Shown here: piece after piece, positions 1 to 64,000 of the stretch | Layout of the letters: the number at the start of each line of letters is the position of its first letter | Position numbering within the stretch: the stretch's first letter is position 1 | Assembly: GCA_951406725.2 (NCBI GenBank) | Contig: OX597839.1 | Span: forward strand, 22,630,001 to 22,694,000 | DNA length: 64,000 nucleotides | Direction: 5' to 3' | Source of the DNA: Octopus vulgaris | Taxonomy: Eukaryota | Position numbers and translations under genes: made by a program | Notes under the pieces: generated by a model | Databases searched by the model: none | Seen by the model: only the letters and a program-made list of their open reading frames with translations | Told to the model about the DNA's origin: nothing

Positions 1-49
<49 letters not shown>

Positions 50-165
50 GTGTGTGCGTGTGTGCCATTGTAGTTGACTCATGAGTTGCTAGGCCTTTCC
101 CAACTCATCTGTTGGAAATACTGTCGGAGGTGTGGGTGTCTTCTACATACACACACATACACACA

Positions 166-211
<46 letters not shown>

Positions 212-851
212 TTCCCCTTCCCCCCTCTACCTACACATACATGTGGCAGACTTCTAATAATAAACACTAAGGGTGTGTTTGAACATTATGAAGGAAAGCT
301 AACTAGTAGTGGTGGTGGTGGTGGTGGTAGTAGTAGTGGTGATAGTGTTGGTGGTGGTGGTGATGGTGGTGGCGGTGGTTGTGGTGGTAGTGATGTAAAG
401 CAAGGGGTTATTGATGATAGTGTTGGTGGTGGTGGTGGTGGTGGATGCAGTGGTGGTAAGCAAGGGGTTATTGGTGATAGTGGTGGTGGGGGTGGTATGA
501 TGGTTGATGAAATGAAGGGATCACAGAAAGACAGAGAGAGAGAGAAGGAGAGAGAGGGGGCGGTTAGTTCAATGTCAGTTAGTGTTATAGGAAAATATCC
601 CTATAATGGTAAATGACTCACCGTTGGCACCCCCCACCCCGCTCCAGTTTTACCTTTATTCTCTATTATAGTCTTACTCCCCTAACCTGTATATTGCACC
701 CCCTTCCCCCCCAAAAAAAACCCCACTTTTTAGGGTTAATATTCAACAATATTTGTGCAAACTGTAAATTTATTCAGGGTTATTTTCAGAGGAATTTTTT
801 CTTAGTTTACTTCTGTGTGTGTGTCTGCATCTGTGTGCGTGTGTGTGTGTG

Positions 852-937
<86 letters not shown>

Positions 938-1098
938 CATATATATAAATATATAAGCATGTGTGTGTATGAGTGTATGAGCATGTGAATGTGTGTAAGG
1001 ATGCATTGGTGTGTGTGTGTGTGTGTATGACCCTGTGTGAGAGTATGCATATGTGGATGAGCAAATGTGTGTGTGAGCACGAGTGTGTGTGTGTGTGT
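1..1098. repeat. Microsatellite cluster: (TG)n, (CA)n, (GGT)n, (GA)n, (TA)n
   Basis: Visible simple repeats at 1-64, 147-208, 303-500, 531-556 and 813-1098; these generate ORFs 74..616 and neighbours. Confidence 0.95.
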
Positions 1099-1659
1099 GA
1101 ATGTAAAAAGCAAAATCCGTAAAGGGTGTGGTTGGCTGGTTTAATCAACAAAGATAAACTCCCATCCAACATGAAGCAACAATGTTTTTTCACCTTTCTC
1201 CTGATTACAGGGGGGCGACGGGTGGTGGTGGTGGTGCTACTATTGTAGTCGGTGTTGTTGATGTTGTTGTTGTTACCTCCAAGTGGAACAACACTCAGCC
1301 AAATGATAATAATAATAATAATAATAATAATTAATAAAACTCTCTGAGAACCGTATCATCTTGGTAGTCACCTTCCTTGTAAACTGATGCCGACTTTGAG
1401 TTTCTGCTATGAAGAGGAGGATGAGGAGGCACTGGTTTAATGGTAGATCAGCTTCATATCTTGTTTACAGGTGATACCACACACATAATATGATGCCGCA
1501 CACATGTAATGCAGCACACACACACACATGTAATGTGACACACACACACACACACACGTATTAATTAAAACTGTAATAGGCCACCCTGAAAATATATTTT
1601 CTCGTGACAAAAAGTCATCCTTAAACGGGTGGAAAGACTGGTATTCACCTTGCAACAGG

Positions 1660-2154
1660 TCATATCCGGCCAAAATATTCTTCCTGCTTCATGTCCAAAC
1701 TGACCTAATCCAAACAGCCTCTTACACCTACCCTACAATGTCTTTCTAAGAATAAAGCAATCCAATCATTGAAATCTCAAAGCTAGGAGATAATGTCTGA
1801 TTAGTTCAAAACAATGGGAATAGATAAGCTTTATATTTGGGTGAGTAATATGAAGAATGCTAAAGGGTCAAAATAAGGACCACATGAACCAGTGAGGGAG
1901 CTTTCTCTGTAGTCACGTGACCTTACACAATGCAACAGCCAAGTCTCTCCCTCAACAAACTCCCTACTCTCTGACCCTTTAGCATGTAAACCAGCCATAT
2001 CTGACCCCTTACACCTATCCTACAATGTCGTTCTAAAAACAAACAATCACTTCATTGGAATCTCAAAGCTAGGAGATAATCCAGGATTAATTGAAAACAA
2101 TGGAAATAGATAAGGATTAGCATTTGATGGAGGAATCTTAACACTAAACGGTTA
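1660..2154 (-). mobile_element. Two degenerate copies of TTAA-type MITE family P1
   Basis: Share internal blocks (caccta[c/t]cctacaatgtc, aatctcaaagctaggagataat, aaacaatgg) with 30017-30875; ends ctaaagggtcaa and ctaaacggttaa. Confidence 0.7.
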
Positions 2155-2274
2155 ATTTATGAAATTGTTGCAAAATGTCTTCGGGGGCTGTGGACCCTTT
2201 TTTGTCTTTTTGTTTTTCCAATGATCAAACAACTTTGTGCAAACGTGTGTGTGTGTGTGTGTGTAGTGATAGTG

Positions 2275-2812
2275 AAGGCATGTAGCATGGTGGTGAGGAG
2301 CATTTGGTTCATGATCATAAGGCCATGAGTTCAATTCCTAGGAGCACACTGTGTCCTTGGGCAAAATACTTTATTACATGTTGTTCCAGTTCGCTCACCT
2401 GGCAAAAAATGATTTGTACCTGTAATTCAAAAAGGCCAAACTTGTCACATTCTGTGTCATGCTAAATCTCTCTGAGAACTACATAAAGGGTATGATTACA
2501 GGTAAGTTGACCACCATCAATTACCTGCAGGGAAAGTCCATTGCGATCAATTCACTGCGAGGAAAGTTTGCTAAGAAAATATATCCATAATATTTCACCA
2601 TGAATAATTAAAAAAACGATTTTATAGAAAAAAATTGATGAATTGATGATGGTGAACTTGCCCTGCAGTGAATTGATGATGGTGAAATTATTGGATATGA
2701 AAGGGCACATATGACTGGAGTACTCAACCACTTGCACATTAATTCCACAATAAGGCTCTTCTGTTGATTGGATTAACCGGAACCCTCATTACCATAACCA
2801 GTTGAGTGCCAG
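2275..2812 (+). mobile_element. Degenerate tRNA-derived SINE (family C/E-like) interrupted by a MITE
   Basis: Head aggcatgtagcatggtgg..gagttcaattcc; body tgtacctgtaattcaaa..gagaactac..ggagtactcaaccacttgcac matches 28037-28418. Confidence 0.7.
2493..2699. mobile_element. Inverted-repeat MITE (possibly Mutator-like)
   Basis: Subterminal inverted repeats accaccatcaatt..ctgcaggg / ccctgcagtgaattgatgatggtg; host sequence aaagggta (2485-2492) reappears as aaagggca (2700-2707). Confidence 0.55.
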
Positions 2813-2879
2813 CATGTTGAGATTTTGCTTATCATTGTAAGAGGGACTTGGTGCATGGGTTATTGTTTTGCACTTTTAA

Positions 2880-2956
2880 CCCTTTCATTACTGTATTTAT
2901 TTTGAGCTGCTCTGACTGAGCCAGAGCCGGTTTTGGCCGGGTTAGTAACAAAAGGG
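2880..2956. mobile_element. Internally deleted TTAA-flanked MITE (family P2, piggyBac-like termini)
   Basis: TTAA|ccctttcattac...gtaacaaaaggg|TTAA; both ends match the copy at 43148-43368. Confidence 0.8.
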
Positions 2957-3307
2957 TTAAAGGCCTGTAGAATGTCAAAAAAAAAAACCCTTATGTGGCA
3001 AACAGGTGAAGGTTGCTGCCAGAGAAAGCAGCTGGCTGTAGAATCCTGTAAAATCTAAGCTCAAATAACTCCCCATCTAACCCATGCCAGCATAGAAAAA
3101 CATGTTAAGCAAAGGAATGAATATGAATCCGTACAGGTACACAGAACAACAAGAGAGACGGCTCTGTCAGGCATCAAATCAACCTTGTGCAGGTAAAAAA
3201 GATGGACATTTGCCTGGTACGGTCCTGTATCTTGCCACAACTCCCTGTTCAAAACTAAGGGAGGGCAAAAGAAGGGCAGATGGAGAAAATCCTAGTTTGA
3301 CAATATC

Positions 3308-3538
3308 TGTCTATTTACTACCCACAAGGGGCTACACACAGAGGGGACAAACAAGGACAGACAAACGGATTAAGTCGATTACATCGACCCCAGTGCGTAA
3401 CTGGTACTTAATTTATCGATCCCGAAAGGATCAAAGGCAAAGTCGACCTCGGCGGAATTTGAACTCAGAACGTAACGGCAGACGAAATACGGCTACGCAT
3501 TTCGCCCGGCGCGCTAACGTTTCTGCCAGCTCGCCGCC
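3308..3538 (-). mobile_element. SINE family B, full length
   Basis: Minus strand starts ggcggcgagctggcagaaacgttagc; B-box-like gagttcaaattcc; central gcctttNatcctttcggg.tcgataaattaagtacc; 15-bp TSD tagtttgacaatatc (3293-3307 / 3539-3553). Confidence 0.9.
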
Positions 3539-3744
3539 TAGTTTGACAATATCAAGGACTTGACAGGTCACAACAGAGCGAACCTGCTATGCGTGACAGA
3601 GAACAGCAACCAGTGGTGATGGCTGAATGTGGAAGCATCTAGAATGGCAATCAGATGACTGGCAGCACCAATTAATGGCACTAGAAGATGATGATGATGA
3701 TGGTAGGTAGGAGTGTGTGAGCTTATGTGGCAGAGGAAAACTAA

Positions 3745-3786
<42 letters not shown>

Positions 3787-3891
3787 CTGGCCTTAGAATT
3801 AAAAATGTACAAATGAAACCACATCAGTCTAGACAAACTAAAATCAGGTGATTTAGTCCATTAATGCAAAACAGATTATGCAGATTACAGA

Positions 3892-3933
<42 letters not shown>

Positions 3934-4589
3934 ATATAATGACAATCAACAAAGATTTCAGTTTTTATTTTTCGTTCCTATTCTTCCCCGTTTCTTCCTA
4001 CAAAAACATGCAACATTTTCATTGTTACTTTCCTAGTTTAAACTCTAAAATTATTTCAAGATTTTTCAAACCATTTCTAGAACATCTGCACTGCTTCTGT
4101 GACAAGGTCATCCACGGTTCCACAAAAACTCGACTAAGTCATTCCTGACCGTCAAAGTAGTAGTCTCGTTTTATCGCTATTGTTAACGACAAGGACAATG
4201 GAATTAGGTTTTTAATTCATACCTTCAGGAAATGTAGGCCTTTAAAATGCTAACAAAGAAAATTCAACTAATTTGTCAGCAACAACAACAAGAATGGAAA
4301 CCATAACGTTATCCTTGATTCTCTCCAGAAAGAACTCTTGTGTTCTTCCATGTTCTCTAATTAGTCGTCTCTTTATCAAAGAGAACAATTTATTTTTGGA
4401 GAAAATATTTAACAGAAATAGCTACTCATATTAATATTATTAAGAAATAACAATGAATGGTGGAATCGGTAGAGCGTTGGATAAAACACCTTGTGGCATT
4501 TAGTTGCATTCTTTTCCTTCCTGGATTATTTTGCCTTTTAACCACCCAGGATTTGCAGAATAAGGAATTAGACAAATATTGGTTTCACA

Positions 4590-4758
4590 TTTTGGCACCA
4601 GGCACATTGACCCCAGTTGGTACACCAACCCCAGTGCTCTATTGACCCTGAAAGGCAAAGTCAACCTCGGCAGGATTTGAACTCAGAATGTAAAGAGGGA
4701 CAAAATGCCACTAAGCATTTTACCTGGTATGGTAACAGTTCTGCCAGCTCACCACCTT
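4590..4758 (-). mobile_element. Degenerate SINE family B
   Basis: gaaaggcaaagtcaacctcggcaggatttgaactcagaa..ttctgccagctcaccacc. Confidence 0.75.
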
Positions 4759-4836
4759 ATACCAGTCATATACTGAGGTCAGTTTCATCACATATACCTT
4801 CCTTCCAAATTCGGAACCTAGTGTTTCTGATATAAT

Positions 4837-5480
4837 CCCATCCATCCATCCACCATCTCTACCCACTATTCCAGGGGTGATGAGGATAGGGTCCTCAAGT
4901 ACCCCCTCCATAGAGTCCAATCTAAAGCAACCTGCCTGCTGGTTTCCTAAGCACAACCAATTGAGACTGTGGATATTCTGCAACCATCTCGTTCTTAAGG
5001 AGACCCCTAGGCCTCTCCTGCCAGTTGGCTCAGCTTGGAGAATCCGTTTTGTGGTTCTTTCCTGTGACATTCTAATCACACATCCATACTACTGCAGCTA
5101 TGATCTATTCATCCAGCATCTCTGCCGATTATTCCTCTGGGAGGGTCGTGGGCATAGAATCCTCAGGCACCTCCTCCATAGGGTCCAATCAAAAGCAACC
5201 ATCATTCCCCAGCACAACCAATTGAGATTGTGGATGTTGTCCAACCCTCTTGTTCTTGCTCAACTCCTTGCTCTCCTCTCAGATGACTCAGCTTGAAGAA
5301 TCCATCTTGTAATTCTTACCTGTACTATCTTCATCACATGACCATAATACTCGAGCTGTGACCACTATATGGAGGAGTGGTGGCTCAGCCTGGAGTGACT
5401 CCTTGATCTCCAAGCAACGGACCCTGTTGAGAAATGTTATTCCAGAGATCCTTTGGAGGAACCCTATTTCAATCACTTCT
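4837..5480 (-). mobile_element. RTE-like LINE 3' remnant (partly duplicated)
   Basis: Broken minus-strand peptides EIGFLQRISGITFLNRVRCLEIKESLQAEP and RMSQERTTKRILQAEPTGRRGLG..RTRW resemble the RTE ORF C-terminus; (GGAT)n tail at 4837-4852. Confidence 0.7.
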
Positions 5481-6342
5481 ATGGAGTAATTAACTGATAT
5501 AATTAAGAATTACTTCAGAATAATTATTTCCAACAAATGCATTAATTTACTACAATATCGCTGTAACAGGGTATTTATCAAACGATAATTACAATAGTTG
5601 AGTTAGAGTTAATATAATTAGTGTAATTAGCATTGAATACTTAATTAGAAATGTCTGTGTCAAGGAAGACAACATTTACTCAATGACTAATATTATTTTG
5701 ATAATTTCATGAATTATGGGAGATAACTTCAGGTATGTTTCAGACTTTTTGTACCTCCTCAGTCCTAATATTTACTAAAATGGAACATGTCTTCCAAAAT
5801 TATCAAAACAATATCTGTCTTTGAACTTAAAATGTCTATTTTCCCCATATAATTACATCTAATTAGTTACGAAACACTCATTACATTAAATATGTTAGCA
5901 CTAACTTAACTGTCGTTTTTCGTGTGAATGGTGTCTGGGTAATTAAATTCAGTGAGTTTTGTTTTGGTAAAATCTGCTATTTTCTCATGTGTCCTCATCT
6001 AAAACACTCTGTGTTTCCATGGTGACTCTCTCAGCCCTACATCACCATATAAGGTAAAGTCAAAGTCTCATCCTTTACCCCTAGAACTGTGAAAGACATT
6101 GTCAAGTACAAGGTGAAATGTCTCATACTGTTGGTTTGTTTGGCCCTTCACAGCATGGATTCAAAATCCTGCAGAGGTTGACTTTACTTTTCAGCCATCT
6201 GGGGCCCAAGAAAACAAGGACCAGCTCTATACTGCCAGTGGATTTGATCTTTTGTTTCCTTTCTTATCCAGGTTTTTAAATATTTTGTCAAAGTCAGAAA
6301 TCAATAGAAAATGATAGACACAAGAAAATTGACAAATACCAA

Positions 6343-6380
6343 AATGATGATGATGGTGATGGTGGTGATGATGATGGTGG

Positions 6381-6419
<39 letters not shown>

Positions 6420-6455
6420 GGATGGTGGTGATGATGATGATGAGGATGGTGGTGA

Positions 6456-6523
<68 letters not shown>

Positions 6524-6534
6524 GTGATGATGAT
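6343..6534. repeat. (GAT)n/(GGT)n trinucleotide repeat
   Basis: Directly visible. Confidence 0.95.
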
Positions 6535-6907
6535 AAAAGTTGTGACACGTATTTCATTTGCCTTTCATATTAATTTCTTGTGACCATTTAATGTTGGAAA
6601 TTTCTGATTTTTTTTTTCTCCCATTTTCTAAAAATCTAAGATTAATAAAAGAATTAAATGACTAAAACAAAAAATAAAAAAAAATAATAAAAATTAGTAA
6701 TTATGAGTGTAGTAGCTGCAATGATGGAAATTCTGTCTGGTGAGACTGGAACCATATTTCATAAGTTTCTAAAGAGAGATGCTTGTCTTGCACACTCAGG
6801 AAAAACAAAATATTCTAATTCATACTAAAAGAATAATTAATTTGTATTGTGTCCTACACAGCAAGAAAGATTATTATTATTATTATTATTATTATTGAGT
6901 GAGAGAG

Positions 6908-7305
6908 TGGAGGCACATGGCTGGCCTAGTGGTTAGAGCAGTTGACTTGCAGTAGAGGGATCTTTAGCTTCCTTCCTTTCGGGGTTGATAAAATAAGTAC
7001 CAGTTGAACACTGGGGTCAATGTTATGGACTTATGCACTACCTTGAATTTGCTGGCCTTGTGCCAAAATTTGAAACCATTTTTATCAAAGGTGGTGAACT
7101 GGCAGAATCATTAGCATGCCAAGCAAAATGCTTAGCAGTATTTCGTCTGTCACTACGTTCTGAGTTCAAATTCTGCCGAGGTCGACTTTGCCTTTCATCT
7201 TTTCAGGGTTGATAAATTAAGTACCAGTTACGCACTGGGGTCAATGTAACTAACTAGTCCCCTACCCTCAAATTTCAGGCCTTGTGCCTATAGTAGAAAG
7301 GATTA
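6908..7305 (+). mobile_element. Cluster of SINE fragments (tRNA-like head plus two family-B copies)
   Basis: tggaggcacatgg..agtggttagagc head; ggtggtgaactggcagaatcattagc..gtcgactttgcctttcatc at 7090-7305. Confidence 0.75.
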
Positions 7306-7851
7306 TTATTATTATTATTATTTTTACTGTTGTTGTTGTTGTTGTTGTTGTTCCACTAACAAGAATCACAAGATACCATTTTGTTTTTGTATCTGAATGG
7401 ATATTATTGTTAAAAGCCTCCATTTTAATAATTCCTTCATTTTGGCTCTACTTGAATGAAAGAAAAAAAAGAAGCCTATTATGGCCTGGAAGTCATTAAA
7501 GAAATGGATGCAAAAACATTAGAAAAAGATGAAAAGACTTTAAAATTCCCCCCCAAAAAAAAGAAAAAATAAGAAAATAAATGGCTGCCTAAAGGACTGA
7601 CTTTTGAAAATCTTATTGGAATCTTTTAGCTAAAGAATAGTTTTCGTTTGTCAAAGATATCGTTAAAATGCTGTTAATTTAGACAGTCACATAAAATAGT
7701 GGGTGGGTGGGTGGGGGTGGGAGCAGATGGTTTTATAGATTTTTTTTGTTTTTTTAGTACTAATGACAACCCATCTGCAATTAAAATGATGATTATTTTT
7801 GAAACATATAACGAAGTTGGATAATAATGGTGTAATAAGTAAAATTGGTTC

Positions 7852-7890
<39 letters not shown>

Positions 7891-8205
7891 TGTGTACAGT
7901 GCTCAGGTGCACTACAACTCATCTAAAGTGTATATATAATCAGGTGTAGTTTCGGCGGATTTCGGAAAGCATGAGGGCCTTAAAGGATGCAGTGTCATGG
8001 CAGTCAACAACTGACGCAGGCAGTTTATTCCATGCTTCAGCAACTCTGAGCGTGAAAAAATGTTTCCGAAAGTCATGGGAGCTGTGTTGTTTTCTGACTT
8101 TGTAGGCATGTCCACGTGTGTTAGACACATGGAGATCAAAAAGGTGTTCAGTGTTGTTGTTGGTGAGGTGGTTGATAACTTTGATAACTTCTGTGTTATA
8201 CAAGC
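7852..8205 (-). mobile_element. CR1-like LINE, 5'-truncated 3' end with (ATT)n tail
   Basis: Peptide NTRGHAYKVRKQ..RKHFFTLRVAEAWNKLPASVV..SFK is the typical CR1-clade ORF2 C-terminus; near-identical shorter copies at 37575-37737 and 55200-55408. Confidence 0.85.
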
Positions 8206-8794
8206 CACCCAACCAATATCACATACTTAATGCTGTGTGTTAGTTAAACACTTGCAACAGTAGTTTTTTTTTTTTTTTCTAAAGAAGACCCTTTTAAAGA
8301 TGCATAGTGTTAAAAAGACACAGGGGGCCTCCCTAAACAAAACACCACATCAACAAGTATTTTTATTGGTAATATTTACATTATGGAGCTGCTTCCAATA
8401 CAAAGTTTGAATTTTGTTCTACTTGTGCAACACTTTTGCACATCAGCAGATAGATTTTTACAGCATCTGCAAACTTCTGGTTGGCAACTCAAATTCATTT
8501 TGGAAGTGAGGCAAGTATACAACACTGATAATCAGAAAATTCTATGAAATCTCGATGTATACCATTCTTGTTCACTTCCAAAGTAGCTTCATTTCACCAA
8601 CTTTGAAGTATATTGTTTTCTAACACTAAATGACTCTGAAGGGGCCTACCATAGATGGAATATTTCAGCTACAAGTGCTTAACGAACACACATCCATTGA
8701 ATATGGGATATTTGTAATGTTTCCCTTATTATAACCTTCTTCTCAAAACATGTGAAACTATCTGTTTTAGAGGGATCAAAATTTTAAGGGCTAC

Positions 8795-9625
8795 TATCAA
8801 AATTTCATGTTAACTTATGTTCCAAACATCAGCTGAGAAATAAGAAAATTATTTTTAATAAATCCTTTATTACATTTGAAATTAATTGAAACAAAATCCG
8901 TATGGTAACAAAAGGATCGTTAAAGCAACCTAAACTTAAAAACCTTCCATCAAAATTTCATATTAATTTTATGTTCTGAACACCAGCTTTCAACAGAAAT
9001 CATCATCATCATCATCATCATTTAGCATCCGTTTTCCATGCTAGCATGGGTTGGACGGTTCAACTGGGGTCTGTGAGGCTGGAAGGCTTCATCAGGCCCA
9101 GTCAGATCTGGCAGTGTTTCTACGGCTGGATGCCCTTCCTAACGCCAACCACTCCGTGAGTGTAGTGGGTGCTTTTTACGTGCCACCCACACAGGTGCCA
9201 GACAGAGCTGGCAAACGGCCACAAACGGATGGTGCTTTTATGTGTCACCGGCACGGGGGCCAGGCGAGGCTGGCAACGGACACGAACGGATGGTGCTTTT
9301 ATGTGCCACCAACACGGGGGCCAGACAGAGCTGGCAAACGGCCACGAAACGGATGGTGCTTTTACGTGTCAGTGGCACGGGGGCCAGGCGAGGCTGGCAA
9401 CGGACACGAACGGATGGTGCTTTTACGTGCCACCGGCACGGGGGCCAGACAGAGCTGGCATGGTAACAAAAGGGTTAAAGTGATCTGAAATTAAAACCTG
9501 CCACCAAAATTTCAGGTTAATTTATGCGTCAAACACCAGCTTTATAATAAAACAGTTATTCTACTAAATTGTTCCACTAAATTATTTTCAGAATTAATTG
9601 GAGCAGAAACGGTAATAAAGAGATT
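8795..9625 (+). mobile_element. Tandem degenerate P2-like MITE fragments hosting a family-D insertion
   Basis: Repeated caaaatttca..ttaa(c/t)ttatg..aacaccagc and atggtaacaaaagg(gttaa) blocks. Confidence 0.6.
9001..9459 (-). mobile_element. Family D retroposon ((GAT)n tail) with ~60-bp internal tandem repeats
   Basis: (CAT)n then tttagcatccgttttccatgctagcatgggttggacgg..ggatgcccttcctaacgccaacc; five ggtgctttta(c/t)gtg.ca units at 9168-9459. Confidence 0.85.
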
Positions 9626-9744
9626 AGAGAAACAAACATAAAAAGTCTTAGAGGGAAACACTAGTTTTGCAGAGAACTGGCATCGATTCAGTCATAAAAA
9701 TGGTAAATCCTGTGAAGAAATCAATACAGGTTTGACTTTGTTGA

Positions 9745-9781
<37 letters not shown>

Positions 9782-10454
9782 TTCTGTTTATCAGTGTCAT
9801 ATATATCTTTCAACTTGGATAGAAGTTAATTGTTATCAAAACTCAAAAAAAAAATAAAAAAAAAAACCTGGAGTCATTTACAAGAATTTCCTGTCTGCAG
9901 TGGAACAGAAATCAAGGAATTTTTTTTTCTCCTTTTTGTTTCCTACCGTTGATCACAAAACATTGTTGCGAACTTGCATTAACCATTTATGACCCCCACC
10001 CCCACACCACCCACACCACCCTGTGGCTACAATATGCAGAATAAATCAGTGTAATCAGACAACTTCCTTATTAACGAAGGGCTGTAATATGTCCTTGTTT
10101 GTCTTTTATCTCGTTAACTGATCTCCCCCCTCCAAAAAAAAAAGAAATCAAGTTAATTCTTTCTGATTTACTTCTCCTTTCAAAGCTACACACACACACA
10201 CACACATCTGGGTGTGGGTGCTGTGAAGTAAAATCTGTCCCAAACACTCCATACATAATGTATAAAAGGGTGGGGTGGGGTGGGGTAGTGCGTGGGGGGG
10301 AATTACTACAAAGATAACTGGAAGACGTGATTGAGTCATTCGTTAATGAGTCACTCCTAATGATGTTGTAATCCAACACCAACAACACAACCAAACAGAA
10401 CATTAAACTTACACCCACACCTATACAGGCATACAGGTAGACGGAAGTAGGCAC

Positions 10455-10892
10455 ATGTATGTGTGTGTGTGTGTGTGTACTTATATATACACACATATAT
10501 ATATATACGTGTGTATATATATATATATGTATATATATATACATATATATATGTATATATACATATATATATGTATATATACATGTATATATATATCATC
10601 ATCATCATCATCGTCGTTTAGCGTCCGTTTTCCATGCTAGCATGGGTTGGACACTGCTATTATATATAATATACATATCTAATATGTATGTTATTATATG
10701 TATATTATGTATATTATATATACATATATATGTATATATACATATATATATACATGTATATATATATACATATATATGTATATATACATATATATATACA
10801 TGTATATATATATACATATATATGTATATATACATATATATATACATGTATATATATATACATATATATATATATACATATATATATACATG

Positions 10893-10926
<34 letters not shown>

Positions 10927-10985
10927 CACATATATATATATACACATATATATATGTATATATACATTTATATATACATGTATAT

Positions 10986-11021
<36 letters not shown>

Positions 11022-11048
11022 CTATATGCATACATGTAGACAGAAGTG

Positions 11049-11093
<45 letters not shown>

Positions 11094-11175
11094 TAATAAA
11101 TAAAATATATGCATACATACAAACATATATGTACCACTCAGTCTCTGTGTATGTATATATATATATATTTATATA
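10455..11175. repeat. Large compound (TA)n/(TACA)n microsatellite containing a family-D stub (10597-10652)
   Basis: Directly visible. Confidence 0.95.
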
Positions 11176-11307
11176 CGTGCGTGTGCACACGCAGGCTAAC
11201 ATGTTAAAAGAGAATAAGAAATGTCTCAACAAAAGCCATCAGTCCTGTTGTCACAATGCTGCAACCTACAACCTATCAATCAATACAGATCAATATATAT
11301 TACACAG

Positions 11308-11380
11308 GATTGTTCTGATGATATAAACAGCATATTTAAAAGGCTTTTGTCTGGGTGATGAAATTCTTAGTCAACAGATC
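11308..11380 (+). ncRNA. Hammerhead ribozyme motif (type I), stem II degenerate
   Basis: tgtt-CTGATGA(11315-11321)..GAAA(11360-11363)-ttctta-GTC(11370-11372)-aaca; stem I tgtt/aaca. Confidence 0.55.
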
Positions 11381-11635
11381 ATACGCAGAAAGCCGGGAAT
11401 AGATAATGCGTTATGGGTTGGGGCAAAGAATTCTACACAATTTGATGTAACATAGCAAACCTCTCTTTCTATTGTAATTCCGTTCACATCAAGAATGGTT
11501 TATGGCAGCAGTTCCCAATGTTTGTTGCACCAAGAACTGGTTTCATGCCAGACAAGTTTTTCCACAGCTAGGAGATCATATGCATAACAAAACAATATAG
11601 AGTATAATATATTGTTTAATTATTACATACATAAT

Positions 11636-11805
11636 GCGCAGGAGTGGCTGTGTGGTAAGTAGCTTGCTAACCAACCGCATGGTTCCGGGTTCAGTCCCAC
11701 TGCGTGGCATCTTGGGCAAGTGTCTTCTGCTATAGCCCCGGGCCGACCAATGCCTTGTGAGTGGATTTGGTAGGCGGAAACTGAAAGAAGCCTGTCGTAT
11801 ATATG

Positions 11806-11836
<31 letters not shown>

Positions 11837-12024
11837 TTGTCCCCCTAGCATTGCCTGACCACCGATGCTGGTGTGTTTACGTCCCCATCACTTAGCGGTT
11901 CGGCAAAAGAGACCGATAGAATAAGTACTGAGCTTACAAAGAATAAGTCCCGGGGTCGAGTTGCTCGACTAAAGGTGGTGCTCCAGCATGGCCGCAGTCA
12001 AATGACTGAAACAAGTAAAAGAGT
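11636..12024 (+). mobile_element. SINE family A (tRNA-derived head, CORE-like cttgggcaagt block, internal (TA)n(TG)n), young copy
   Basis: A-box tggctgtgtggt, B-box ggttcagtcc; tail ggtgctccagcatggccgcagtcaaatgactgaaacaagtaaaagagt; near-identical to 26670, 30344, 47683. Confidence 0.92.
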
Positions 12025-12426
12025 AATATTGCACATATATATTGCATATTAATTGTATATAGAAAGGAGCTTTAGTTTATGAACACCTGTCATTATGAAC
12101 ACCTGAATGTCTCAGGTGATGAACGGTGTCACGAGCAATGGACGTACAAGCCAGCACCAACAGTTGGTGACCAGCTGGGAGTCTGATGCAGAAAAGGGTC
12201 AGTAACTGTCTAGCTTGTGTTCAGTGCAGACACCTGTTCAAATTTGCTGTTTGTTCTCTTGGATTTCTTAGGGGAAAAAATTGCTTTGCTTTACAAACAT
12301 TTTGGATGGTGAATGGGCCTTCAGGAATGAATTAAATTCATAAGCCGAGGTTCAACTGTATACCAGATATACATGACATACATATATATTAGATATGTAT
12401 ATTATATATATATATTACGTACACAG

Positions 12427-12803
12427 GTGAAGGTGTGGCTGTGAGGTAAGAAGCTTGCTTCCCAACCACATGGTTCTGGGTTCAGTTCCGCTGCACAAAT
12501 TCTGCTATAGCCTTGGGCTGACTAAAGCCTTGTGAGTGGATTTGGTAGATGGAAACTGAAAGAAGCCATTCATACAGTGTGTGTGTGTGTGTGTGTCTTT
12601 GTGTCCATGTTTGACACCGGTATTGGTTTTTTTCCTCCGCCCTAATAGCGGTTCAGCAAAATAGACTAATGGAATAAGTACCAAGCTTTAAGAAAAAAAA
12701 AAAAACCAAGTCCTAGGGTTGATTTGTTCAATTAAAAACCATTCAAAGCAATGCTCCAGCATGGTCACAGTCAAATGACTGAAACAATTAAAAGAATAAA
12801 AGA
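12427..12803 (+). mobile_element. SINE family A, diverged copy
   Basis: Collinear with 11636-12024. Confidence 0.85.
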
Positions 12804-13793
12804 TTACATACATAAAGCATTAAAAAAAAAGGAAAAAACTTGCGGATTGATAATCAATAAAAAACAGAAACAAAATTTTAAAAATCTACTCTTTGTGCAT
12901 GATCCCTGCACCAAATGATCCATAGCCTGGTGGTTGGGGGCCCCTGGTTTATAAGAATATTAAATGAAATACTTGACTGGGATCTTTTATCTCATCAACC
13001 CTGGAAATATATAAGGCAAAGTTGATGTCAGCAGGATTTGAACCCAGAATATAAAAATCCTGTTGTTTTTGTTCTGTTTCCACAATTCTTCCAATCTTTC
13101 ACAAACCAATTCTTAATTGTTAAGCTGAAGATGTCTTTAATGTATAGCTTGTGGTAATCTATTTAAATACATTTGAATAGATCTACATAAATTATACAAG
13201 TTGTTCTCTATTATGCACATGCTGTGTCTTTTAATCCCCTAATCTTGAAATCAGTCAGTCTGTTTCTGTAATCTGTTCTCCCCTACTCTCCCCAGGTTGT
13301 CCTGCCACCGTTCTTCCCTGATTCTTAAAACACGTCAAAAACAATATTCAAGCAAAGAAAAAGGAAAGACTTACAGACAGACAACCGCTAAATAACTTGG
13401 ATGTTGAATATTATTCTGACAGGGGTGGCATTCGATGGAGTGGTGTTTTCAGAGCTACCTTACAATGACTCAATGTTTTCTAATCGTATTTCTACCTGGT
13501 TACACACTGGACGTAACAGTTGCCATTTTGCTTCGACTGATAACTAATATCACAATTACAAATCACAATATTTGGTTTTCTTTCAGAGACAATTCAACAG
13601 AAAGCATAAAGGTGGGAATTCTCTTTCACAAAAAATGTAGTCTCAGGTTGTTGGTAAAATGTTGCATTATTTGTGGCTATTTTTATTCCTGTTGTCAATG
13701 TGAGTTGACCCAGGAGGGGAGTGGTATCTGACCTCAAGGTCAGAGGTCACAGCTTCAAACAGTCTACAACATTTCACAGTGTATAGCAATAAC

Positions 13794-14026
13794 TATTTCT
13801 TTATTACCCACAAGGGGCTAAACACAGAGGGGACAAACAAGGACAGACATAGGTATTAAGTCAATTACATCGACCCCAGTGCGTAACTGGTGCTTAATTT
13901 ATCGACCCCGAAAAGGATGAAAGGCAAAGTCAACCTCGGCGGAATTTGAACTCAGAAAGTAACGACAGCCGAAATACCGCTCAGCATTTCACCCGACGTG
14001 CTAACGATTCTGCCAGCTCGCCGCCT
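13794..14026 (-). mobile_element. SINE family B
   Basis: Matches 3308-3538; TSD tatagcaataac (13782-13793 / 14027-14038). Confidence 0.9.
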
Positions 14027-14239
14027 TATAGCAATAACACAAAGAAATAAATAGAGGCAGAAGGCCATCGGTGGCAGCGGCAGAGTTCAATTTGAGAGTA
14101 ACCAGGTGGCATTTGGTGTGGAATAGCAATGGAATTCATTACCAATATTCTTCAATGTAGCATCATCTATTTTGTTACCCAGGCCAAAACATCTACCTTG
14201 TTATCTTCTATCCATGATGGACAAGTGATATTTCAGGAC

Positions 14240-14478
14240 CAGGTAAAATGCACCCGTGCCAGTGACACGTGAGACATGCACTGGTGCTGCTTCCACATAG
14301 GATGCACTCGCACTGGTAGCAGGTTAGAAGCAGCCTGCACACTCTGTGAGGTGGATGGCATTAAGAGCAGCATCCAGCCATAGAAACCATGCCAAAACAG
14401 ACAACTGGAACCTGGTCAGCTCCAGTCAAAACCGCCCAACCCATGCTAGCAGAGAAAACAGACATTAAATGACAACAA
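14240..14478 (+). mobile_element. Family D retroposon, degenerate
   Basis: gcatccagccatagaaaccatgcc..aacccatgctagc..gacattaaatga. Confidence 0.75.
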
Positions 14479-14482
14479 TATA

Positions 14483-14846
14483 TCTCTCTATATATCTATA
14501 AATGGCACAATGTCTGTGTGTGTGTCCTTTATACAAATCCACAATTTTTCAGTTAGAGGGCTTGCACTTTCTATGGTCATTCAAAAGCGTCCAAGGGTGG
14601 TCGTGCACATCTTTACATTTCCCCAGGCACCCCACAAAGCCATTAAAAGATCAATAGAAGTGACTTTTTTGTGAATTTTCTTTCCAAAACCCAATCAAAA
14701 TGCCCGAAACTTGATACGCCAATTGAATGCCAGCTGGCTGTATGTGATTGGTCGGAGATTTGGACAGTACTTGCGTGTATATGCGCACGCATGCAGCTGT
14801 ATATGCATGCACTAGCACTATGACCTGGCATTGCTGGGTCATAGTG

Positions 14847-14850
<4 letters not shown>
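14483..14850 (+). mobile_element. Non-autonomous Helitron-like element
   Basis: 5' TC(tctctatat), 3' hairpin then CTAA (CTAG variant) before T; no TSD; 5' end resembles 62868-63250. Confidence 0.65.
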
Positions 14851-14900
<50 letters not shown>

Positions 14901-15033
14901 TAAGAGACTTACTGCTAAGTGGTTAACCCTAGTGCTAAAAATAGCTCCTTTTTCTGGTATATCTAATTTTTCACCCTCATTTATGAATTTATATATATAT
15001 ATATATATTATGATATATATATATATATATATA

Positions 15034-15262
15034 TATCTGTAAAATAATATGTGACAATTATTCAATAGCCAAGATAGAACTCTGAGTTTCGGATGGCCAG
15101 ATAACCAAAGAAATGGTGTTGTGGATTTCCACTTCGGCATCCAAAACTCAGACTTATCTTGGCTATTGAGTAATTGTCGCATATTTATTTTACAGATAAA
15201 TTTCTTCTATTTACATAATATTGAGGTCTCTTTCTTTCTTTTGTCATCTTACTGTTTTTACC
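15034..15262 (+). mobile_element. (TA)n-embedded Penelope-like fragment with inverted 5' duplication (foldback 15034-15198)
   Basis: 15034-15098 is the reverse complement of 15136-15198; includes a GAAActcagaGTT hammerhead-like half; (TA)n on both sides. Confidence 0.55.
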
Positions 15263-15309
15263 TATATATATATATATATATATATATATGGTGATGGTGA
15301 TGATGATGA

Positions 15310-15500
15310 TACTGACAGACAAAATGCTTAGTGGCACTTCTAGCTTCTTCTGAGTTTAAATTCTGCTGAGGCTGACTTTGCCTTCTGTCACTTTGGTATT
15401 GATGAAATAAGTACTAACAGAGACATTGGCCTTGATGTAATCAAGTAAACCCCCTTGACCCACATTTCAGGCATTGTACCCATAGTAGAAAGGATTATTA
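15310..15500 (+). mobile_element. Degenerate SINE family B
   Basis: aaaatgcttagtggc..ttctgagtttaaattctgctgaggctgactttgcctt..atagtagaaaggattatt. Confidence 0.7.
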
Positions 15501-16041
15501 TTACCATCATTATCATTCACTGTTTTAGGGGACACATCCCCTAGCTCTCACACACTCTCTCTCTCTCTCACATACACGCATATAATTATAATAGAATGTT
15601 TTAGCAAAGACTCTGCTTTCACCCTATTGTAGGGTTTGTCAGAAACTAGTAATACTCTAAATCTGTAGATGTAGCATAATTGATTTCAAAATCTATTTTA
15701 GGCAATTCCAAACATTTGTACCAAATCTAAACAAATTATAAAAACAGAATCAAGTAGGAAGAACAAACAACTAGACGGCATCATTGGAATCAAATGAAGA
15801 AAGCATGAAGAAACGATCGTTATTTGATAACGAGAGAAAGATAAACAGATAAAACAATGTCCCATTTAATTCAATGCCGCTGCATGCCTATATTGCAAGG
15901 TACACAAATACTGGTAAAAATAACAAATAAACAAGATTGAATGTAACAAAGTTGGTTTATCTGTTTATCTTTGTTTGGGATTAAACAGATATTTGAGGAA
16001 AAGGATTCCAGCTGTGACCAGTTTACTGTCGTCTTGTCAGA

Positions 16042-16434
16042 GACTGCGTAGTCCAATATCTACTTATCTATTGAGGAGAGGGATGTGAGGGAGATTTGAT
16101 GGCTATTTCTAGCAAGCTAGGGGAATGTCTACGTCACCAGCCATGTACACGAGTGCATTAGTTTGTGTGTGTGACTGCATAGTCCAATATCTACTTATTT
16201 ATTGAGGAGAGGGATATGAGGGAGATTTGATGGCTATTTCTAGCAAGCTAGGGGAATGTCTACGTCACCAGCCATGTACACGAGTGCATTGGTTTGTGTG
16301 TGTGACTGCATAGTCCAATATCTACTTATTTATTGAGGAGAGGTATGTGAGGGAGATTTGATGGCTATTTCTAGCAAGCTAGGGGAATGTCTACGTGACC
16401 AGCCATGTGCACGAGTGCATTAGTTTGTGTGTGT
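16042..16434. repeat. Three tandem copies of a 131-bp unit
   Basis: Units start gactgc at 16042, 16173 and 16304 and are almost identical. Confidence 0.95.
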
Positions 16435-16607
16435 GTATGTGTGTGTGTGTGTTTGTGTGCATGTTTACATCAACACATACACACTAAATACATTAGCACA
16501 GTCACATGTATACATCTATCTGTATAGTTATGAGCTACTAATAATTTCATACATTGGAGATATTGCCTAGGCATGTTATTAAAACCTGCCTAGACAACAT
16601 CTCCCAT

Positions 16608-16945
16608 ACAGTTCTATATTTAAGAGATGAGGAATTATGTACATTATTTACATTTGATGGATATTTGTCCTCACATAGTGTAGTGGTTAAGAGCGCGGGC
16701 TACTAACCCCAAAATTCCGAGTTCGATTCCAAGCAGTGGCCTGAATAATAATAATAATGATAATAATAATAATAATAATAACAACAACAACATTGAAAAA
16801 TACGTTAGGAATTAGAACCCAGGTTTGAAATTTCTCCAAGACACCTGATGAAGGCTGCAGGGTATATCAGCCGAAACGTGTTAACAACAAACAAGATGAG
16901 GACAAATATCCACCAAATGTAAATAAAGTAAATAATGAACATATC
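16608..16945 (+). mobile_element. tRNA-headed SINE with Penelope-like tail, hammerhead motif and inverted tail copy at its 5' side
   Basis: A-box tagtgtagtgg 16676-16686, B-box gttcgattcc 16721-16730; (AAT)n; CTGATGA-A-ggctg..cagcc-GAAAC 16845-16877; 16644-16673 is the reverse complement of 16897-16926. Confidence 0.7.
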
Positions 16946-17023
16946 CCATGCTTGAAACCATTAGTTGCTCATAACTATATATTGCAATAAAAAAGTGTGT
17001 ATGTATATATATATATATATATA

Positions 17024-17066
<43 letters not shown>

Positions 17067-18192
17067 CATACACAAACACACATGCAGAAAATGAGCTTCT
17101 TTCAGTTTCCGTCAACCAAATCCAATTCAGAAGGCTTCCCCGTTGGACTGAACTCAAGATCATGTGATTGGTATGCAAACTTTTTAATTAAACATTCCAA
17201 CTTATGCTCTAAACACACACACACACACACACACACTCATATATACACTTATATATATACATTTATTTATTGCATACAATGATGTATATTAGCCCACATG
17301 CAAGTATTCACAAAAATACACACATATTCACAGTTCAGTGTGTGTGTGTGTGTGTGTGCATTTCTGCTTTTAGCACCACCACCACCATGACCACCACCAC
17401 CACTTCATCATCACCACTAGCAGTTATCTCTCTCTCTCTCTCCTCACCGGTTACCAAAATACCTTCCGACAGCAACGTCTTCTACAAACTTATCTCTATT
17501 TACTTAAGGAATGGCTCTTTATTTAAAGATTGCCCAGATATTTCTAGAAACTTTCAAAGCTGGATATTTCGTCAATATTTTTACTCAATATTTATTTATA
17601 TTTTAGTTGATATTTGTTTATTTATTTATTCCTTTCATTGTTTACTTATCTTGATTTCTGCTTTGAAGCCAGGAAAGTCTGTGAAATACTTTGGCAATTC
17701 ATTTTCTTTCCGCCCTATTTCATGTTTAACCTTCTCATCACCAGTTCCTCATCAAATACAACTTCCTAAGTGTCTTAATTAATTTTCAAAAATAAGCTGC
17801 CAACTGCCCCCCCCCCCATCCCCCTGTCTCTTGTACCCCCACCCCAGGACTTGAGGGGCCACCCAGACACCTCAGTTCTAATATCTATCTTTTCACAGCT
17901 TCTTATTGATCAGTCTCTCCTTCACCAAACTAAATGTGAATAACCATGCTGCCCTTCTACAAGAACCTGCTCAGCCCTCATCCTCACTTCTCATATCTTA
18001 ACCCCACCCTCATCTTCTAGTATAAAGCCAACTCCATTTCCCTTGGGGTTCGTAGTCTTGCAAGCTGCATGGCACCCAGTCTGTGCTGTAAAGCAGTTGG
18101 TGTTAGGGAAGATATCCAGCCATAGAAACCATGCTGAAACAGAGGATTGGAGCATAAAGGAGTCCTTAGACCCATCAGATCCTGTCAAACCA

Positions 18193-18579
18193 TTTGGAAG
18201 CACTCCGTCGGTTACGACGACGAGGGTTCCAGTTGATCCGATCAACGGAACAGCCTGCTCATGAAATTAACGTGTAAGTGGCTGAGCACTCCACAGACAC
18301 GTGTACCCTTAACGTTAGTTCTCGGGGATATTCAGCGTGACACAGAGAGTGACAAGGCCGGCCCTTTGAAATACAGGTACAACAGAAACAGGAAGAAAGA
18401 GTGAGAGAAAGTTGTGGTGAAAGAGTACAGCAGGGATCACCACCATCCCCTGCTGGAGCCTCGTGGAGCTTTAGGTGTTTTCGCTCAATAAACACTCACA
18501 ACGCCCGGTCTGGGAATCGAAACCGCGATCCCACGACCGCGAGTCCGCTGCCCTAACCACTGGGCCATTGCGCCTCCAC
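18193..18579 (-). mobile_element. SINE family C (tRNA-derived), full length
   Basis: Minus head tggaggcgcaatggcccagtggttagggcagcggac..ggtttcgattccc; collinear with 28037-28418. Confidence 0.9.
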
Positions 18580-18659
18580 ATTTATCCTATGCCAGCATGG
18601 AACATGCACTGCCTTGCGGTACTCAAGAAGATTTATACTCCACAGCAGAAGAGTTAAGA

Positions 18660-18985
18660 TTGATCCCTCTGGTGCTGTAAAGGATGTGTGGCACTGCCCG
18701 TGCAGTGCCACATAAAAGACCCATGTGGCATCATGTAAAAGTGTCCATGTGAGACATGTAAAAGCACTCAGCACACTTTGTAAAGTGGTTGGCATGTTAG
18801 GAAGGGCATCCAGCTGTAGAGACACGATTAGACTGGAATCTGGTGCAGCTCCCCAGCTTGCCAGCTCTGGTCAAACTAACCAATCCATGCCAGCATGGAC
18901 AACAGATGTTAAATGATGATGATGATGATGATTATGATGATGATGGTGGTGGTGGTGGTGGTGGTGGTGGTGGTGGTGGTGGTGA
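18660..18985 (+). mobile_element. Family D retroposon with expanded (GAT)n/(GGT)n tail
   Basis: ggaagggcatccagctgtag..ccatgccagcatggacaacagatgttaaatgatgatg. Confidence 0.8.
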
Positions 18986-19856
18986 AGAGGTTTGAAAACT
19001 TACCAAAGAAATTCTCATGTGAAATTAGAAGAGAAGGTTTTAATTGAAATATAAGCATTTTAAAATAAGTGGTTTTGTATCATGGAAGGTGGTGGGCCAG
19101 CATGGCCTCAGCTCTGATGGTAAAAACAAACTAAATAACAACAACAACAACAACAAAAAATAAAAGAACTGAAAGTGGCCTCAGGTGTAATAATTACCTG
19201 CTCAATGAATTACTGAGTGGCTGAGTGCTCCACAGATATGCTTGATGTTAACTAGAGTAAATATGGCAGAGTTTGTGACAAGGACAGGCCTTTATACAAC
19301 AGATACAATCCACTCAATGGGCTTCCATTCAGTCTCCAGTGGTCACTTCAGAGACTATTTTGTCTGAGTTAGGTTCCCCATTTGAAAGAGAAGGATGTAG
19401 AGTAGAATTAATGATAAAAGCCCCCACTCACCCTTCTAATTGTAATATTTAATTATTGCAGCTCATTCTCAGAAAAGAGTTCTCAAATGTAAGATGATGT
19501 CAGGGTAAGCGAACAGACACGTTGGAAAGATAAGCTTTAAAATTATGTTCCCATACCAGATGACAAAAAGAACTGGCAAAAAAAAAAAAAAAAAAAAAAA
19601 ATCGGCCCAGAAAACACAATTTAAATGTCAAAGTTTGTAGACCTATCAAACTCTCTTTTAACAGGAAAACAAAAGAAAGAAAAATGGAAGAAAAAAGATG
19701 TAAATCTGGAAATGAAACAAAAGCTGTCTGCATGTCTCTCATGTTATTTCTTCCACAAATCTGCATCGTTAGGTTGCAGTGGTTTTGCACTTTAAAACGC
19801 AGCCCTGAACCGATTATTCGTGGTGTGTGAGGTTTCTAATTGTCTGACTAGTTTAA

Positions 19857-20075
19857 CCCTTTAGTGTTCAGATTATTCAATCAAACATAATGCTTATTGA
19901 TTCACATTGATTTGAATTAATCATGCATTATCTCATATCTTCAAGATCTTGATGGTGTAATTACTTAATGTAGAATAACATTGTAGGGTAGGTGTGAGAG
20001 CCTGGATCTGGTCAGTTTGAACATAAAACAGATTAACTATTTTGGCCGGATATGGCCGGTTTAAATACTAAAGGG
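19857..20075 (+). mobile_element. TTAA-flanked MITE family P1 (piggyBac-like termini)
   Basis: TTAA|ccctttagt...actaaaggg|TTAA. Confidence 0.85.
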
Positions 20076-20098
20076 TTAAATAAGTGTTTTACTAACAT

Positions 20099-20725
20099 AG
20101 GCACTGGCAGGGCAGCATGGTAAGGAGTTTATTTCCCAACCATACGGTTCTGGGTTCAGTCCCACAGTGTGGCACCTTGGGCAAATGACTTCTACTATAA
20201 CCACAAGCCAACCAAAGACTTGTGAGTGGATTTCGTAGATGGAAACAGAAGGAAGCCCATTGTGTATATATGAGTATGTGTGTGTGTGTGTGTTTGTTTC
20301 CCATCACCGCTTGACCACCGGCGTTGGTATGTTTATGTCCCTGTAACCTAGCAGTTAGGCAGAAGCAACTGATAGATTAACCCTTTAGTGTTCACATTAT
20401 TCTGCCAAAGTTAATGCCTTTTCATCTACATTGTTTTGAACTAATCATGCCTTATCTTGTAGCTATGAGATTTTGATGAGGTAGCTATTAATTTTTAAGA
20501 TGATATTGTAGGGTTGGTGTGAGAGACCAGATATGGTCAGTTTGAACATAAAACAAGCAGAATACTTTTGGCCGGATATGGCCGGTTTAAATGCTAAAGG
20601 GTTAAGTACCAGGCTTAAAACTGAATAAAACAAAAACAAGTCCTGGGGTTGATTTGTTTGAACAAATTCCTCCAAAGCAATGCCCCAGCATGGCCGTAGT
20701 CAAACAACTGAAGCAAGTAAAACGT
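20099..20725 (+). mobile_element. SINE family A split by a P1 MITE
   Basis: SINE sequence gataga|TTAA ... TTAA|gtaccagg resumes collinearly. Confidence 0.85.
20381..20601 (+). mobile_element. P1 MITE inserted at TTAA inside SINE A
   Basis: TTAA(20377-20380)|ccctttagtg...gctaaaggg|TTAA(20602-20605). Confidence 0.9.
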
Positions 20726-20781
20726 TAAAAACAAGACGAGAAAAATCATCCGATGGCTAAGATTTCTGACAGATATCTTTA

Positions 20782-21124
20782 GGGTAAAGACCCCCTTCGG
20801 TCATGAATGACCATGGGATTGCACCTAGAAAGTTACCCTCCTAGACACAAGTCCGGGCAAGGTTGTTTATGGAAGACTAGCAGTCACCCATGCATACCAA
20901 CCTCCCCTCTTCACACCACTGTTGTTATCCAAGGGAAAGGCAAAGGGGTCGATACAGCTTGGCACCAGTGAAGTCGCAACTCATTTCTACAGCTGAGTGA
21001 ACTGGAGCAACGTGAAATAAAGTGTCTTGCTCAAGAACACAACACGCAGCCCGGTCCGGGATTCAAGCTCACAACCTCACGATCGTAAGCTCGACGCTCT
21101 AACCACTGAGCCATGCGCCTCTAC
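20782..21124 (-). mobile_element. SINE family E (tRNA head, CORE-like gtgttcttgagcaagacactt block)
   Basis: Minus head aggcgcatggctcagtggttagagcg..cttgaatccc; TSD cagatatcttta (20770-20781 / 21125-21136); second copy at 48753-49092. Confidence 0.88.
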
Positions 21125-21365
21125 CAGATATCTTTAATATACAATTTAAAGGCAGTTTCAGATAATACGTAATAAAGAGGGCTATCAAGATTTTGGTGGG
21201 GTTTTTGTTTGCCGCCCTTTATGCCGCTGTCTCCATAGCAGAGAACAGAAGAATTTCTTTGATTCTATCGTATCATCTCCCACCGTTTCTCACCTCCACA
21301 CTTTCGGTTATCTAAAGATGAGATACAACAAGTTTGGAGTTGATAGAATCTTATGAAGAATATTT

Positions 21366-22352
<987 letters not shown>

Positions 22353-22578
22353 TGAGGGGTTGCTGAAAATTTCCTGGTTTTAAGGGTATTGCAAAAGGCC
22401 TGGTTGGAGGCCCAACCTCCTGAGTTCTTTTACAGGGCTTTGAAAAACTGAAGGACCGCTGCAGTAAGTGTGTGAATCTGAGAGGGGAATAATTAACTGT
22501 TGAATAATTAACTGATTAATTACCTGATGTTCCTGTAGTTTCTTTAACCCAAAACCAGAACTTTTCAGTACCCTCTCA
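22353..22578 (+). mobile_element. Mariner-derived MITE
   Basis: TA|tgaggggttgctgaaaa...ttttcagtaccctctca|TA; internal EKLKDRCSKCVNLRGE resembles the mariner transposase C-terminus. Confidence 0.85.
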
Positions 22579-22619
22579 TATATGTGTGTGTGTGTGTGTG
22601 TGTGTATACACACACACAA

Positions 22620-22897
22620 GTGCAGGCACAGCTGTGTGTAAGAAGCTTGCTTCCCAACCACATGGTTCCAGGTTCAGTCCCACTGTGTGGTACCTTGGGT
22701 AAGTATCTTCCATTATAGCCTCATGCTGGCCAAAGCCTTGTGAGCTTTGGTATGTTTCTGTCTCCATAACTTAGTGATTTGGCTATAGATTCCAATAGAA
22801 TAAGTACCAAACTTAAAAATTGGTACTGAGTCTGACTAAACCCTCATGTGACTCAGCATGGCTGCTGTCCAATGATTGAAACAAGTGAAAGATAACA
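22620..22897 (+). mobile_element. SINE family A, internally deleted
   Basis: gctgtgtgtaagaagcttgcttcccaaccacatggttcc..cagcatggctgctgtccaatgattgaaacaag. Confidence 0.8.
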
Positions 22898-23172
22898 GAA
22901 ACACACACACACACACACACACATAATCAAATTTCTTTGCCATCAGTAAAGATTAGGAAATAAATCTAGAGTTGTCCCCATGTTGCTTCAAAGTTTACAC
23001 TTATTCCCCATGTCTTTGTATTTTTAATTAATTCAAATCCTGGGGTTATCTCCCTTGCCTTTCTTAACAAGAATTATTTATTACCACTGATGTAATTTGG
23101 CTCAATTAAAAGAAAAAAAAGGTCTTGGCTCATTACATTTAGTGTAGATTTAACAAGGAAAGGCTGTCCCCG

Positions 23173-23886
23173 GTTACTATGGTAACAATAGTGGGGAAGT
23201 GAATGGGCAATAGCACTGGTTACGATGGTAACAACAGACCACTAAATACTGCCACTGGTTACTATAGTAACAACTGCTGAACTATTAGACTTTGTCAAGA
23301 GTTACTATGGCAACAATAACCGACGCTGATTCACAATTGCTCTGGTTACCATAGTAACAACAGTGCAACCACTAAATCACCCCCGCAATAGCACTGGTCA
23401 TGATGGTAACAACAGGCCACTAAATACTGCCACTGGTTACTATAGTAACAACTGCTGAACTATTAGACTTTGTCAAGAGTTACTATGGCAACAATAACCG
23501 ACTTCGATGCACAATTGCTCTGGTTACCATAGTAACGACAGTGCGACCACTAAATCACCCCCCCCCCCACCTGGTTACTATGGTGAAAGCAGCTGAGGAG
23601 GGTGGGGTAAGGGTGTATGGAAGTACCGAACACTATCAATGGTTACTATGGCAACACCAGTGGGGAAGCGAATGGGCAATAGCACTGCTGAACTATTAGA
23701 CTTTGTCAAGAGTTACTATGGCAACAATAACCGACGCCGATGCACAATTGCTCTGGTTACCATAGTAACAACAGTGCGACCACTAAATCACCCCCCACCT
23801 GGTTACTATGGTAAAAGCAGCTGTGGAGGGTGGGGTAAGGCGTGTATGGAAGTACCGAACACACTATCAATGGTTACTATGGCAAC
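23173..23886. repeat. Array of 15 palindromic GTTAC(T/C)AT(G/A)G(T/C)AAC motifs (RFX X-box-like) in higher-order duplications
   Basis: Motif starts 23173, 23219, 23258, 23301, 23345, 23397, 23436, 23479, 23523, 23574, 23642, 23712, 23756, 23802, 23873; 178-bp and ~232-bp higher-order units. Confidence 0.9.
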
Positions 23887-24679
23887 ACCAGTTAGACCGT
23901 TCCAAACAATAGCACAGTTGTTTTTAAGTAAGACCAGCCAACAGAAAAATCAATAAGCCACCACCACCACTCTCCACCACCCCACCCCAGCCTCCACCAC
24001 CCCACCCCACACCTCCCCTCTCCCCTCCCTTACAACATGTAACATGTTCAATAAACAATGATCAGTTTTACTGAGATTTTTTTTTTCCTGCTTTTTTTTT
24101 TTAATTTTTAAATTTTTTTTTGTGTTTTTAGTTCTTTTATTTTCTTTTAAAAGAAGCCATCAGCAGAGGAAAAAAGAGAGTGCAGCTCATTGATTCCACC
24201 CTCCGACCTCCACCCCCACTGTACTCTTGCCCTGCCCCCCCACCGCCACCAGGGATGGGTTTAGTACTTTAGTCACTTCCCCCCGCCCCGCCGTCCTATT
24301 TTTAATCTCTCCCCCGCCCCCGCCCGCTTCAATATACTCTTAACTAAAGGCATCAATGTCACAACCTCTCATTTCCTGTTCAAAAACACTATAAAGGCTT
24401 TAAGGAACAGGAAAGAAAAAGAAATAAATGAACAAAGACCATTATTTCTGTTGTTGTTGTTGCTGTTGCTGTTGGGATTCTATTGTCCAGAGGCATTTTT
24501 GTTGCTTGTTTTTTTGGTTACTGTTCTTTTGTTTTTTTGGTGTGCTTTTTTTTGACATACCACAGCAGATTGTTATAATCAATCTTCAGGGCCATTGTTT
24601 AAGTTCACATCACATAAACATTGGGCAGCGAGCGCGGGTGGGGGGGGGGTTCTTTTTTTTTTCAGCACTACCCCCATAT

Positions 24680-25195
24680 TGTTATCATCATCATCATCAT
24701 CATCATCATCATAAAAAACACCACTACTATCATCATCATCATCATCATTGTTGCTGGCGTCACCACCACCACCACAACCACCATCATACCACCACCACCA
24801 CCACAACCACTACCACCATCATACAACCACCACCACCACCATTACCATCACACCACCACCACCACTACCACCATCATACAACCACCACCACCACCATCAT
24901 ACAACCGCCACCACCACTACCATCACACCACCACCATCAACAACCACCACCACCACTACCATCACACCACCACCATCATACAACCACCACCACCACACCA
25001 CCACCACCACCAACACCACCACCACCACCATACCACCACAACCACCACCACTACCATCACACCACCACCATCATACAACCGCCACCACCACTACCATCAC
25101 ACCACCACCATCATACAACCACCACCATCATACCACCACCACCACCACCATCACACCACCACCACAACCATTACCACCATCACCACCACCTTCAC
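24680..25195. repeat. (CAC)n/(CAT)n-rich low-complexity minisatellite
   Basis: Recurrent accaccaccatcatacaacc units. Confidence 0.95.
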
Positions 25196-25507
25196 CCTCT
25201 TCAATCCTATCAACTCCCATCATCGGCTTTCTCTCCATGAATCTGCTCCTTCATGGCTGACCCTGGGCCAAGCAACAACAACAACAACATCAACAACAAT
25301 CTATGCCACCAAGAAAAACAAACATTAGAGACACTATTCTGTAATGTTTGTTCTTCTTGCTGGCATAGATTATTGTTGTTGTTGTTGTTGTTATTTCAGC
25401 CCCAGGTCAGCCCTGCTTGCACAGACCTCTGATCAAAGATAATCCAGCAACGACCACCATGTCATATTTCATTACTAGAAAGTTGGATTTGTAGATTAGC
25501 GAAGCTT

Positions 25508-25700
25508 ATCATCATCATCATCATCATCATCGTTTAACGTCCGTTCTCCATGCTAGCATGGGTTGGACGGTTCAACTGGGGTCTGGGAAGCCCGAAGGCT
25601 GCACCAGGCTCCAGTCTTATTTGGCAATGTTTCTACAGCTGGATGCCCTTCCTAACGCCAACCACTCCGTGAGTGTAGTGGGTGCTTTTTACGTGCCACC
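25508..25700 (-). mobile_element. Family D retroposon
   Basis: (CAT)n cgtttaacgtccgttctccatgctagcatggg..gtgggtgcttttacgtgccacc. Confidence 0.88.
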
Positions 25701-25974
25701 TGCACAACGAGAAGAAATGTTACAACGACCATGGAAGTATTTATATGACGGAAATGAAGAAGAAAAACCCCAGGGATGCGAGTGGATGGGTGGGTGGGGG
25801 TGATCCGAAGCCTGGCTGCCAAAACAGGGACTTGCTTTTGGGCTTCAGACAAAGAATGCCAGAAGGGACAGCAACCCAAATGTGATAATAGTATTCTATA
25901 GAAGGATAAGGAAGAGATTTTATGAAAATGAACCAGTTCCTGCCAAGATCCTTCTGGAGTCAAAGAGTCTCAGA

Positions 25975-26670
25975 ACACCAGGTTTCAGGTTTCTGTCCTG
26001 CATATACTCCCCCACCCCGCACCCCTATCCGTGAGAGGATGCCAGTCTATTGCAAGATTACTCATTTTTGCCAGCTGAGTAGACTGGGGCAATGTGAAAT
26101 GAAGTGTTTTGCTCAAGAACACAATGTGTCGCCCAGTCCAGGAATTGAAACCACAATCTTATGATCACGAGTCCAACATCCCTAACCACTAAGCCATGTA
26201 ACTCTACAGTAGAAGTAAAATTACCTCCTTGAGTTATGCCGACTCATGAGGACCAGGTTCTTGGTTTCACGGCGTATAAATTCCCCACCTGGATAGGATG
26301 CTAGTCCTTCTTAGGATGACTCCCTTTTGCCAGTTGAGTGGACTGGAGCAATGTGAAGTGAAGTGTTTTGCTCAAGAACACAATACACTACCTGATCCAG
26401 GAATTGAAAGCACTAGTGTAGCTAGAGGGTGTGGTGGTGGAGGAGGTATTCCACCCTGGGTGGCACTTTTATGGGAATGGCAGGACTTTTGGGTCTGCTG
26501 TAGGCAATATGCATTTTCTATGGAGATCTGGGGGTGGTAAACTGAAGGGCTACCCCGGGTGGCACACACTCTAGCAATGGTAGGAATTGAAATCACAATG
26601 TTATGATTATGAGACCAACACCCTAAACACTAAGCCAAGGATCTCAACACTAAGCCAAGGATCTCAATAG
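25975..26670 (-). mobile_element. Two family-E-related SINE copies; the second carries a short inverted-repeat insert (26410-26582)
   Basis: ctgg(g/a)gcaatgtgaa..gtgttttgctcaagaacacaat..ggaattgaaa..ccctaa(c/a)cactaagcca. Confidence 0.7.
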
Positions 26671-26839
26671 GCGCAGGAGTGGCTGTGTGGTAAGTAGCTT
26701 GCTAACCAACCACATGGTTCCGGGTTCAGTCCCACTGCGTGGCATCTTGGGCAAGTGTCTTCTGCTATAGCCCCGGGCCGACCAATGCCTTGTGAGTGGA
26801 TTTGGTAGACGGAAACTGAAAGAAGCCTGTCGTATATAT

Positions 26840-26879
<40 letters not shown>

Positions 26880-27074
26880 CTGTGTTTGTCCCCCTAGCAT
26901 TGCTTGACAACCGATGCTGGTGTGTTTACGTCCCTGTCACTTAGCGGTTCGGCAAAAAGAGACCGATAGAATAAGTACTGGGCTTACAAAGAATAAGTCC
27001 CGGGGTCGATTTGCTCGACTAAAGGCGGTGCTCCAGCATGGCCGCAGTCAAATGACTGAAACAAGTAAAAGAGT
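26670..27074 (+). mobile_element. SINE family A, young copy
   Basis: Near-identical to 11636-12024. Confidence 0.92.
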
Positions 27075-27648
27075 TGCTACCAAAGCAGACCATCATTTTC
27101 AGATTCCTTAGATTCCAAGAGTTTTACCACATTTTAAGAGTTCAGGTTCAAAACTGGACCTAATTTAGCTAAAACTGGACCACATAAACAGAGAGGGAAC
27201 TAGGAAAATGTAGGCCACTCAGCTTTAGGTAAACCTACTTCAGATCTACCCGAAACACGAGTGAGATGGAATCACAGAAGTTAAAGGAAATTGGAATGAT
27301 TTCCTCAATTCCAAAAGTCAATACTTATTTCACATCTGGCTTCATTAATGCCAAATTATCCAATCTGTTAAGTAATATAACGAACTGTTTGAGGTAAGAC
27401 GAGGAAAAGGGGGAGGCAGAAGAGACAAGTGGAGCAACTTCAATTTCCTGAGATTTACTTTATGAACTCAAAAGGGATGTAAAATAGTCGACTTGTCTTG
27501 AACAGTTTGAGCTGATATGAGACTAAAACATCTGTTTTGGATGTCATTAACCTCACTCATTTACTAAGACAGACATGCATACATACACACACAAGTATAT
27601 ACATACGTGTACATGTGTACGTATGTGTGTGTGTGTATATCTATATCT

Positions 27649-27696
<48 letters not shown>

Positions 27697-28036
27697 TAAT
27701 ATATATGTATATATAAAATGGAACAAAAATGTAATAACAGAGGACAAAAATTATTCTGACAGAGAGATGATACAAAGGCAGACAGGAGAAACAACAATTA
27801 GAAAGATAGGCAAAAAAAAGACGGATCATTCGTGGCCTTCTTTCCTCAGTTAAGTTACCAGAAGTCCTTACTGTTTTGGGCAGTTACACTTGAGAGAGTT
27901 CGATCTGGTTGCCCCCCAAAAAGTCTAAGCTAAGAGCATTAGATTTTTTGGTAAGAAACCTAGGGAATATATATATATATTGTCTGGAAAAAGATAAGTT
28001 GTGAACATTATTCTCCTGCTTCTATTCTTCTTACAG

Positions 28037-28418
28037 TGGAGGCACAATGGCCCAGTGGTTAGGGCAGCGGACTCGCGGTCATAGGATCGCGGTTTCGATA
28101 CCCAGACTGGGCGTTGTGAGTGTTTATTGAGCGAAAACACCTAAAGCTTCACGAGGCTCCGGCAGGGATGGTGGTGATCCCTGCTGTGCTCTTTCACCAC
28201 AACTTTCTCTCACTCTTACTTCCTGTTTCTGTTGTACCTGTATTTCAAACGGCCGGCTTTGTCACTCTCTGTGTCACGCTGAATATCCCCGAGAACTACG
28301 TTAAGGGTACACGTGTCTGTGGAGTGCTCAGCCACTTACACGTTAATTTCACGAGCAGGCTGTTCTGTTGATTCAGATCAACTGGAACCCTCGTCGTCGT
28401 AACCGATGGAGTGCTTCC
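28037..28418 (+). mobile_element. SINE family C, full length
   Basis: Head tggaggcacaatggcccagtggttaggg; TSD attcttcttac (28024-28034 / 28419-28429). Confidence 0.9.
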
Positions 28419-28539
28419 ATTCTTCTTACTACTTTTGCCATTTTATTCCTTATAAACTGTGAATTTTATTCCTTGTAAACTGTAAATTTTCCTTCTCTAA
28501 ACTATTCATACCTTGTCTCTGATGTGCAAGCGTCACCTT

Positions 28540-28816
28540 ACTGGCATATTTGCCGGTGGCATGTGAAAAATAACATTCGAGTGTGGTTGTTGCCAGGGCC
28601 GCCTGACTGGCCCTCATGCCAGTAGCACGTAAAAAGCACCCACTACATTCTCGGAGTGGTTGGTATTAAGAAGGGCATCCAGCTGTAGAAACCTTGCCAG
28701 ACCAGACTGGAGCCTGGTGCAGCCTCCTGGCTTGCCAGTCGTCAGTCAAACCATCCAACCCATGCCAGCAAGGAAAGTGGACGTTAAACAACAACAATGA
28801 TGATGATGATGATGAT
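28540..28816 (+). mobile_element. Family D retroposon
   Basis: gcacgtaaaaagcacccactac..gggcatccagctgtag..ggacgttaaac..gatgatgat. Confidence 0.85.
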
Positions 28817-30016
28817 ATATATATATACAAGTGCAGGCATTATGTTTCATTTGTAGCCACATGACTCCAGGTTCAATACTTAGATATGACACCTCAGCAG
28901 CAAGTGTTAAGTTTAATACTTTGTGAGTGGAATTTGGCAGACAAAGACTATATAGAAGTCCATGGAATGTGTGTGTGTGTGTGTGTCTCCATGTGTCTTT
29001 GGCACCATTTTGGCAACAGATCCGTGTGTGCGGATATGAAATGATGTAGCTTACTTGGAAAACAAGGAAGAAGTGACCACCACCAGTGATGAGCGTCTGG
29101 CTTTAGAATACCGTTTCCACAAATGCTGTCCAACATATGCAAACATAGAAGGGGAAAAAAAGCCACAAAATGATGATGATGATGAAGGCACTGCTTCTGG
29201 CTTTGATATGAGACTTAATTCTTTCCACATGAAAGACAATAATCCATTATGCAGGGGCCACTGAAGTCTCTTCATTTCCCCCACCCCCAACCCCACCCAG
29301 TAGTTCTGTTTCCAGTTAGAAACACTTCAAGAAAGAGGTGTCCATATGACTATTTGACCTGCAAGACTACATCATACATATGTCTCCTTCTAGAGTCTGA
29401 TTTGAGGGATATTCGACTGCTATTTCTAGCAAGTTGTCTAACAAAAATTGATGGCGGCAGCGGTGGTGGTGTTGGCAGTGATGTTGCAAAGACAAAATAT
29501 TATAATTTAAGTCAGTGGTTCCCAAACTTTTACAGGCTGCTGCCCCCTTGATACCCAGGCCACATTCCTAGTGCCCTCACCCCAACTAACCACCGCAAAC
29601 ACTGACCTCTTTCTGAAACAAATTCAAAGCAACTGCATTTAACAAATAAAGCTCTACCTAATCAACCCATTATTTTGTTGTTTTTACATGAATAGCTTCT
29701 CCATTATTGCCCCACTTTTCTTCAACGCCCCCCCCCCCCAACTTTCCACCCCACTGGTTTAAGTAATTCACAGAAATCTCTCGACCAAAAGAACTGTGCA
29801 CTCTAAAGGGTTTAAATGGTCCCAGATGATCCTTTAAAGCAGTGTTTCTCCTTATTTTTTTCATCCATGATCTCCTTTGGTTCCTATTTTTATCCACGGA
29901 CCCATTTTGATTTCTGTTTTACTTGGTTGTATCTTCCTAACCATTTGAGCTTTCAAAAATCATTTTATGTTATTATTACGAAATATTACAAGAAATTGTA
30001 TTAAAATATTGTTTAA

Positions 30017-30875
30017 CCGTTCAGCATTCAAACCAGCCACATCCGGCCCAAAATATTCTGCCTGTTTTGCATATGCAAACTGGCCAGATTTGCCCTCTCA
30101 CACCAACCTTGCAATGTCATTCTAAAAATAGACAAACACATCACTGAAATCTCAAAGCTACGAGATAATCTATGATTAATTCAAAACAATGTGAATAAAA
30201 AAGAATTCCGTTTGACAGATTAATCTGAATGCTAAAGGGTTGAATCGACCGTATGTGGCTCATATATTCTTCCTGGTTTACATTCAGATTGGTCTGATCT
30301 GGCCTCTCACACTTACCCTACAATGTCATTCTAAAAATAAACAGGCGCAGGAGTGGCTGTGTGGTAAGTAGCTTGCTAACCAACCACATGGTTCCGGGTT
30401 CAGTCCCACTGCGTGGCACCTTGGGCAAGTGTCTTCTACTATAGCCTCGGGCCGACCAAAGCCTTGTGAGTGGATTTGGTAGACGGAAACTGAAAGAAGC
30501 CCGTCGTATATATGTATATATATATATATATATGTGTGTGTGTATGTGTGTGTTTGTGTGTCTGTGTTTGTCCCCCTAGCATTGCTTGACAACCGATGCT
30601 GGTGTGTTTATGTCCCCGTTACTTAGCGGTTCGGCAAAAGAGACCGATAAAATAAGTACTGGGCTTCCAAAAGAATAAGTCCTAGGGTCGAGTTGCTCGA
30701 TTAAAGGCGGTGCTCCAGCATGGCCGCAGTCAAATGACTGAAACAAGTAAAAGAGTAAAAGAGAGAGAGTGAAATTATTAAAGTCTTTCACAGCTAAGAG
30801 ATAATCCATGATTAGTTCAAAACAATGTGAATGAATAAGGATTACATTTGATGGAGAAATCTGAATGCTAAAGGG
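30017..30875 (-). mobile_element. Two P1 MITE copies (30017-30239; 30246-30875, the latter split by SINE A)
   Basis: Reverse complement of 20381-20601; both end aatctgaatgctaaaggg tt(g/a)a. Confidence 0.8.
30344..30763 (+). mobile_element. SINE family A, young copy
   Basis: Near-identical to 26670-27074. Confidence 0.92.
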
Positions 30876-31804
30876 TTAACCTATTCTGTACTGTGGAAGT
30901 GTAGCCAATTTATTAAGTGGACCTCCTAAAGGGCTATTTGGACCCCAGTTGGAAATCATTACTTTAAAGGGTATTTGATGTGAGATAGTTTACTAGGAAT
31001 GAAAACCAGGCCATTAAAGTCTCTCAGAGCTCATATCCAAACTGCAATTTTCACCACTCTCAGCCTTCCGTCTTTCTCTCTTTCCGGCACCAGAGCTCAA
31101 GTACAAACAACCATTCTTGTAACAAATATCCTGCATTAAAAACTGAAACAATAGATACAGGCACCATGTCTTTCTCAGAAATGAACACCAATTGTTTTAG
31201 AGCTGTTACCAGTTCCAGGAATTATTCAATAACAATGAAATGGAATTTGCACAGATCTGAACTGGGACAGGCATCCATGTTGAGATATGATTCATCAAGT
31301 GATACAAAAAAACCAAAAAAAAAAACCCCAAAAAACCCCATTCCTTTATCCAGCAGTTCCTCTAATTATTAGAGTGTGATAATCTTAATTATGTTGGCTT
31401 ATTAGAAACAAAATAACAAAATGGTTTGTGGTGCCAAGAACAAAAGGTCAGAAGGAAAGGAAGAAAAAATGGTTGTGCATTTATTTTGCATATTTCATTG
31501 GTCAGAATTTTATTGGTTTCCATAGAAACCAATATTTATAACAGATTAAATAAATTCACACAGAAATACAAATAAAATGGAAAATTAATTTTAGGCCGTG
31601 TGAGTGTCTTAATATAGTTTTCTCATTGCAAATAACACAAGTAACGTTCGAAGACAATGTTATGCCGACGGCAATAGCAACCTCACAGCAACTTGACGCA
31701 AACTTGCAGGTGTGTGTGTGTGTGTGTGTGCTTGTATTTGGAGCATGCTGTTGTGAGTCATTCAGGCATGCATATATCTGTGTGTGTGTGTGTGGGGGGA
31801 TCTT

Positions 31805-32560
31805 GTATCTTTTACGTGTTTCAATTATTAGACTGTGGCCATGCTGGGGCACCACCTTGGAGAATTTTTAGTCAAATACATCAACCCCAGGACTTAATTT
31901 TTTTAACCTGGTACTTATTTTATCAGTCTCTGTTGCTGAACTGCTAAGTTGCAGGGACATAAATGCACTGACACCTGTTGCCAAGCAGTGATAGAAGACA
32001 AACACACACACACACACACACATATGGCAGGCTTCTTTTAGTTTCCATCCACCAGATCCACTCCCAAGGCTATAGTAGAAGACAACTACCCAAGATGCCT
32101 TGCTGTGGGACTGAACCCAGGACCATGTGGTTGGTAATCAAGCTTCTTACCACACAGCCATGCCTTCACCTATACATTTGTATTTTATTTTTATTCTTTT
32201 ACTTGTTTCAGTCACTGGGCTGTGACCAGGCTGGAGCACTGCTTCGAAGGAGCTTTTTAGTTGATCGGATCGACCCCCACTAATCTTAAGTCAGGCACTT
32301 AGTTTATCGGCCCTCTTTGACAAACTGCTAAGTTATGGGGATGTAAACAAACCCACATTAGTTGTCATGTGGTGAAAGGCAAACACCCCCCACCCACCCA
32401 CACACATTCATTCACTCACTAGGCTTTATGCAGTTTCCATCAACCAAATATAATCACAAGGCATTGGTCAGCTAGGAGCCATAGCAAAAGATATACGAGT
32501 CCAAAGCAAAGTGGGGCTGAACCACAGACCAGAGAACTTCTTAACCACCCAGCCATGACT
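31805..32560 (-). mobile_element. Two older SINE family A copies
   Basis: gactgtggccatgctggggcacc..cttaccacacagcca (31805-32170) and a more decayed copy at 32190-32560. Confidence 0.8.
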
Positions 32561-32726
32561 CTATCTAATATATAATTGGTCTTTACCATTCCAGCATGGA
32601 CAACAGACATTAAATGGTGATGATGATGATGATGATCTGTGTTTTATTATACAAAATAGTCTTGAGGATTTTGCACTTCATCAAGCATTTTTTTTTTTCG
32701 TCTTTGTGACATTTTCAGACTTATAA

Positions 32727-32933
32727 GAAGGAGCTGAAAGATTCCTGGCTTTGGGCAAAAGAAAATAGAAGAGGGTCAGTTAATTATGATTTTGTCCAAT
32801 ATATTCCCCTCTCAGATTCACACACTTCTTGTAGCAGTCCTTCAGATTTTGTAAAAGAACTCAGAAGGTTGGGCCCCCAGCCAAACTTTTTATGATACCC
32901 TTAAAGCCAGGAAATTTTCAGCACTTCTTCATA
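32727..32933 (-). mobile_element. Mariner-derived MITE (same family as 22353-22578)
   Basis: gctgaaagattcctggc..tattcccctctcagattcacacac..ttttcagcacttcttcata. Confidence 0.8.
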
Positions 32934-33034
32934 TACAATGATCTATACACAAAGCTGAGGACATCTGATCCACTCTACACACACACACACACAGTATATT
33001 TCCTTGTTGAAGGTTCTGGCACCGCATAAAATGC

Positions 33035-33255
33035 ACTTGTGACACTGCTGCAATGATGCACCTGTGCCAGTGGCATATAAAAAGCACCCAGTACACTCTG
33101 TAAAGTGGTTGGCATCAGGAAGGGCATCCAGCCATAGAGACCATGCCACAACAAACAGTTGGAGTCCAGACAGCTCCCTGCAAGCCAATCCCATGTCAAA
33201 ACGTCCAACCCATGCCAGCATGGAAAGAAGGCATAAAATGATGATGATGATGATA
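33035..33255 (+). mobile_element. Family D retroposon
   Basis: gtggttggcatcaggaagggcatccagcc..aacccatgccagcatgg..tgatgatg. Confidence 0.85.
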
Positions 33256-33837
33256 GATTGAACACACACACACACACAATATGCATTATATATTATACAT
33301 ATACACATTATATATGCACGTGCATGTAATAATTCTAATTACTGATGATGGTGGTGGTGGTATCCATGATGTTTCTATTACAACTTCTACTCCTGCTGCT
33401 GCAACTGTTGCTGATGATGATGATGATGATGATGATGATTAAATTGAACAAAGTACACACACACACAAACATACACACAAAAGAAAAAACTAGTTCAGGT
33501 AGGAACAGGAAATGACCGGGTTCCCTATTGTAAAGCAATGTTACTAAGTAAAAATGGTAAAATGCAGTCATGCACGGTGGAGCAGAAATTATTGGTGATA
33601 AGAAGGGAGGGGTTACTACCATATCATGAGGGGTCCCTTTGTTTATTTCAGACACACACACACACACATGCAGGCATGTATATAATCATTAATTTATCGG
33701 TACTTGTATTACTGTTATTGATGTGGCGTAAGTGATATTGATGGTCTGCTGTTGATTGTATGGGTGTTGGTGTTGGTGGTGGTCATGGTGGCAGTGGTAG
33801 GAATGGGGCTGATGGTTGTGGTAGTTCATCTTACATA

Positions 33838-34365
33838 TAGGAGTGGCTGTGTGGTAAGTAGCTTGCTTCCTAGCCACATGGTTCTGGGTTCAGTCCCACT
33901 GCATGGCACCTTGGGCAAGTGTCTTCTGCTATAGCCCTGGGCCGACCAATGCCTTGTGAGTGGATTTGGTAGACGGAAACTGAAAGAAGCCTGTCGTATA
34001 TATGTATATATATATGTGTGTGTGTTTGTGTGTTTGTCCCCCTAGCATTGCTTGACAACCGATGCTGGTGCGTTTACGTCCCCGTCACTTAGCGGTTTGG
34101 CAAAAGAGATCGATGGAATAAGCACTGGGCTTACAAAGAATAAGTCCCGGGGTCGATTTGCTCGACTAAAGGCGGTGCTCCAGCATTGCCGCAGTCAAAT
34201 GACTGAAACAAGTAAAAGAGTAAAGAGTATAGCCTCAGGCCAAGTAAAGCTTTGGGAGTGGATTTAGTAGACGGAAACTGAAAGAAGCCCATTGTATATA
34301 TGTGTGTGTGTGTGAGTAAATGTTTGTGTGTCTGTGCTTACCATCATCACTTGACAACTGCTGTA
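33838..34365 (+). mobile_element. SINE family A followed by an older partial copy
   Basis: Full copy 33838-34228, then restart at tatagcctcaggcc. Confidence 0.85.
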
Positions 34366-34429
34366 CTTGATGAGACATTTTGTCAAGCTAAGTAAAATCA
34401 TTGTCTTTCACACATACAGGCTTGTCTTT

Positions 34430-34845
34430 TACAGGTGCCAGTGCCACCACTTAAAAAGGCTCCTGTGCCAGTGCTGTGTAAAATATCCTTTTATATACCT
34501 GGGCCAATGCCAGTGCCGCCTGACTGACACCCATGCTAGTGGCACGTAAAAAGCACCATTCGAGTGTGGCTGATGCCTGACTGGCTCTTGTGCCAGTGGC
34601 ACATAAAAAGCACCATTGAAGCCTGAGCAATGCCGGTACCACCTGACTGGCTCCAGTGCTGGTGACACGTAAAACCACCCATTACACTCTTGGAGGGGTT
34701 GGCATTAGGAAGGGCATCCAGCTGTAGAACCACTGCCAGATCTGACTGGAGCCTGGTGCAGCCATCCGACCAGTCAGTTCTCAGTCAAACTGTCCAACCC
34801 ATGCCAGCATGGAATGCAGACATTAAACGATAATGATGATGATGT
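34430..34845 (+). mobile_element. Family D retroposon with 5' tandem units
   Basis: Repeated gtggcac(g/a)taaaaagcaccatt units, then gggcatccagctgtag..cattaaacgataatgatg. Confidence 0.85.
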
Positions 34846-34914
34846 GTTCCTATCTTTCCAGGATAGGATCATAAGGAAAGATCAGAACACAAGGAGTAGA
34901 AAATGTTATTTTCT

Positions 34915-35045
34915 ATCATCATCATCATTGTTCGACCGTGGTCGAGACAATGCAATTTATCATGCTACGCCAGATTTCACGGTCCATCATGGCATTACGG
35001 AGGTCCTGTTGCTGGATGCCTGTATCCCTGGAGAACGTGATCAGA
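34915..35045 (-). mobile_element. RTE-like LINE extreme 3' end
   Basis: Minus peptide SRDTGIQQQDLRNAMMDREIWRSMINCIVSTTVEQ* followed by a (TGA)n tail. Confidence 0.7.
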
Positions 35046-36571
35046 GACAGGGCCCGGCAAAGCAGGGGCTGGACCTATATCTGCAGGTATACCATTAGGT
35101 CTGGTTCTCTGGGGAAGAGGAACCCTGGTGTAGTTAATTGCAAATTCCATAGTCTTTTCAAATGGCTAATAATGTGTGCGCGCGCCACTACTACACACAT
35201 TGGAAAGCATTGTACAACCAAGTACTAAAGAAGGTCTTTCCTCCTCCATGAAACAAAGCTGTTCCCACTGGACGGCAACCCAGTATTTCTAAGCTACGGA
35301 CCGAGTGATTTATTGTAAGGTTATCTCCCTAGACAGATTGCCTTCACTACGGCTAAGGAGCCCTTTCTACCCCACTGACACAGGTTGTACTGGTTTACAG
35401 TTTACCAGTAGTAGGATCCGATACTGCATACACCAGACCTGACTCAGCTCAGTTTTTGAATTCAATCCTTTGTAGTGGGATTGAATCAAGTATCTTGTGA
35501 TTGCAAAACAAACCTCTTAAGCCATTTGGCTATGCTGTAGTTGATTGAACCAGTGAATGGCTGTTGTACAAAGTGCCTGGGGTTCAATCCTAACCAAAGC
35601 CAAGCAAGTCAGTTCTAGGAACAGAGATATTATTTAACCATTTGCATATGAGAATAACTCTGACTGTTTCTGGTTCCATGATATAAACCAGCTGTTCTAA
35701 AAATATTCAGATTTCATCTAAAGAATTCCATCATAAAAATTAATGTGTGCGAACTTTTTGCCATGCTTAAAACATCCAAAAAACATCAGCTTAAAAAAAA
35801 AAAACTAATAAAAATTCTTCCAATTTTTTTGATTATTTTCAATATTAACCGAAACTTAGAACTGTGTATTTCTTAAGGAATCGGTTCACAGAGAAGTTCA
35901 GGAAAAAATGTTTTTATAGAAAAAAAAAAAAAAATAAATAAATAAATAAAGTGCTAACATTTGCAATGGATTTTAATTTTACCCAATTAACAGCATCACT
36001 AATTTTCAATGAGAATTAGAATCTCAGATTTTTCTACATATTTGGTATTTGGTCTCCAGCCCTAATTTCTAAAATGAACCAATGCAATCTTTTCCCCTCG
36101 AGTTCTGGTTTCTTTCTGCCATCTAAAAATTTTTCTCTGTGGTAAAATCCCTAATTATAAAAGCCATGATTCCAAGCAATTTAACGACTATTTTACCGCG
36201 TTCCTCTTCTCTCCCACGCTCAAACCTTTGTGCTGTCCTCCTCCTCCTCCTCATAATTGCATCATGTTTTTCATTATTTAATTATATAGTTCACAAGTAA
36301 AATAAGTAATCCAGTTCGTTTGTTAACGAACAAAATTATACCTGACAGTAATTTGTCTAAAGTTACTCAGCTGCTCCCAACTTTAAGCAAAACCCAGATG
36401 TTACAACCACACAAGCCATTTTCGGAATTGGATATTAGCACCATCAATTATCCCCCACCCCCTCCGATACACACACATTCATAAGTGATTCTCGGGGTTG
36501 AGGACAAGGGGTCTTCTAATTGCTGAAATTAGGGTTCTTACATCCTACAACCAACACTTTTATCTTAACGT

Positions 36572-36605
<34 letters not shown>

Positions 36606-36751
36606 GGTCCTAGGAGGGTAGAAAGACAGGATATTTTCAATGAAACACTCAGCCTGAGCTTCAACACAGTCAGATTCCAGACTAATTTTTTTCTTATTTA
36701 CTTATTTCAGTCAATAGACTGTGGCCATGCTGAGGCACCGCCTTGTGTGAG

Positions 36752-36861
36752 ATGCTTACAGCACCTAGGTTTCCCAAGCGGTCACCCATCTAAGTACTCA
36801 TTAAAGCTCGACGTTACTTAACTTCAGTGATCAGACAAGAACTCATGCACTCAATGTGATA
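36752..36861 (-). pseudogene. 5S rRNA-derived sequence (first ~10 nt missing), fused to the SINE-A 3' tail (36693-36744)
   Basis: Minus: tgatcactgaagttaagtaacgtcgagc..agtacttagatgggtgaccgcttgggaaacctaggtgctgtaagc matches metazoan 5S, including box A and box C, with many substitutions. Confidence 0.88.
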
Positions 36862-37060
36862 GAAAATCCAGGTTTCACAATGGTAGCTTTATCTACTTCA
36901 AGTTTCCCCATTCCAGAAGAGAATTATTTCTGGCTCTCTTGAAGTTTCTAAATTCTTATGCTGTCAACAATACATACATATGTATACATACATACATACA
37001 TACACACACACATACATACATACATACACACATACATACATACATACATACATACATACA

Positions 37061-37091
<31 letters not shown>

Positions 37092-37119
37092 GTATATATA
37101 CATACATACGTACGTACAT

Positions 37120-37505
37120 ACAAAGAATACTGGTCGAATATTTCCATCGAAACTTCTGCCAGATGTAAACATGACAAGCTGGATATTGTTGTTTGGGGAC
37201 AGAAGGGCTAAGGTATGTACCACCATAGAGGTTAGCTACCCTGCAGATATAGATATCTCTTTGAAAATCAAAGGAAAAGAGGATGTCCATGGACAACTGC
37301 TTCGAAACCTCCAGCTTCTATATCCAGACTATGAATTCATATTTATATGAATAATAATTGGAGCATTAGTAAATGCTTAAAGGAGAATCTGGATAAACTG
37401 GGATTTTCAGAAAGAGAAACTGACCGGCTGATTCATACATTACAAGTGCAATCTGTGAGTGGAACAGTAAAAATATGCAAGCCTTTTCTCAAGTTCCAAA
37501 TGTGA
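37120..37505 (+). mobile_element. Degenerate restriction-like-endonuclease (RLE) domain of an R4/Dong-type non-LTR retrotransposon
   Basis: Broken frame HDKLDIVVW..KVCTTIEVSYPADIDISLKIKGKEDVHGQLL..IIIGAL resembles PD-(D/E)xK RLE motif HNxPDIV..IEVSxP..K; frameshifts and a stop. Confidence 0.7.
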
Positions 37506-37574
37506 ATTTGTCTGTGTTAACTACATCCCAAAGATGGAGCCTTGTATCTTTGTTGGAAACTGGTTCTCTCCTCA

Positions 37575-37737
37575 GTGGAAGTTGTTGACTGCCATGACAC
37601 TGCATCCTTTAAGGCCCTCATGCTTTCCGAAATCCGCCGAAACTACACCTGATTATATATACACTTAGATGAGTTGTAGTGCACCTGAGCACTGTACACA
37701 ATTATTATTATTATTATTATTATTATTATTTATAATA
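37575..37737 (+). mobile_element. CR1-like LINE 3' stub with (ATT)n tail
   Basis: Reverse complement of 7852-8010. Confidence 0.88.
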
Positions 37738-38401
37738 ATTAAAAACACACACACACACAAATACACACACACATCATCTTGAGAGTGTTTCTAGTTCACT
37801 GAAAACCTATAAGGATGAAAACATTGGTAAATGCCTAAAAAAAGGCATTTTAAAGTCTGAAGTCAGAGATGATAAATCAAATAGATGTATTGGACTGAGT
37901 CTTGATATCAATTGATGTTGTGGCTATCATTCTTTTCAAGTTTCTGTTAATAAATTAGGCCCTTAACAATCATAAGCCAGCAAGGAGATTCTTCATGATA
38001 AAAAAAATCTCCTAGAAATAACAGCACAAACTTCCTCAAACCACATAGTATTTTTTTAAGTAAGACACACATGGTAATGTAGTCCGAGGAATACTAGTGA
38101 AGAAGTAAGACATGATGGTCATGAGTTGGACATCTTCAATGACACATCTTCTACAGGATCAGAATCCACCTGGGGCTAAACAACGTAACTAAAAGTGATG
38201 GCTTTGGCTGCAGGCTCACATCTCCTGACAGTGTGTCGTTTGCTTGCGAGAAAGGGGCTGCAACAAAAGAAGAGTAGGGGTTTGGGGCATCAGTGACAAT
38301 ATGGAAGTGTCAGAAGGTGATAGGCAATGGCAATCATATCAGGGTGTTAGGGGGGGTGTCCCCCCCCCCCCGTTGTTGTTTAGCCCCAGGTCAGCCTCCA
38401 T

Positions 38402-38436
<35 letters not shown>

Positions 38437-38759
38437 TTCTGTATTGTGTGTATATATGTATGTGTGTATGTATGTATGTTTATTGGGGACACCACTAAGA
38501 TGGGTGTGGAATTAAAGAAGACCTGGCTGCTAATTTTGGCAGGTCAAGACTTCCTTGTTGTCCTATAAATCCATGTCGTTTGTGTTGGGGGTGGTGATGA
38601 AGATGGGTGTTGTGTAAAGGGCCATTATGTGTGTGTGGGGGGTTGGGTGGGGGGTGTAAGAGTTAGAACAGTGGTAGTGGGATGGTAGGGGAATGCAGGG
38701 ATAAAGGATTGCTGAGGGAGTACAGAAGTGGGGGAGAGAGGAGGAGGAGAGGGTGGGAG

Positions 38760-39094
38760 ACACTGGGAATATGGTGGTGGTGGTGGCGTGGCAGAAGTGG
38801 AGATGGAGTTAATGCTGCTTCTGATAGTGTAGTAGTGAGTGTGGTGGTGGTAGTAGCAGTGATGGTCACAGTGGTTGTGGTGGTATTAGTAGTAGTAGTA
38901 GTAGTAGTAGTAGCAGTAGCAGTGATAGTAGTTGTGGTGGTGCTGTACTGACAGCAGCAGTAGCAGCACCAGCAGTAGTAGTAGTAGTAGTAGTAGCAGT
39001 GGGGTGTCATAAAAAAATTGTGGGAAGACCCAGGAGACAACAAAGGTGATAGTTGGGAAATGATGGCAAACAGACTGGAGAGGCTGAAGCTGTT

Positions 39095-39165
<71 letters not shown>

Positions 39166-39790
39166 CTGCTGCAGTTTCCAGCTGATGGCCAGTTTATACA
39201 GAGGAGCTGTCCTCTACCACTTTTCTACATCTTTCCCTCTCTCCCCTCCCTCCCTTTCCGCCTCCCGCCCCACCATCTCCACCGTCAGCTAGAACAACAA
39301 AAGAAGGTCTTGTGTACCTAAACCCATGCAGATGTTTGGTGGCTTTCACACAATTCCATTCAAAAAGAATCGGACCAAACACAAAGAATCAAACTCAATA
39401 TTATGCTTGTGAACACACACACTCACACACACACACACACATACACACACACACTCACACACACACGTGTGTGTTACAACAAACACACTGTAATTGGGGT
39501 ATTGCTTTTTATATCTCATGTACTCACACAGACATATGTATAAGTGTATATATGCATGCACACACACACACACACATATATATATATACATACATACACA
39601 CATATGTATAAGTGTATATGTGCATGCACACACACACACACATATATATATACATACATACACACATATGTATAAGTGTATATGTGCATGCACACACACA
39701 CACACACACATATATATATACATACATACACACACACATATGTATATGTGTGTATGTATGTATGTATATGTATGTCTGTATATATATATG
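38760..39790. repeat. (GTA/GTG)n, (CT)n and compound (CA)n/(TA)n repeats
   Basis: Visible; ~60-bp compound unit repeated at 39530-39750. Confidence 0.9.
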
Positions 39791-39865
39791 AATGAGAAAA
39801 TGAAGACAATAGATAAAATTGACATACAGACGTTATTTATTTAAAGACATTTCAATTCTTGCAGA

Positions 39866-39981
39866 GAAATTCCTATCTACAGCTGTTTCCACACCCAATC
39901 AATTCAATTACAGAAATAAAATTCAATTCAAACTCCCACATTCAAAACCAGTCAATTGGGTATTTCCTCAGAGGGAATTTC
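39866..39981 (-). ncRNA. Hammerhead ribozyme motif with long stem II
   Basis: Minus: gaaattccct-CTGAGGA-aatacccaattga...ttgattgggtgtg-GAAA-cagctg-TA-gataggaatttc. Confidence 0.7.
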
Positions 39982-40060
39982 AAAAGGAAGTCCCAACATG
40001 TAGGATAACCTACAACAAACTCAGATGTGACAAACTGATATATATATATATATATATATA

Positions 40061-40298
40061 ACGGGAAGCTTTATGAAAATAGACAAAAGACGAAGGCAGG
40101 TTTACGGAAATAAACAAAAGACGAAGGCAGGTGGAATACAAACAAACAATGGTATTAGTATGGCGCTCAGGAATATAAATAAAACAAGTCTTTAACGTTT
40201 CGAGCCTACGCTCTTCAACAGAAAGATACACAGAGAAGAAACACAGAAAGAAGGAAAGAAAAAAAAATGTGTGCAGAGACTAGCGAATCAACATGACG
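40061..40298 (-). mobile_element. (TA)n-embedded Penelope-like LTR fragment with a minimal hammerhead (40189-40226)
   Basis: Minus: tcttt-CTGTTGA-a-gagc-gtag-gctc-GAAA-c-GTT-aaaga; (TA)n on both sides; related fragment at 52125-52215. Confidence 0.65.
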
Positions 40299-40329
<31 letters not shown>

Positions 40330-40330
<1 letters not shown>

Positions 40331-40770
40331 CATCATTTAACGTCCGCTTTCCATGGTGGCATGGGTTAGATGGTTTGACTGGATAAGGTAAGATGGAGAG
40401 CTGCACCAGATATCAGTTTGATTTGGCATGGTTTCTATGGCTGGATGCCCCCACTAAGGCCAACCCCTTCTAGGTATCTCCCCTGGCATTTGATGGAGTC
40501 TGTTTTCAGTATATTTCTAGTGTTTATTGTACCTGTGCATCTGCCACACACAAAGACTATTTTCCCGGTTAACTTTCCCCTGATATTGTTGTACCTCTTA
40601 TGTGTCCATAGCTTGCACAGATACATCCTGTGGAGTTTCTGCCTATGACTTTTTCTACATATCGAGCAGGGTCATCTACCTCAAGGAATTTGTGATTTGT
40701 TTGCTTTCCTACTTACTATGACTTTGGTTTTTGCTAGATTAACTCCAAGGTCCTTTGGCTCTAGTCCACA
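40330..40770 (-). mobile_element. RTE-like LINE internal fragment with Cys-rich insert, abutting a family-D tail
   Basis: Minus peptides LGVNLAKTKVIVSRK..PCSICRK..CKLWTHKR..GKIVFVCGRCTG; D tail at 40330-40468. Confidence 0.7.
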
Positions 40771-40814
40771 CCTGAAATTTATTCTCTGTTACTGGTAATA
40801 TATATATATATATA

Positions 40815-40985
40815 TCATCATCATCATCGTTTAACATCCGCTTTCCATGCTCCAATGGGATCTGGCAAGGTTTCTTACAGCTGGATGCCCTTCCTAATGC
40901 CAACCACTCTGAGAAAGTAGTGGGTGCTTTTTATGTGCCACTGGCATGGGAGCCAGTAAGGCGGCACTGGCATCGACCACGTTTG
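40815..40985 (-). mobile_element. Family D retroposon, internally deleted
   Basis: (CAT)n cgtttaacatccgctttccatgc..ggatgcccttcctaatgccaacc. Confidence 0.8.
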
Positions 40986-42140
40986 AAAATGAGATGACAA
41001 AGAAATAAACAATTACCTTATGAAATTCATTAGCTTACAGCTGTTTCGGCAACAAGATAAAATTTATTCATTAATACACACACATATATATACATATATA
41101 TATATGCATACATACATGCACACACACACACACACACATATCACTGTTGTTGTTATGGTAATAAGGAAGTGTCCCTTTCAGCAGGTTATTTAACTCTTTA
41201 GAATTCATTAACTAATTATCTGCATTGTTGTTGTTATGTTACAATTATTTTTGTGATATCTTTTTTCAAGATCTTCCAAAATGTAAAAGTGCTGAGTGGG
41301 AGGGAAAGGGTTAATGATGCGTATGTGTGTGTGTGTGTGTGTGTGTATGTGCATGCATGTATGTATGAATGCATGTATGTGTGTACAGTAGTAAAATATA
41401 TTCAGACATCGGGGGTGGGGGGAGACAAAAAAAAAAACAAGTGGATAGCATAGAATGAAGTACTTATGACATCAACATACATGTGTGTGTGTGTATATGC
41501 ATGAATGTTTGTGTATATGTTTATATATGTATTAAATATGTGTGTGTGTTGTTCTGGAGGGAGAGAGATGGAGACAAGAGATTACATGGTGAAGAGGGCA
41601 GAGATAACCAGATTAGTGCTGTATATTATAGATTGGAATGGGGTAAGGGGTGGAGTGGGGGAGAAGGTAGATTGCTTAATCCTGTTGTCAGTATATGGAG
41701 GGAAGGGGGAGGGTGCAGAGACGGGGGGGAAATGGCGGGGGGGGGGGGGCATGTTTGATTTTTTTTTTTTTGCCCAAGGGCATAAATAACACCTCACCTG
41801 CCTTGCGTGGGGGGGAGGGTGATGGGGGCAAAGTAGGGAAACAGAAGGGCGAAAGCAAAGTTTGGAACAGTGATTGGAAATGATCTGATAAAGATGGAGA
41901 GAGAGAGAGAGAGAGAGGGGGGGAAAGGGCTTAATGACTCAGTGAACAACTAATGAGAAACATTTTGTTTATAATTGTTAACGAAGAAATTAGGTGTCCC
42001 TCCTCACCCACACACAAACACAAACAAAACAACCAAATGGCGGTGCCCCAGCATGGCCACAGCTCAAGAGCTGAAACTGGAAAACATAAACATAAACACA
42101 TCTGCATCATACATTTCATATACACACACTCAACTAGCTA

Positions 42141-42174
<34 letters not shown>

Positions 42175-42605
42175 TTTAAGCACATACTCCTAAAACATAC
42201 ACATGTGTCTCTTCTTCAAGCACACAGAAATGTTGTGTGTGTGTGTGTGTGTGTGTGTGAAGAAAACGTGGGAGGGAGTAAGTTATCCTCAAACCAAAGT
42301 CTTGTCTAAAATGCTTCCAATGCAGTGAAACTACCCCAGGACCTTACTCCTGAAGTTAAACAGGATGAGGGATTTACTCTTTTGAATTTCAACATCAACA
42401 ACAAAACCCAAATATAATTTCCATTTAAATTTTTCTTTTATGCCAACCAGGCTGGAGCACTGCCTTTTAAGGGCTCCCTTCTAGATCCCTTCTCTCAGAA
42501 CGTTAAATTCTTCTTCACAGTATATATAAACCCATCCAAACTCCCAAAACAACCTTCTAATTATTGAATGTCACCCAGTGAAGCAGATGTGCAGCCATCG
42601 TCCAC

Positions 42606-42778
42606 CATCATCATCATCATCGTTTAGCGTCCGTTTTCCATGCTAGCATGGGTTGGACGGTTCTACTGGGGTCTGTGAAGCCAGAAGGCTTCATCAGGCC
42701 CAGTCAAATCTGGCAGTGTTTCTACGGCTGGATGCCCTTCCTAACGCCAACCACTCCGTGAGTGTAGTGGGTGCTTTT
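42606..42778 (-). mobile_element. Family D retroposon
   Basis: Near-identical to 9001-9175. Confidence 0.88.
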
Positions 42779-42979
42779 TAAAATAAAATGTTACGTCTCT
42801 GAGTTAAGAACAGCATTTTGACCGAATAACTTTTGAGTATCTTCTCTATGGTCAAACTCAAGAATCTACCGAAAGAGGCAAGAATCTGCATTGGTAAATA
42901 TTAAACGAAAAAGTTCCTGGACTGTCAAACAAATCCTTTTGGTGCAAAGATTAGAAAGTTTTGTGTTTTGGACTCTTAA

Positions 42980-43424
42980 CCCTTTCATTACCAACCCAGC
43001 TGAAACCACCTCTGGCTCTGCAGTACAAATGTCTTGTTTTCATAAGTTTTGAATTAAAATCTTCCACCAAACCTTAGTCACAATTTATGTTCTAACACTA
43101 GCTTACTAATAATGAAGTTATTTTGCTAAATTCTTTGTTATATTTAACCCTTTCGTTACTGTATTTATTTTGAAATGTTCTGTGTTTCTTTCAATTACTT
43201 TATATATAACAAAGAATTTAGTAAAATAACTTAGTTATCATTAAGCTTGTATTGGGAACATAAATTGTAACTAAGGTTTGGTGGAAGATTTTAATTGAAA
43301 CCTTAAGAAAACAAGACATTTGTACAACAGAGCCAGAGCCGGTTTCAGCCGGGTTGGTAACAAAAGGGTTAAAGTAATCGAAAGAAATACAGAGAATCTC
43401 AACAGAAATACAGTAATGAAAGGG
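42980..43424. mobile_element. P2 MITE with a second P2 MITE (43148-43368) inserted in reverse orientation
   Basis: Four TTAA|CCCT or AGGG|TTAA junctions at 42976, 43144, 43369 and 43425. Confidence 0.9.
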
Positions 43425-44644
43425 TTAAACCTTCATCAGAGAACAAAAAGGAAAAAAGATACTTGGCTGCTTGGCACATGGAAACTTTCTGGTGAAGGGC
43501 AACAACCCCCAAAACGCTACACTTCCCTCTCTCCACACCAATTAAATGATTTCTCATTCCACAAACTCCCCTTTAATATATCCCGATTGTGGCATCACCA
43601 AGATCAGAATATCAAATAAATAAATAAATAAAAGCAGAAACAAACAAACATATAAAAAATATTTAAAAGTAACCAAAAGGAATCCTAAACTTTCCAAGAC
43701 GGATTAATGTCAGTCATTTTCTCTTCTGCTTCTGCTGGCATTTTGGTTGTTAAGAGTTTTAAGATCTGAACCTAAATAGCTTTGATTCTAGCAGACAGTA
43801 CTCTTAGTCACTCGAGGAGTATTTCTGGAGTTCTACCGAAGATAGAAGAGAGACAGAAGAATTCCTAGAAGCTATTTGAGAAAAGAATTTTCATCTTCAT
43901 AGTTTGACATATGAGAAAGGAAAAAAATTGGTGAAATAAAGATACGTGTGTGTGTGTGTGTGTATGCAACACACTTTAACTATGTGTGTGTGTGAGTATT
44001 GAAAATATATATATATATATATATACATACATACACATACATGTGTGTGTAAAAATAGATCCCGCAGTTATGTATGTATCTATAAACACAAAGTTATTTG
44101 GAACTTCTAAATGAAAGGAGCAAATGAGTCTGGAATAAACCCTTTACCATCTGTGTGAATGTGTGTGTGTGTGTGTGTGTGTGAAGTGTATAAATGAGAG
44201 AGTGAAGGAGAGGGTGAGGGGGGACGTATGCATGAGAGAGAAAGAGTAAAACAGTGATTAGTGGTGTCGTTAAGTTAATTGGCAAAGATATGGTAATTAA
44301 AAAGAAAAAAATGAAAACTACATGTATTCTAATAATCTTTGTAATAATGGCAATTTGAAATGATAAATTGCTTGGTTTTAGGTCTCTGCATCCTATTTTT
44401 GAAACAGAATGTCGATAACGATGATAAGAAAAATTCATTAAGAAACAGGGAAAGTTTTCAATTAAAAAGATGCGAGATAAATATAGTTTATAGCAAAGAA
44501 ATGCTGGAAAGAAATGTTGCTTTAAATCTATGGTGATGTGTAGTGGTTTGAATAAACATATTGTTTATTAATAGGACCAAGAAAGTGCCTGATATTTCAA
44601 GCTTCATCTCCTCATCAAGGAAGTAAAAAAATCAGTTCTGTGTT

Positions 44645-45500
44645 CTTTCACTTGTTTTCAGTCATTTGACTGCGGCCATACTGGAACACTGCCTTAAAGG
44701 GCTTTAGTGTTCGCATTATTCTGCCAAAATTAATCCTTTTTTATCCACATTGTTTTGAACTAATCATGCATTATCTTGTAGCTATGAGATTTTGATGAGG
44801 TAGCTGTTAATTTTTAAAACGACATTGTAGGGCTGGTGTGAGAGACCAGACCTGGCCAGTTTGAACATAAAACAGGCAGAATACTTTTGGCCGGATATGG
44901 CCGGTTTAAATGCTAAAGGGTTAAAGGGCTTTAGTCAAAGAAATCGCCCCCAGGGCTTATTCTTTGTAAGCCTAGTAGTTATTCTGTTGGTCTCTTTTAC
45001 CAAACTGCTAAGTTACAGTGACATAAACACACCAACATCAGTTGTCAAGTGATGGTGGAGGAGACAAACACGGACACAACACACACACATAAATATATAT
45101 ACATATATATATGTAAATTGGCACCTGTGCCAGTGGCACATAAAAGCAACCCGGTGTCATGCAGATAGCACTCCTGTCGATGGCACGTAAAAGCACTCAT
45201 TACACTCTGTGGAGTGGTTGGCATCAGGAAGGGCATCCAGCCATAGAAAACCATGCCAAAGCAGACTGGAGTCTGGTGCAGCCTTCCAACTTACCAGCCA
45301 ACCCTTGCTAGCATGGACAATGGACATTAAATGATGATGATGATGATGATGATGATGACATGATGGGCTTCTTTCAGTTTCCATCAATGAAACTCACTCA
45401 CAAAGCTTTGAAGACACTTGTTCAAGGTGTCATGCAGTGGGACTGAACCCGGAACCATGTGGTTGGGAAGCAAGCTTCTTAACACACAGCTATGCCTGCT
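44645..45500 (-). mobile_element. SINE family A interrupted by a P1 MITE (44702-44920) and a family-D element (45118-45358)
   Basis: Collinear SINE pieces flank both inserts. Confidence 0.82.
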
Positions 45501-45744
45501 ACTAAAAATAGCACATACACTTCCCTCAAACCATGGTCTAGAATTTCATAAAAAGTACCCAGTTTGTAATATCAGGGTATCATCATACTTTATAAAACTG
45601 CCTCTGGATAGTTACAACTTTAATACATCGGGTCATAAGTGGAAGTTATACACAAATGTTGGACATCCTTCTTTTTGCCATCATAACTACATTTATTTAA
45701 GACTATCATATTTCCTCTTCCATTATTTATTACCAATATTCTTT

Positions 45745-46073
45745 TCTTCTCTAGGCACAAGGCTCCAAATTTTTTTTTTGTGTGGTGATGGTGGTGGTGG
45801 TGGGGGTTTAAGTACCAGTATGCAACTGGTACTTAATTTATCAACCCTGAAAGGATGAAAGGCAAAGTCGACCTCAGCAGAATTTGAACTTAGAACATAA
45901 TGACAGATGAAATACCTATTTCATTACTACCCACAAGGGGCTAAACACAGAGGGGACAAACAAGGATTGACAAACGGATTAAGCCGATTACATCGACCCC
46001 AGTGCGTAACTGGTACTTAATTTATCAACCCTGAAAGGATGAAAGGCAAAGTCGACCTCGGCGGAATTTGAAC
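45745..46073 (-). mobile_element. SINE family B fragments (two partial copies)
   Basis: ctgaaaggatgaaaggcaaagtcgacctc occurs twice. Confidence 0.85.
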
Positions 46074-47682
46074 ATTTATTACCAATATTACCAGCACAAA
46101 CTACTTTCGAGGTTTATTCCAATTCTGGATTTTGATCTGTTTTTGGAAATATAATGAAGCTGAGCAGTGAGAGAAGAAAACTATAACAATCCAGTATGAC
46201 CATCCAGTGGAAGATGTGTTGTGTAGACTGGTCTAACTATATATCTTTGGATGAATTCATTTTTGGATCTCTGAGATAATGGTTACCATTCTATGCAAAG
46301 CAAGACACACACATACACACCAAGACATGAGACTCAGACACACGTATACACCATCATAAAAATACTGCAACATAGTGTATTTTAGAGACAATTCCATAAC
46401 ACACAAGAAAGATGCAATTTAACTTAGATTTATACTAAGTGCTAACATTCTATCTTAAAGATAGTGTTTTGGTACTTTGTCTCTGCCTCTGTCAGTCTGA
46501 CTGTATACCTGTCTGTCTGTCTGTCTCTCTCTCTCTCTATATATATATATTCTTTTACAGGCTTATTGGATTTCAGCCATGATGGATTACTGCTAAGGTT
46601 TTACGCAATCATGTTCATCAGTAAGTGTGTGTTTACGTGTGTGTATATATGGATGTAATTGTGTTTAGAGTGAAAGAAGCAAGGTGAGAGAGGTGACTGG
46701 TATAAACACACCAAATTGAGACTTAGTTACGCATATTGCCAATTCCACTGTATCAACTTTGTTTTTTTAAAGCAATGTAGTATGTATGTGTGTGTGTGTG
46801 TGTGTGTGTGCGTGCATGTGTGTGTGTGTACATGTGTATGTATAAACATGTGAGTACATATACACACACAGATATATATATACACACACAGATATACACG
46901 TGTTTATGTATACCTATATGTGTGTGTGAGTGTGTACATATATACGTGTCTGTGTACATATATATAAAATACACACATATGAGTTCGTTTTATATGTATG
47001 TATAAATGTATATATTTATATACCGTCAGTGGAAGCAGTTTTCATTCCTGTAAATGAGATACACATACAAACAAAAATATATTTCTTTAACACAGAATCT
47101 GCCAACCAATATCTCTTTGACTGTTCTGTAGAACAGTTGCAGAGCTTTACACCCCAACACCACAGAGAAAATACGGGAAAGAAGGGTTTAAGAAATGCAA
47201 ACCAGGAATCAACAGTAGCTGGTCTTCATTTACCTTTATTTGGGGGCTAGAATTACACAGGTTCTCACACACTATTTTTATATGCATCATTTACAAAATC
47301 AAATCAGCTGATGGTATAGATTTAGCAATTAATATATCAGAGGGAAAAAAATAATGCTTTAGTATCTGTATTTTGTTAATATATTTTGTTTATATATACA
47401 TACACACACACGCACATACATGTACTATTTATATAAACTTTATGATACAGAGTAAATTTATTCATATGTTCTGTAGCATATTTTTGTTAATTTTCAGCAT
47501 TCCCTAATTACCAGCAGATGATTCATATAGTCAGAACTATGTGGGACTGAATAGGGGACAACCAAGGCCAAAATTGCAATCTTGCATTTGAGAGGTCCAC
47601 ATGTTATCCTTACAGTTTATAACTTCTCCACTCCACCCTCAAATTGTCTGAGAAGTGAGAGAATGGCAATATCAAAATATAC

Positions 47683-48094
47683 TTTACTCTCTTACTTGTT
47701 TCCGTCATTTGACTGCGGCCATGCTGGAGCACCGCCTTTAGTCGAGCAAATTGACCCCGGGACTTATTCTTTGTAAGCCCAGTACTTATTCTATCGGTCT
47801 CTTTTGCCGAACCGCTAAGTGACAGGGACGTAAACCCACCAGCATCGGTTGTCAAGCAATGCTACGGGGACAAACACAGACACAGACACACAAACATATA
47901 CATACACACTTATATATATATACATATATACGACAGGCTTCTTTCAGTTTCCGTCTACCAAATCCACTCACAAGGCATTGGTCGGCTCGGGGCTATAGCA
48001 GAAGACACTTGCCCAAGATGCCACGCAGTGTGACTGAACCCGGAACCATGTGGTTTGTTAGCAAGCTACTTACCACACAGCCACTCCTGCGCCT
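47683..48094 (-). mobile_element. SINE family A, young copy
   Basis: Reverse complement of 26670-27074. Confidence 0.92.
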
Positions 48095-48127
48095 ACTGAG
48101 TTAATGATGTTCATGATTAGTTCTTTA

Positions 48128-48290
48128 TAATGTAATAACTCTAAATGTAATAACTATTTAATGTAATAACTCTAAATGCAATAACACTATAACTGTAATA
48201 ACTCTATCATGTAATGATTCTTTAATATAATCTAAATGTAATAACCCTATGATGCAATAACTCTATAAATGTAATAACTTTATGATGTAT
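48128..48290. repeat. ~15-16-bp minisatellite (atgtaataactcta)
   Basis: About ten diverged units. Confidence 0.85.
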
Positions 48291-48752
48291 TATTAGGTTT
48301 ATGATGTATTAAGTCGATTTAAGACATGTTTTGTTTAGACATGCCAGAAACATCAGATTATTTTTGCCAGGGGTGACAATGAAAGTTTGAAGGAATAAAA
48401 AGGAATCTGTGTCAGCCACAAAGGATGAGGAAATACAAAAGGAATTTGTAGGTCCCAATATTTTTTGTTGTATGGTGGAACACGTTGAGAACACCACTAG
48501 GTGTCAGCATGGTGTCTAAGCAGTAAATGACATGTTCACAATCAGAGAATGGTTATTCCACTGACAGCATGAGCCAACGATGTCTGGTAGAAGCCATCAA
48601 AACAATAAGATGTGACCTAAAGGGCAGAGACAGAAAACACCGAGTAGAAACTGGCAGATCCCTCTTGGTAAAATAGGGGACAACAAAGGAAGTGTTGAGT
48701 GCCTTATTCTCACTGTCCAGTACAATCATGTGTGTGTGTGTGTACATATAAA

Positions 48753-49092
48753 AGGGTAAAGACTCCCTCTGGTCACGAATGACCATGCAATTGTGCCTAG
48801 AAAGTTCCCTTCCGAGGCACAAGTCCAGGCAAGGTTGTTTATGGAAGACCAGCAGTCACCCATGCATACCAGCCTCTCCTCACCATGCCATTGATGCTAC
48901 CTAAGGGAAAGGCAAAGGGGCCAATACAGCTTGGCACCAGTTACATCACAACTCATTTCTACAGCTGAGTGAACTGGAGCAACGTGAAATAAAATGTCTT
49001 GCTCAAGAACACAACACACAGCCTGGTCCATGAATTGAACTCACTACCTAATGAATGTGAGCCCAACACACTCACCACTGAGCCATACACCT
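48753..49092 (-). mobile_element. SINE family E
   Basis: Collinear with 20782-21124. Confidence 0.88.
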
Positions 49093-49147
49093 ATACATAC
49101 GTACATACATATAATAATAATAATAATGATAATAATAATAATAATAA

Positions 49148-49320
49148 CGTATTGAGAAGAGCATTGTCGCTGTGAGAACTATTACTACCCCCCAAAAAAA
49201 TGAACGAACTATTGAGTTTAGTTTAATGGCCTACCAATGTATACTATGAGTTTCTTTTCCCTAGGAGTCGGGAAGACACTCGGCAAGAAATGGAAGCAAA
49301 TTTGAAAGAAGAAGAAAAAA
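49148..49320 (+). mobile_element. 5'-truncated Dong/R4-like retrotransposon end inside (AAT)n
   Basis: Starts with VLRRALSL* (49149-49175) then a 3' UTR; (AAT)n on both sides. Confidence 0.55.
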
Positions 49321-49346
49321 ATAATAATAATAATAATTCCTGTTGT

Positions 49347-49470
49347 ATACTTTTTGCACTCATGAGAATAGTGAGATGTAATTAATTTAATTCAATCAAA
49401 TTAATTTTAATTATTCTGCCATGTTATTTACATGTTAATATCGCAGTTCGAAACGATTGTATGCATGTAT
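49347..49470 (+). ncRNA. Mutated hammerhead motif with long stem II
   Basis: tgca-CTCATGA-gaat...gttc-GAAA-cgattg-TA-tgca; G5->C. Confidence 0.55.
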
Positions 49471-49608
49471 TAAAATTCTTTCAAACTTTAACATCTTCTC
49501 TTCTCCATTTTTAACAAATTTGTTGAGTTTCTATGGGATACCTCTCTATAAATTCTCATAACACACCATATACACATGTATATATATATATGTATATATA
49601 TATATGTG

Positions 49609-49839
49609 TTTCTTTATTACCCACAAGGGGCTAAACACAGAGGGGACAAACAAGGACAGACAAACGGATTAAGACGATTACATCGACCCCAGTGCTTAAC
49701 TGGTACTTAATTTATCGACCCCCGAAAGGATGAAAGGCAAAGTCGACCTCGGCGGAATTTGAACTCAGAACGTAACGGCAGACGAAATACAGCTACGCAT
49801 TTCGCTCGGCGTGTTAACGCTTCTGCCAGCACGCCGCCT
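49609..49839 (-). mobile_element. SINE family B
   Basis: Matches 3308-3538. Confidence 0.9.
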
Positions 49840-50467
49840 AATGTATATATATATGTGTGTGTTTTATATATAATGTATATATATATGTGTGTTTTATATA
49901 TAATGTATATATATATGGGTGTATTATATATAATGTATATATATATGTGTGTTTTATATATCTAATGACCACTAAATATGATAATTACACTTCCCAGTAA
50001 TAATGCTGTGCAGATGTAAAGAATCTTTCAAACTCATCCGTCCATTAAACTTTGTCAGTTTATCCCTATAAGATTCTAGCATTTGATGTGTAACCCTTTA
50101 TTAACAAGGGCTGTTAAAGGGTTAACAGCCACAGATATTACACATTACACACACACACACACACACACATTTATATATCTACGTGTGTGCATGTCTCTAT
50201 ATAAAACAGTTTTATTTCATAAAAAAAAAAAAGGGGAGACACAGAACCTCCCCAGAAGATCTCTTACATATCTACACAATTATTTCCTGTTACTCAGATT
50301 TCAGACCTTTTGCAGCCATATTCACTGTATTTAACCTCTCAGAGGAATATATATATATATATATATAACTATACACACACATATATATTTTACAACTTGA
50401 AATAGGACTAAATCACTTCAATATGTCAGATATCCCAAACTGTTTGGGTGCAACACGCATACATGTC

Positions 50468-50503
<36 letters not shown>

Positions 50504-51073
50504 CGTGCGTGCGTGTGTGTATATGTGAGCTCTGAACTGAACAGAAGCAGTCATACATCTAACTGTACACACAAGACATACTATACATTTCTGTGTATAT
50601 ATATATATATATATATATACATTTATTTATACACACTCCAGTGCAGCTGCATCAGAGAAGCGTATGAAGTGTATGTCCTGTTTGCTTTAGATTATCCAGT
50701 CTGATTAAACTGCTCCCCGTATAATCCATAGCCAGGTATTACATTTCAGTGAATCAATCCACCACCACCACCACCACCACCACCATCACCATCATCATCA
50801 TCATCTCTTCTGCTCTCTCTCTCCCTTTTCATTAAACCCTATTTTAGTCAACCTATTTCTTACCATATTTCTATTGAAATACATCCTGCTTTTGTTCCAA
50901 TTAAATTTGAAAATAACGAACAATTAAGTAAAATAATGCTGTCGTTAATAAACTGGTTTTTAAAGCGTAAATTAACATGAGAAGTTGCTGGAGGATTTTA
51001 ATTGAGATCCTTTTAAAGCACGAAGTTCATATTATAAAACCAAGGACAGGATCAGGTGGGTTGGTATTATCAA

Positions 51074-51492
51074 GGCGGCGAGCTGGCAGAAACGTTAGCA
51101 CGCCGGGCGAAATGCGTAGCCGTATTTTGTCTGCCGCTACGTTCTGAGTTCAAATTCCGCCGAGGTCGACTTTGCCTTTCATCCTTTCGGGGTCGATAAA
51201 TTAAGTACCAGTTACGCACTGGGGTCGATCTAATCGACTTAATACCTATGTCTGTCCTTGTTTGTCCCCTCTGTGTTTAGCCCCTTGTGGGTAATAAAGA
51301 AATAGGTATTTCGTCTGCCGTTACGTTCTGAGTTCAAATTCCGCCGAGGTCGACTTTGCCTTTCATCCTTTCGGGGTCGATAAATTAAGTACCAGTTACG
51401 CACTGGGGTCGATCTAATCGACTTAATACCTATGTCTGTCCTTGTTTGTCCCCTCTGTGTTTAGCCCCTTGTGGGCAGTAAAGAAACAGGTA
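51074..51492 (+). mobile_element. SINE family B with 184-bp tandem duplication of its body
   Basis: gtattt(t/c)gtctgccg restarts at 51122 and 51306. Confidence 0.92.
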
Positions 51493-51569
51493 TTAAAAGG
51501 GTTGAATATTGTTGCAGTTCCAGAAGAATTGGGTTCTTCTCCAAGCTCTCCTCACTCTGAGTTTCTCAC

Positions 51570-51884
51570 CTGGTCTCACTCCCACATCTGCCCTATTCAC
51601 CAGATTTAGCACCTGTGGACTTCCATCTCCCCCCACCCCAAGAGGAAAATGCAACTCAGAGGTCACCGTTTTGGTATCATTGTCGAGATTCAGAGCAAAT
51701 AGTAGAAGATCCTTGACTTGATAATGGGAAACGACTTCCAGGCCAGACTCCAAAATGGCCGGAATGTTGGGACTGGTGTAGTGCTGAGCAAGGTGACTAT
51801 TTTTGAAGGAGATGAGGTTAAAACTCAGGCAAATAAGTTGTTTTTTATTAAACATAAACAAGTCTGGAAACCTTTTGATACCAC

Positions 51885-51890
<6 letters not shown>
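51570..51890 (+). mobile_element. Mariner transposase C-terminal remnant with right TIR
   Basis: PHLPYSPDLAPVDF from 51582 (mariner YSPDLAPxD motif), then MQLRGHRF..NDFQA..WDWC..QGDYF with frameshifts; ends cttttgataccacctca|TA. Confidence 0.85.
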
Positions 51891-51928
<38 letters not shown>

Positions 51929-52346
51929 ATGTGTTTCTGGGGGTAGCAAGATCGACGAAAAAAAAATGCTGTGAGCAGTAGAAATGATGTTTTGGCAACT
52001 GCATTCTGCTGTCTTTTACTGTTTTTACTACATAATATTGAAGTCTTACAAATGCAGACTGACATCAGCTTTTTGGAGTCTATTTCATCACGCACACACA
52101 CATTATATGCATACATACATATATATAAGGTTAATCCAAACGGGAAAACAGAAAAAACAACAACACGTGGAACAATTACAGTATTATTATTATTAGGCGC
52201 TCAGGAAAATGGAAGAAGAGTCAGTGGAGGGACTCTACTACCTCATGTGTTCTTAACATTTAAATCCACATCTTTGTCTATATATCTACCTTCTCTATAA
52301 TGTTGCCACTTGATTTGAAAATTTTTGTATTAATGGAAAACCTCTA

Positions 52347-52439
52347 TAATTGGCTGATGAGTACTCAGCATTTTAAAACTGTTGTAATACTTACAACATT
52401 TAATAAAATGATGTAGTACGAAACGATCGTACTAAATTA
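52347..52439 (+). ncRNA. Hammerhead ribozyme (type I) with intact core and 59-nt stem II
   Basis: taattgg-CTGATGA(52354-52360)-gtact...agtac-GAAA(52420-52423)-cgatc-GTA(52429-52431)-ctaaatta. Confidence 0.85.
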
Positions 52440-52571
52440 CCGGAGTCATTCTTGTTGCTTATTTTGATTATAGTCACCCCACGGATTTTTATGGATAACA
52501 CCATACAAAATTCTGGTGCATCTAAATTAAGTACCATATTCATTTGAATTTGAATCTAAATTTTTGCTGAA

Positions 52572-52610
<39 letters not shown>

Positions 52611-52691
52611 GTATACATGCATACACACACACGCACACACACACACACACACACAAATATATTCTCTTATTCTTTTACTTGCTTCAGTTGT

Positions 52692-52960
52692 TGTGAGTTC
52701 AATTCCCAGCAGCATGCACTGGATCCTTGAGCAAGATACTTTATTTCACTTTATTGCTCCAGTCCACTCAGCTGGCAAAAGTGAGTAGTACCTGTAATTC
52801 AAAGGGGGCCAGCCATGTCACATTCTGTGTCTCCCTGAGAACTACATTAAGGGTATGTGCATCTGTGGAGTACTCAGCCACTTGCCCATTAATTTCACAA
52901 GCAGGCTCTTCCATTGATCGGATCAACTGGAACTCACATCATCATAACTAATAGAGTGTT
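52692..52960 (+). mobile_element. Family C/E-related SINE, 5'-truncated
   Basis: gagttcaattccc..ccttgagcaagatactttatttcac..ctgtggagtactcagccactt..gatcggatcaactggaac. Confidence 0.75.
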
Positions 52961-53689
52961 CTCTCTCTATCTATATATATATACACATTCATATATATAT
53001 ATATATATATACGCATACATTCATATATATATATACGCATAAATGGCGGTGCCCCAGCATGGCCACAGCTCATGAGCTGAAACTGGAAAAATCAAAATCA
53101 AATACATACATCTGTACTTATGTATATACCGTTGACATCTAGTCTTCCACTGGTTTCAGCTAGTTGACAACGGCCATGCTGGAGCACTGCTATTATCATT
53201 TCATACGTCTCCCACAGGTACACAGCACGTGTCCACCACTAATGAAATTAGGAAATAGTTCCAGTAATTCTCCCTTGAAACTAGCACGTGCACAGAGACT
53301 CGCCCTCCACTTTCTCTCCCTCCTTCTTACACACAGTGGGCCCTATATTCCACCATATTTTCTAACCCTCCCCTTTTTTTTTTTTTACTGGTCCCCAGCC
53401 ATTCAGCTGTGACCACGCTCTCCGAGCGTAACCTAGTTGTCCCCGATGTGTGTGTATATGTTCAGAACAAAAGACCTTTCGAAAGCCTCCACGACACAAA
53501 TGCGTTGAATTAGTTGCGAGGAAAGATTATTTTGTAAGGTTTTTGGTAATAAACGGAGAGTGGGGGTGGCGGAGGGGGGGTCAGACAGTGAAGAGGAAAC
53601 AGTTGTAATATTGAGAATGATGTGGTGTGGGAGGTGGGGTGGGGTAGGGGAAGATGTGTGGCAGGGGGTGGGGGTGGTTTGTCACAGCT

Positions 53690-54140
53690 GTAGAGAGAAT
53701 GCAGCAACAGTAGCAGAGAGAGAGAGGGAGAGAGTGTATAGAATGAGTGCAGAATGTATAATAATAGCCGCAGGGTGTGTGTGTGTGAGTAGAATAAGCA
53801 GAGGGTGTATAGTAATGGCAGTGTGTGTGTGTGTGTATGTATGTATGTAGAATTAGAGCAGGATGTATAATAACAGTAGTGTGTGTATGTGGGTGTATAT
53901 ATGTGTATAGAATCAATGCAGTGTGTATATTTGTGTGTGTGTGTAGAATCAGAGCAGGATGTATAATAGCAGTAGTAATAATGGTGTGTGTGTTTGTGGA
54001 TGGGTGTATATACATGTGTTTAGAATCATTGCAGTGTGTGTGTGTGTGTGTAAGCAGTGCAGTGTATATAGCTGCAGTACCAGGTGTATGGTGTAGAAGA
54101 GAGAGAGAGAGAGAGAGAGAGAGTGTGTATGACTGTAGTA
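53690..54140. repeat. Diverged ~55-60-bp tandem repeat with (TG)n cores
   Basis: Recurrent tagaat.agagcaggatgtataata.cagt units. Confidence 0.8.
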
Positions 54141-54637
54141 TGGCAGTAATACAGGAAGTCTGGTAGCAATAGAGAAAGAAAGAAAGAGCGTCGAGAGAGA
54201 AGCATCTGGGAGTATAACAGGAGTCAGGAGTACAGGGAGTATAAAACCAAATCTAGAAGGGAGAAGGGGAAATGGCAGCAGGAAAGGGTCAGGGGTAACT
54301 AAACAATTTAGATCATCCAAGAGAAACAGTAAGGGCAGAGAGAGAGAGAGAGAGAGAGGGAGAAAGAGAGAGAGGGAGAAAGAGAGAGAGGGAGAAAGAG
54401 AGAGAGGGGGAAGTGAGTGAGAGTGCGAGGAGAAGTATGTTGATGTCTCTTGTGGAATTTGTTGCCAATCTGTGTTTTAAGTGGTGAGGATTTTGGTTGT
54501 ACTCTAAGTAGAGCTGCTTCCCCAGCCTCCAGAATATCTGGCACACAGCGAAAAACATAAGCATTGTTTAAGCAAGACATATTCTCATGGCTAAATATAA
54601 ACTGTGGCTTGTTTCATTCAAAATGAGGAAGTAATCA

Positions 54638-54679
<42 letters not shown>

Positions 54680-55199
54680 AGTTAATGTGTGAGAATTAAT
54701 GCGCGTGTGGGAATGTATGAATTAATGTGTCTGCTTGAAGGGAGGCCCTTCTCTGAGAAACTCACCTCACGACTTCTAATTCCATTAAGAAATTGAATAA
54801 GAGGTGAGGGGGGTGGGAATCTTGGTCAAGGAAATTCCTGTAAAAATTGTATTTCCACTGGAGTTTTGTCTTTTTATTGTTGTTGTTGTTGTTGAAAGTA
54901 AACAAAAGGGCAACAATGAAAACGTCAATTACAAAAGAAGCGATAAAGAAACCAATCTCAATGTGATGACCATTTCGAGGAAATAATATCGTAGCAACAA
55001 GAAGCCTTTTATTCCCGTTTATATTTATCTTTTCTCACCATTTCTGGTTTTCTCTTTTATTTTCAAATAATAGAAAAACAACAACAAAAGAAAAGAAACA
55101 ATAAAAAAGTTTTTTTTTAAAAACCACAATAGTAAAATTATAAAAAAAAAGTACCCCTCTCTGCCATCCCTGAATATCTATGTTAATGATGGATATGTC

Positions 55200-55408
55200 T
55201 ATAATAATAATAATAATAATAATAATAATTGTGTACAGTGCTCAGGTGCACTACAACTCATCTAAAGTGTATATATAATCAGGTGTAGTTTCAGTGGATT
55301 TCGGAAAGCATGAGGGCCTTAAAGGATGCAGTGTCATGGCAGTCAACAACTGATGCAGGCAGTTTATTCCATGCTTCAGCAACTCTGAGCGTGAAAAAAT
55401 GTTTCCGA
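55200..55408 (-). mobile_element. CR1-like LINE 3' stub
   Basis: Near-identical to 7862-8068. Confidence 0.88.
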
Positions 55409-55514
55409 GATCTAAGAGGAGAGAAGTAGAAGAGAAGGAAGGAGAGAGAGAGATGAAGACAGAGAAGTATGTTAGGGGTAGTGAAGGCCTTATGACCCCT
55501 AATAAGAAAAGTAG

Positions 55515-56430
55515 AGAGTAAAGTTCCTTCCTGAGTCATCTAGGTTCATAAGGGCCGGTTTGCTGGTTTCCAAGGTGTATGAGTTCCCAACCTGGATGGG
55601 AAGCCAGTCCCTCTCAGGTTAACTCATTTTTGCCAACTGAGTGGACTGGAGTAATGTGAAATGAAGTGCTTTGCTCAAGAGCACAATGCAGCACTCGATT
55701 CAGGAATCAAAACCACTCAGCCATACATAGATCATATATATCTATATATATATTCTTTTATTTGTTTCAGTCATCTGACTGTGGCCATACTGGAGCACTG
55801 CCTTAAGTCGAATAAATCGATCCCAGGACTTATTCTTTGTAACCCTAGGACTTATTCCGTCAGTTTCTTTTGCTGAACCGCTATGTTACAGGGACGTAAA
55901 CACACCAACATCGGTTGTCAAGCAATGGTGGGGTGACAAACACAGACACACAAATATATACATACACACATACATATACATGACAGGCTTCTTTCAGTTT
56001 CCATCTGCCAAATCCACTCAGAAGGCCCTGGTCGGCCCGAGGTTATAGTAGAGGACACTTGGCCCAAGACATCATGGAGTGGGGCTCAACCCAGAACCAT
56101 GTGGTTGGGAAGCAAGTTTCTTACCACACAGCCATGCCTGTGCCTAATATATATATGTATGTATATATATATATAGTAAGGTAGATAGATGTTTAGTGCT
56201 CACTATTCCATAAGGAACACAAGGGTAGTTACAGTGTGTATATTCCTTCGTGCTTGGGATGTGTTGGTCTGTTGCAGGATTATTCACTTTTGCCAGTTGA
56301 GTGGATTGGGGCAATGTGAAATAAAGTGTCTTGCTCAAGGACACAATGTGTTGCTCGGTCCAGGAATCGAAACCACAATCTTACGATCATGAATCCAACA
56401 TCCCTAACCACTAAGCCACACACCTCCATA
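55515..56430 (-). mobile_element. SINE cluster: E-related (55515-55722), A (55750-56144), E-related (56255-56430)
   Basis: Diagnostic blocks shared with other copies. Confidence 0.8.
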
Positions 56431-56739
56431 AGAAGAGTAAGATCAGGAGATGGGGTTTTGTTTGGCAATCACAGGATTCTGGGTTCAATCCCATTGAACA
56501 ACACTTTGGTTAAGGAGGGCTTGATCAGAGCTTCCTGTTATGCAATGCCTTGTAAGAGAAAATTAGGGGGCAGACACCATGCAGGAACTTGCAGTATATG
56601 AGTGTATGTATATGTGTGTATGCGTGCGTAGGTGTGTGCATGTCTATGTTTATATGTATGTATGTATGTGTATGTGTGTGTGTGTGTGTGTGTGCATGTG
56701 TATGTATATGTGTTTCTGTCAGTATGTGTGTGTGTGTGT

Positions 56740-56964
56740 GAGCTGAAAGAAACGTTAACACGCCGTGCAAAATGCGTAACCGTATTTCGTCTGCCACTAC
56801 GTTCTGAGTTCAAACTCCGCCGAGGTCGACTTTGCCTTTCATCCTTTCGGGGTCGATAAATTAAGTACCAGTTATGCACTGGGGTTGATATAATCGACTT
56901 AATCCATTTGTCTGTCCTTGTTTGTCCCCTCTGTGTTTAGCCCCTTGTGGGTAGTAAAGAAATA
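56740..56964 (+). mobile_element. SINE family B
   Basis: Matches 51074-51305. Confidence 0.88.
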
Positions 56965-57190
56965 TATATGTGTGTGCATGTGAGACTGTGTCTGTATGTG
57001 TTTTATATCAAAACATGCTGCTGTTTACATCATACGCTTTTATATTAACTTAGCAGTCTGATACACAGAGATCAATATATTAACTGATATAATTAATTTT
57101 GAAACAACAGAAAAGTACAAAATATCCTATTGTTTTTTTTGCTTGTTTTTTATCGTTATTTTTTTTTTAGTTTTGTTTAAGTTGACATAC

Positions 57191-57322
57191 CTTTAACGAC
57201 GTGCTGTGCGAGGTGAGGACCACCTAAAAACCCTCCTCCCTCAAGCTGTTGCAGGAAATGTTAATTGATTAAAGAAAAAAGACTCACCTGAAAAAGTAAA
57301 CAAGGAAAAGTAATCGTTAGGC
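57191..57322 (-). other. Candidate recursive splice site (branch point, polypyrimidine tract, CAG|GTGAGT) with 97-nt cryptic RS-exon
   Basis: Minus: gcCTAACgattacttttccttgtttactttttCAG|GTGAGT; downstream donor AAG|GTATGT at 57191/57190. Confidence 0.55.
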
Positions 57323-57807
57323 TGATTGATTAACGAAACAAAACAAAACAAGACAAAATGTAAAACAAATAATTAAAACAAATATTTGCGTGAATATTTA
57401 TGTCAGTCAAATATTTTGTTAACGCAGCCCCCCCACCCCGATCGTGAACCAACAGCTATATCAATAATAGACAAACACCAACCCACCAGTACCCAACCTA
57501 AAAGATCAATATAATATGTGCCACAGGGAAGATTACTTATTGAACAGTTTGACTTGGCTTTGATTTATTTATTCTTCTCCATGTCACACCTGTGTGTTGT
57601 TCATACCCCCACCCTGATATCTATGATGATGATTATTGTCAAGTTAGGTCAGATGTGGGGGAATGTGCTGTTGCAGCAAGTTCCTGCATTCACCATGTCT
57701 CGATATATTCCTGGTTCCTCCTCCTGGGTGCCAGAGTCTGGCAGAGTCCCAATTTGGTCCCTAATACTGTGAGATGCCTCTTCATCTGCCATGACCATAT
57801 GACATGT

Positions 57808-58050
57808 ATGAGGGATCGCTGAAAAGTTCCTGGCTTTGAGTAAAAGAAAATACAAGAAGATTGGTTAATTATGATTTCATTCAACATATTCCCCTCCCAG
57901 ATTACATAAGTGGCATGGAGAAGAGAGGTTGGTATGCATGGGCGACTGCTGGTCTTCCATGAACAATCTTGCCTGGACTTGTGCCTTGGAGGGGAACTTT
58001 CTAGGTGCAATCCCATGGTCATTCATGACCAAAGGGAGTCTTCAACCTTA
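57808..58050. mobile_element. Mariner-MITE fragment joined to a family-E 3' fragment
   Basis: tgagggatcgctgaaaagttcctggc..attcccctcccagatt, then ggtatgcatgggcgactgctggtcttccat..ggtcattcatgacc. Confidence 0.75.
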
Positions 58051-58312
58051 ACCTTTTTACACACACACACACAATTGCAAGCTTGAAAACAAACTGGATT
58101 TAAAATTTACAACAACTGTTTCGAGAGAATATTGTTGATGTATTTATAGATTACATCATAGCCTATAATCTACCATCATTTGCAGGTAAAATTTTCAACA
58201 GGTATAAACAGGTGAGATAATACCTTGATGATTATGTATCTAACAGATGACCTATTGATGCATGTATATATCGTCAGTGTTTCATATATTCAAAAAGGGG
58301 CACATTCTAAAT

Positions 58313-58443
58313 CAGTAGTTCCGAAACCTTTTCTGCCTGCCACCCCATTATTATCCTGCTTTTCCTCAATGCCTCTCCCACCCACTCACTGAGTCTTTCC
58401 ACTGCTCCCAAGGGGCCAATAATACCTGCTTTGGGTACCACTA
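58313..58443. mobile_element. Small hAT-like MITE
   Basis: cagtagttccgaaa...tttgggtaccacta; flanks ttctaaat / ctctaaag. Confidence 0.55.
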
Positions 58444-58657
58444 CTCTAAAGCACTGAAGTTGTAATGTTTAGAAGGTTGTTTGTTATAGCTGGTCACAGC
58501 AAACAACCTTCTAACCCCAAAATCCACACACGCACACATGAAAAATATTGAGAAAGGGTTGAAAATGTGCTAAATTTTAATACAAATACATATTTTTTTT
58601 ATTTGAACAAAACAAGTTTTTGTTTTTTTAAACATAAGAGCTAAGTATTTTTCCCCA

Positions 58658-58702
<45 letters not shown>

Positions 58703-58851
58703 CACACACAAACATATATATATATTATAAAAGTAAAAAATAACCAAATATATTTTAACATAACAAATGTTTTCATATAAATAGTTTTACTGAAAATATA
58801 TTAATGTATATTTTCAAAAGGTAAGTTTTACACACACAACTCATGAGTATG

Positions 58852-58908
<57 letters not shown>

Positions 58909-59279
58909 GAAGAAGAATGATGATAATTTTAAAACAAGGAGGTTTCATATCCAATAGCATAGCTAAAAAGGGTGAAGTGGAATGAAGTAGTGTAGTTCAC
59001 CCTGGGTGGCAATTGTATGCATTATAAGATATTCTTCATGGGGAAGGGCAACAAATTCTAGGACCATTTTAGGCAGCACAAATACTAGCTATATGAGCAT
59101 TTCTTTGATAAAACCAGAAACTGTATAAGGTAGGTTGGTATGAAAAGAGTTAAGGAATTTGTAGAAGCAAGGAAAAATAATGAGTCGGCAGAATTTAGTT
59201 TTGGTGGTCAACATCTAAATGAGATGACAGTTGACTTTCCCTTTCATCAAGCAGAGATTGATAAAATGCCAGGTATGTA

Positions 59280-59499
59280 TGAGGGGGGTGCTGAAAAGTT
59301 CCTGGCTTTCAGTTAAAGAACCTACAGGAGGATTAGTTAATTATGGTTTTATTCAACATATTCCCCTCTCAGGTTCAAACACTTATTGCAGCAGCCCTTC
59401 AGTTTTTTCTAAGCCCTGTAAAAGAACTCAGGAGGTTGGGCCTCCAGCCAAGCCTTTCGTGACACCCTTAAAGCCAAGAACTTTTCAGCTACCTTCTTG
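59280..59499 (-). mobile_element. Mariner-derived MITE
   Basis: TA|tgaggggggtgctgaaaagttcc...aacttttcagctaccttcttg|TA; reverse of 22353-22578. Confidence 0.85.
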
Positions 59500-59897
59500 T
59501 ACTTAGAATAAATACCAGATATGTACTTGGAAAAAGTACCATATGTGCCTAGAATTAGTATCAGACATCTACTTGGGATAAGTATGAAATATGTCCTCAG
59601 AGTTAGGTACTTGGTTAGGTTCTTTGAATAATTACCAGAAGTGTACTCAGAACGAGTACAGATATATCTCTGGCCAACTTCAGTCAAATATACTCAACTA
59701 AATCCAAGTCTGTTTCCTTGTAGTTCAGACATGGCTGTGCAGTTAAGATATTCGGTTTACAACTACATGGTTCTGGGTTCAATCCAACAGCTCAGCACCT
59801 TCATGCAAGAGTCTTTTGCCAAAGCTTTGAGTTGACCAATGCCTTGTGACTGGAATTAAGTAAACAGAAACAGTGCAGAAACCAGTGTGTTGTTTGC

Positions 59898-59928
<31 letters not shown>

Positions 59929-60079
59929 TATCCAGTGTTTTAAATCCGGGTTTTGTCCCCGTTAATGGGGGTGGCCAGACCTAAGAAGGAAGGAAAGGGG
60001 AGAAACCTTGCTTAGACAGGACACCTGGATTGAGTGCTTGCAACAGAGAAGACTTCATATAAAAACACTCAGTGGTCAG

Positions 60080-60153
60080 ATAGTGGTGGTGGTGGTGGCA
60101 GTGGTGATGGTGGTGATGGTGGTGGTGGTGGTGATGATTTTGGTGATTATGAA

Positions 60154-60184
<31 letters not shown>

Positions 60185-60250
60185 ATGTTAATGATGATGT
60201 TATGTTGATGGTGGTGGTGATGGTGACAATGATGCTGATGATGATGGGGA
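60080..60250. repeat. (GGT)n/(GAT)n repeat
   Basis: Directly visible. Confidence 0.95.
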
Positions 60251-61200
60251 TGGCAGTGTTAGACAGGGGAATGGATTGGGTCTGCCACTCAAGACCAACT
60301 GCGGCAGCCTACCCAGGCCCCCAGGCAGGGTGTCACAGTTTTCCTCTACCCACTCACAATGCTTTCCATTACCATGAGACTATGACAGAAGACACTGTCA
60401 TGGAGTGGGATTGAACCGAAAACCACCTACTTACAAAGTAAACTATTAATCACATAAGCCACTGCCTGCATCCCACATGCTCGTTATAATGTCTGTCTTT
60501 GCATTTCACTAATTATTGACACAACGTGTTGACGGCTTTTTTTACGTTTTTTTTTTTTTTTTGTGTTTTTTTCTTTCTTTTTTTTTTTTTGCCTTTATTA
60601 ATCAAGGCTGACAAAGCAAAAAATATAATTTGTTTAGTTTGCTGAAATTTTATTATTTTTAACAAATTGCTTGGGTGTTAAGTACACTCGACCAGTTATA
60701 TACAATATGTCGTATCCTGGAGGCAAACTGCAGGCTCTGCGCAAAGACAAAATCAACCACACACACACACGCACACACACAGATGTGCGCTCAGAGTTAC
60801 ATGGCAACGTTAGCTGTTCGTGATATTGATGGCTGCTTTAATGGTTAACACTGAATAATATTACATTCTAGGTATTAACTAAAATGTGTAAAGAAAGATT
60901 TGTCCTCGTTTCAAGTCATTAATTAACTGTTTGTTAATATTGACTCAACCATTTCTTCTCGTTATGAAACAGAATGGAAGTGTGTGTGTGTGTGTGGAGG
61001 GGGGGGCAGCTTGTTGATTAAGCTCTTGTTCGACATGGATTTTCTATTGTCGTAACTTAAATACTGTTCAGACGTGGAGAGATTTTAATATTTGCTGCTG
61101 GACAGTAAATAAGCTGTCTTCATTCATACATGGCTGTCTGTGTCTTCATTTACTAAGATCTCTCTCTCATACACACACACACATGCATATAGTAATTATG

Positions 61201-61470
61201 ATAATAATTCTTGGATGAAATTTATAAATATTTTAATGCATTGCTACACACGTTTCTACAAATTACATGTTTCTTAGGATCATAGTCCATATTCCAAGAA
61301 TGATTACAATACAGTCCGAAGTATCCAAATAAATGCATGAACACAATCTATCCGACGTCCCTGGATACTACGCACTGTACTATAATCATCTCAAGAATAT
61401 GGAAACAGGATTTGTAGAAACATGCATAGCAATGCTAGAATGTTTATAAATTCCATCAAGGATTATTATT
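61201..61470. repeat. ~270-bp imperfect palindrome (foldback)
   Basis: gcattgcta..gtttctacaaat / atttgtagaaac..tagcaatgc; agtatcca / tggatact near the centre. Confidence 0.85.
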
Positions 61471-61594
61471 ATTATTATTATTATTATTATTTCTATATTT
61501 ATCCTACATTATATCAACACAACTCAGTGTGACACCAAAAAACTGGTTAACTCGCAGGTGATTTTACTAACACACACCACTATTTACACATATA

Positions 61595-61985
61595 GGCGCA
61601 GGAGTGGCTGCATGGTAAGAAGTTTGCTTCCCAACCACATGGTTCCGGGTTCAGTCCCATTGCGTGGCACCTTGACAAAGTGACTTGTACTATATAGCCT
61701 CAGGCTGACCAAAGCCTTGTGAGTGGATTTGGTAGATGGAAACTGAAAGAAGCCTGTCATATATATATGTATGTATGTATTTGTGTGTCTGTGTTTGTGC
61801 CCCTAACATCACATGACAACTGATGTTAGTGTGTTTATGTCTCCGTATCCTGGCAGTTCAGCAAAAGAGACTGATGGAATAAGAACCAGGCTTACAAAGA
61901 ATAAGTCCTGGGGTTTATTTGTTTGACTATCAGCTGTGCTCCAGCATGGCCACAGTCAAATGACTAAAACAAGTAAAAAGAAAAA
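61595..61985 (+). mobile_element. SINE family A
   Basis: Collinear with other copies. Confidence 0.9.
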
Positions 61986-61994
61986 AAGGAGAAT

Positions 61995-62156
61995 ATACAT
62001 ACATACATACATACATACATGCATACATACATACATACATGCATACATACATACATACATACATGCATACATACATACATACATACATGCATGCATGCAT
62101 GCATACATACATGCATACATACATACATACATACATATATACATACACATACATAA

Positions 62157-62187
<31 letters not shown>

Positions 62188-62265
62188 CATACACATACAT
62201 AAATACATACATACATACATACATACATACATACATACATACATGCATACATACATACATATATA
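61995..62265. repeat. (TACA)n tetranucleotide repeat
   Basis: Directly visible; similar tract at 36971-37120. Confidence 0.95.
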
Positions 62266-62284
62266 TTTATCTGGATGAAAAATT

Positions 62285-62489
62285 TGATCATTATAAGAAC
62301 TAATTCATTAAATGGATTATGGATTTCAATAAATGTCATGAAATGAAACGAAGCAGATTTTATTGTTAACGATGGATTATCCAATTGTTCATTTGAATAA
62401 TTGAATAATCCCTCATTAACAACAAAATCTGCTTCGTTTCATTATATTTGATTAATTGAACTCTAATTAATTAATGCTTATAATGGCCA
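62285..62489. repeat. ~205-bp imperfect palindrome (foldback)
   Basis: aatgaaacgaagcagatttt / aaaatctgcttcgtttcatt; cattataag / cttataatg. Confidence 0.88.
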
Positions 62490-62639
62490 TTTGCTTATAC
62501 ATCTATACATATAAATACACACATGATGGGCTTCTTTCAGTTTCTGTCTACACAAATCCTCTCACAAGCCTTTGGTCAGCCTGGGGCTCTTGTAGAAGAC
62601 CCTTGCACGAATACCAAAGTATGCTTCCATGGAACGACC

Positions 62640-63427
62640 TCTTTACTCTTTACTCTTTTACTTGTTTCAGTCATTTGACTGCGGCCATGCTGGAGCACTG
62701 CCTTTAGTCGAGCAAATCGACCCCGGGACTTATTCTTTTGTAAGCCCAGTACTTATTCTATCGGTCTCCTTTGCCGAAGCGCTAAGTAACGAGGACATAA
62801 ACACACCAGCATCGATTGTCAAGCAATGCTAGGGGGACAAACACAGACACACACACTTATATATATACTAGCAGTATCGCCCGGCGTTGCTCAGGTTTGT
62901 AAGGGAAATAACTATAAAGCATTTTTAGAGAGTGATAGCCAAAAAATAGCAAAAAAATGGGAAAAAATGATGGTAAATTTTTTTTGAGATTTAAAAAAGG
63001 TGGAGTTGCGTCCCCTAGACAGTTTGTGGTTTGTGTTTCTGATTCTCGACCCCATGTCGAATTTATCGATTTTTTCAGAACTGGGGGAACTTTTCAAAAT
63101 TTTCGCTGCGTTAGTTTTGAATTATGACATTGGGCTATGTGTGTGTCAAGTTTCATCAGAATCGGTTGAAAGCCGTGGTCAGGGTGAGGGTACAACCTGA
63201 CAGACACACAGAAACCCGCACAGACAAACTGCCGTTTATATAGAGAGAGATATACATATATACGACAGGCTTCTTTCAGTTTCCGTCTACCAAATCCACT
63301 CACAAGGCATTGGTCGGCCCGAGGCTATAGCAGAAGACACTTGCCCAAGATGCCACGCAATGGGACTGAACCCGGAACCATGTGGTTGGTTAGCAAGCTA
63401 CTTACCACACAGCCACTCCTGCGCCTA
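62640..63427 (-). mobile_element. SINE family A, young copy split by a Helitron
   Basis: SINE halves 62640-62867 and 63251-63427. Confidence 0.9.
62868..63250 (-). mobile_element. Non-autonomous Helitron
   Basis: Minus strand starts TC(tctctctatataaacggc) and ends with hairpin cctgagcaacgccggg + cgatactgCTAG; sits between A and T without TSD. Confidence 0.85.
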
Positions 63428-63607
63428 TAGCACTTTCACACAAAAATAGTGAAAGCATCACAGACCAGCAAACTGCTAATGGTTCCACGATATTTAGACA
63501 AAATGGAAGCACCAGCAGTTATTTACTATTAATGTCCATGTCAATGGGTGGTGGTGGTGGTGGTGAAACAAACAGAGAAATAGTGTCCAGTACATGACTG
63601 GTATTTA

Positions 63608-63798
63608 TTGGCACGTAAAATGCACCCACTACACTCGCGGAGTGGTTGGCGTTAGGAAGGGCATCCAGATGTAGGAACCCATGCCAAATCAGACCGGAGC
63701 CTGGTGCAGCCCCTGGCTTCCCAGACCCCGGTCGAACCCTCCAACCCATGCTAGCGCGGAAAACGGACGTTAAACTATGATGATGATGATGATGATGA
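63608..63798 (+). mobile_element. Family D retroposon
   Basis: ggcacgtaaaatgcacccactac..ggacgttaaactatgatgatg. Confidence 0.88.
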
Positions 63799-64000
63799 TT
63801 GATGGAGGAGAGGCAAATATGCCTTGATGGGGTTTGATCTCACACCCTGAAGAACTACAACTAAATAAATACAAGCTTTTCCACTGTTTTAAGATGGTCT
63901 TACTCATTCTTTTGGCTTTTGTCTTTCTATTGGAACAATGGATGCAGCCAAAGCTAAGAGAGCGGGAGTAAATTGAAAGAATTGTTTGAGTATCAAACAA

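Follow-up and report, generated by a model that had tools for sequence, protein, structure and literature searches.

Why would a stretch of octopus DNA carry the same candidate transcription-factor site 15 times in 714 bp? Known targets of RFX factors, which regulate cilia genes, have one or a few X-boxes, and the 64,000-nucleotide stretch analyzed here (the window) holds a natural array of 15, with a duplication history that can still be read. As a single locus the array is of moderate weight, and it illustrates a route from minisatellite to homotypic cluster. What, then, is it; a regulatory element of the host, the remnant of a transposon, or a tandem repeat that owes nothing to selection? 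The answer that we prefer, with a probability of roughly 45%, is that this non-coding, tandem-duplicated array would serve host RFX dimers as a docking platform, with a predicted enhancer- or promoter-like action.

Between positions 23173 and 23886 (714 bp) lie 15 X-box-type 14-bp palindromes, spaced 39–71 bp from start to start, of which 11 match the consensus GTHNYYATRRNAAC exactly; our recount of boxes, spacing and exact matches reproduced that of the original prediction in full. The remaining 63 kb of the window has two further exact sites, at 6013–6026 and 31516–31529, both in largely unique sequence and with no gene identified nearby. When up to one mismatch is allowed, the window contains 51 strand-matches versus 17.3 ± 5.3 expected, a number reached in 0 of 100 shuffles, and the array contributes 28 of the 51. 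A profile search of the window with the six units described below recovered all 15 boxes and nothing else below E = 1.

The unit order of the whole array (23173..23886, no strand assigned to it or to its boxes) is A B C D E / B C D E F / A (B and C deleted) D E F / A. All three type A boxes are exact: box 1 (23173..23186), box 11 (23642..23655) and box 15 (23873..23886). The type B boxes depart from the consensus at position 6, which is the single non-consensus base of box 2 (23219..23232) and is accompanied by two more changes in box 6 (23397..23410). Type C comprises box 3 (23258..23271), which is exact and a perfect palindrome, and box 7 (23436..23449), also exact. Likewise exact are the type D boxes 4 (23301..23314), 8 (23479..23492) and 12 (23712..23725) and the type E boxes 5 (23345..23358), 9 (23523..23536) and 13 (23756..23769). 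Type F is represented by box 10 (23574..23587), in which two changes damage the right half-site, and box 14 (23802..23815), with a non-consensus last base. After the last box, at 23887..23935 of the forward strand, comes a tail that resembles a spacer; it includes the 3′ end common to the spacers and has no intact box behind it. The profile search detects no unit in this tail, which might conceivably be a decayed 16th unit.

Are these boxes truly RFX sites? When compared by eye with Table 1 of PMC3245922, nine of the 15 are letter-identical to validated Caenorhabditis elegans X-boxes, bearing out the X-box identity originally proposed; boxes 4, 8, 11, 12 and 15 equal the osm-5 site, and boxes 5, 9 and 13, as well as box 1 on the minus strand, equal the osm-6 site. 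In about one third of the boxes the right half is asymmetric and spoils the palindrome, and yet their sequence is that of a validated site, which favors a protein over a hairpin. If accessible, the array boxes could probably be bound by RFX under all three of the main readings weighed here, namely the docking platform, the transposon remnant and the neutral repeat. By comparison, it is very improbable that the array is a structural one, i.e. a set of hairpins or cruciforms, a structured RNA or a coding repeat. Although the single-stranded DNA folds better than its shuffles (z = −3.4 versus 20 shuffles), as is expected of repeated palindromes, the centroid structure is mostly unpaired, perfect palindromes make up only two of the 15 boxes, and an Rfam search of the window found no family at the array. 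That search returned only a 5S rRNA-like sequence elsewhere (36753–36868, minus strand, 47 bits), probably a pseudogene or the head of a 5S-derived repeat. Nor is there support for the coding version: the longest open reading frame (ORF) over the array, at 119 aa, matches no Pfam family, and a search of proteins 65–209 residues long gave no homologue.

How was the array assembled? Both of the duplications in the original prediction are real. On the forward strand, units B-C-D-E were recently duplicated in tandem as a 178-bp segment (23207..23562, 2.0 copies, 94% matches), and units D-E-F-A were recently duplicated across 23455..23892, with copies at 23455–23661 and 23688–23892 and an offset of about 230 bp (231–233 bp, ∼232 bp having been proposed). 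Compared copy with copy, the two duplications are about 95–97% identical. Boxes B and C appear to have been lost from the last block by a 58-bp deletion, the junction of which lies at 23676..23711 (forward strand) with a 4-bp microhomology; the spacing from A to D in this block is 70 instead of 128. The collapsed array consists of six unit types, with an ancestral-type block of about 290 bp. An earlier count of about seven different spacers is reduced accordingly to six unit types, two of the apparent spacers, those after box 5 and box 11, being junction chimeras of other spacers.

The spacers themselves turn out to be kin. Among the five non-chimeric spacers and the tail, all 15 pairs score above the shuffle mean and eight of the 15 do so at p ≤ 0.05, in a test that excluded six pairs with the tested chimeric spacer as well as the spacer after boxes 9 and 13. 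The non-chimeric spacers have a 3′ end in common and often a 5′ start too. Because the spacers are mutually related, the sites cannot be read as having arisen independently; they belong to an old higher-order minisatellite, with the head-to-tail related units and the block duplications typical of one. In other words, the array is, as judged from its sequence, a diverged old higher-order minisatellite that was recently re-duplicated. The contrast with a simple minisatellite that had been drawn for this locus holds in that the array is diverged and of higher order, but with related spacers it is a minisatellite all the same.

Given a minisatellite, were its boxes kept by selection or by chance? 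The boxes of the six old units have an identity of 0.857, versus 0.461 for the 22 flanking columns and 0.256 for unrelated background, a contrast that is inflated by box-anchored alignment and has to be seen against the many minisatellites of a genome. We read boxes about 86% identical between spacers about 46% identical as a sign of selection for binding. Neutral simulations, in which the conserved 14-bp window was not required to be an X-box, rarely produced anything similar: in tandem simulations without indels an equally conserved 14-mer arose in 0 of 4000 runs on a star tree and in 1 of 4000 on a random tree, and with indels the contrast was reproduced in 108 of 15,000 runs, the rate being at most 2% in most settings and 6.6% (33 of 500) in the worst, one with many indels. 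Six distinct transitions within boxes (positions 3, 5, 6, 9, 11 and 12) all fall where the consensus is degenerate on either strand, at roughly p = 0.035 in a hand count against the array consensus, about eight of whose 14 positions are degenerate. The two transversions that define unit types B and F (four of the 15 boxes) fall outside the tolerated positions. The recent duplicates differ to a similar extent in box and spacer, namely at 4/126 versus 14/296 positions (p = 0.33 by a Fisher test that has little power here and counts some of the changes twice). The claim that the motif was retained while the spacers diverged is thus upheld by the old units and not by the recent copies. Equal mutation of motif and spacer, which had been named in advance as the pattern that would speak against RFX function, shows the same division, with divergence uneven in the old units and even in the recent copies. 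Past constraint on the boxes is, from these comparisons, likely.

A neutral history would dispense with such constraint. An X-box that arose by chance or was bound in the germline would have seeded the minisatellite, and duplication bias together with spacer indels would have produced the present pattern. The related spacers and the inseparable recent rates are consistent with this account, and the window is a suitable setting for it, being rich in microsatellites and interspersed repeats (132 tandem-repeat rows; about 39% GC). Its repeat landscape has an octopus-like look, and a protein search intended as a test of that impression gave no hits. A duplication bias at germline-bound RFX sites is also known: according to the available part of PMC8559717, bound motifs in human spermatogonia are duplicated by short insertions, and its Table S4 gives 53 insertions for the RFX family versus 29 expected (ratio 1.83, corrected p = 0.017). 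We nonetheless consider a neutral origin quite unlikely, for the best-kept 14 bp are those of a motif that is rare and was defined independently, the box transitions counted by hand are confined to tolerated positions, and the simulations that reach 6.6% at their most permissive mostly stay at or below 2%.

Is the octopus array alone? We scanned other sequence collections for two near-perfect X-boxes 22–52 bp apart, a pattern that covers the X-box-type palindrome and no other. The yield was 11 loci in six prokaryote genomes, 118 metagenome loci, found in 21 of the collection's 64 parts (the estimate for all of it is about 370), and one viral locus. With this single locus in the viral-contig scan, a viral origin or a viral enhancer array was discarded as an explanation. 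By BLAST the window array is unlike any of 119 scan loci. Once one dispersed family is collapsed and two duplicates are merged, 53 independent metagenome loci remain, at least 10 boxes being present in 10 of them and five or more flank types (at up to three mismatches) in 15. These many-box, many-flank loci indicate that the architecture of the window array recurs; the box-versus-flank values of the 53 loci are circular, with boxes chosen by motif and units collapsed by flank, and serve only to count complex arrays. The closest architectural match (L004, 609–1151) has 14–15 varied X-boxes with varied spacers and adjoins a DEG/ENaC exon.

The composition of these arrays is informative as well. 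A TA-centered perfect palindrome occurs in two of the 53 loci versus the 11.4–13.3 that Markov models of the flanks predict (p from 3 × 10^−4 to 4 × 10^−5), and we read this rarity as a sign that the arrays derive from RFX-type sites rather than from palindromes in general; the same palindrome occurs in seven of the 11 prokaryote-genome loci. Box position 11 seems at first too rich in C (38 of 53 loci), but the excess vanishes upon strand correction, which raises the expectation to about 35. In the 24 simple, clean tandem X-box arrays among the 54 loci outside the dispersed family, boxes fare barely better than spacers: differences amount to 80 of 1724 box positions (4.6%) versus 142 of 2349 spacer positions (6.0%; p = 0.059), with 13 arrays in favor of the boxes versus 10. 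Pfam analysis of 89 of the 168 ORFs of the loci turned up domains of eukaryotic type or of retrotransposons in 15 loci; two loci have prokaryotic genes. The genes that adjoin X-box arrays are mixed, without a clear ciliary theme. Short arrays just behind ORFs with KH, Tudor, cofilin and G-beta assignments (L048, L014, L034 and L038) likely lie in 3′ UTRs. On the prokaryotic side, one Hadarchaeales genome has six paired-palindrome loci, mostly perfect (L120, L122–L124, L126 and L127), which are possibly the regulon of an archaeal regulator; a metagenome contig (L050) has a palindrome pair identical to that of L123 and adjoins SNO/SNZ and his genes.

Could a transposon have left the array behind? 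The dispersed family mentioned above accounts for 64 of the 118 metagenome loci (L008, L036, L058, L070 and 60 more) and is an element of 190–335 bp with the anatomy of a HINE/Helentron, with T-rich insertion sites and a 44-bp central tandem repeat that carries the X-box. Among its 59 scorable loci the 5′ subTIR is found in 42, the 3′ subTIR in 46 and the 3′ hairpin in 46; those with both ends (30 of 59) are 187–335 bp long and contain 2–4 boxes. In all 59 a further word stands beside the X-box. We take this word to be YY1-like and a word upstream to be CRE-like, and the family may carry promoter-type sites from place to place. Its anatomy agrees with the description of HINE / DINE-1 Helentrons in the available part of PMC4067079. 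Elsewhere among the loci, mirror-image arms of X-box units (L068, 1–1257; about 68–72% identity over 220–370 bp) have a foldback-like arrangement, and another X-box array (L020, 3001–3483) sits directly behind a 984-aa endonuclease/reverse-transcriptase ORF, i.e. in the 3′ region of a LINE.

With such carriers in existence, the window array might be an orphaned set of repeats left by a decayed DNA transposon, either a foldback/Academ-type arm or a HINE/Helentron centre, whose boxes would have been kept for host RFX or for a transposase during its activity and whose copy would now be drifting. This history predicts conservation in the past and a recent pattern indistinguishable from neutral, as is found. 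It is a possible origin, albeit a somewhat unlikely one, given what surrounds the array. No inverted repeats join its flanks (0 pairs at length/mismatch settings of 8/0, 11/1 and 14/2), no exact direct repeats of at least 8 bp span them, and the end motifs of the HINE-type family are absent; two hairpins with 6-bp stems are present in the right flank only. Within the 64-kb window there is neither a mirror-image partner arm nor a second copy of the array. Thus, neither the ensemble typical of HINEs and Helentrons (a pair of 11–15 bp subTIRs, a 3′ stem-loop and insertion at a T-run) nor that of foldback, Academ and MITE elements (a mirror arm, sought over the 64 kb, plus a target-site duplication, sought as direct repeats of at least 8 bp) was found, and the array also has no BLAST similarity to the 119 loci. 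The mobile element offered as an alternative in the original prediction is therefore unsupported at this locus. Separately, at about 51500–51850, the window contains what we presume from motif resemblance to be a decayed mariner-type transposase remnant, with no Pfam hit.

If the array is instead a docking platform, what would it do, and for which gene? We propose that the array began as a single X-box unit of some 45 bp, which ancient duplications expanded into a block of six, that the spacers would then have drifted while the boxes stayed through selection for RFX binding, and that the block would recently have been recopied by the 178-bp and about 230-bp duplications and shortened by a 58-bp deletion. 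A single RFX dimer could occupy each box, and the irregular intervals point to additive binding rather than a phased complex. The predicted output is enhancer- or promoter-like, in cells that are ciliated, neural or of the germline. Support for this docking array comes from synthetic RFX-motif repeats, which, per the available part of PMC4971761, had promoter and enhancer activity on their own in mouse neurons. Worm and yeast use multiple X-boxes to tune expression, and 30 of 31 validated worm X-boxes are no more than 300 bp from the ATG, as given in the accessible portion of PMC3245922. A conserved Rfx1/3 promoter is reported in the part of PMC10735318 at hand, and nothing ties it to the window.

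Several observations count against the docking array: boxes and spacers changed at similar rates recently, two boxes were deleted and four of 15 are damaged, the boxes of other simple arrays are barely better kept, and the genes next to other arrays are mixed. The surroundings count against it too. No exon was found, i.e. no Pfam family at the curated cut-off among 446 ORFs of the window, which comprise 430 mostly unmasked stop-to-stop ORFs of at least 35 aa and 16 chosen ones, a set that would miss a first exon if it were short or non-coding. There is no CpG island at the array (o/e 0.44 versus 0.39 for the window), and the boxes show no helical phasing. About 400 bp to the right, at 24270–24330, three words that we take to be GC-box-like lie in mostly unique sequence without a CpG island. 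In a listing of sequencing runs, 20 of 24 rows, under four organism labels, contain part of 23000–24050, with a best share of 0.62 and no RNA run on record; these shares carry no weight in the readings given here.

Homotypic clusters and multi-X-box promoters are already known, the latter from C. elegans F25B4.2, yeast RNR genes and human MAP1A (in the accessible portion of PMC3245922). Among titles and abstract openings, a coverage that mostly excludes subscription papers, we found no natural X-box tandem array or minisatellite. Similar arrays in 53 independent loci, together with the transposon-like elements, raise a broader question; why do animal repeats keep building RFX sites? One conjecture, doubtful but worth stating, is that X-box minisatellites could be an undescribed, animal-wide class of RFX-bound repeats, in which binding in germ and ciliated cells would both promote duplication and protect the sites, transposons would spread the arrays as HINE centres, foldback arms and LINE tails, and the arrays would serve as promoter-enhancers or as RFX sinks.

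How does the window array compare with known systems? With the RFX/DAF-19 X-box systems it has the 14-bp motif in common, to the point of nine boxes equal to osm-5 or osm-6 sites, but the C. elegans and MAP1A promoters have about two sites near a gene start (in the accessible part of PMC3245922), whereas the window has 15 tandem-repeat sites and no gene was found in it. Like the germline-duplicated homotypic clusters in the available part of PMC8559717, where RFX is among the insertion-enriched families, it is a cluster of one motif that grew by duplication; the human insertions are of 5–20 bp, whereas the window has units of about 40–70 bp, blocks of 178–230 bp and long spacer divergence. The central repeats of HINE / DINE-1 elements, as far as described in the accessible part of PMC4067079, are matched by the ∼44-bp tandem X-box repeats of the 64-locus family, and the arms of foldback transposons by the mirror arms of L068; unlike either type of element, the window array comes without the subTIRs, the T-rich insertion hallmarks, the mirror arm or a nearby second copy.

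A further parallel lies with alpha satellite, a higher-order repeat that carries the conserved, protein-binding CENP-B box. Although the window array is only 714 bp long, is single in the window and has a transcription-factor site as its word, it is like alpha satellite in its design: diverged monomers arranged in a higher-order repeat, each built around a short conserved word for protein recognition.

Follow-up and report, generated by a model that had tools for sequence, protein, structure and literature searches.

The window, by which we mean the whole 64-kb stretch of Octopus vulgaris DNA that was analysed, is AT-rich and abounds in microsatellites (132 tandem-repeat rows) and interspersed repeats. 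On its plus strand, a complete type I hammerhead motif extends from 52347 to 52439, with all core bases, three helices and a GUA cleavage site at 52431. The 5' strand of stem I (TAATTGG, 52347–52353) leads into the catalytic core nucleotides C3 to A9 (CTGATGA, or CUGAUGA in RNA; 52354–52360), which are followed by a 59-nt stem II (52361–52419) made up of three helical segments. From its basal pair G10.1-C11.1 (52361/52419), stem II runs through GTACT/AGTAC, a 2-bp CA/TG step, CATTTTA/TAAAATG and TGTTGTAA/TTACAACA to a 3-nt loop. Beyond the core bases G12, A13 and A14 (GAA, 52420–52422), stem III (ACGATCGT, 52423–52430) can form 2 bp closed by a GAUC loop in the monomer, or an 8-nt palindromic helix in a dimer. 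H17 is the A of the GUA, and the hammerhead consensus predicts a cut between 52431 and 52432. The 3' strand of stem I (52432–52439) contains one G-U pair, a bulged A at 52436 and, in this copy, a U at 52433. The initial annotation had recognised the core nucleotides, the G10.1-C11.1 pair, stems I and II and the GUA at 52431 from the letters alone, and the sequence bears out every one of these positions. The conserved elements CUGANGA, GAAA and UH are present in type I order, and helices I, II and III are able to pair around the core in an active fold of −14.0 kcal/mol, which is not the preferred one.

A descriptor scan of both strands returned one strict type I hammerhead in the 64-kb window, at 52354–52431. 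In 100 dinucleotide shuffles, loose matches arose at 0.10 per window and strict matches at 0.01, the strict filter having been set with this match already known. The folding z-score was −3.2, with 1 of 200 shuffles folding equally well, and the minimum free energy (MFE) structure scored there is not the hammerhead fold. At the gathering score, Rfam returned no hammerhead family at the locus, and none was among the 29 matches with E ≤ 10 around the site, likely because of the long stem II. The only gathering-level match in the window was a 5S rRNA-like sequence on the minus strand at 36753–36868 (47 bits), which has several broken pairs and is probably a pseudogene or a 5S-derived repeat. Another motif that resembles a hammerhead, in this case the minimal Penelope type, lies on the plus strand at 16837–16885, with an extra A after A9 and a 5-bp stem II. 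Its stem I follows directly after GAAAC, so that the cleavage triplet is missing, and the motif is likely dead.

What the initial annotation overlooked is that the locus is one copy of a high-copy repeat. Positions 52130–52572 were found in 20 of the 24 public sequencing runs listed (9 studies, 4 organism labels). Contigs from four runs, one per organism label, were aligned to 51930–52573 at 80% likeness, with letters 52102–52131 skipped as repeat. The numbers aligning to the two repeats described below were 25, 99, 2036 and 943 per run; thousands of distinct contigs point to a very common repeat, with the proviso that summed contig depth is not copy number and that contigs show presence, not absence. 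On the left, the block is bounded by a (CA)/(TA) microsatellite (52084–52128). Contig cover starts in the bin from 52128, and the left flank (51930–52127) had none in the four runs. The ~430-bp block between (TA)n tracts that had been proposed earlier does lie between microsatellites, but it measures ~445 bp (52128–52573) and consists of two repeats joined at 52218/52219.

The first, which we call repeat A, is a minus-strand fragment (52128–52218) of a different family from the second, repeat B. Contigs from two runs (X8 and X19) are identical over 52132–52218 and then run on into other letters, and contig depth collapses at the A/B junction (52216–52237). In other copies, repeat A goes on to a minus-strand core half, GAAACGT. 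It is likely a minimal-hammerhead Penelope-type repeat that was cut off before its own ribozyme, and the absence of any difference over the 87 nt of 52132–52218 in contigs from two organism labels suggests that its subfamily is young. A relative of repeat A on the minus strand at 40160–40225 has a minimal hammerhead-like fold with a GAGC/GCTC stem II, GAAACGT and an altered 5' core.

Repeat B (52219–52573, plus strand) is 355 bp long, carries the ribozyme and ends on (TA)n, and contigs covered it in all four runs. Upstream of 52219, eight contigs from two runs (two from X8, six from X6) share letters other than those in the window, and repeat B is therefore a 5'-truncated piece of something longer. 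Its loose 3' ends were (TA)n or (CA)n in three runs (X19, X6 and X9), and in the window it is followed by a (TA)n and then (CA)n microsatellite (52574–52655 in the tandem-repeat listing), likely the insertion target. Joints within contigs comprised five between opposite strands and two partial back-joints (52378 to 52258 and 52549 to 52437, one contig each), all at single-contig depth. A single contig of a run labelled 'RNA?' switches strand at 52429, 2 nt away from the predicted cut; such labels are guesses and not proof of expression, and we do not take this joint as evidence of cleavage.

Several other repeats lie in the window. A common SINE-like repeat of ~230 bp has copies at 3302–3539, 45815–46073, 51080–51494 and 56740–56969, and is in partial tandem just left of the ribozyme locus. 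Next to it, a broken transposase remnant on the plus strand (51495–51887) had no Pfam match and retains a YSPDLAP motif, which we take to be mariner-type. A retroelement fragment at 37126–37347 (plus strand) had 51 homologs, and among the eight looked up, one was named, from Octopus bimaculoides at 52% identity; the fragment resembles the restriction-like endonuclease end of a non-LTR retrotransposon.

Our reading, to which we give a probability of roughly two in three, is that the ribozyme belongs to a high-copy repeat, here truncated, which likely corresponds to the 3' end of a Penelope-like retrotransposon that targets (TA)n, and that this copy is likely a relic. Taken by itself, the assignment of repeat B to some Penelope-like element is quite probable. 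In favour are the microsatellite at its 3' end, the letters that copies share beyond the truncation, and the opposite-strand and partial back-joints. Inverted joints arise with ordinary LINEs too; repeat B combines a terminal hammerhead with truncated, inverted and partial-tandem copies, traits that are not exclusive to Penelope-like elements. Inverted truncated and partial-tandem copies have been described for that group (Craig et al., 2021; PMC8557442).

By anatomy, the closest relatives are in the Hydra clade, and we place repeat B there tentatively, at a little less than even odds. Hydra-clade elements, which are known in Octopus bimaculoides, insert into (TA)n and have a canonical type I hammerhead close to their 3' ends (Craig et al., 2021; PMC8557442, File S2). 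The same combination is found here, with the hammerhead cut site 142 nt from the (TA)n 3' end of repeat B. In the Hydra rows of that source, stem III has 8–10 nt with self-complementary ends and a TGG/CCA stem I is frequent (9 of 26 rows have atgg with ccat or ccgt), as it is in the repeat B family, where TGG/CCA is the majority form; 14 of the 26 have U.U at 10.1-11.1. Unlike in the Hydra clade, where stem II with its loop spans at most ~26 nt in these 26 rows, stem II here has 59 nt, over twice the length reached in any of them. A possible remnant of an ORF C-terminus, SQWRDSTTSCVLNI followed by a stop, was read by translation at 52219–52260 on the plus strand. This frame, ~110 nt upstream of the ribozyme, reads SQWRDSTTSC, 10 codons whose spacing, by eye, bears a weak resemblance to the Hydra C-terminal N-x-R-x-E-x4-C-x-H (PMC8557442, figure S7). 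Elements of that clade have a C-terminal endonuclease with CxxC and CxH motifs.

Hammerheads of metazoan Penelope-like elements have been described as scattered in truncated elements, with a palindromic helix III and low activity in vitro (Cervera and de la Pena, 2014; PMC4209133). The motif at 52347–52439 resembles them in its occurrence in scattered single truncated copies, its G10.1-C11.1 pair, its palindromic helix III and the low in vitro activity to be expected of it. It differs in that this copy has no extra base between A9 and 10.1, in that helix III is present, and in a helix II far above the 6–8 bp described there.

Searches for coding sequence and for named relatives were largely negative. 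Pfam returned nothing in 12 frames around repeat B, and of the window's 189 candidate frames, the 95 examined gave no match to a reverse transcriptase (RT) or endonuclease family; two matches below the cut-off (EST1 and beta-defensin) were dismissed as weak. A homolog search for the Penelope frame came back empty, a weak result since the query spans the A/B junction. None of this linked repeat B to the telomerase-like RT and GIY-YIG endonuclease frame of Penelope-like elements; the copy is truncated, and the upstream sequence of other copies could be read for 30 letters at loose ends. Four 11–12-letter words of repeat B did not occur in the consensus files for Naiad, Chlamys and Hydra, in a search that can miss a word running across a line end. 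Identity with Naiad, considered because Naiad_Ovul is flagged 'HHR_half_core', was rejected, as none of the four words occurs in the octopus Naiad consensus and the 3' ends are unlike by eye. Identity with Hydra-1_oBim was likewise rejected, the published octopus Hydra-1 hammerhead sequence being different. A metagenome scan gave 16 matches, which by eye lacked stems I and III and had no BLAST similarity beyond the pattern; viral scans gave 0 and 10 matches, none of the 10 having an upstream core half within 100 nt; and a scan of prokaryote genomes found no relatives. We found no description of the repeat B family in the literature searched; Repbase, Dfam, subscription papers and figure-only supplements lay outside that search and may have it.

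Could repeat B instead be a non-autonomous non-LTR retrozyme? In that case a ~350-nt unit would be copied in tandem, cut to monomers by the hammerhead and circularised, with a Penelope-like RT supplied in trans. The 355-bp length, the low GC content and the 2-bp stem III with its tetraloop resemble mussel and coral retrozymes, and metazoan non-LTR retrozymes share with repeat B a type I motif, a ~350-nt unit and occurrence in a mollusc (Cervera and de la Pena, 2020; PMC7229834). About half of the sequence words are present in small runs that were guessed to be RNA. However, no joint between the end and the start of repeat B was listed in the four runs, the only back-joints being the two single contigs above, and what other copies have upstream of 52219 is unlike its 3' end. 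Repeat B moreover ends on microsatellites, has an unusually long stem II compared with those retrozymes, and is present in the window as one copy with no tandem; head-to-tail units of 150–450 bp were found neither in the contigs of the four runs nor in the window. A longer monomer is possible, but we regard a retrozyme as unlikely and retain the 3' end of a (TA)n-targeting Penelope-like element as the preferred identity.

Whether the copy in the window is functional is a separate question. Its structure was modelled by nearest-neighbour folding, which ignores Mg2+, tertiary contacts and co-transcriptional folding and was run with no known active hammerhead as calibration. The model predicts a competing inactive hairpin at 52415–52433, in which 52415–52421 pairs with 52427–52433, so that G12, A13 and the cleavage triplet are all paired up. 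In four sequence contexts this hairpin had P 0.98–0.99, with the active fold 7–10 kcal/mol above the ensemble. The closing pairs of stem II had P 0.01. The hairpin wins in the model because of the U at 52433: when this U was swapped for C, the probability of the hairpin fell from 0.99 to ~0.05, that of stem II rose to 0.93–0.95, and the gap to the active fold narrowed from 7.0 to 3.9 kcal/mol. The expectation in the initial annotation that the motif is likely still able to self-cleave thus sits badly with a model that puts 99% of monomers in the inactive hairpin. Its suggestion of a dimer-competent stem III holds for the palindrome duplex itself, at −10.0 kcal/mol (stem II alone is −15.9 kcal/mol), but a double hammerhead, at −42.8 kcal/mol, loses both to two misfolded monomers (2 × −23.6, or −47.2 kcal/mol) and to the best dimer (−57.4 kcal/mol). 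The hammerheads of invertebrate retrozymes, with 2-bp stem III and tetraloop, reportedly cleave efficiently (PMC7229834), so that a dimer may be unnecessary. A perfect core does not make a live ribozyme. The modelling indicates that this copy probably misfolds and cuts itself poorly, and it is probably a decayed relic weakened by a single change in stem I; that it cleaves well alone seems doubtful to us.

A more favourable view would be that this copy is still active in a plus-strand host transcript and cuts co-transcriptionally, before the inactive hairpin forms. The core is perfect, and folding of successive prefixes kept stem II intact up to 52431, which makes a brief co-transcriptional window for cleavage possible. 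Near-identical contigs, with 1–2 differences over 94–134 nt, were also present in a run guessed to be RNA; they imply that the subfamily of the ribozyme repeat is young. On the other hand, the equilibrium model prefers the off-fold by ~7 kcal/mol, and stem I cannot be completed until the competing strand has already been synthesised. None of the runs is recorded as RNA, the contigs carry neither strand nor ends, and no host exon was identified in the window. An active copy in a host transcript is accordingly improbable in our judgement, and a relic of a Penelope-like element remains the reading we prefer.

The table of variants among copies of the family covers the 40 best-supported of 64 rows and is unphased, and each subfamily change counts as one event. 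Within those 40 rows, no variant fell on C3 to A9, G12 to A14, A15.1, C15.2, G16.2, U16.1 or A17. The three CpGs of the motif have listed changes at their tolerant positions, 52419 (C11.1; 29–71%), 52425 (8–31%) and 52428 (8–42%), but not at the essential ones, 52420 (G12), 52424 (C15.2) and 52429 (G16.2). G52425A and C52428T have similar fractions and stand together in one loose end, where they yield a second perfect palindrome. Pairs are kept or improved by 52363G, 52417C, 52418G, 52419T and 52433C, the last accounting for 79–88% of depth in three of the runs and for 25% in the remaining one. The fractions of 52361T (0, 0.20, 0.16 and 0.31 across the four runs) track those of 52418G (0, 0.18, 0.21 and 0.35), and a loose end from 10 contigs ends AGCGT before GAAA. 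Together these likely mark a subfamily in which the basal pair of stem II is U.U. Pairs are broken by 52350A, 52361T, 52372C and 52382C unless unseen partners change too. In distal stem II, the variants include no compensatory pair, and the AGCGT loose end differs there. Five contigs of 9–16% divergence extend across the whole of stem II, or almost the whole, with 0–1 gaps, which makes the 59-nt length a family trait.

This pattern, drawn from sequence comparison, supports selection on the ribozyme in the source elements. It also agrees with the earlier view of a genuine hammerhead whose stem III is self-complementary. That the motif arose by chance in AT-rich palindromic DNA, an idea to which the missing Rfam hammerhead match and the discrepancy between MFE structure and hammerhead fold might lend some colour, is already largely refuted by the rarity of strict matches in shuffled windows and by family variants that spare the core and keep the pairs, and we hold it to be extremely improbable.

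If the source element is Penelope-like, its RT-endonuclease frame would end ~110 nt ahead of the ribozyme, and the element itself ~140 nt beyond it. The ribozyme would cut the element RNA after the GUA at 52431, trimming tandem or read-through transcripts. Perhaps the element protein would assist, by analogy with an anole element in which the cut required the element protein, insertion in vitro could do without the cut, and no RNA-seq read ends resulted from it (PMC11167929). Many 5'-truncated tails like the copy in the window would then arise by target-primed copying into TA runs.

Core halves set far apart have precedents in the same source as the Hydra rows. They are separated by 53 nt in PLE-X1 of Selaginella (PLE-X1_sMoe) and by 35–50 nt in eight Naiads flagged 'HHR_half_core' (PMC8557442). 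In PLE-X1_sMoe, however, the spacer is mostly loop, whereas that of repeat B is mostly helix, and the octopus Naiads differ from repeat B in their 3' ends. By eye, the last 130 nt of Naiad_Obim and Naiad_Ovul (PMC8557442 supplement) contain GAAAC upstream of CTGATGA together with complementary segments that could pair as stems I and III with their order swapped. These 3' ends may be non-circularly permuted hammerheads of the kind described in PMC10085705, although the elements are said to be without canonical ribozymes.

Penelope-like elements of 190 families make up 6.83% of the O. vulgaris genome, according to a report whose main text does not mention ribozymes (PMC13282606), and 235 Rfam hammerhead-1 matches have been reported from the giant squid (PMC6962438). 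Hammerheads of Penelope-like elements are well known, so that one more copy is ordinary; the useful part is the family, which occurs in very large numbers under four organism labels, goes unseen by Rfam and retains its 59-nt second arm in diverged copies. The long-stem-II ribozyme is a new variant of a known retroelement ribozyme. More speculatively, and with little confidence, we suggest an abundant cephalopod family that is still transcribed, in which the 59-nt stem II would be a functional arm that docks the element protein or acts as a gate, switching the RNA from cutting fold to off-hairpin or back; long-armed hammerheads of Penelope-like elements, some of them scored 'half core', would then have been overlooked as a class by Rfam and published descriptors. 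The natural variants of the family, with U or C at 52433, two palindromes, and either G-C or U.U as the basal pair of stem II, are well suited to the question of what the ribozyme does for these elements.
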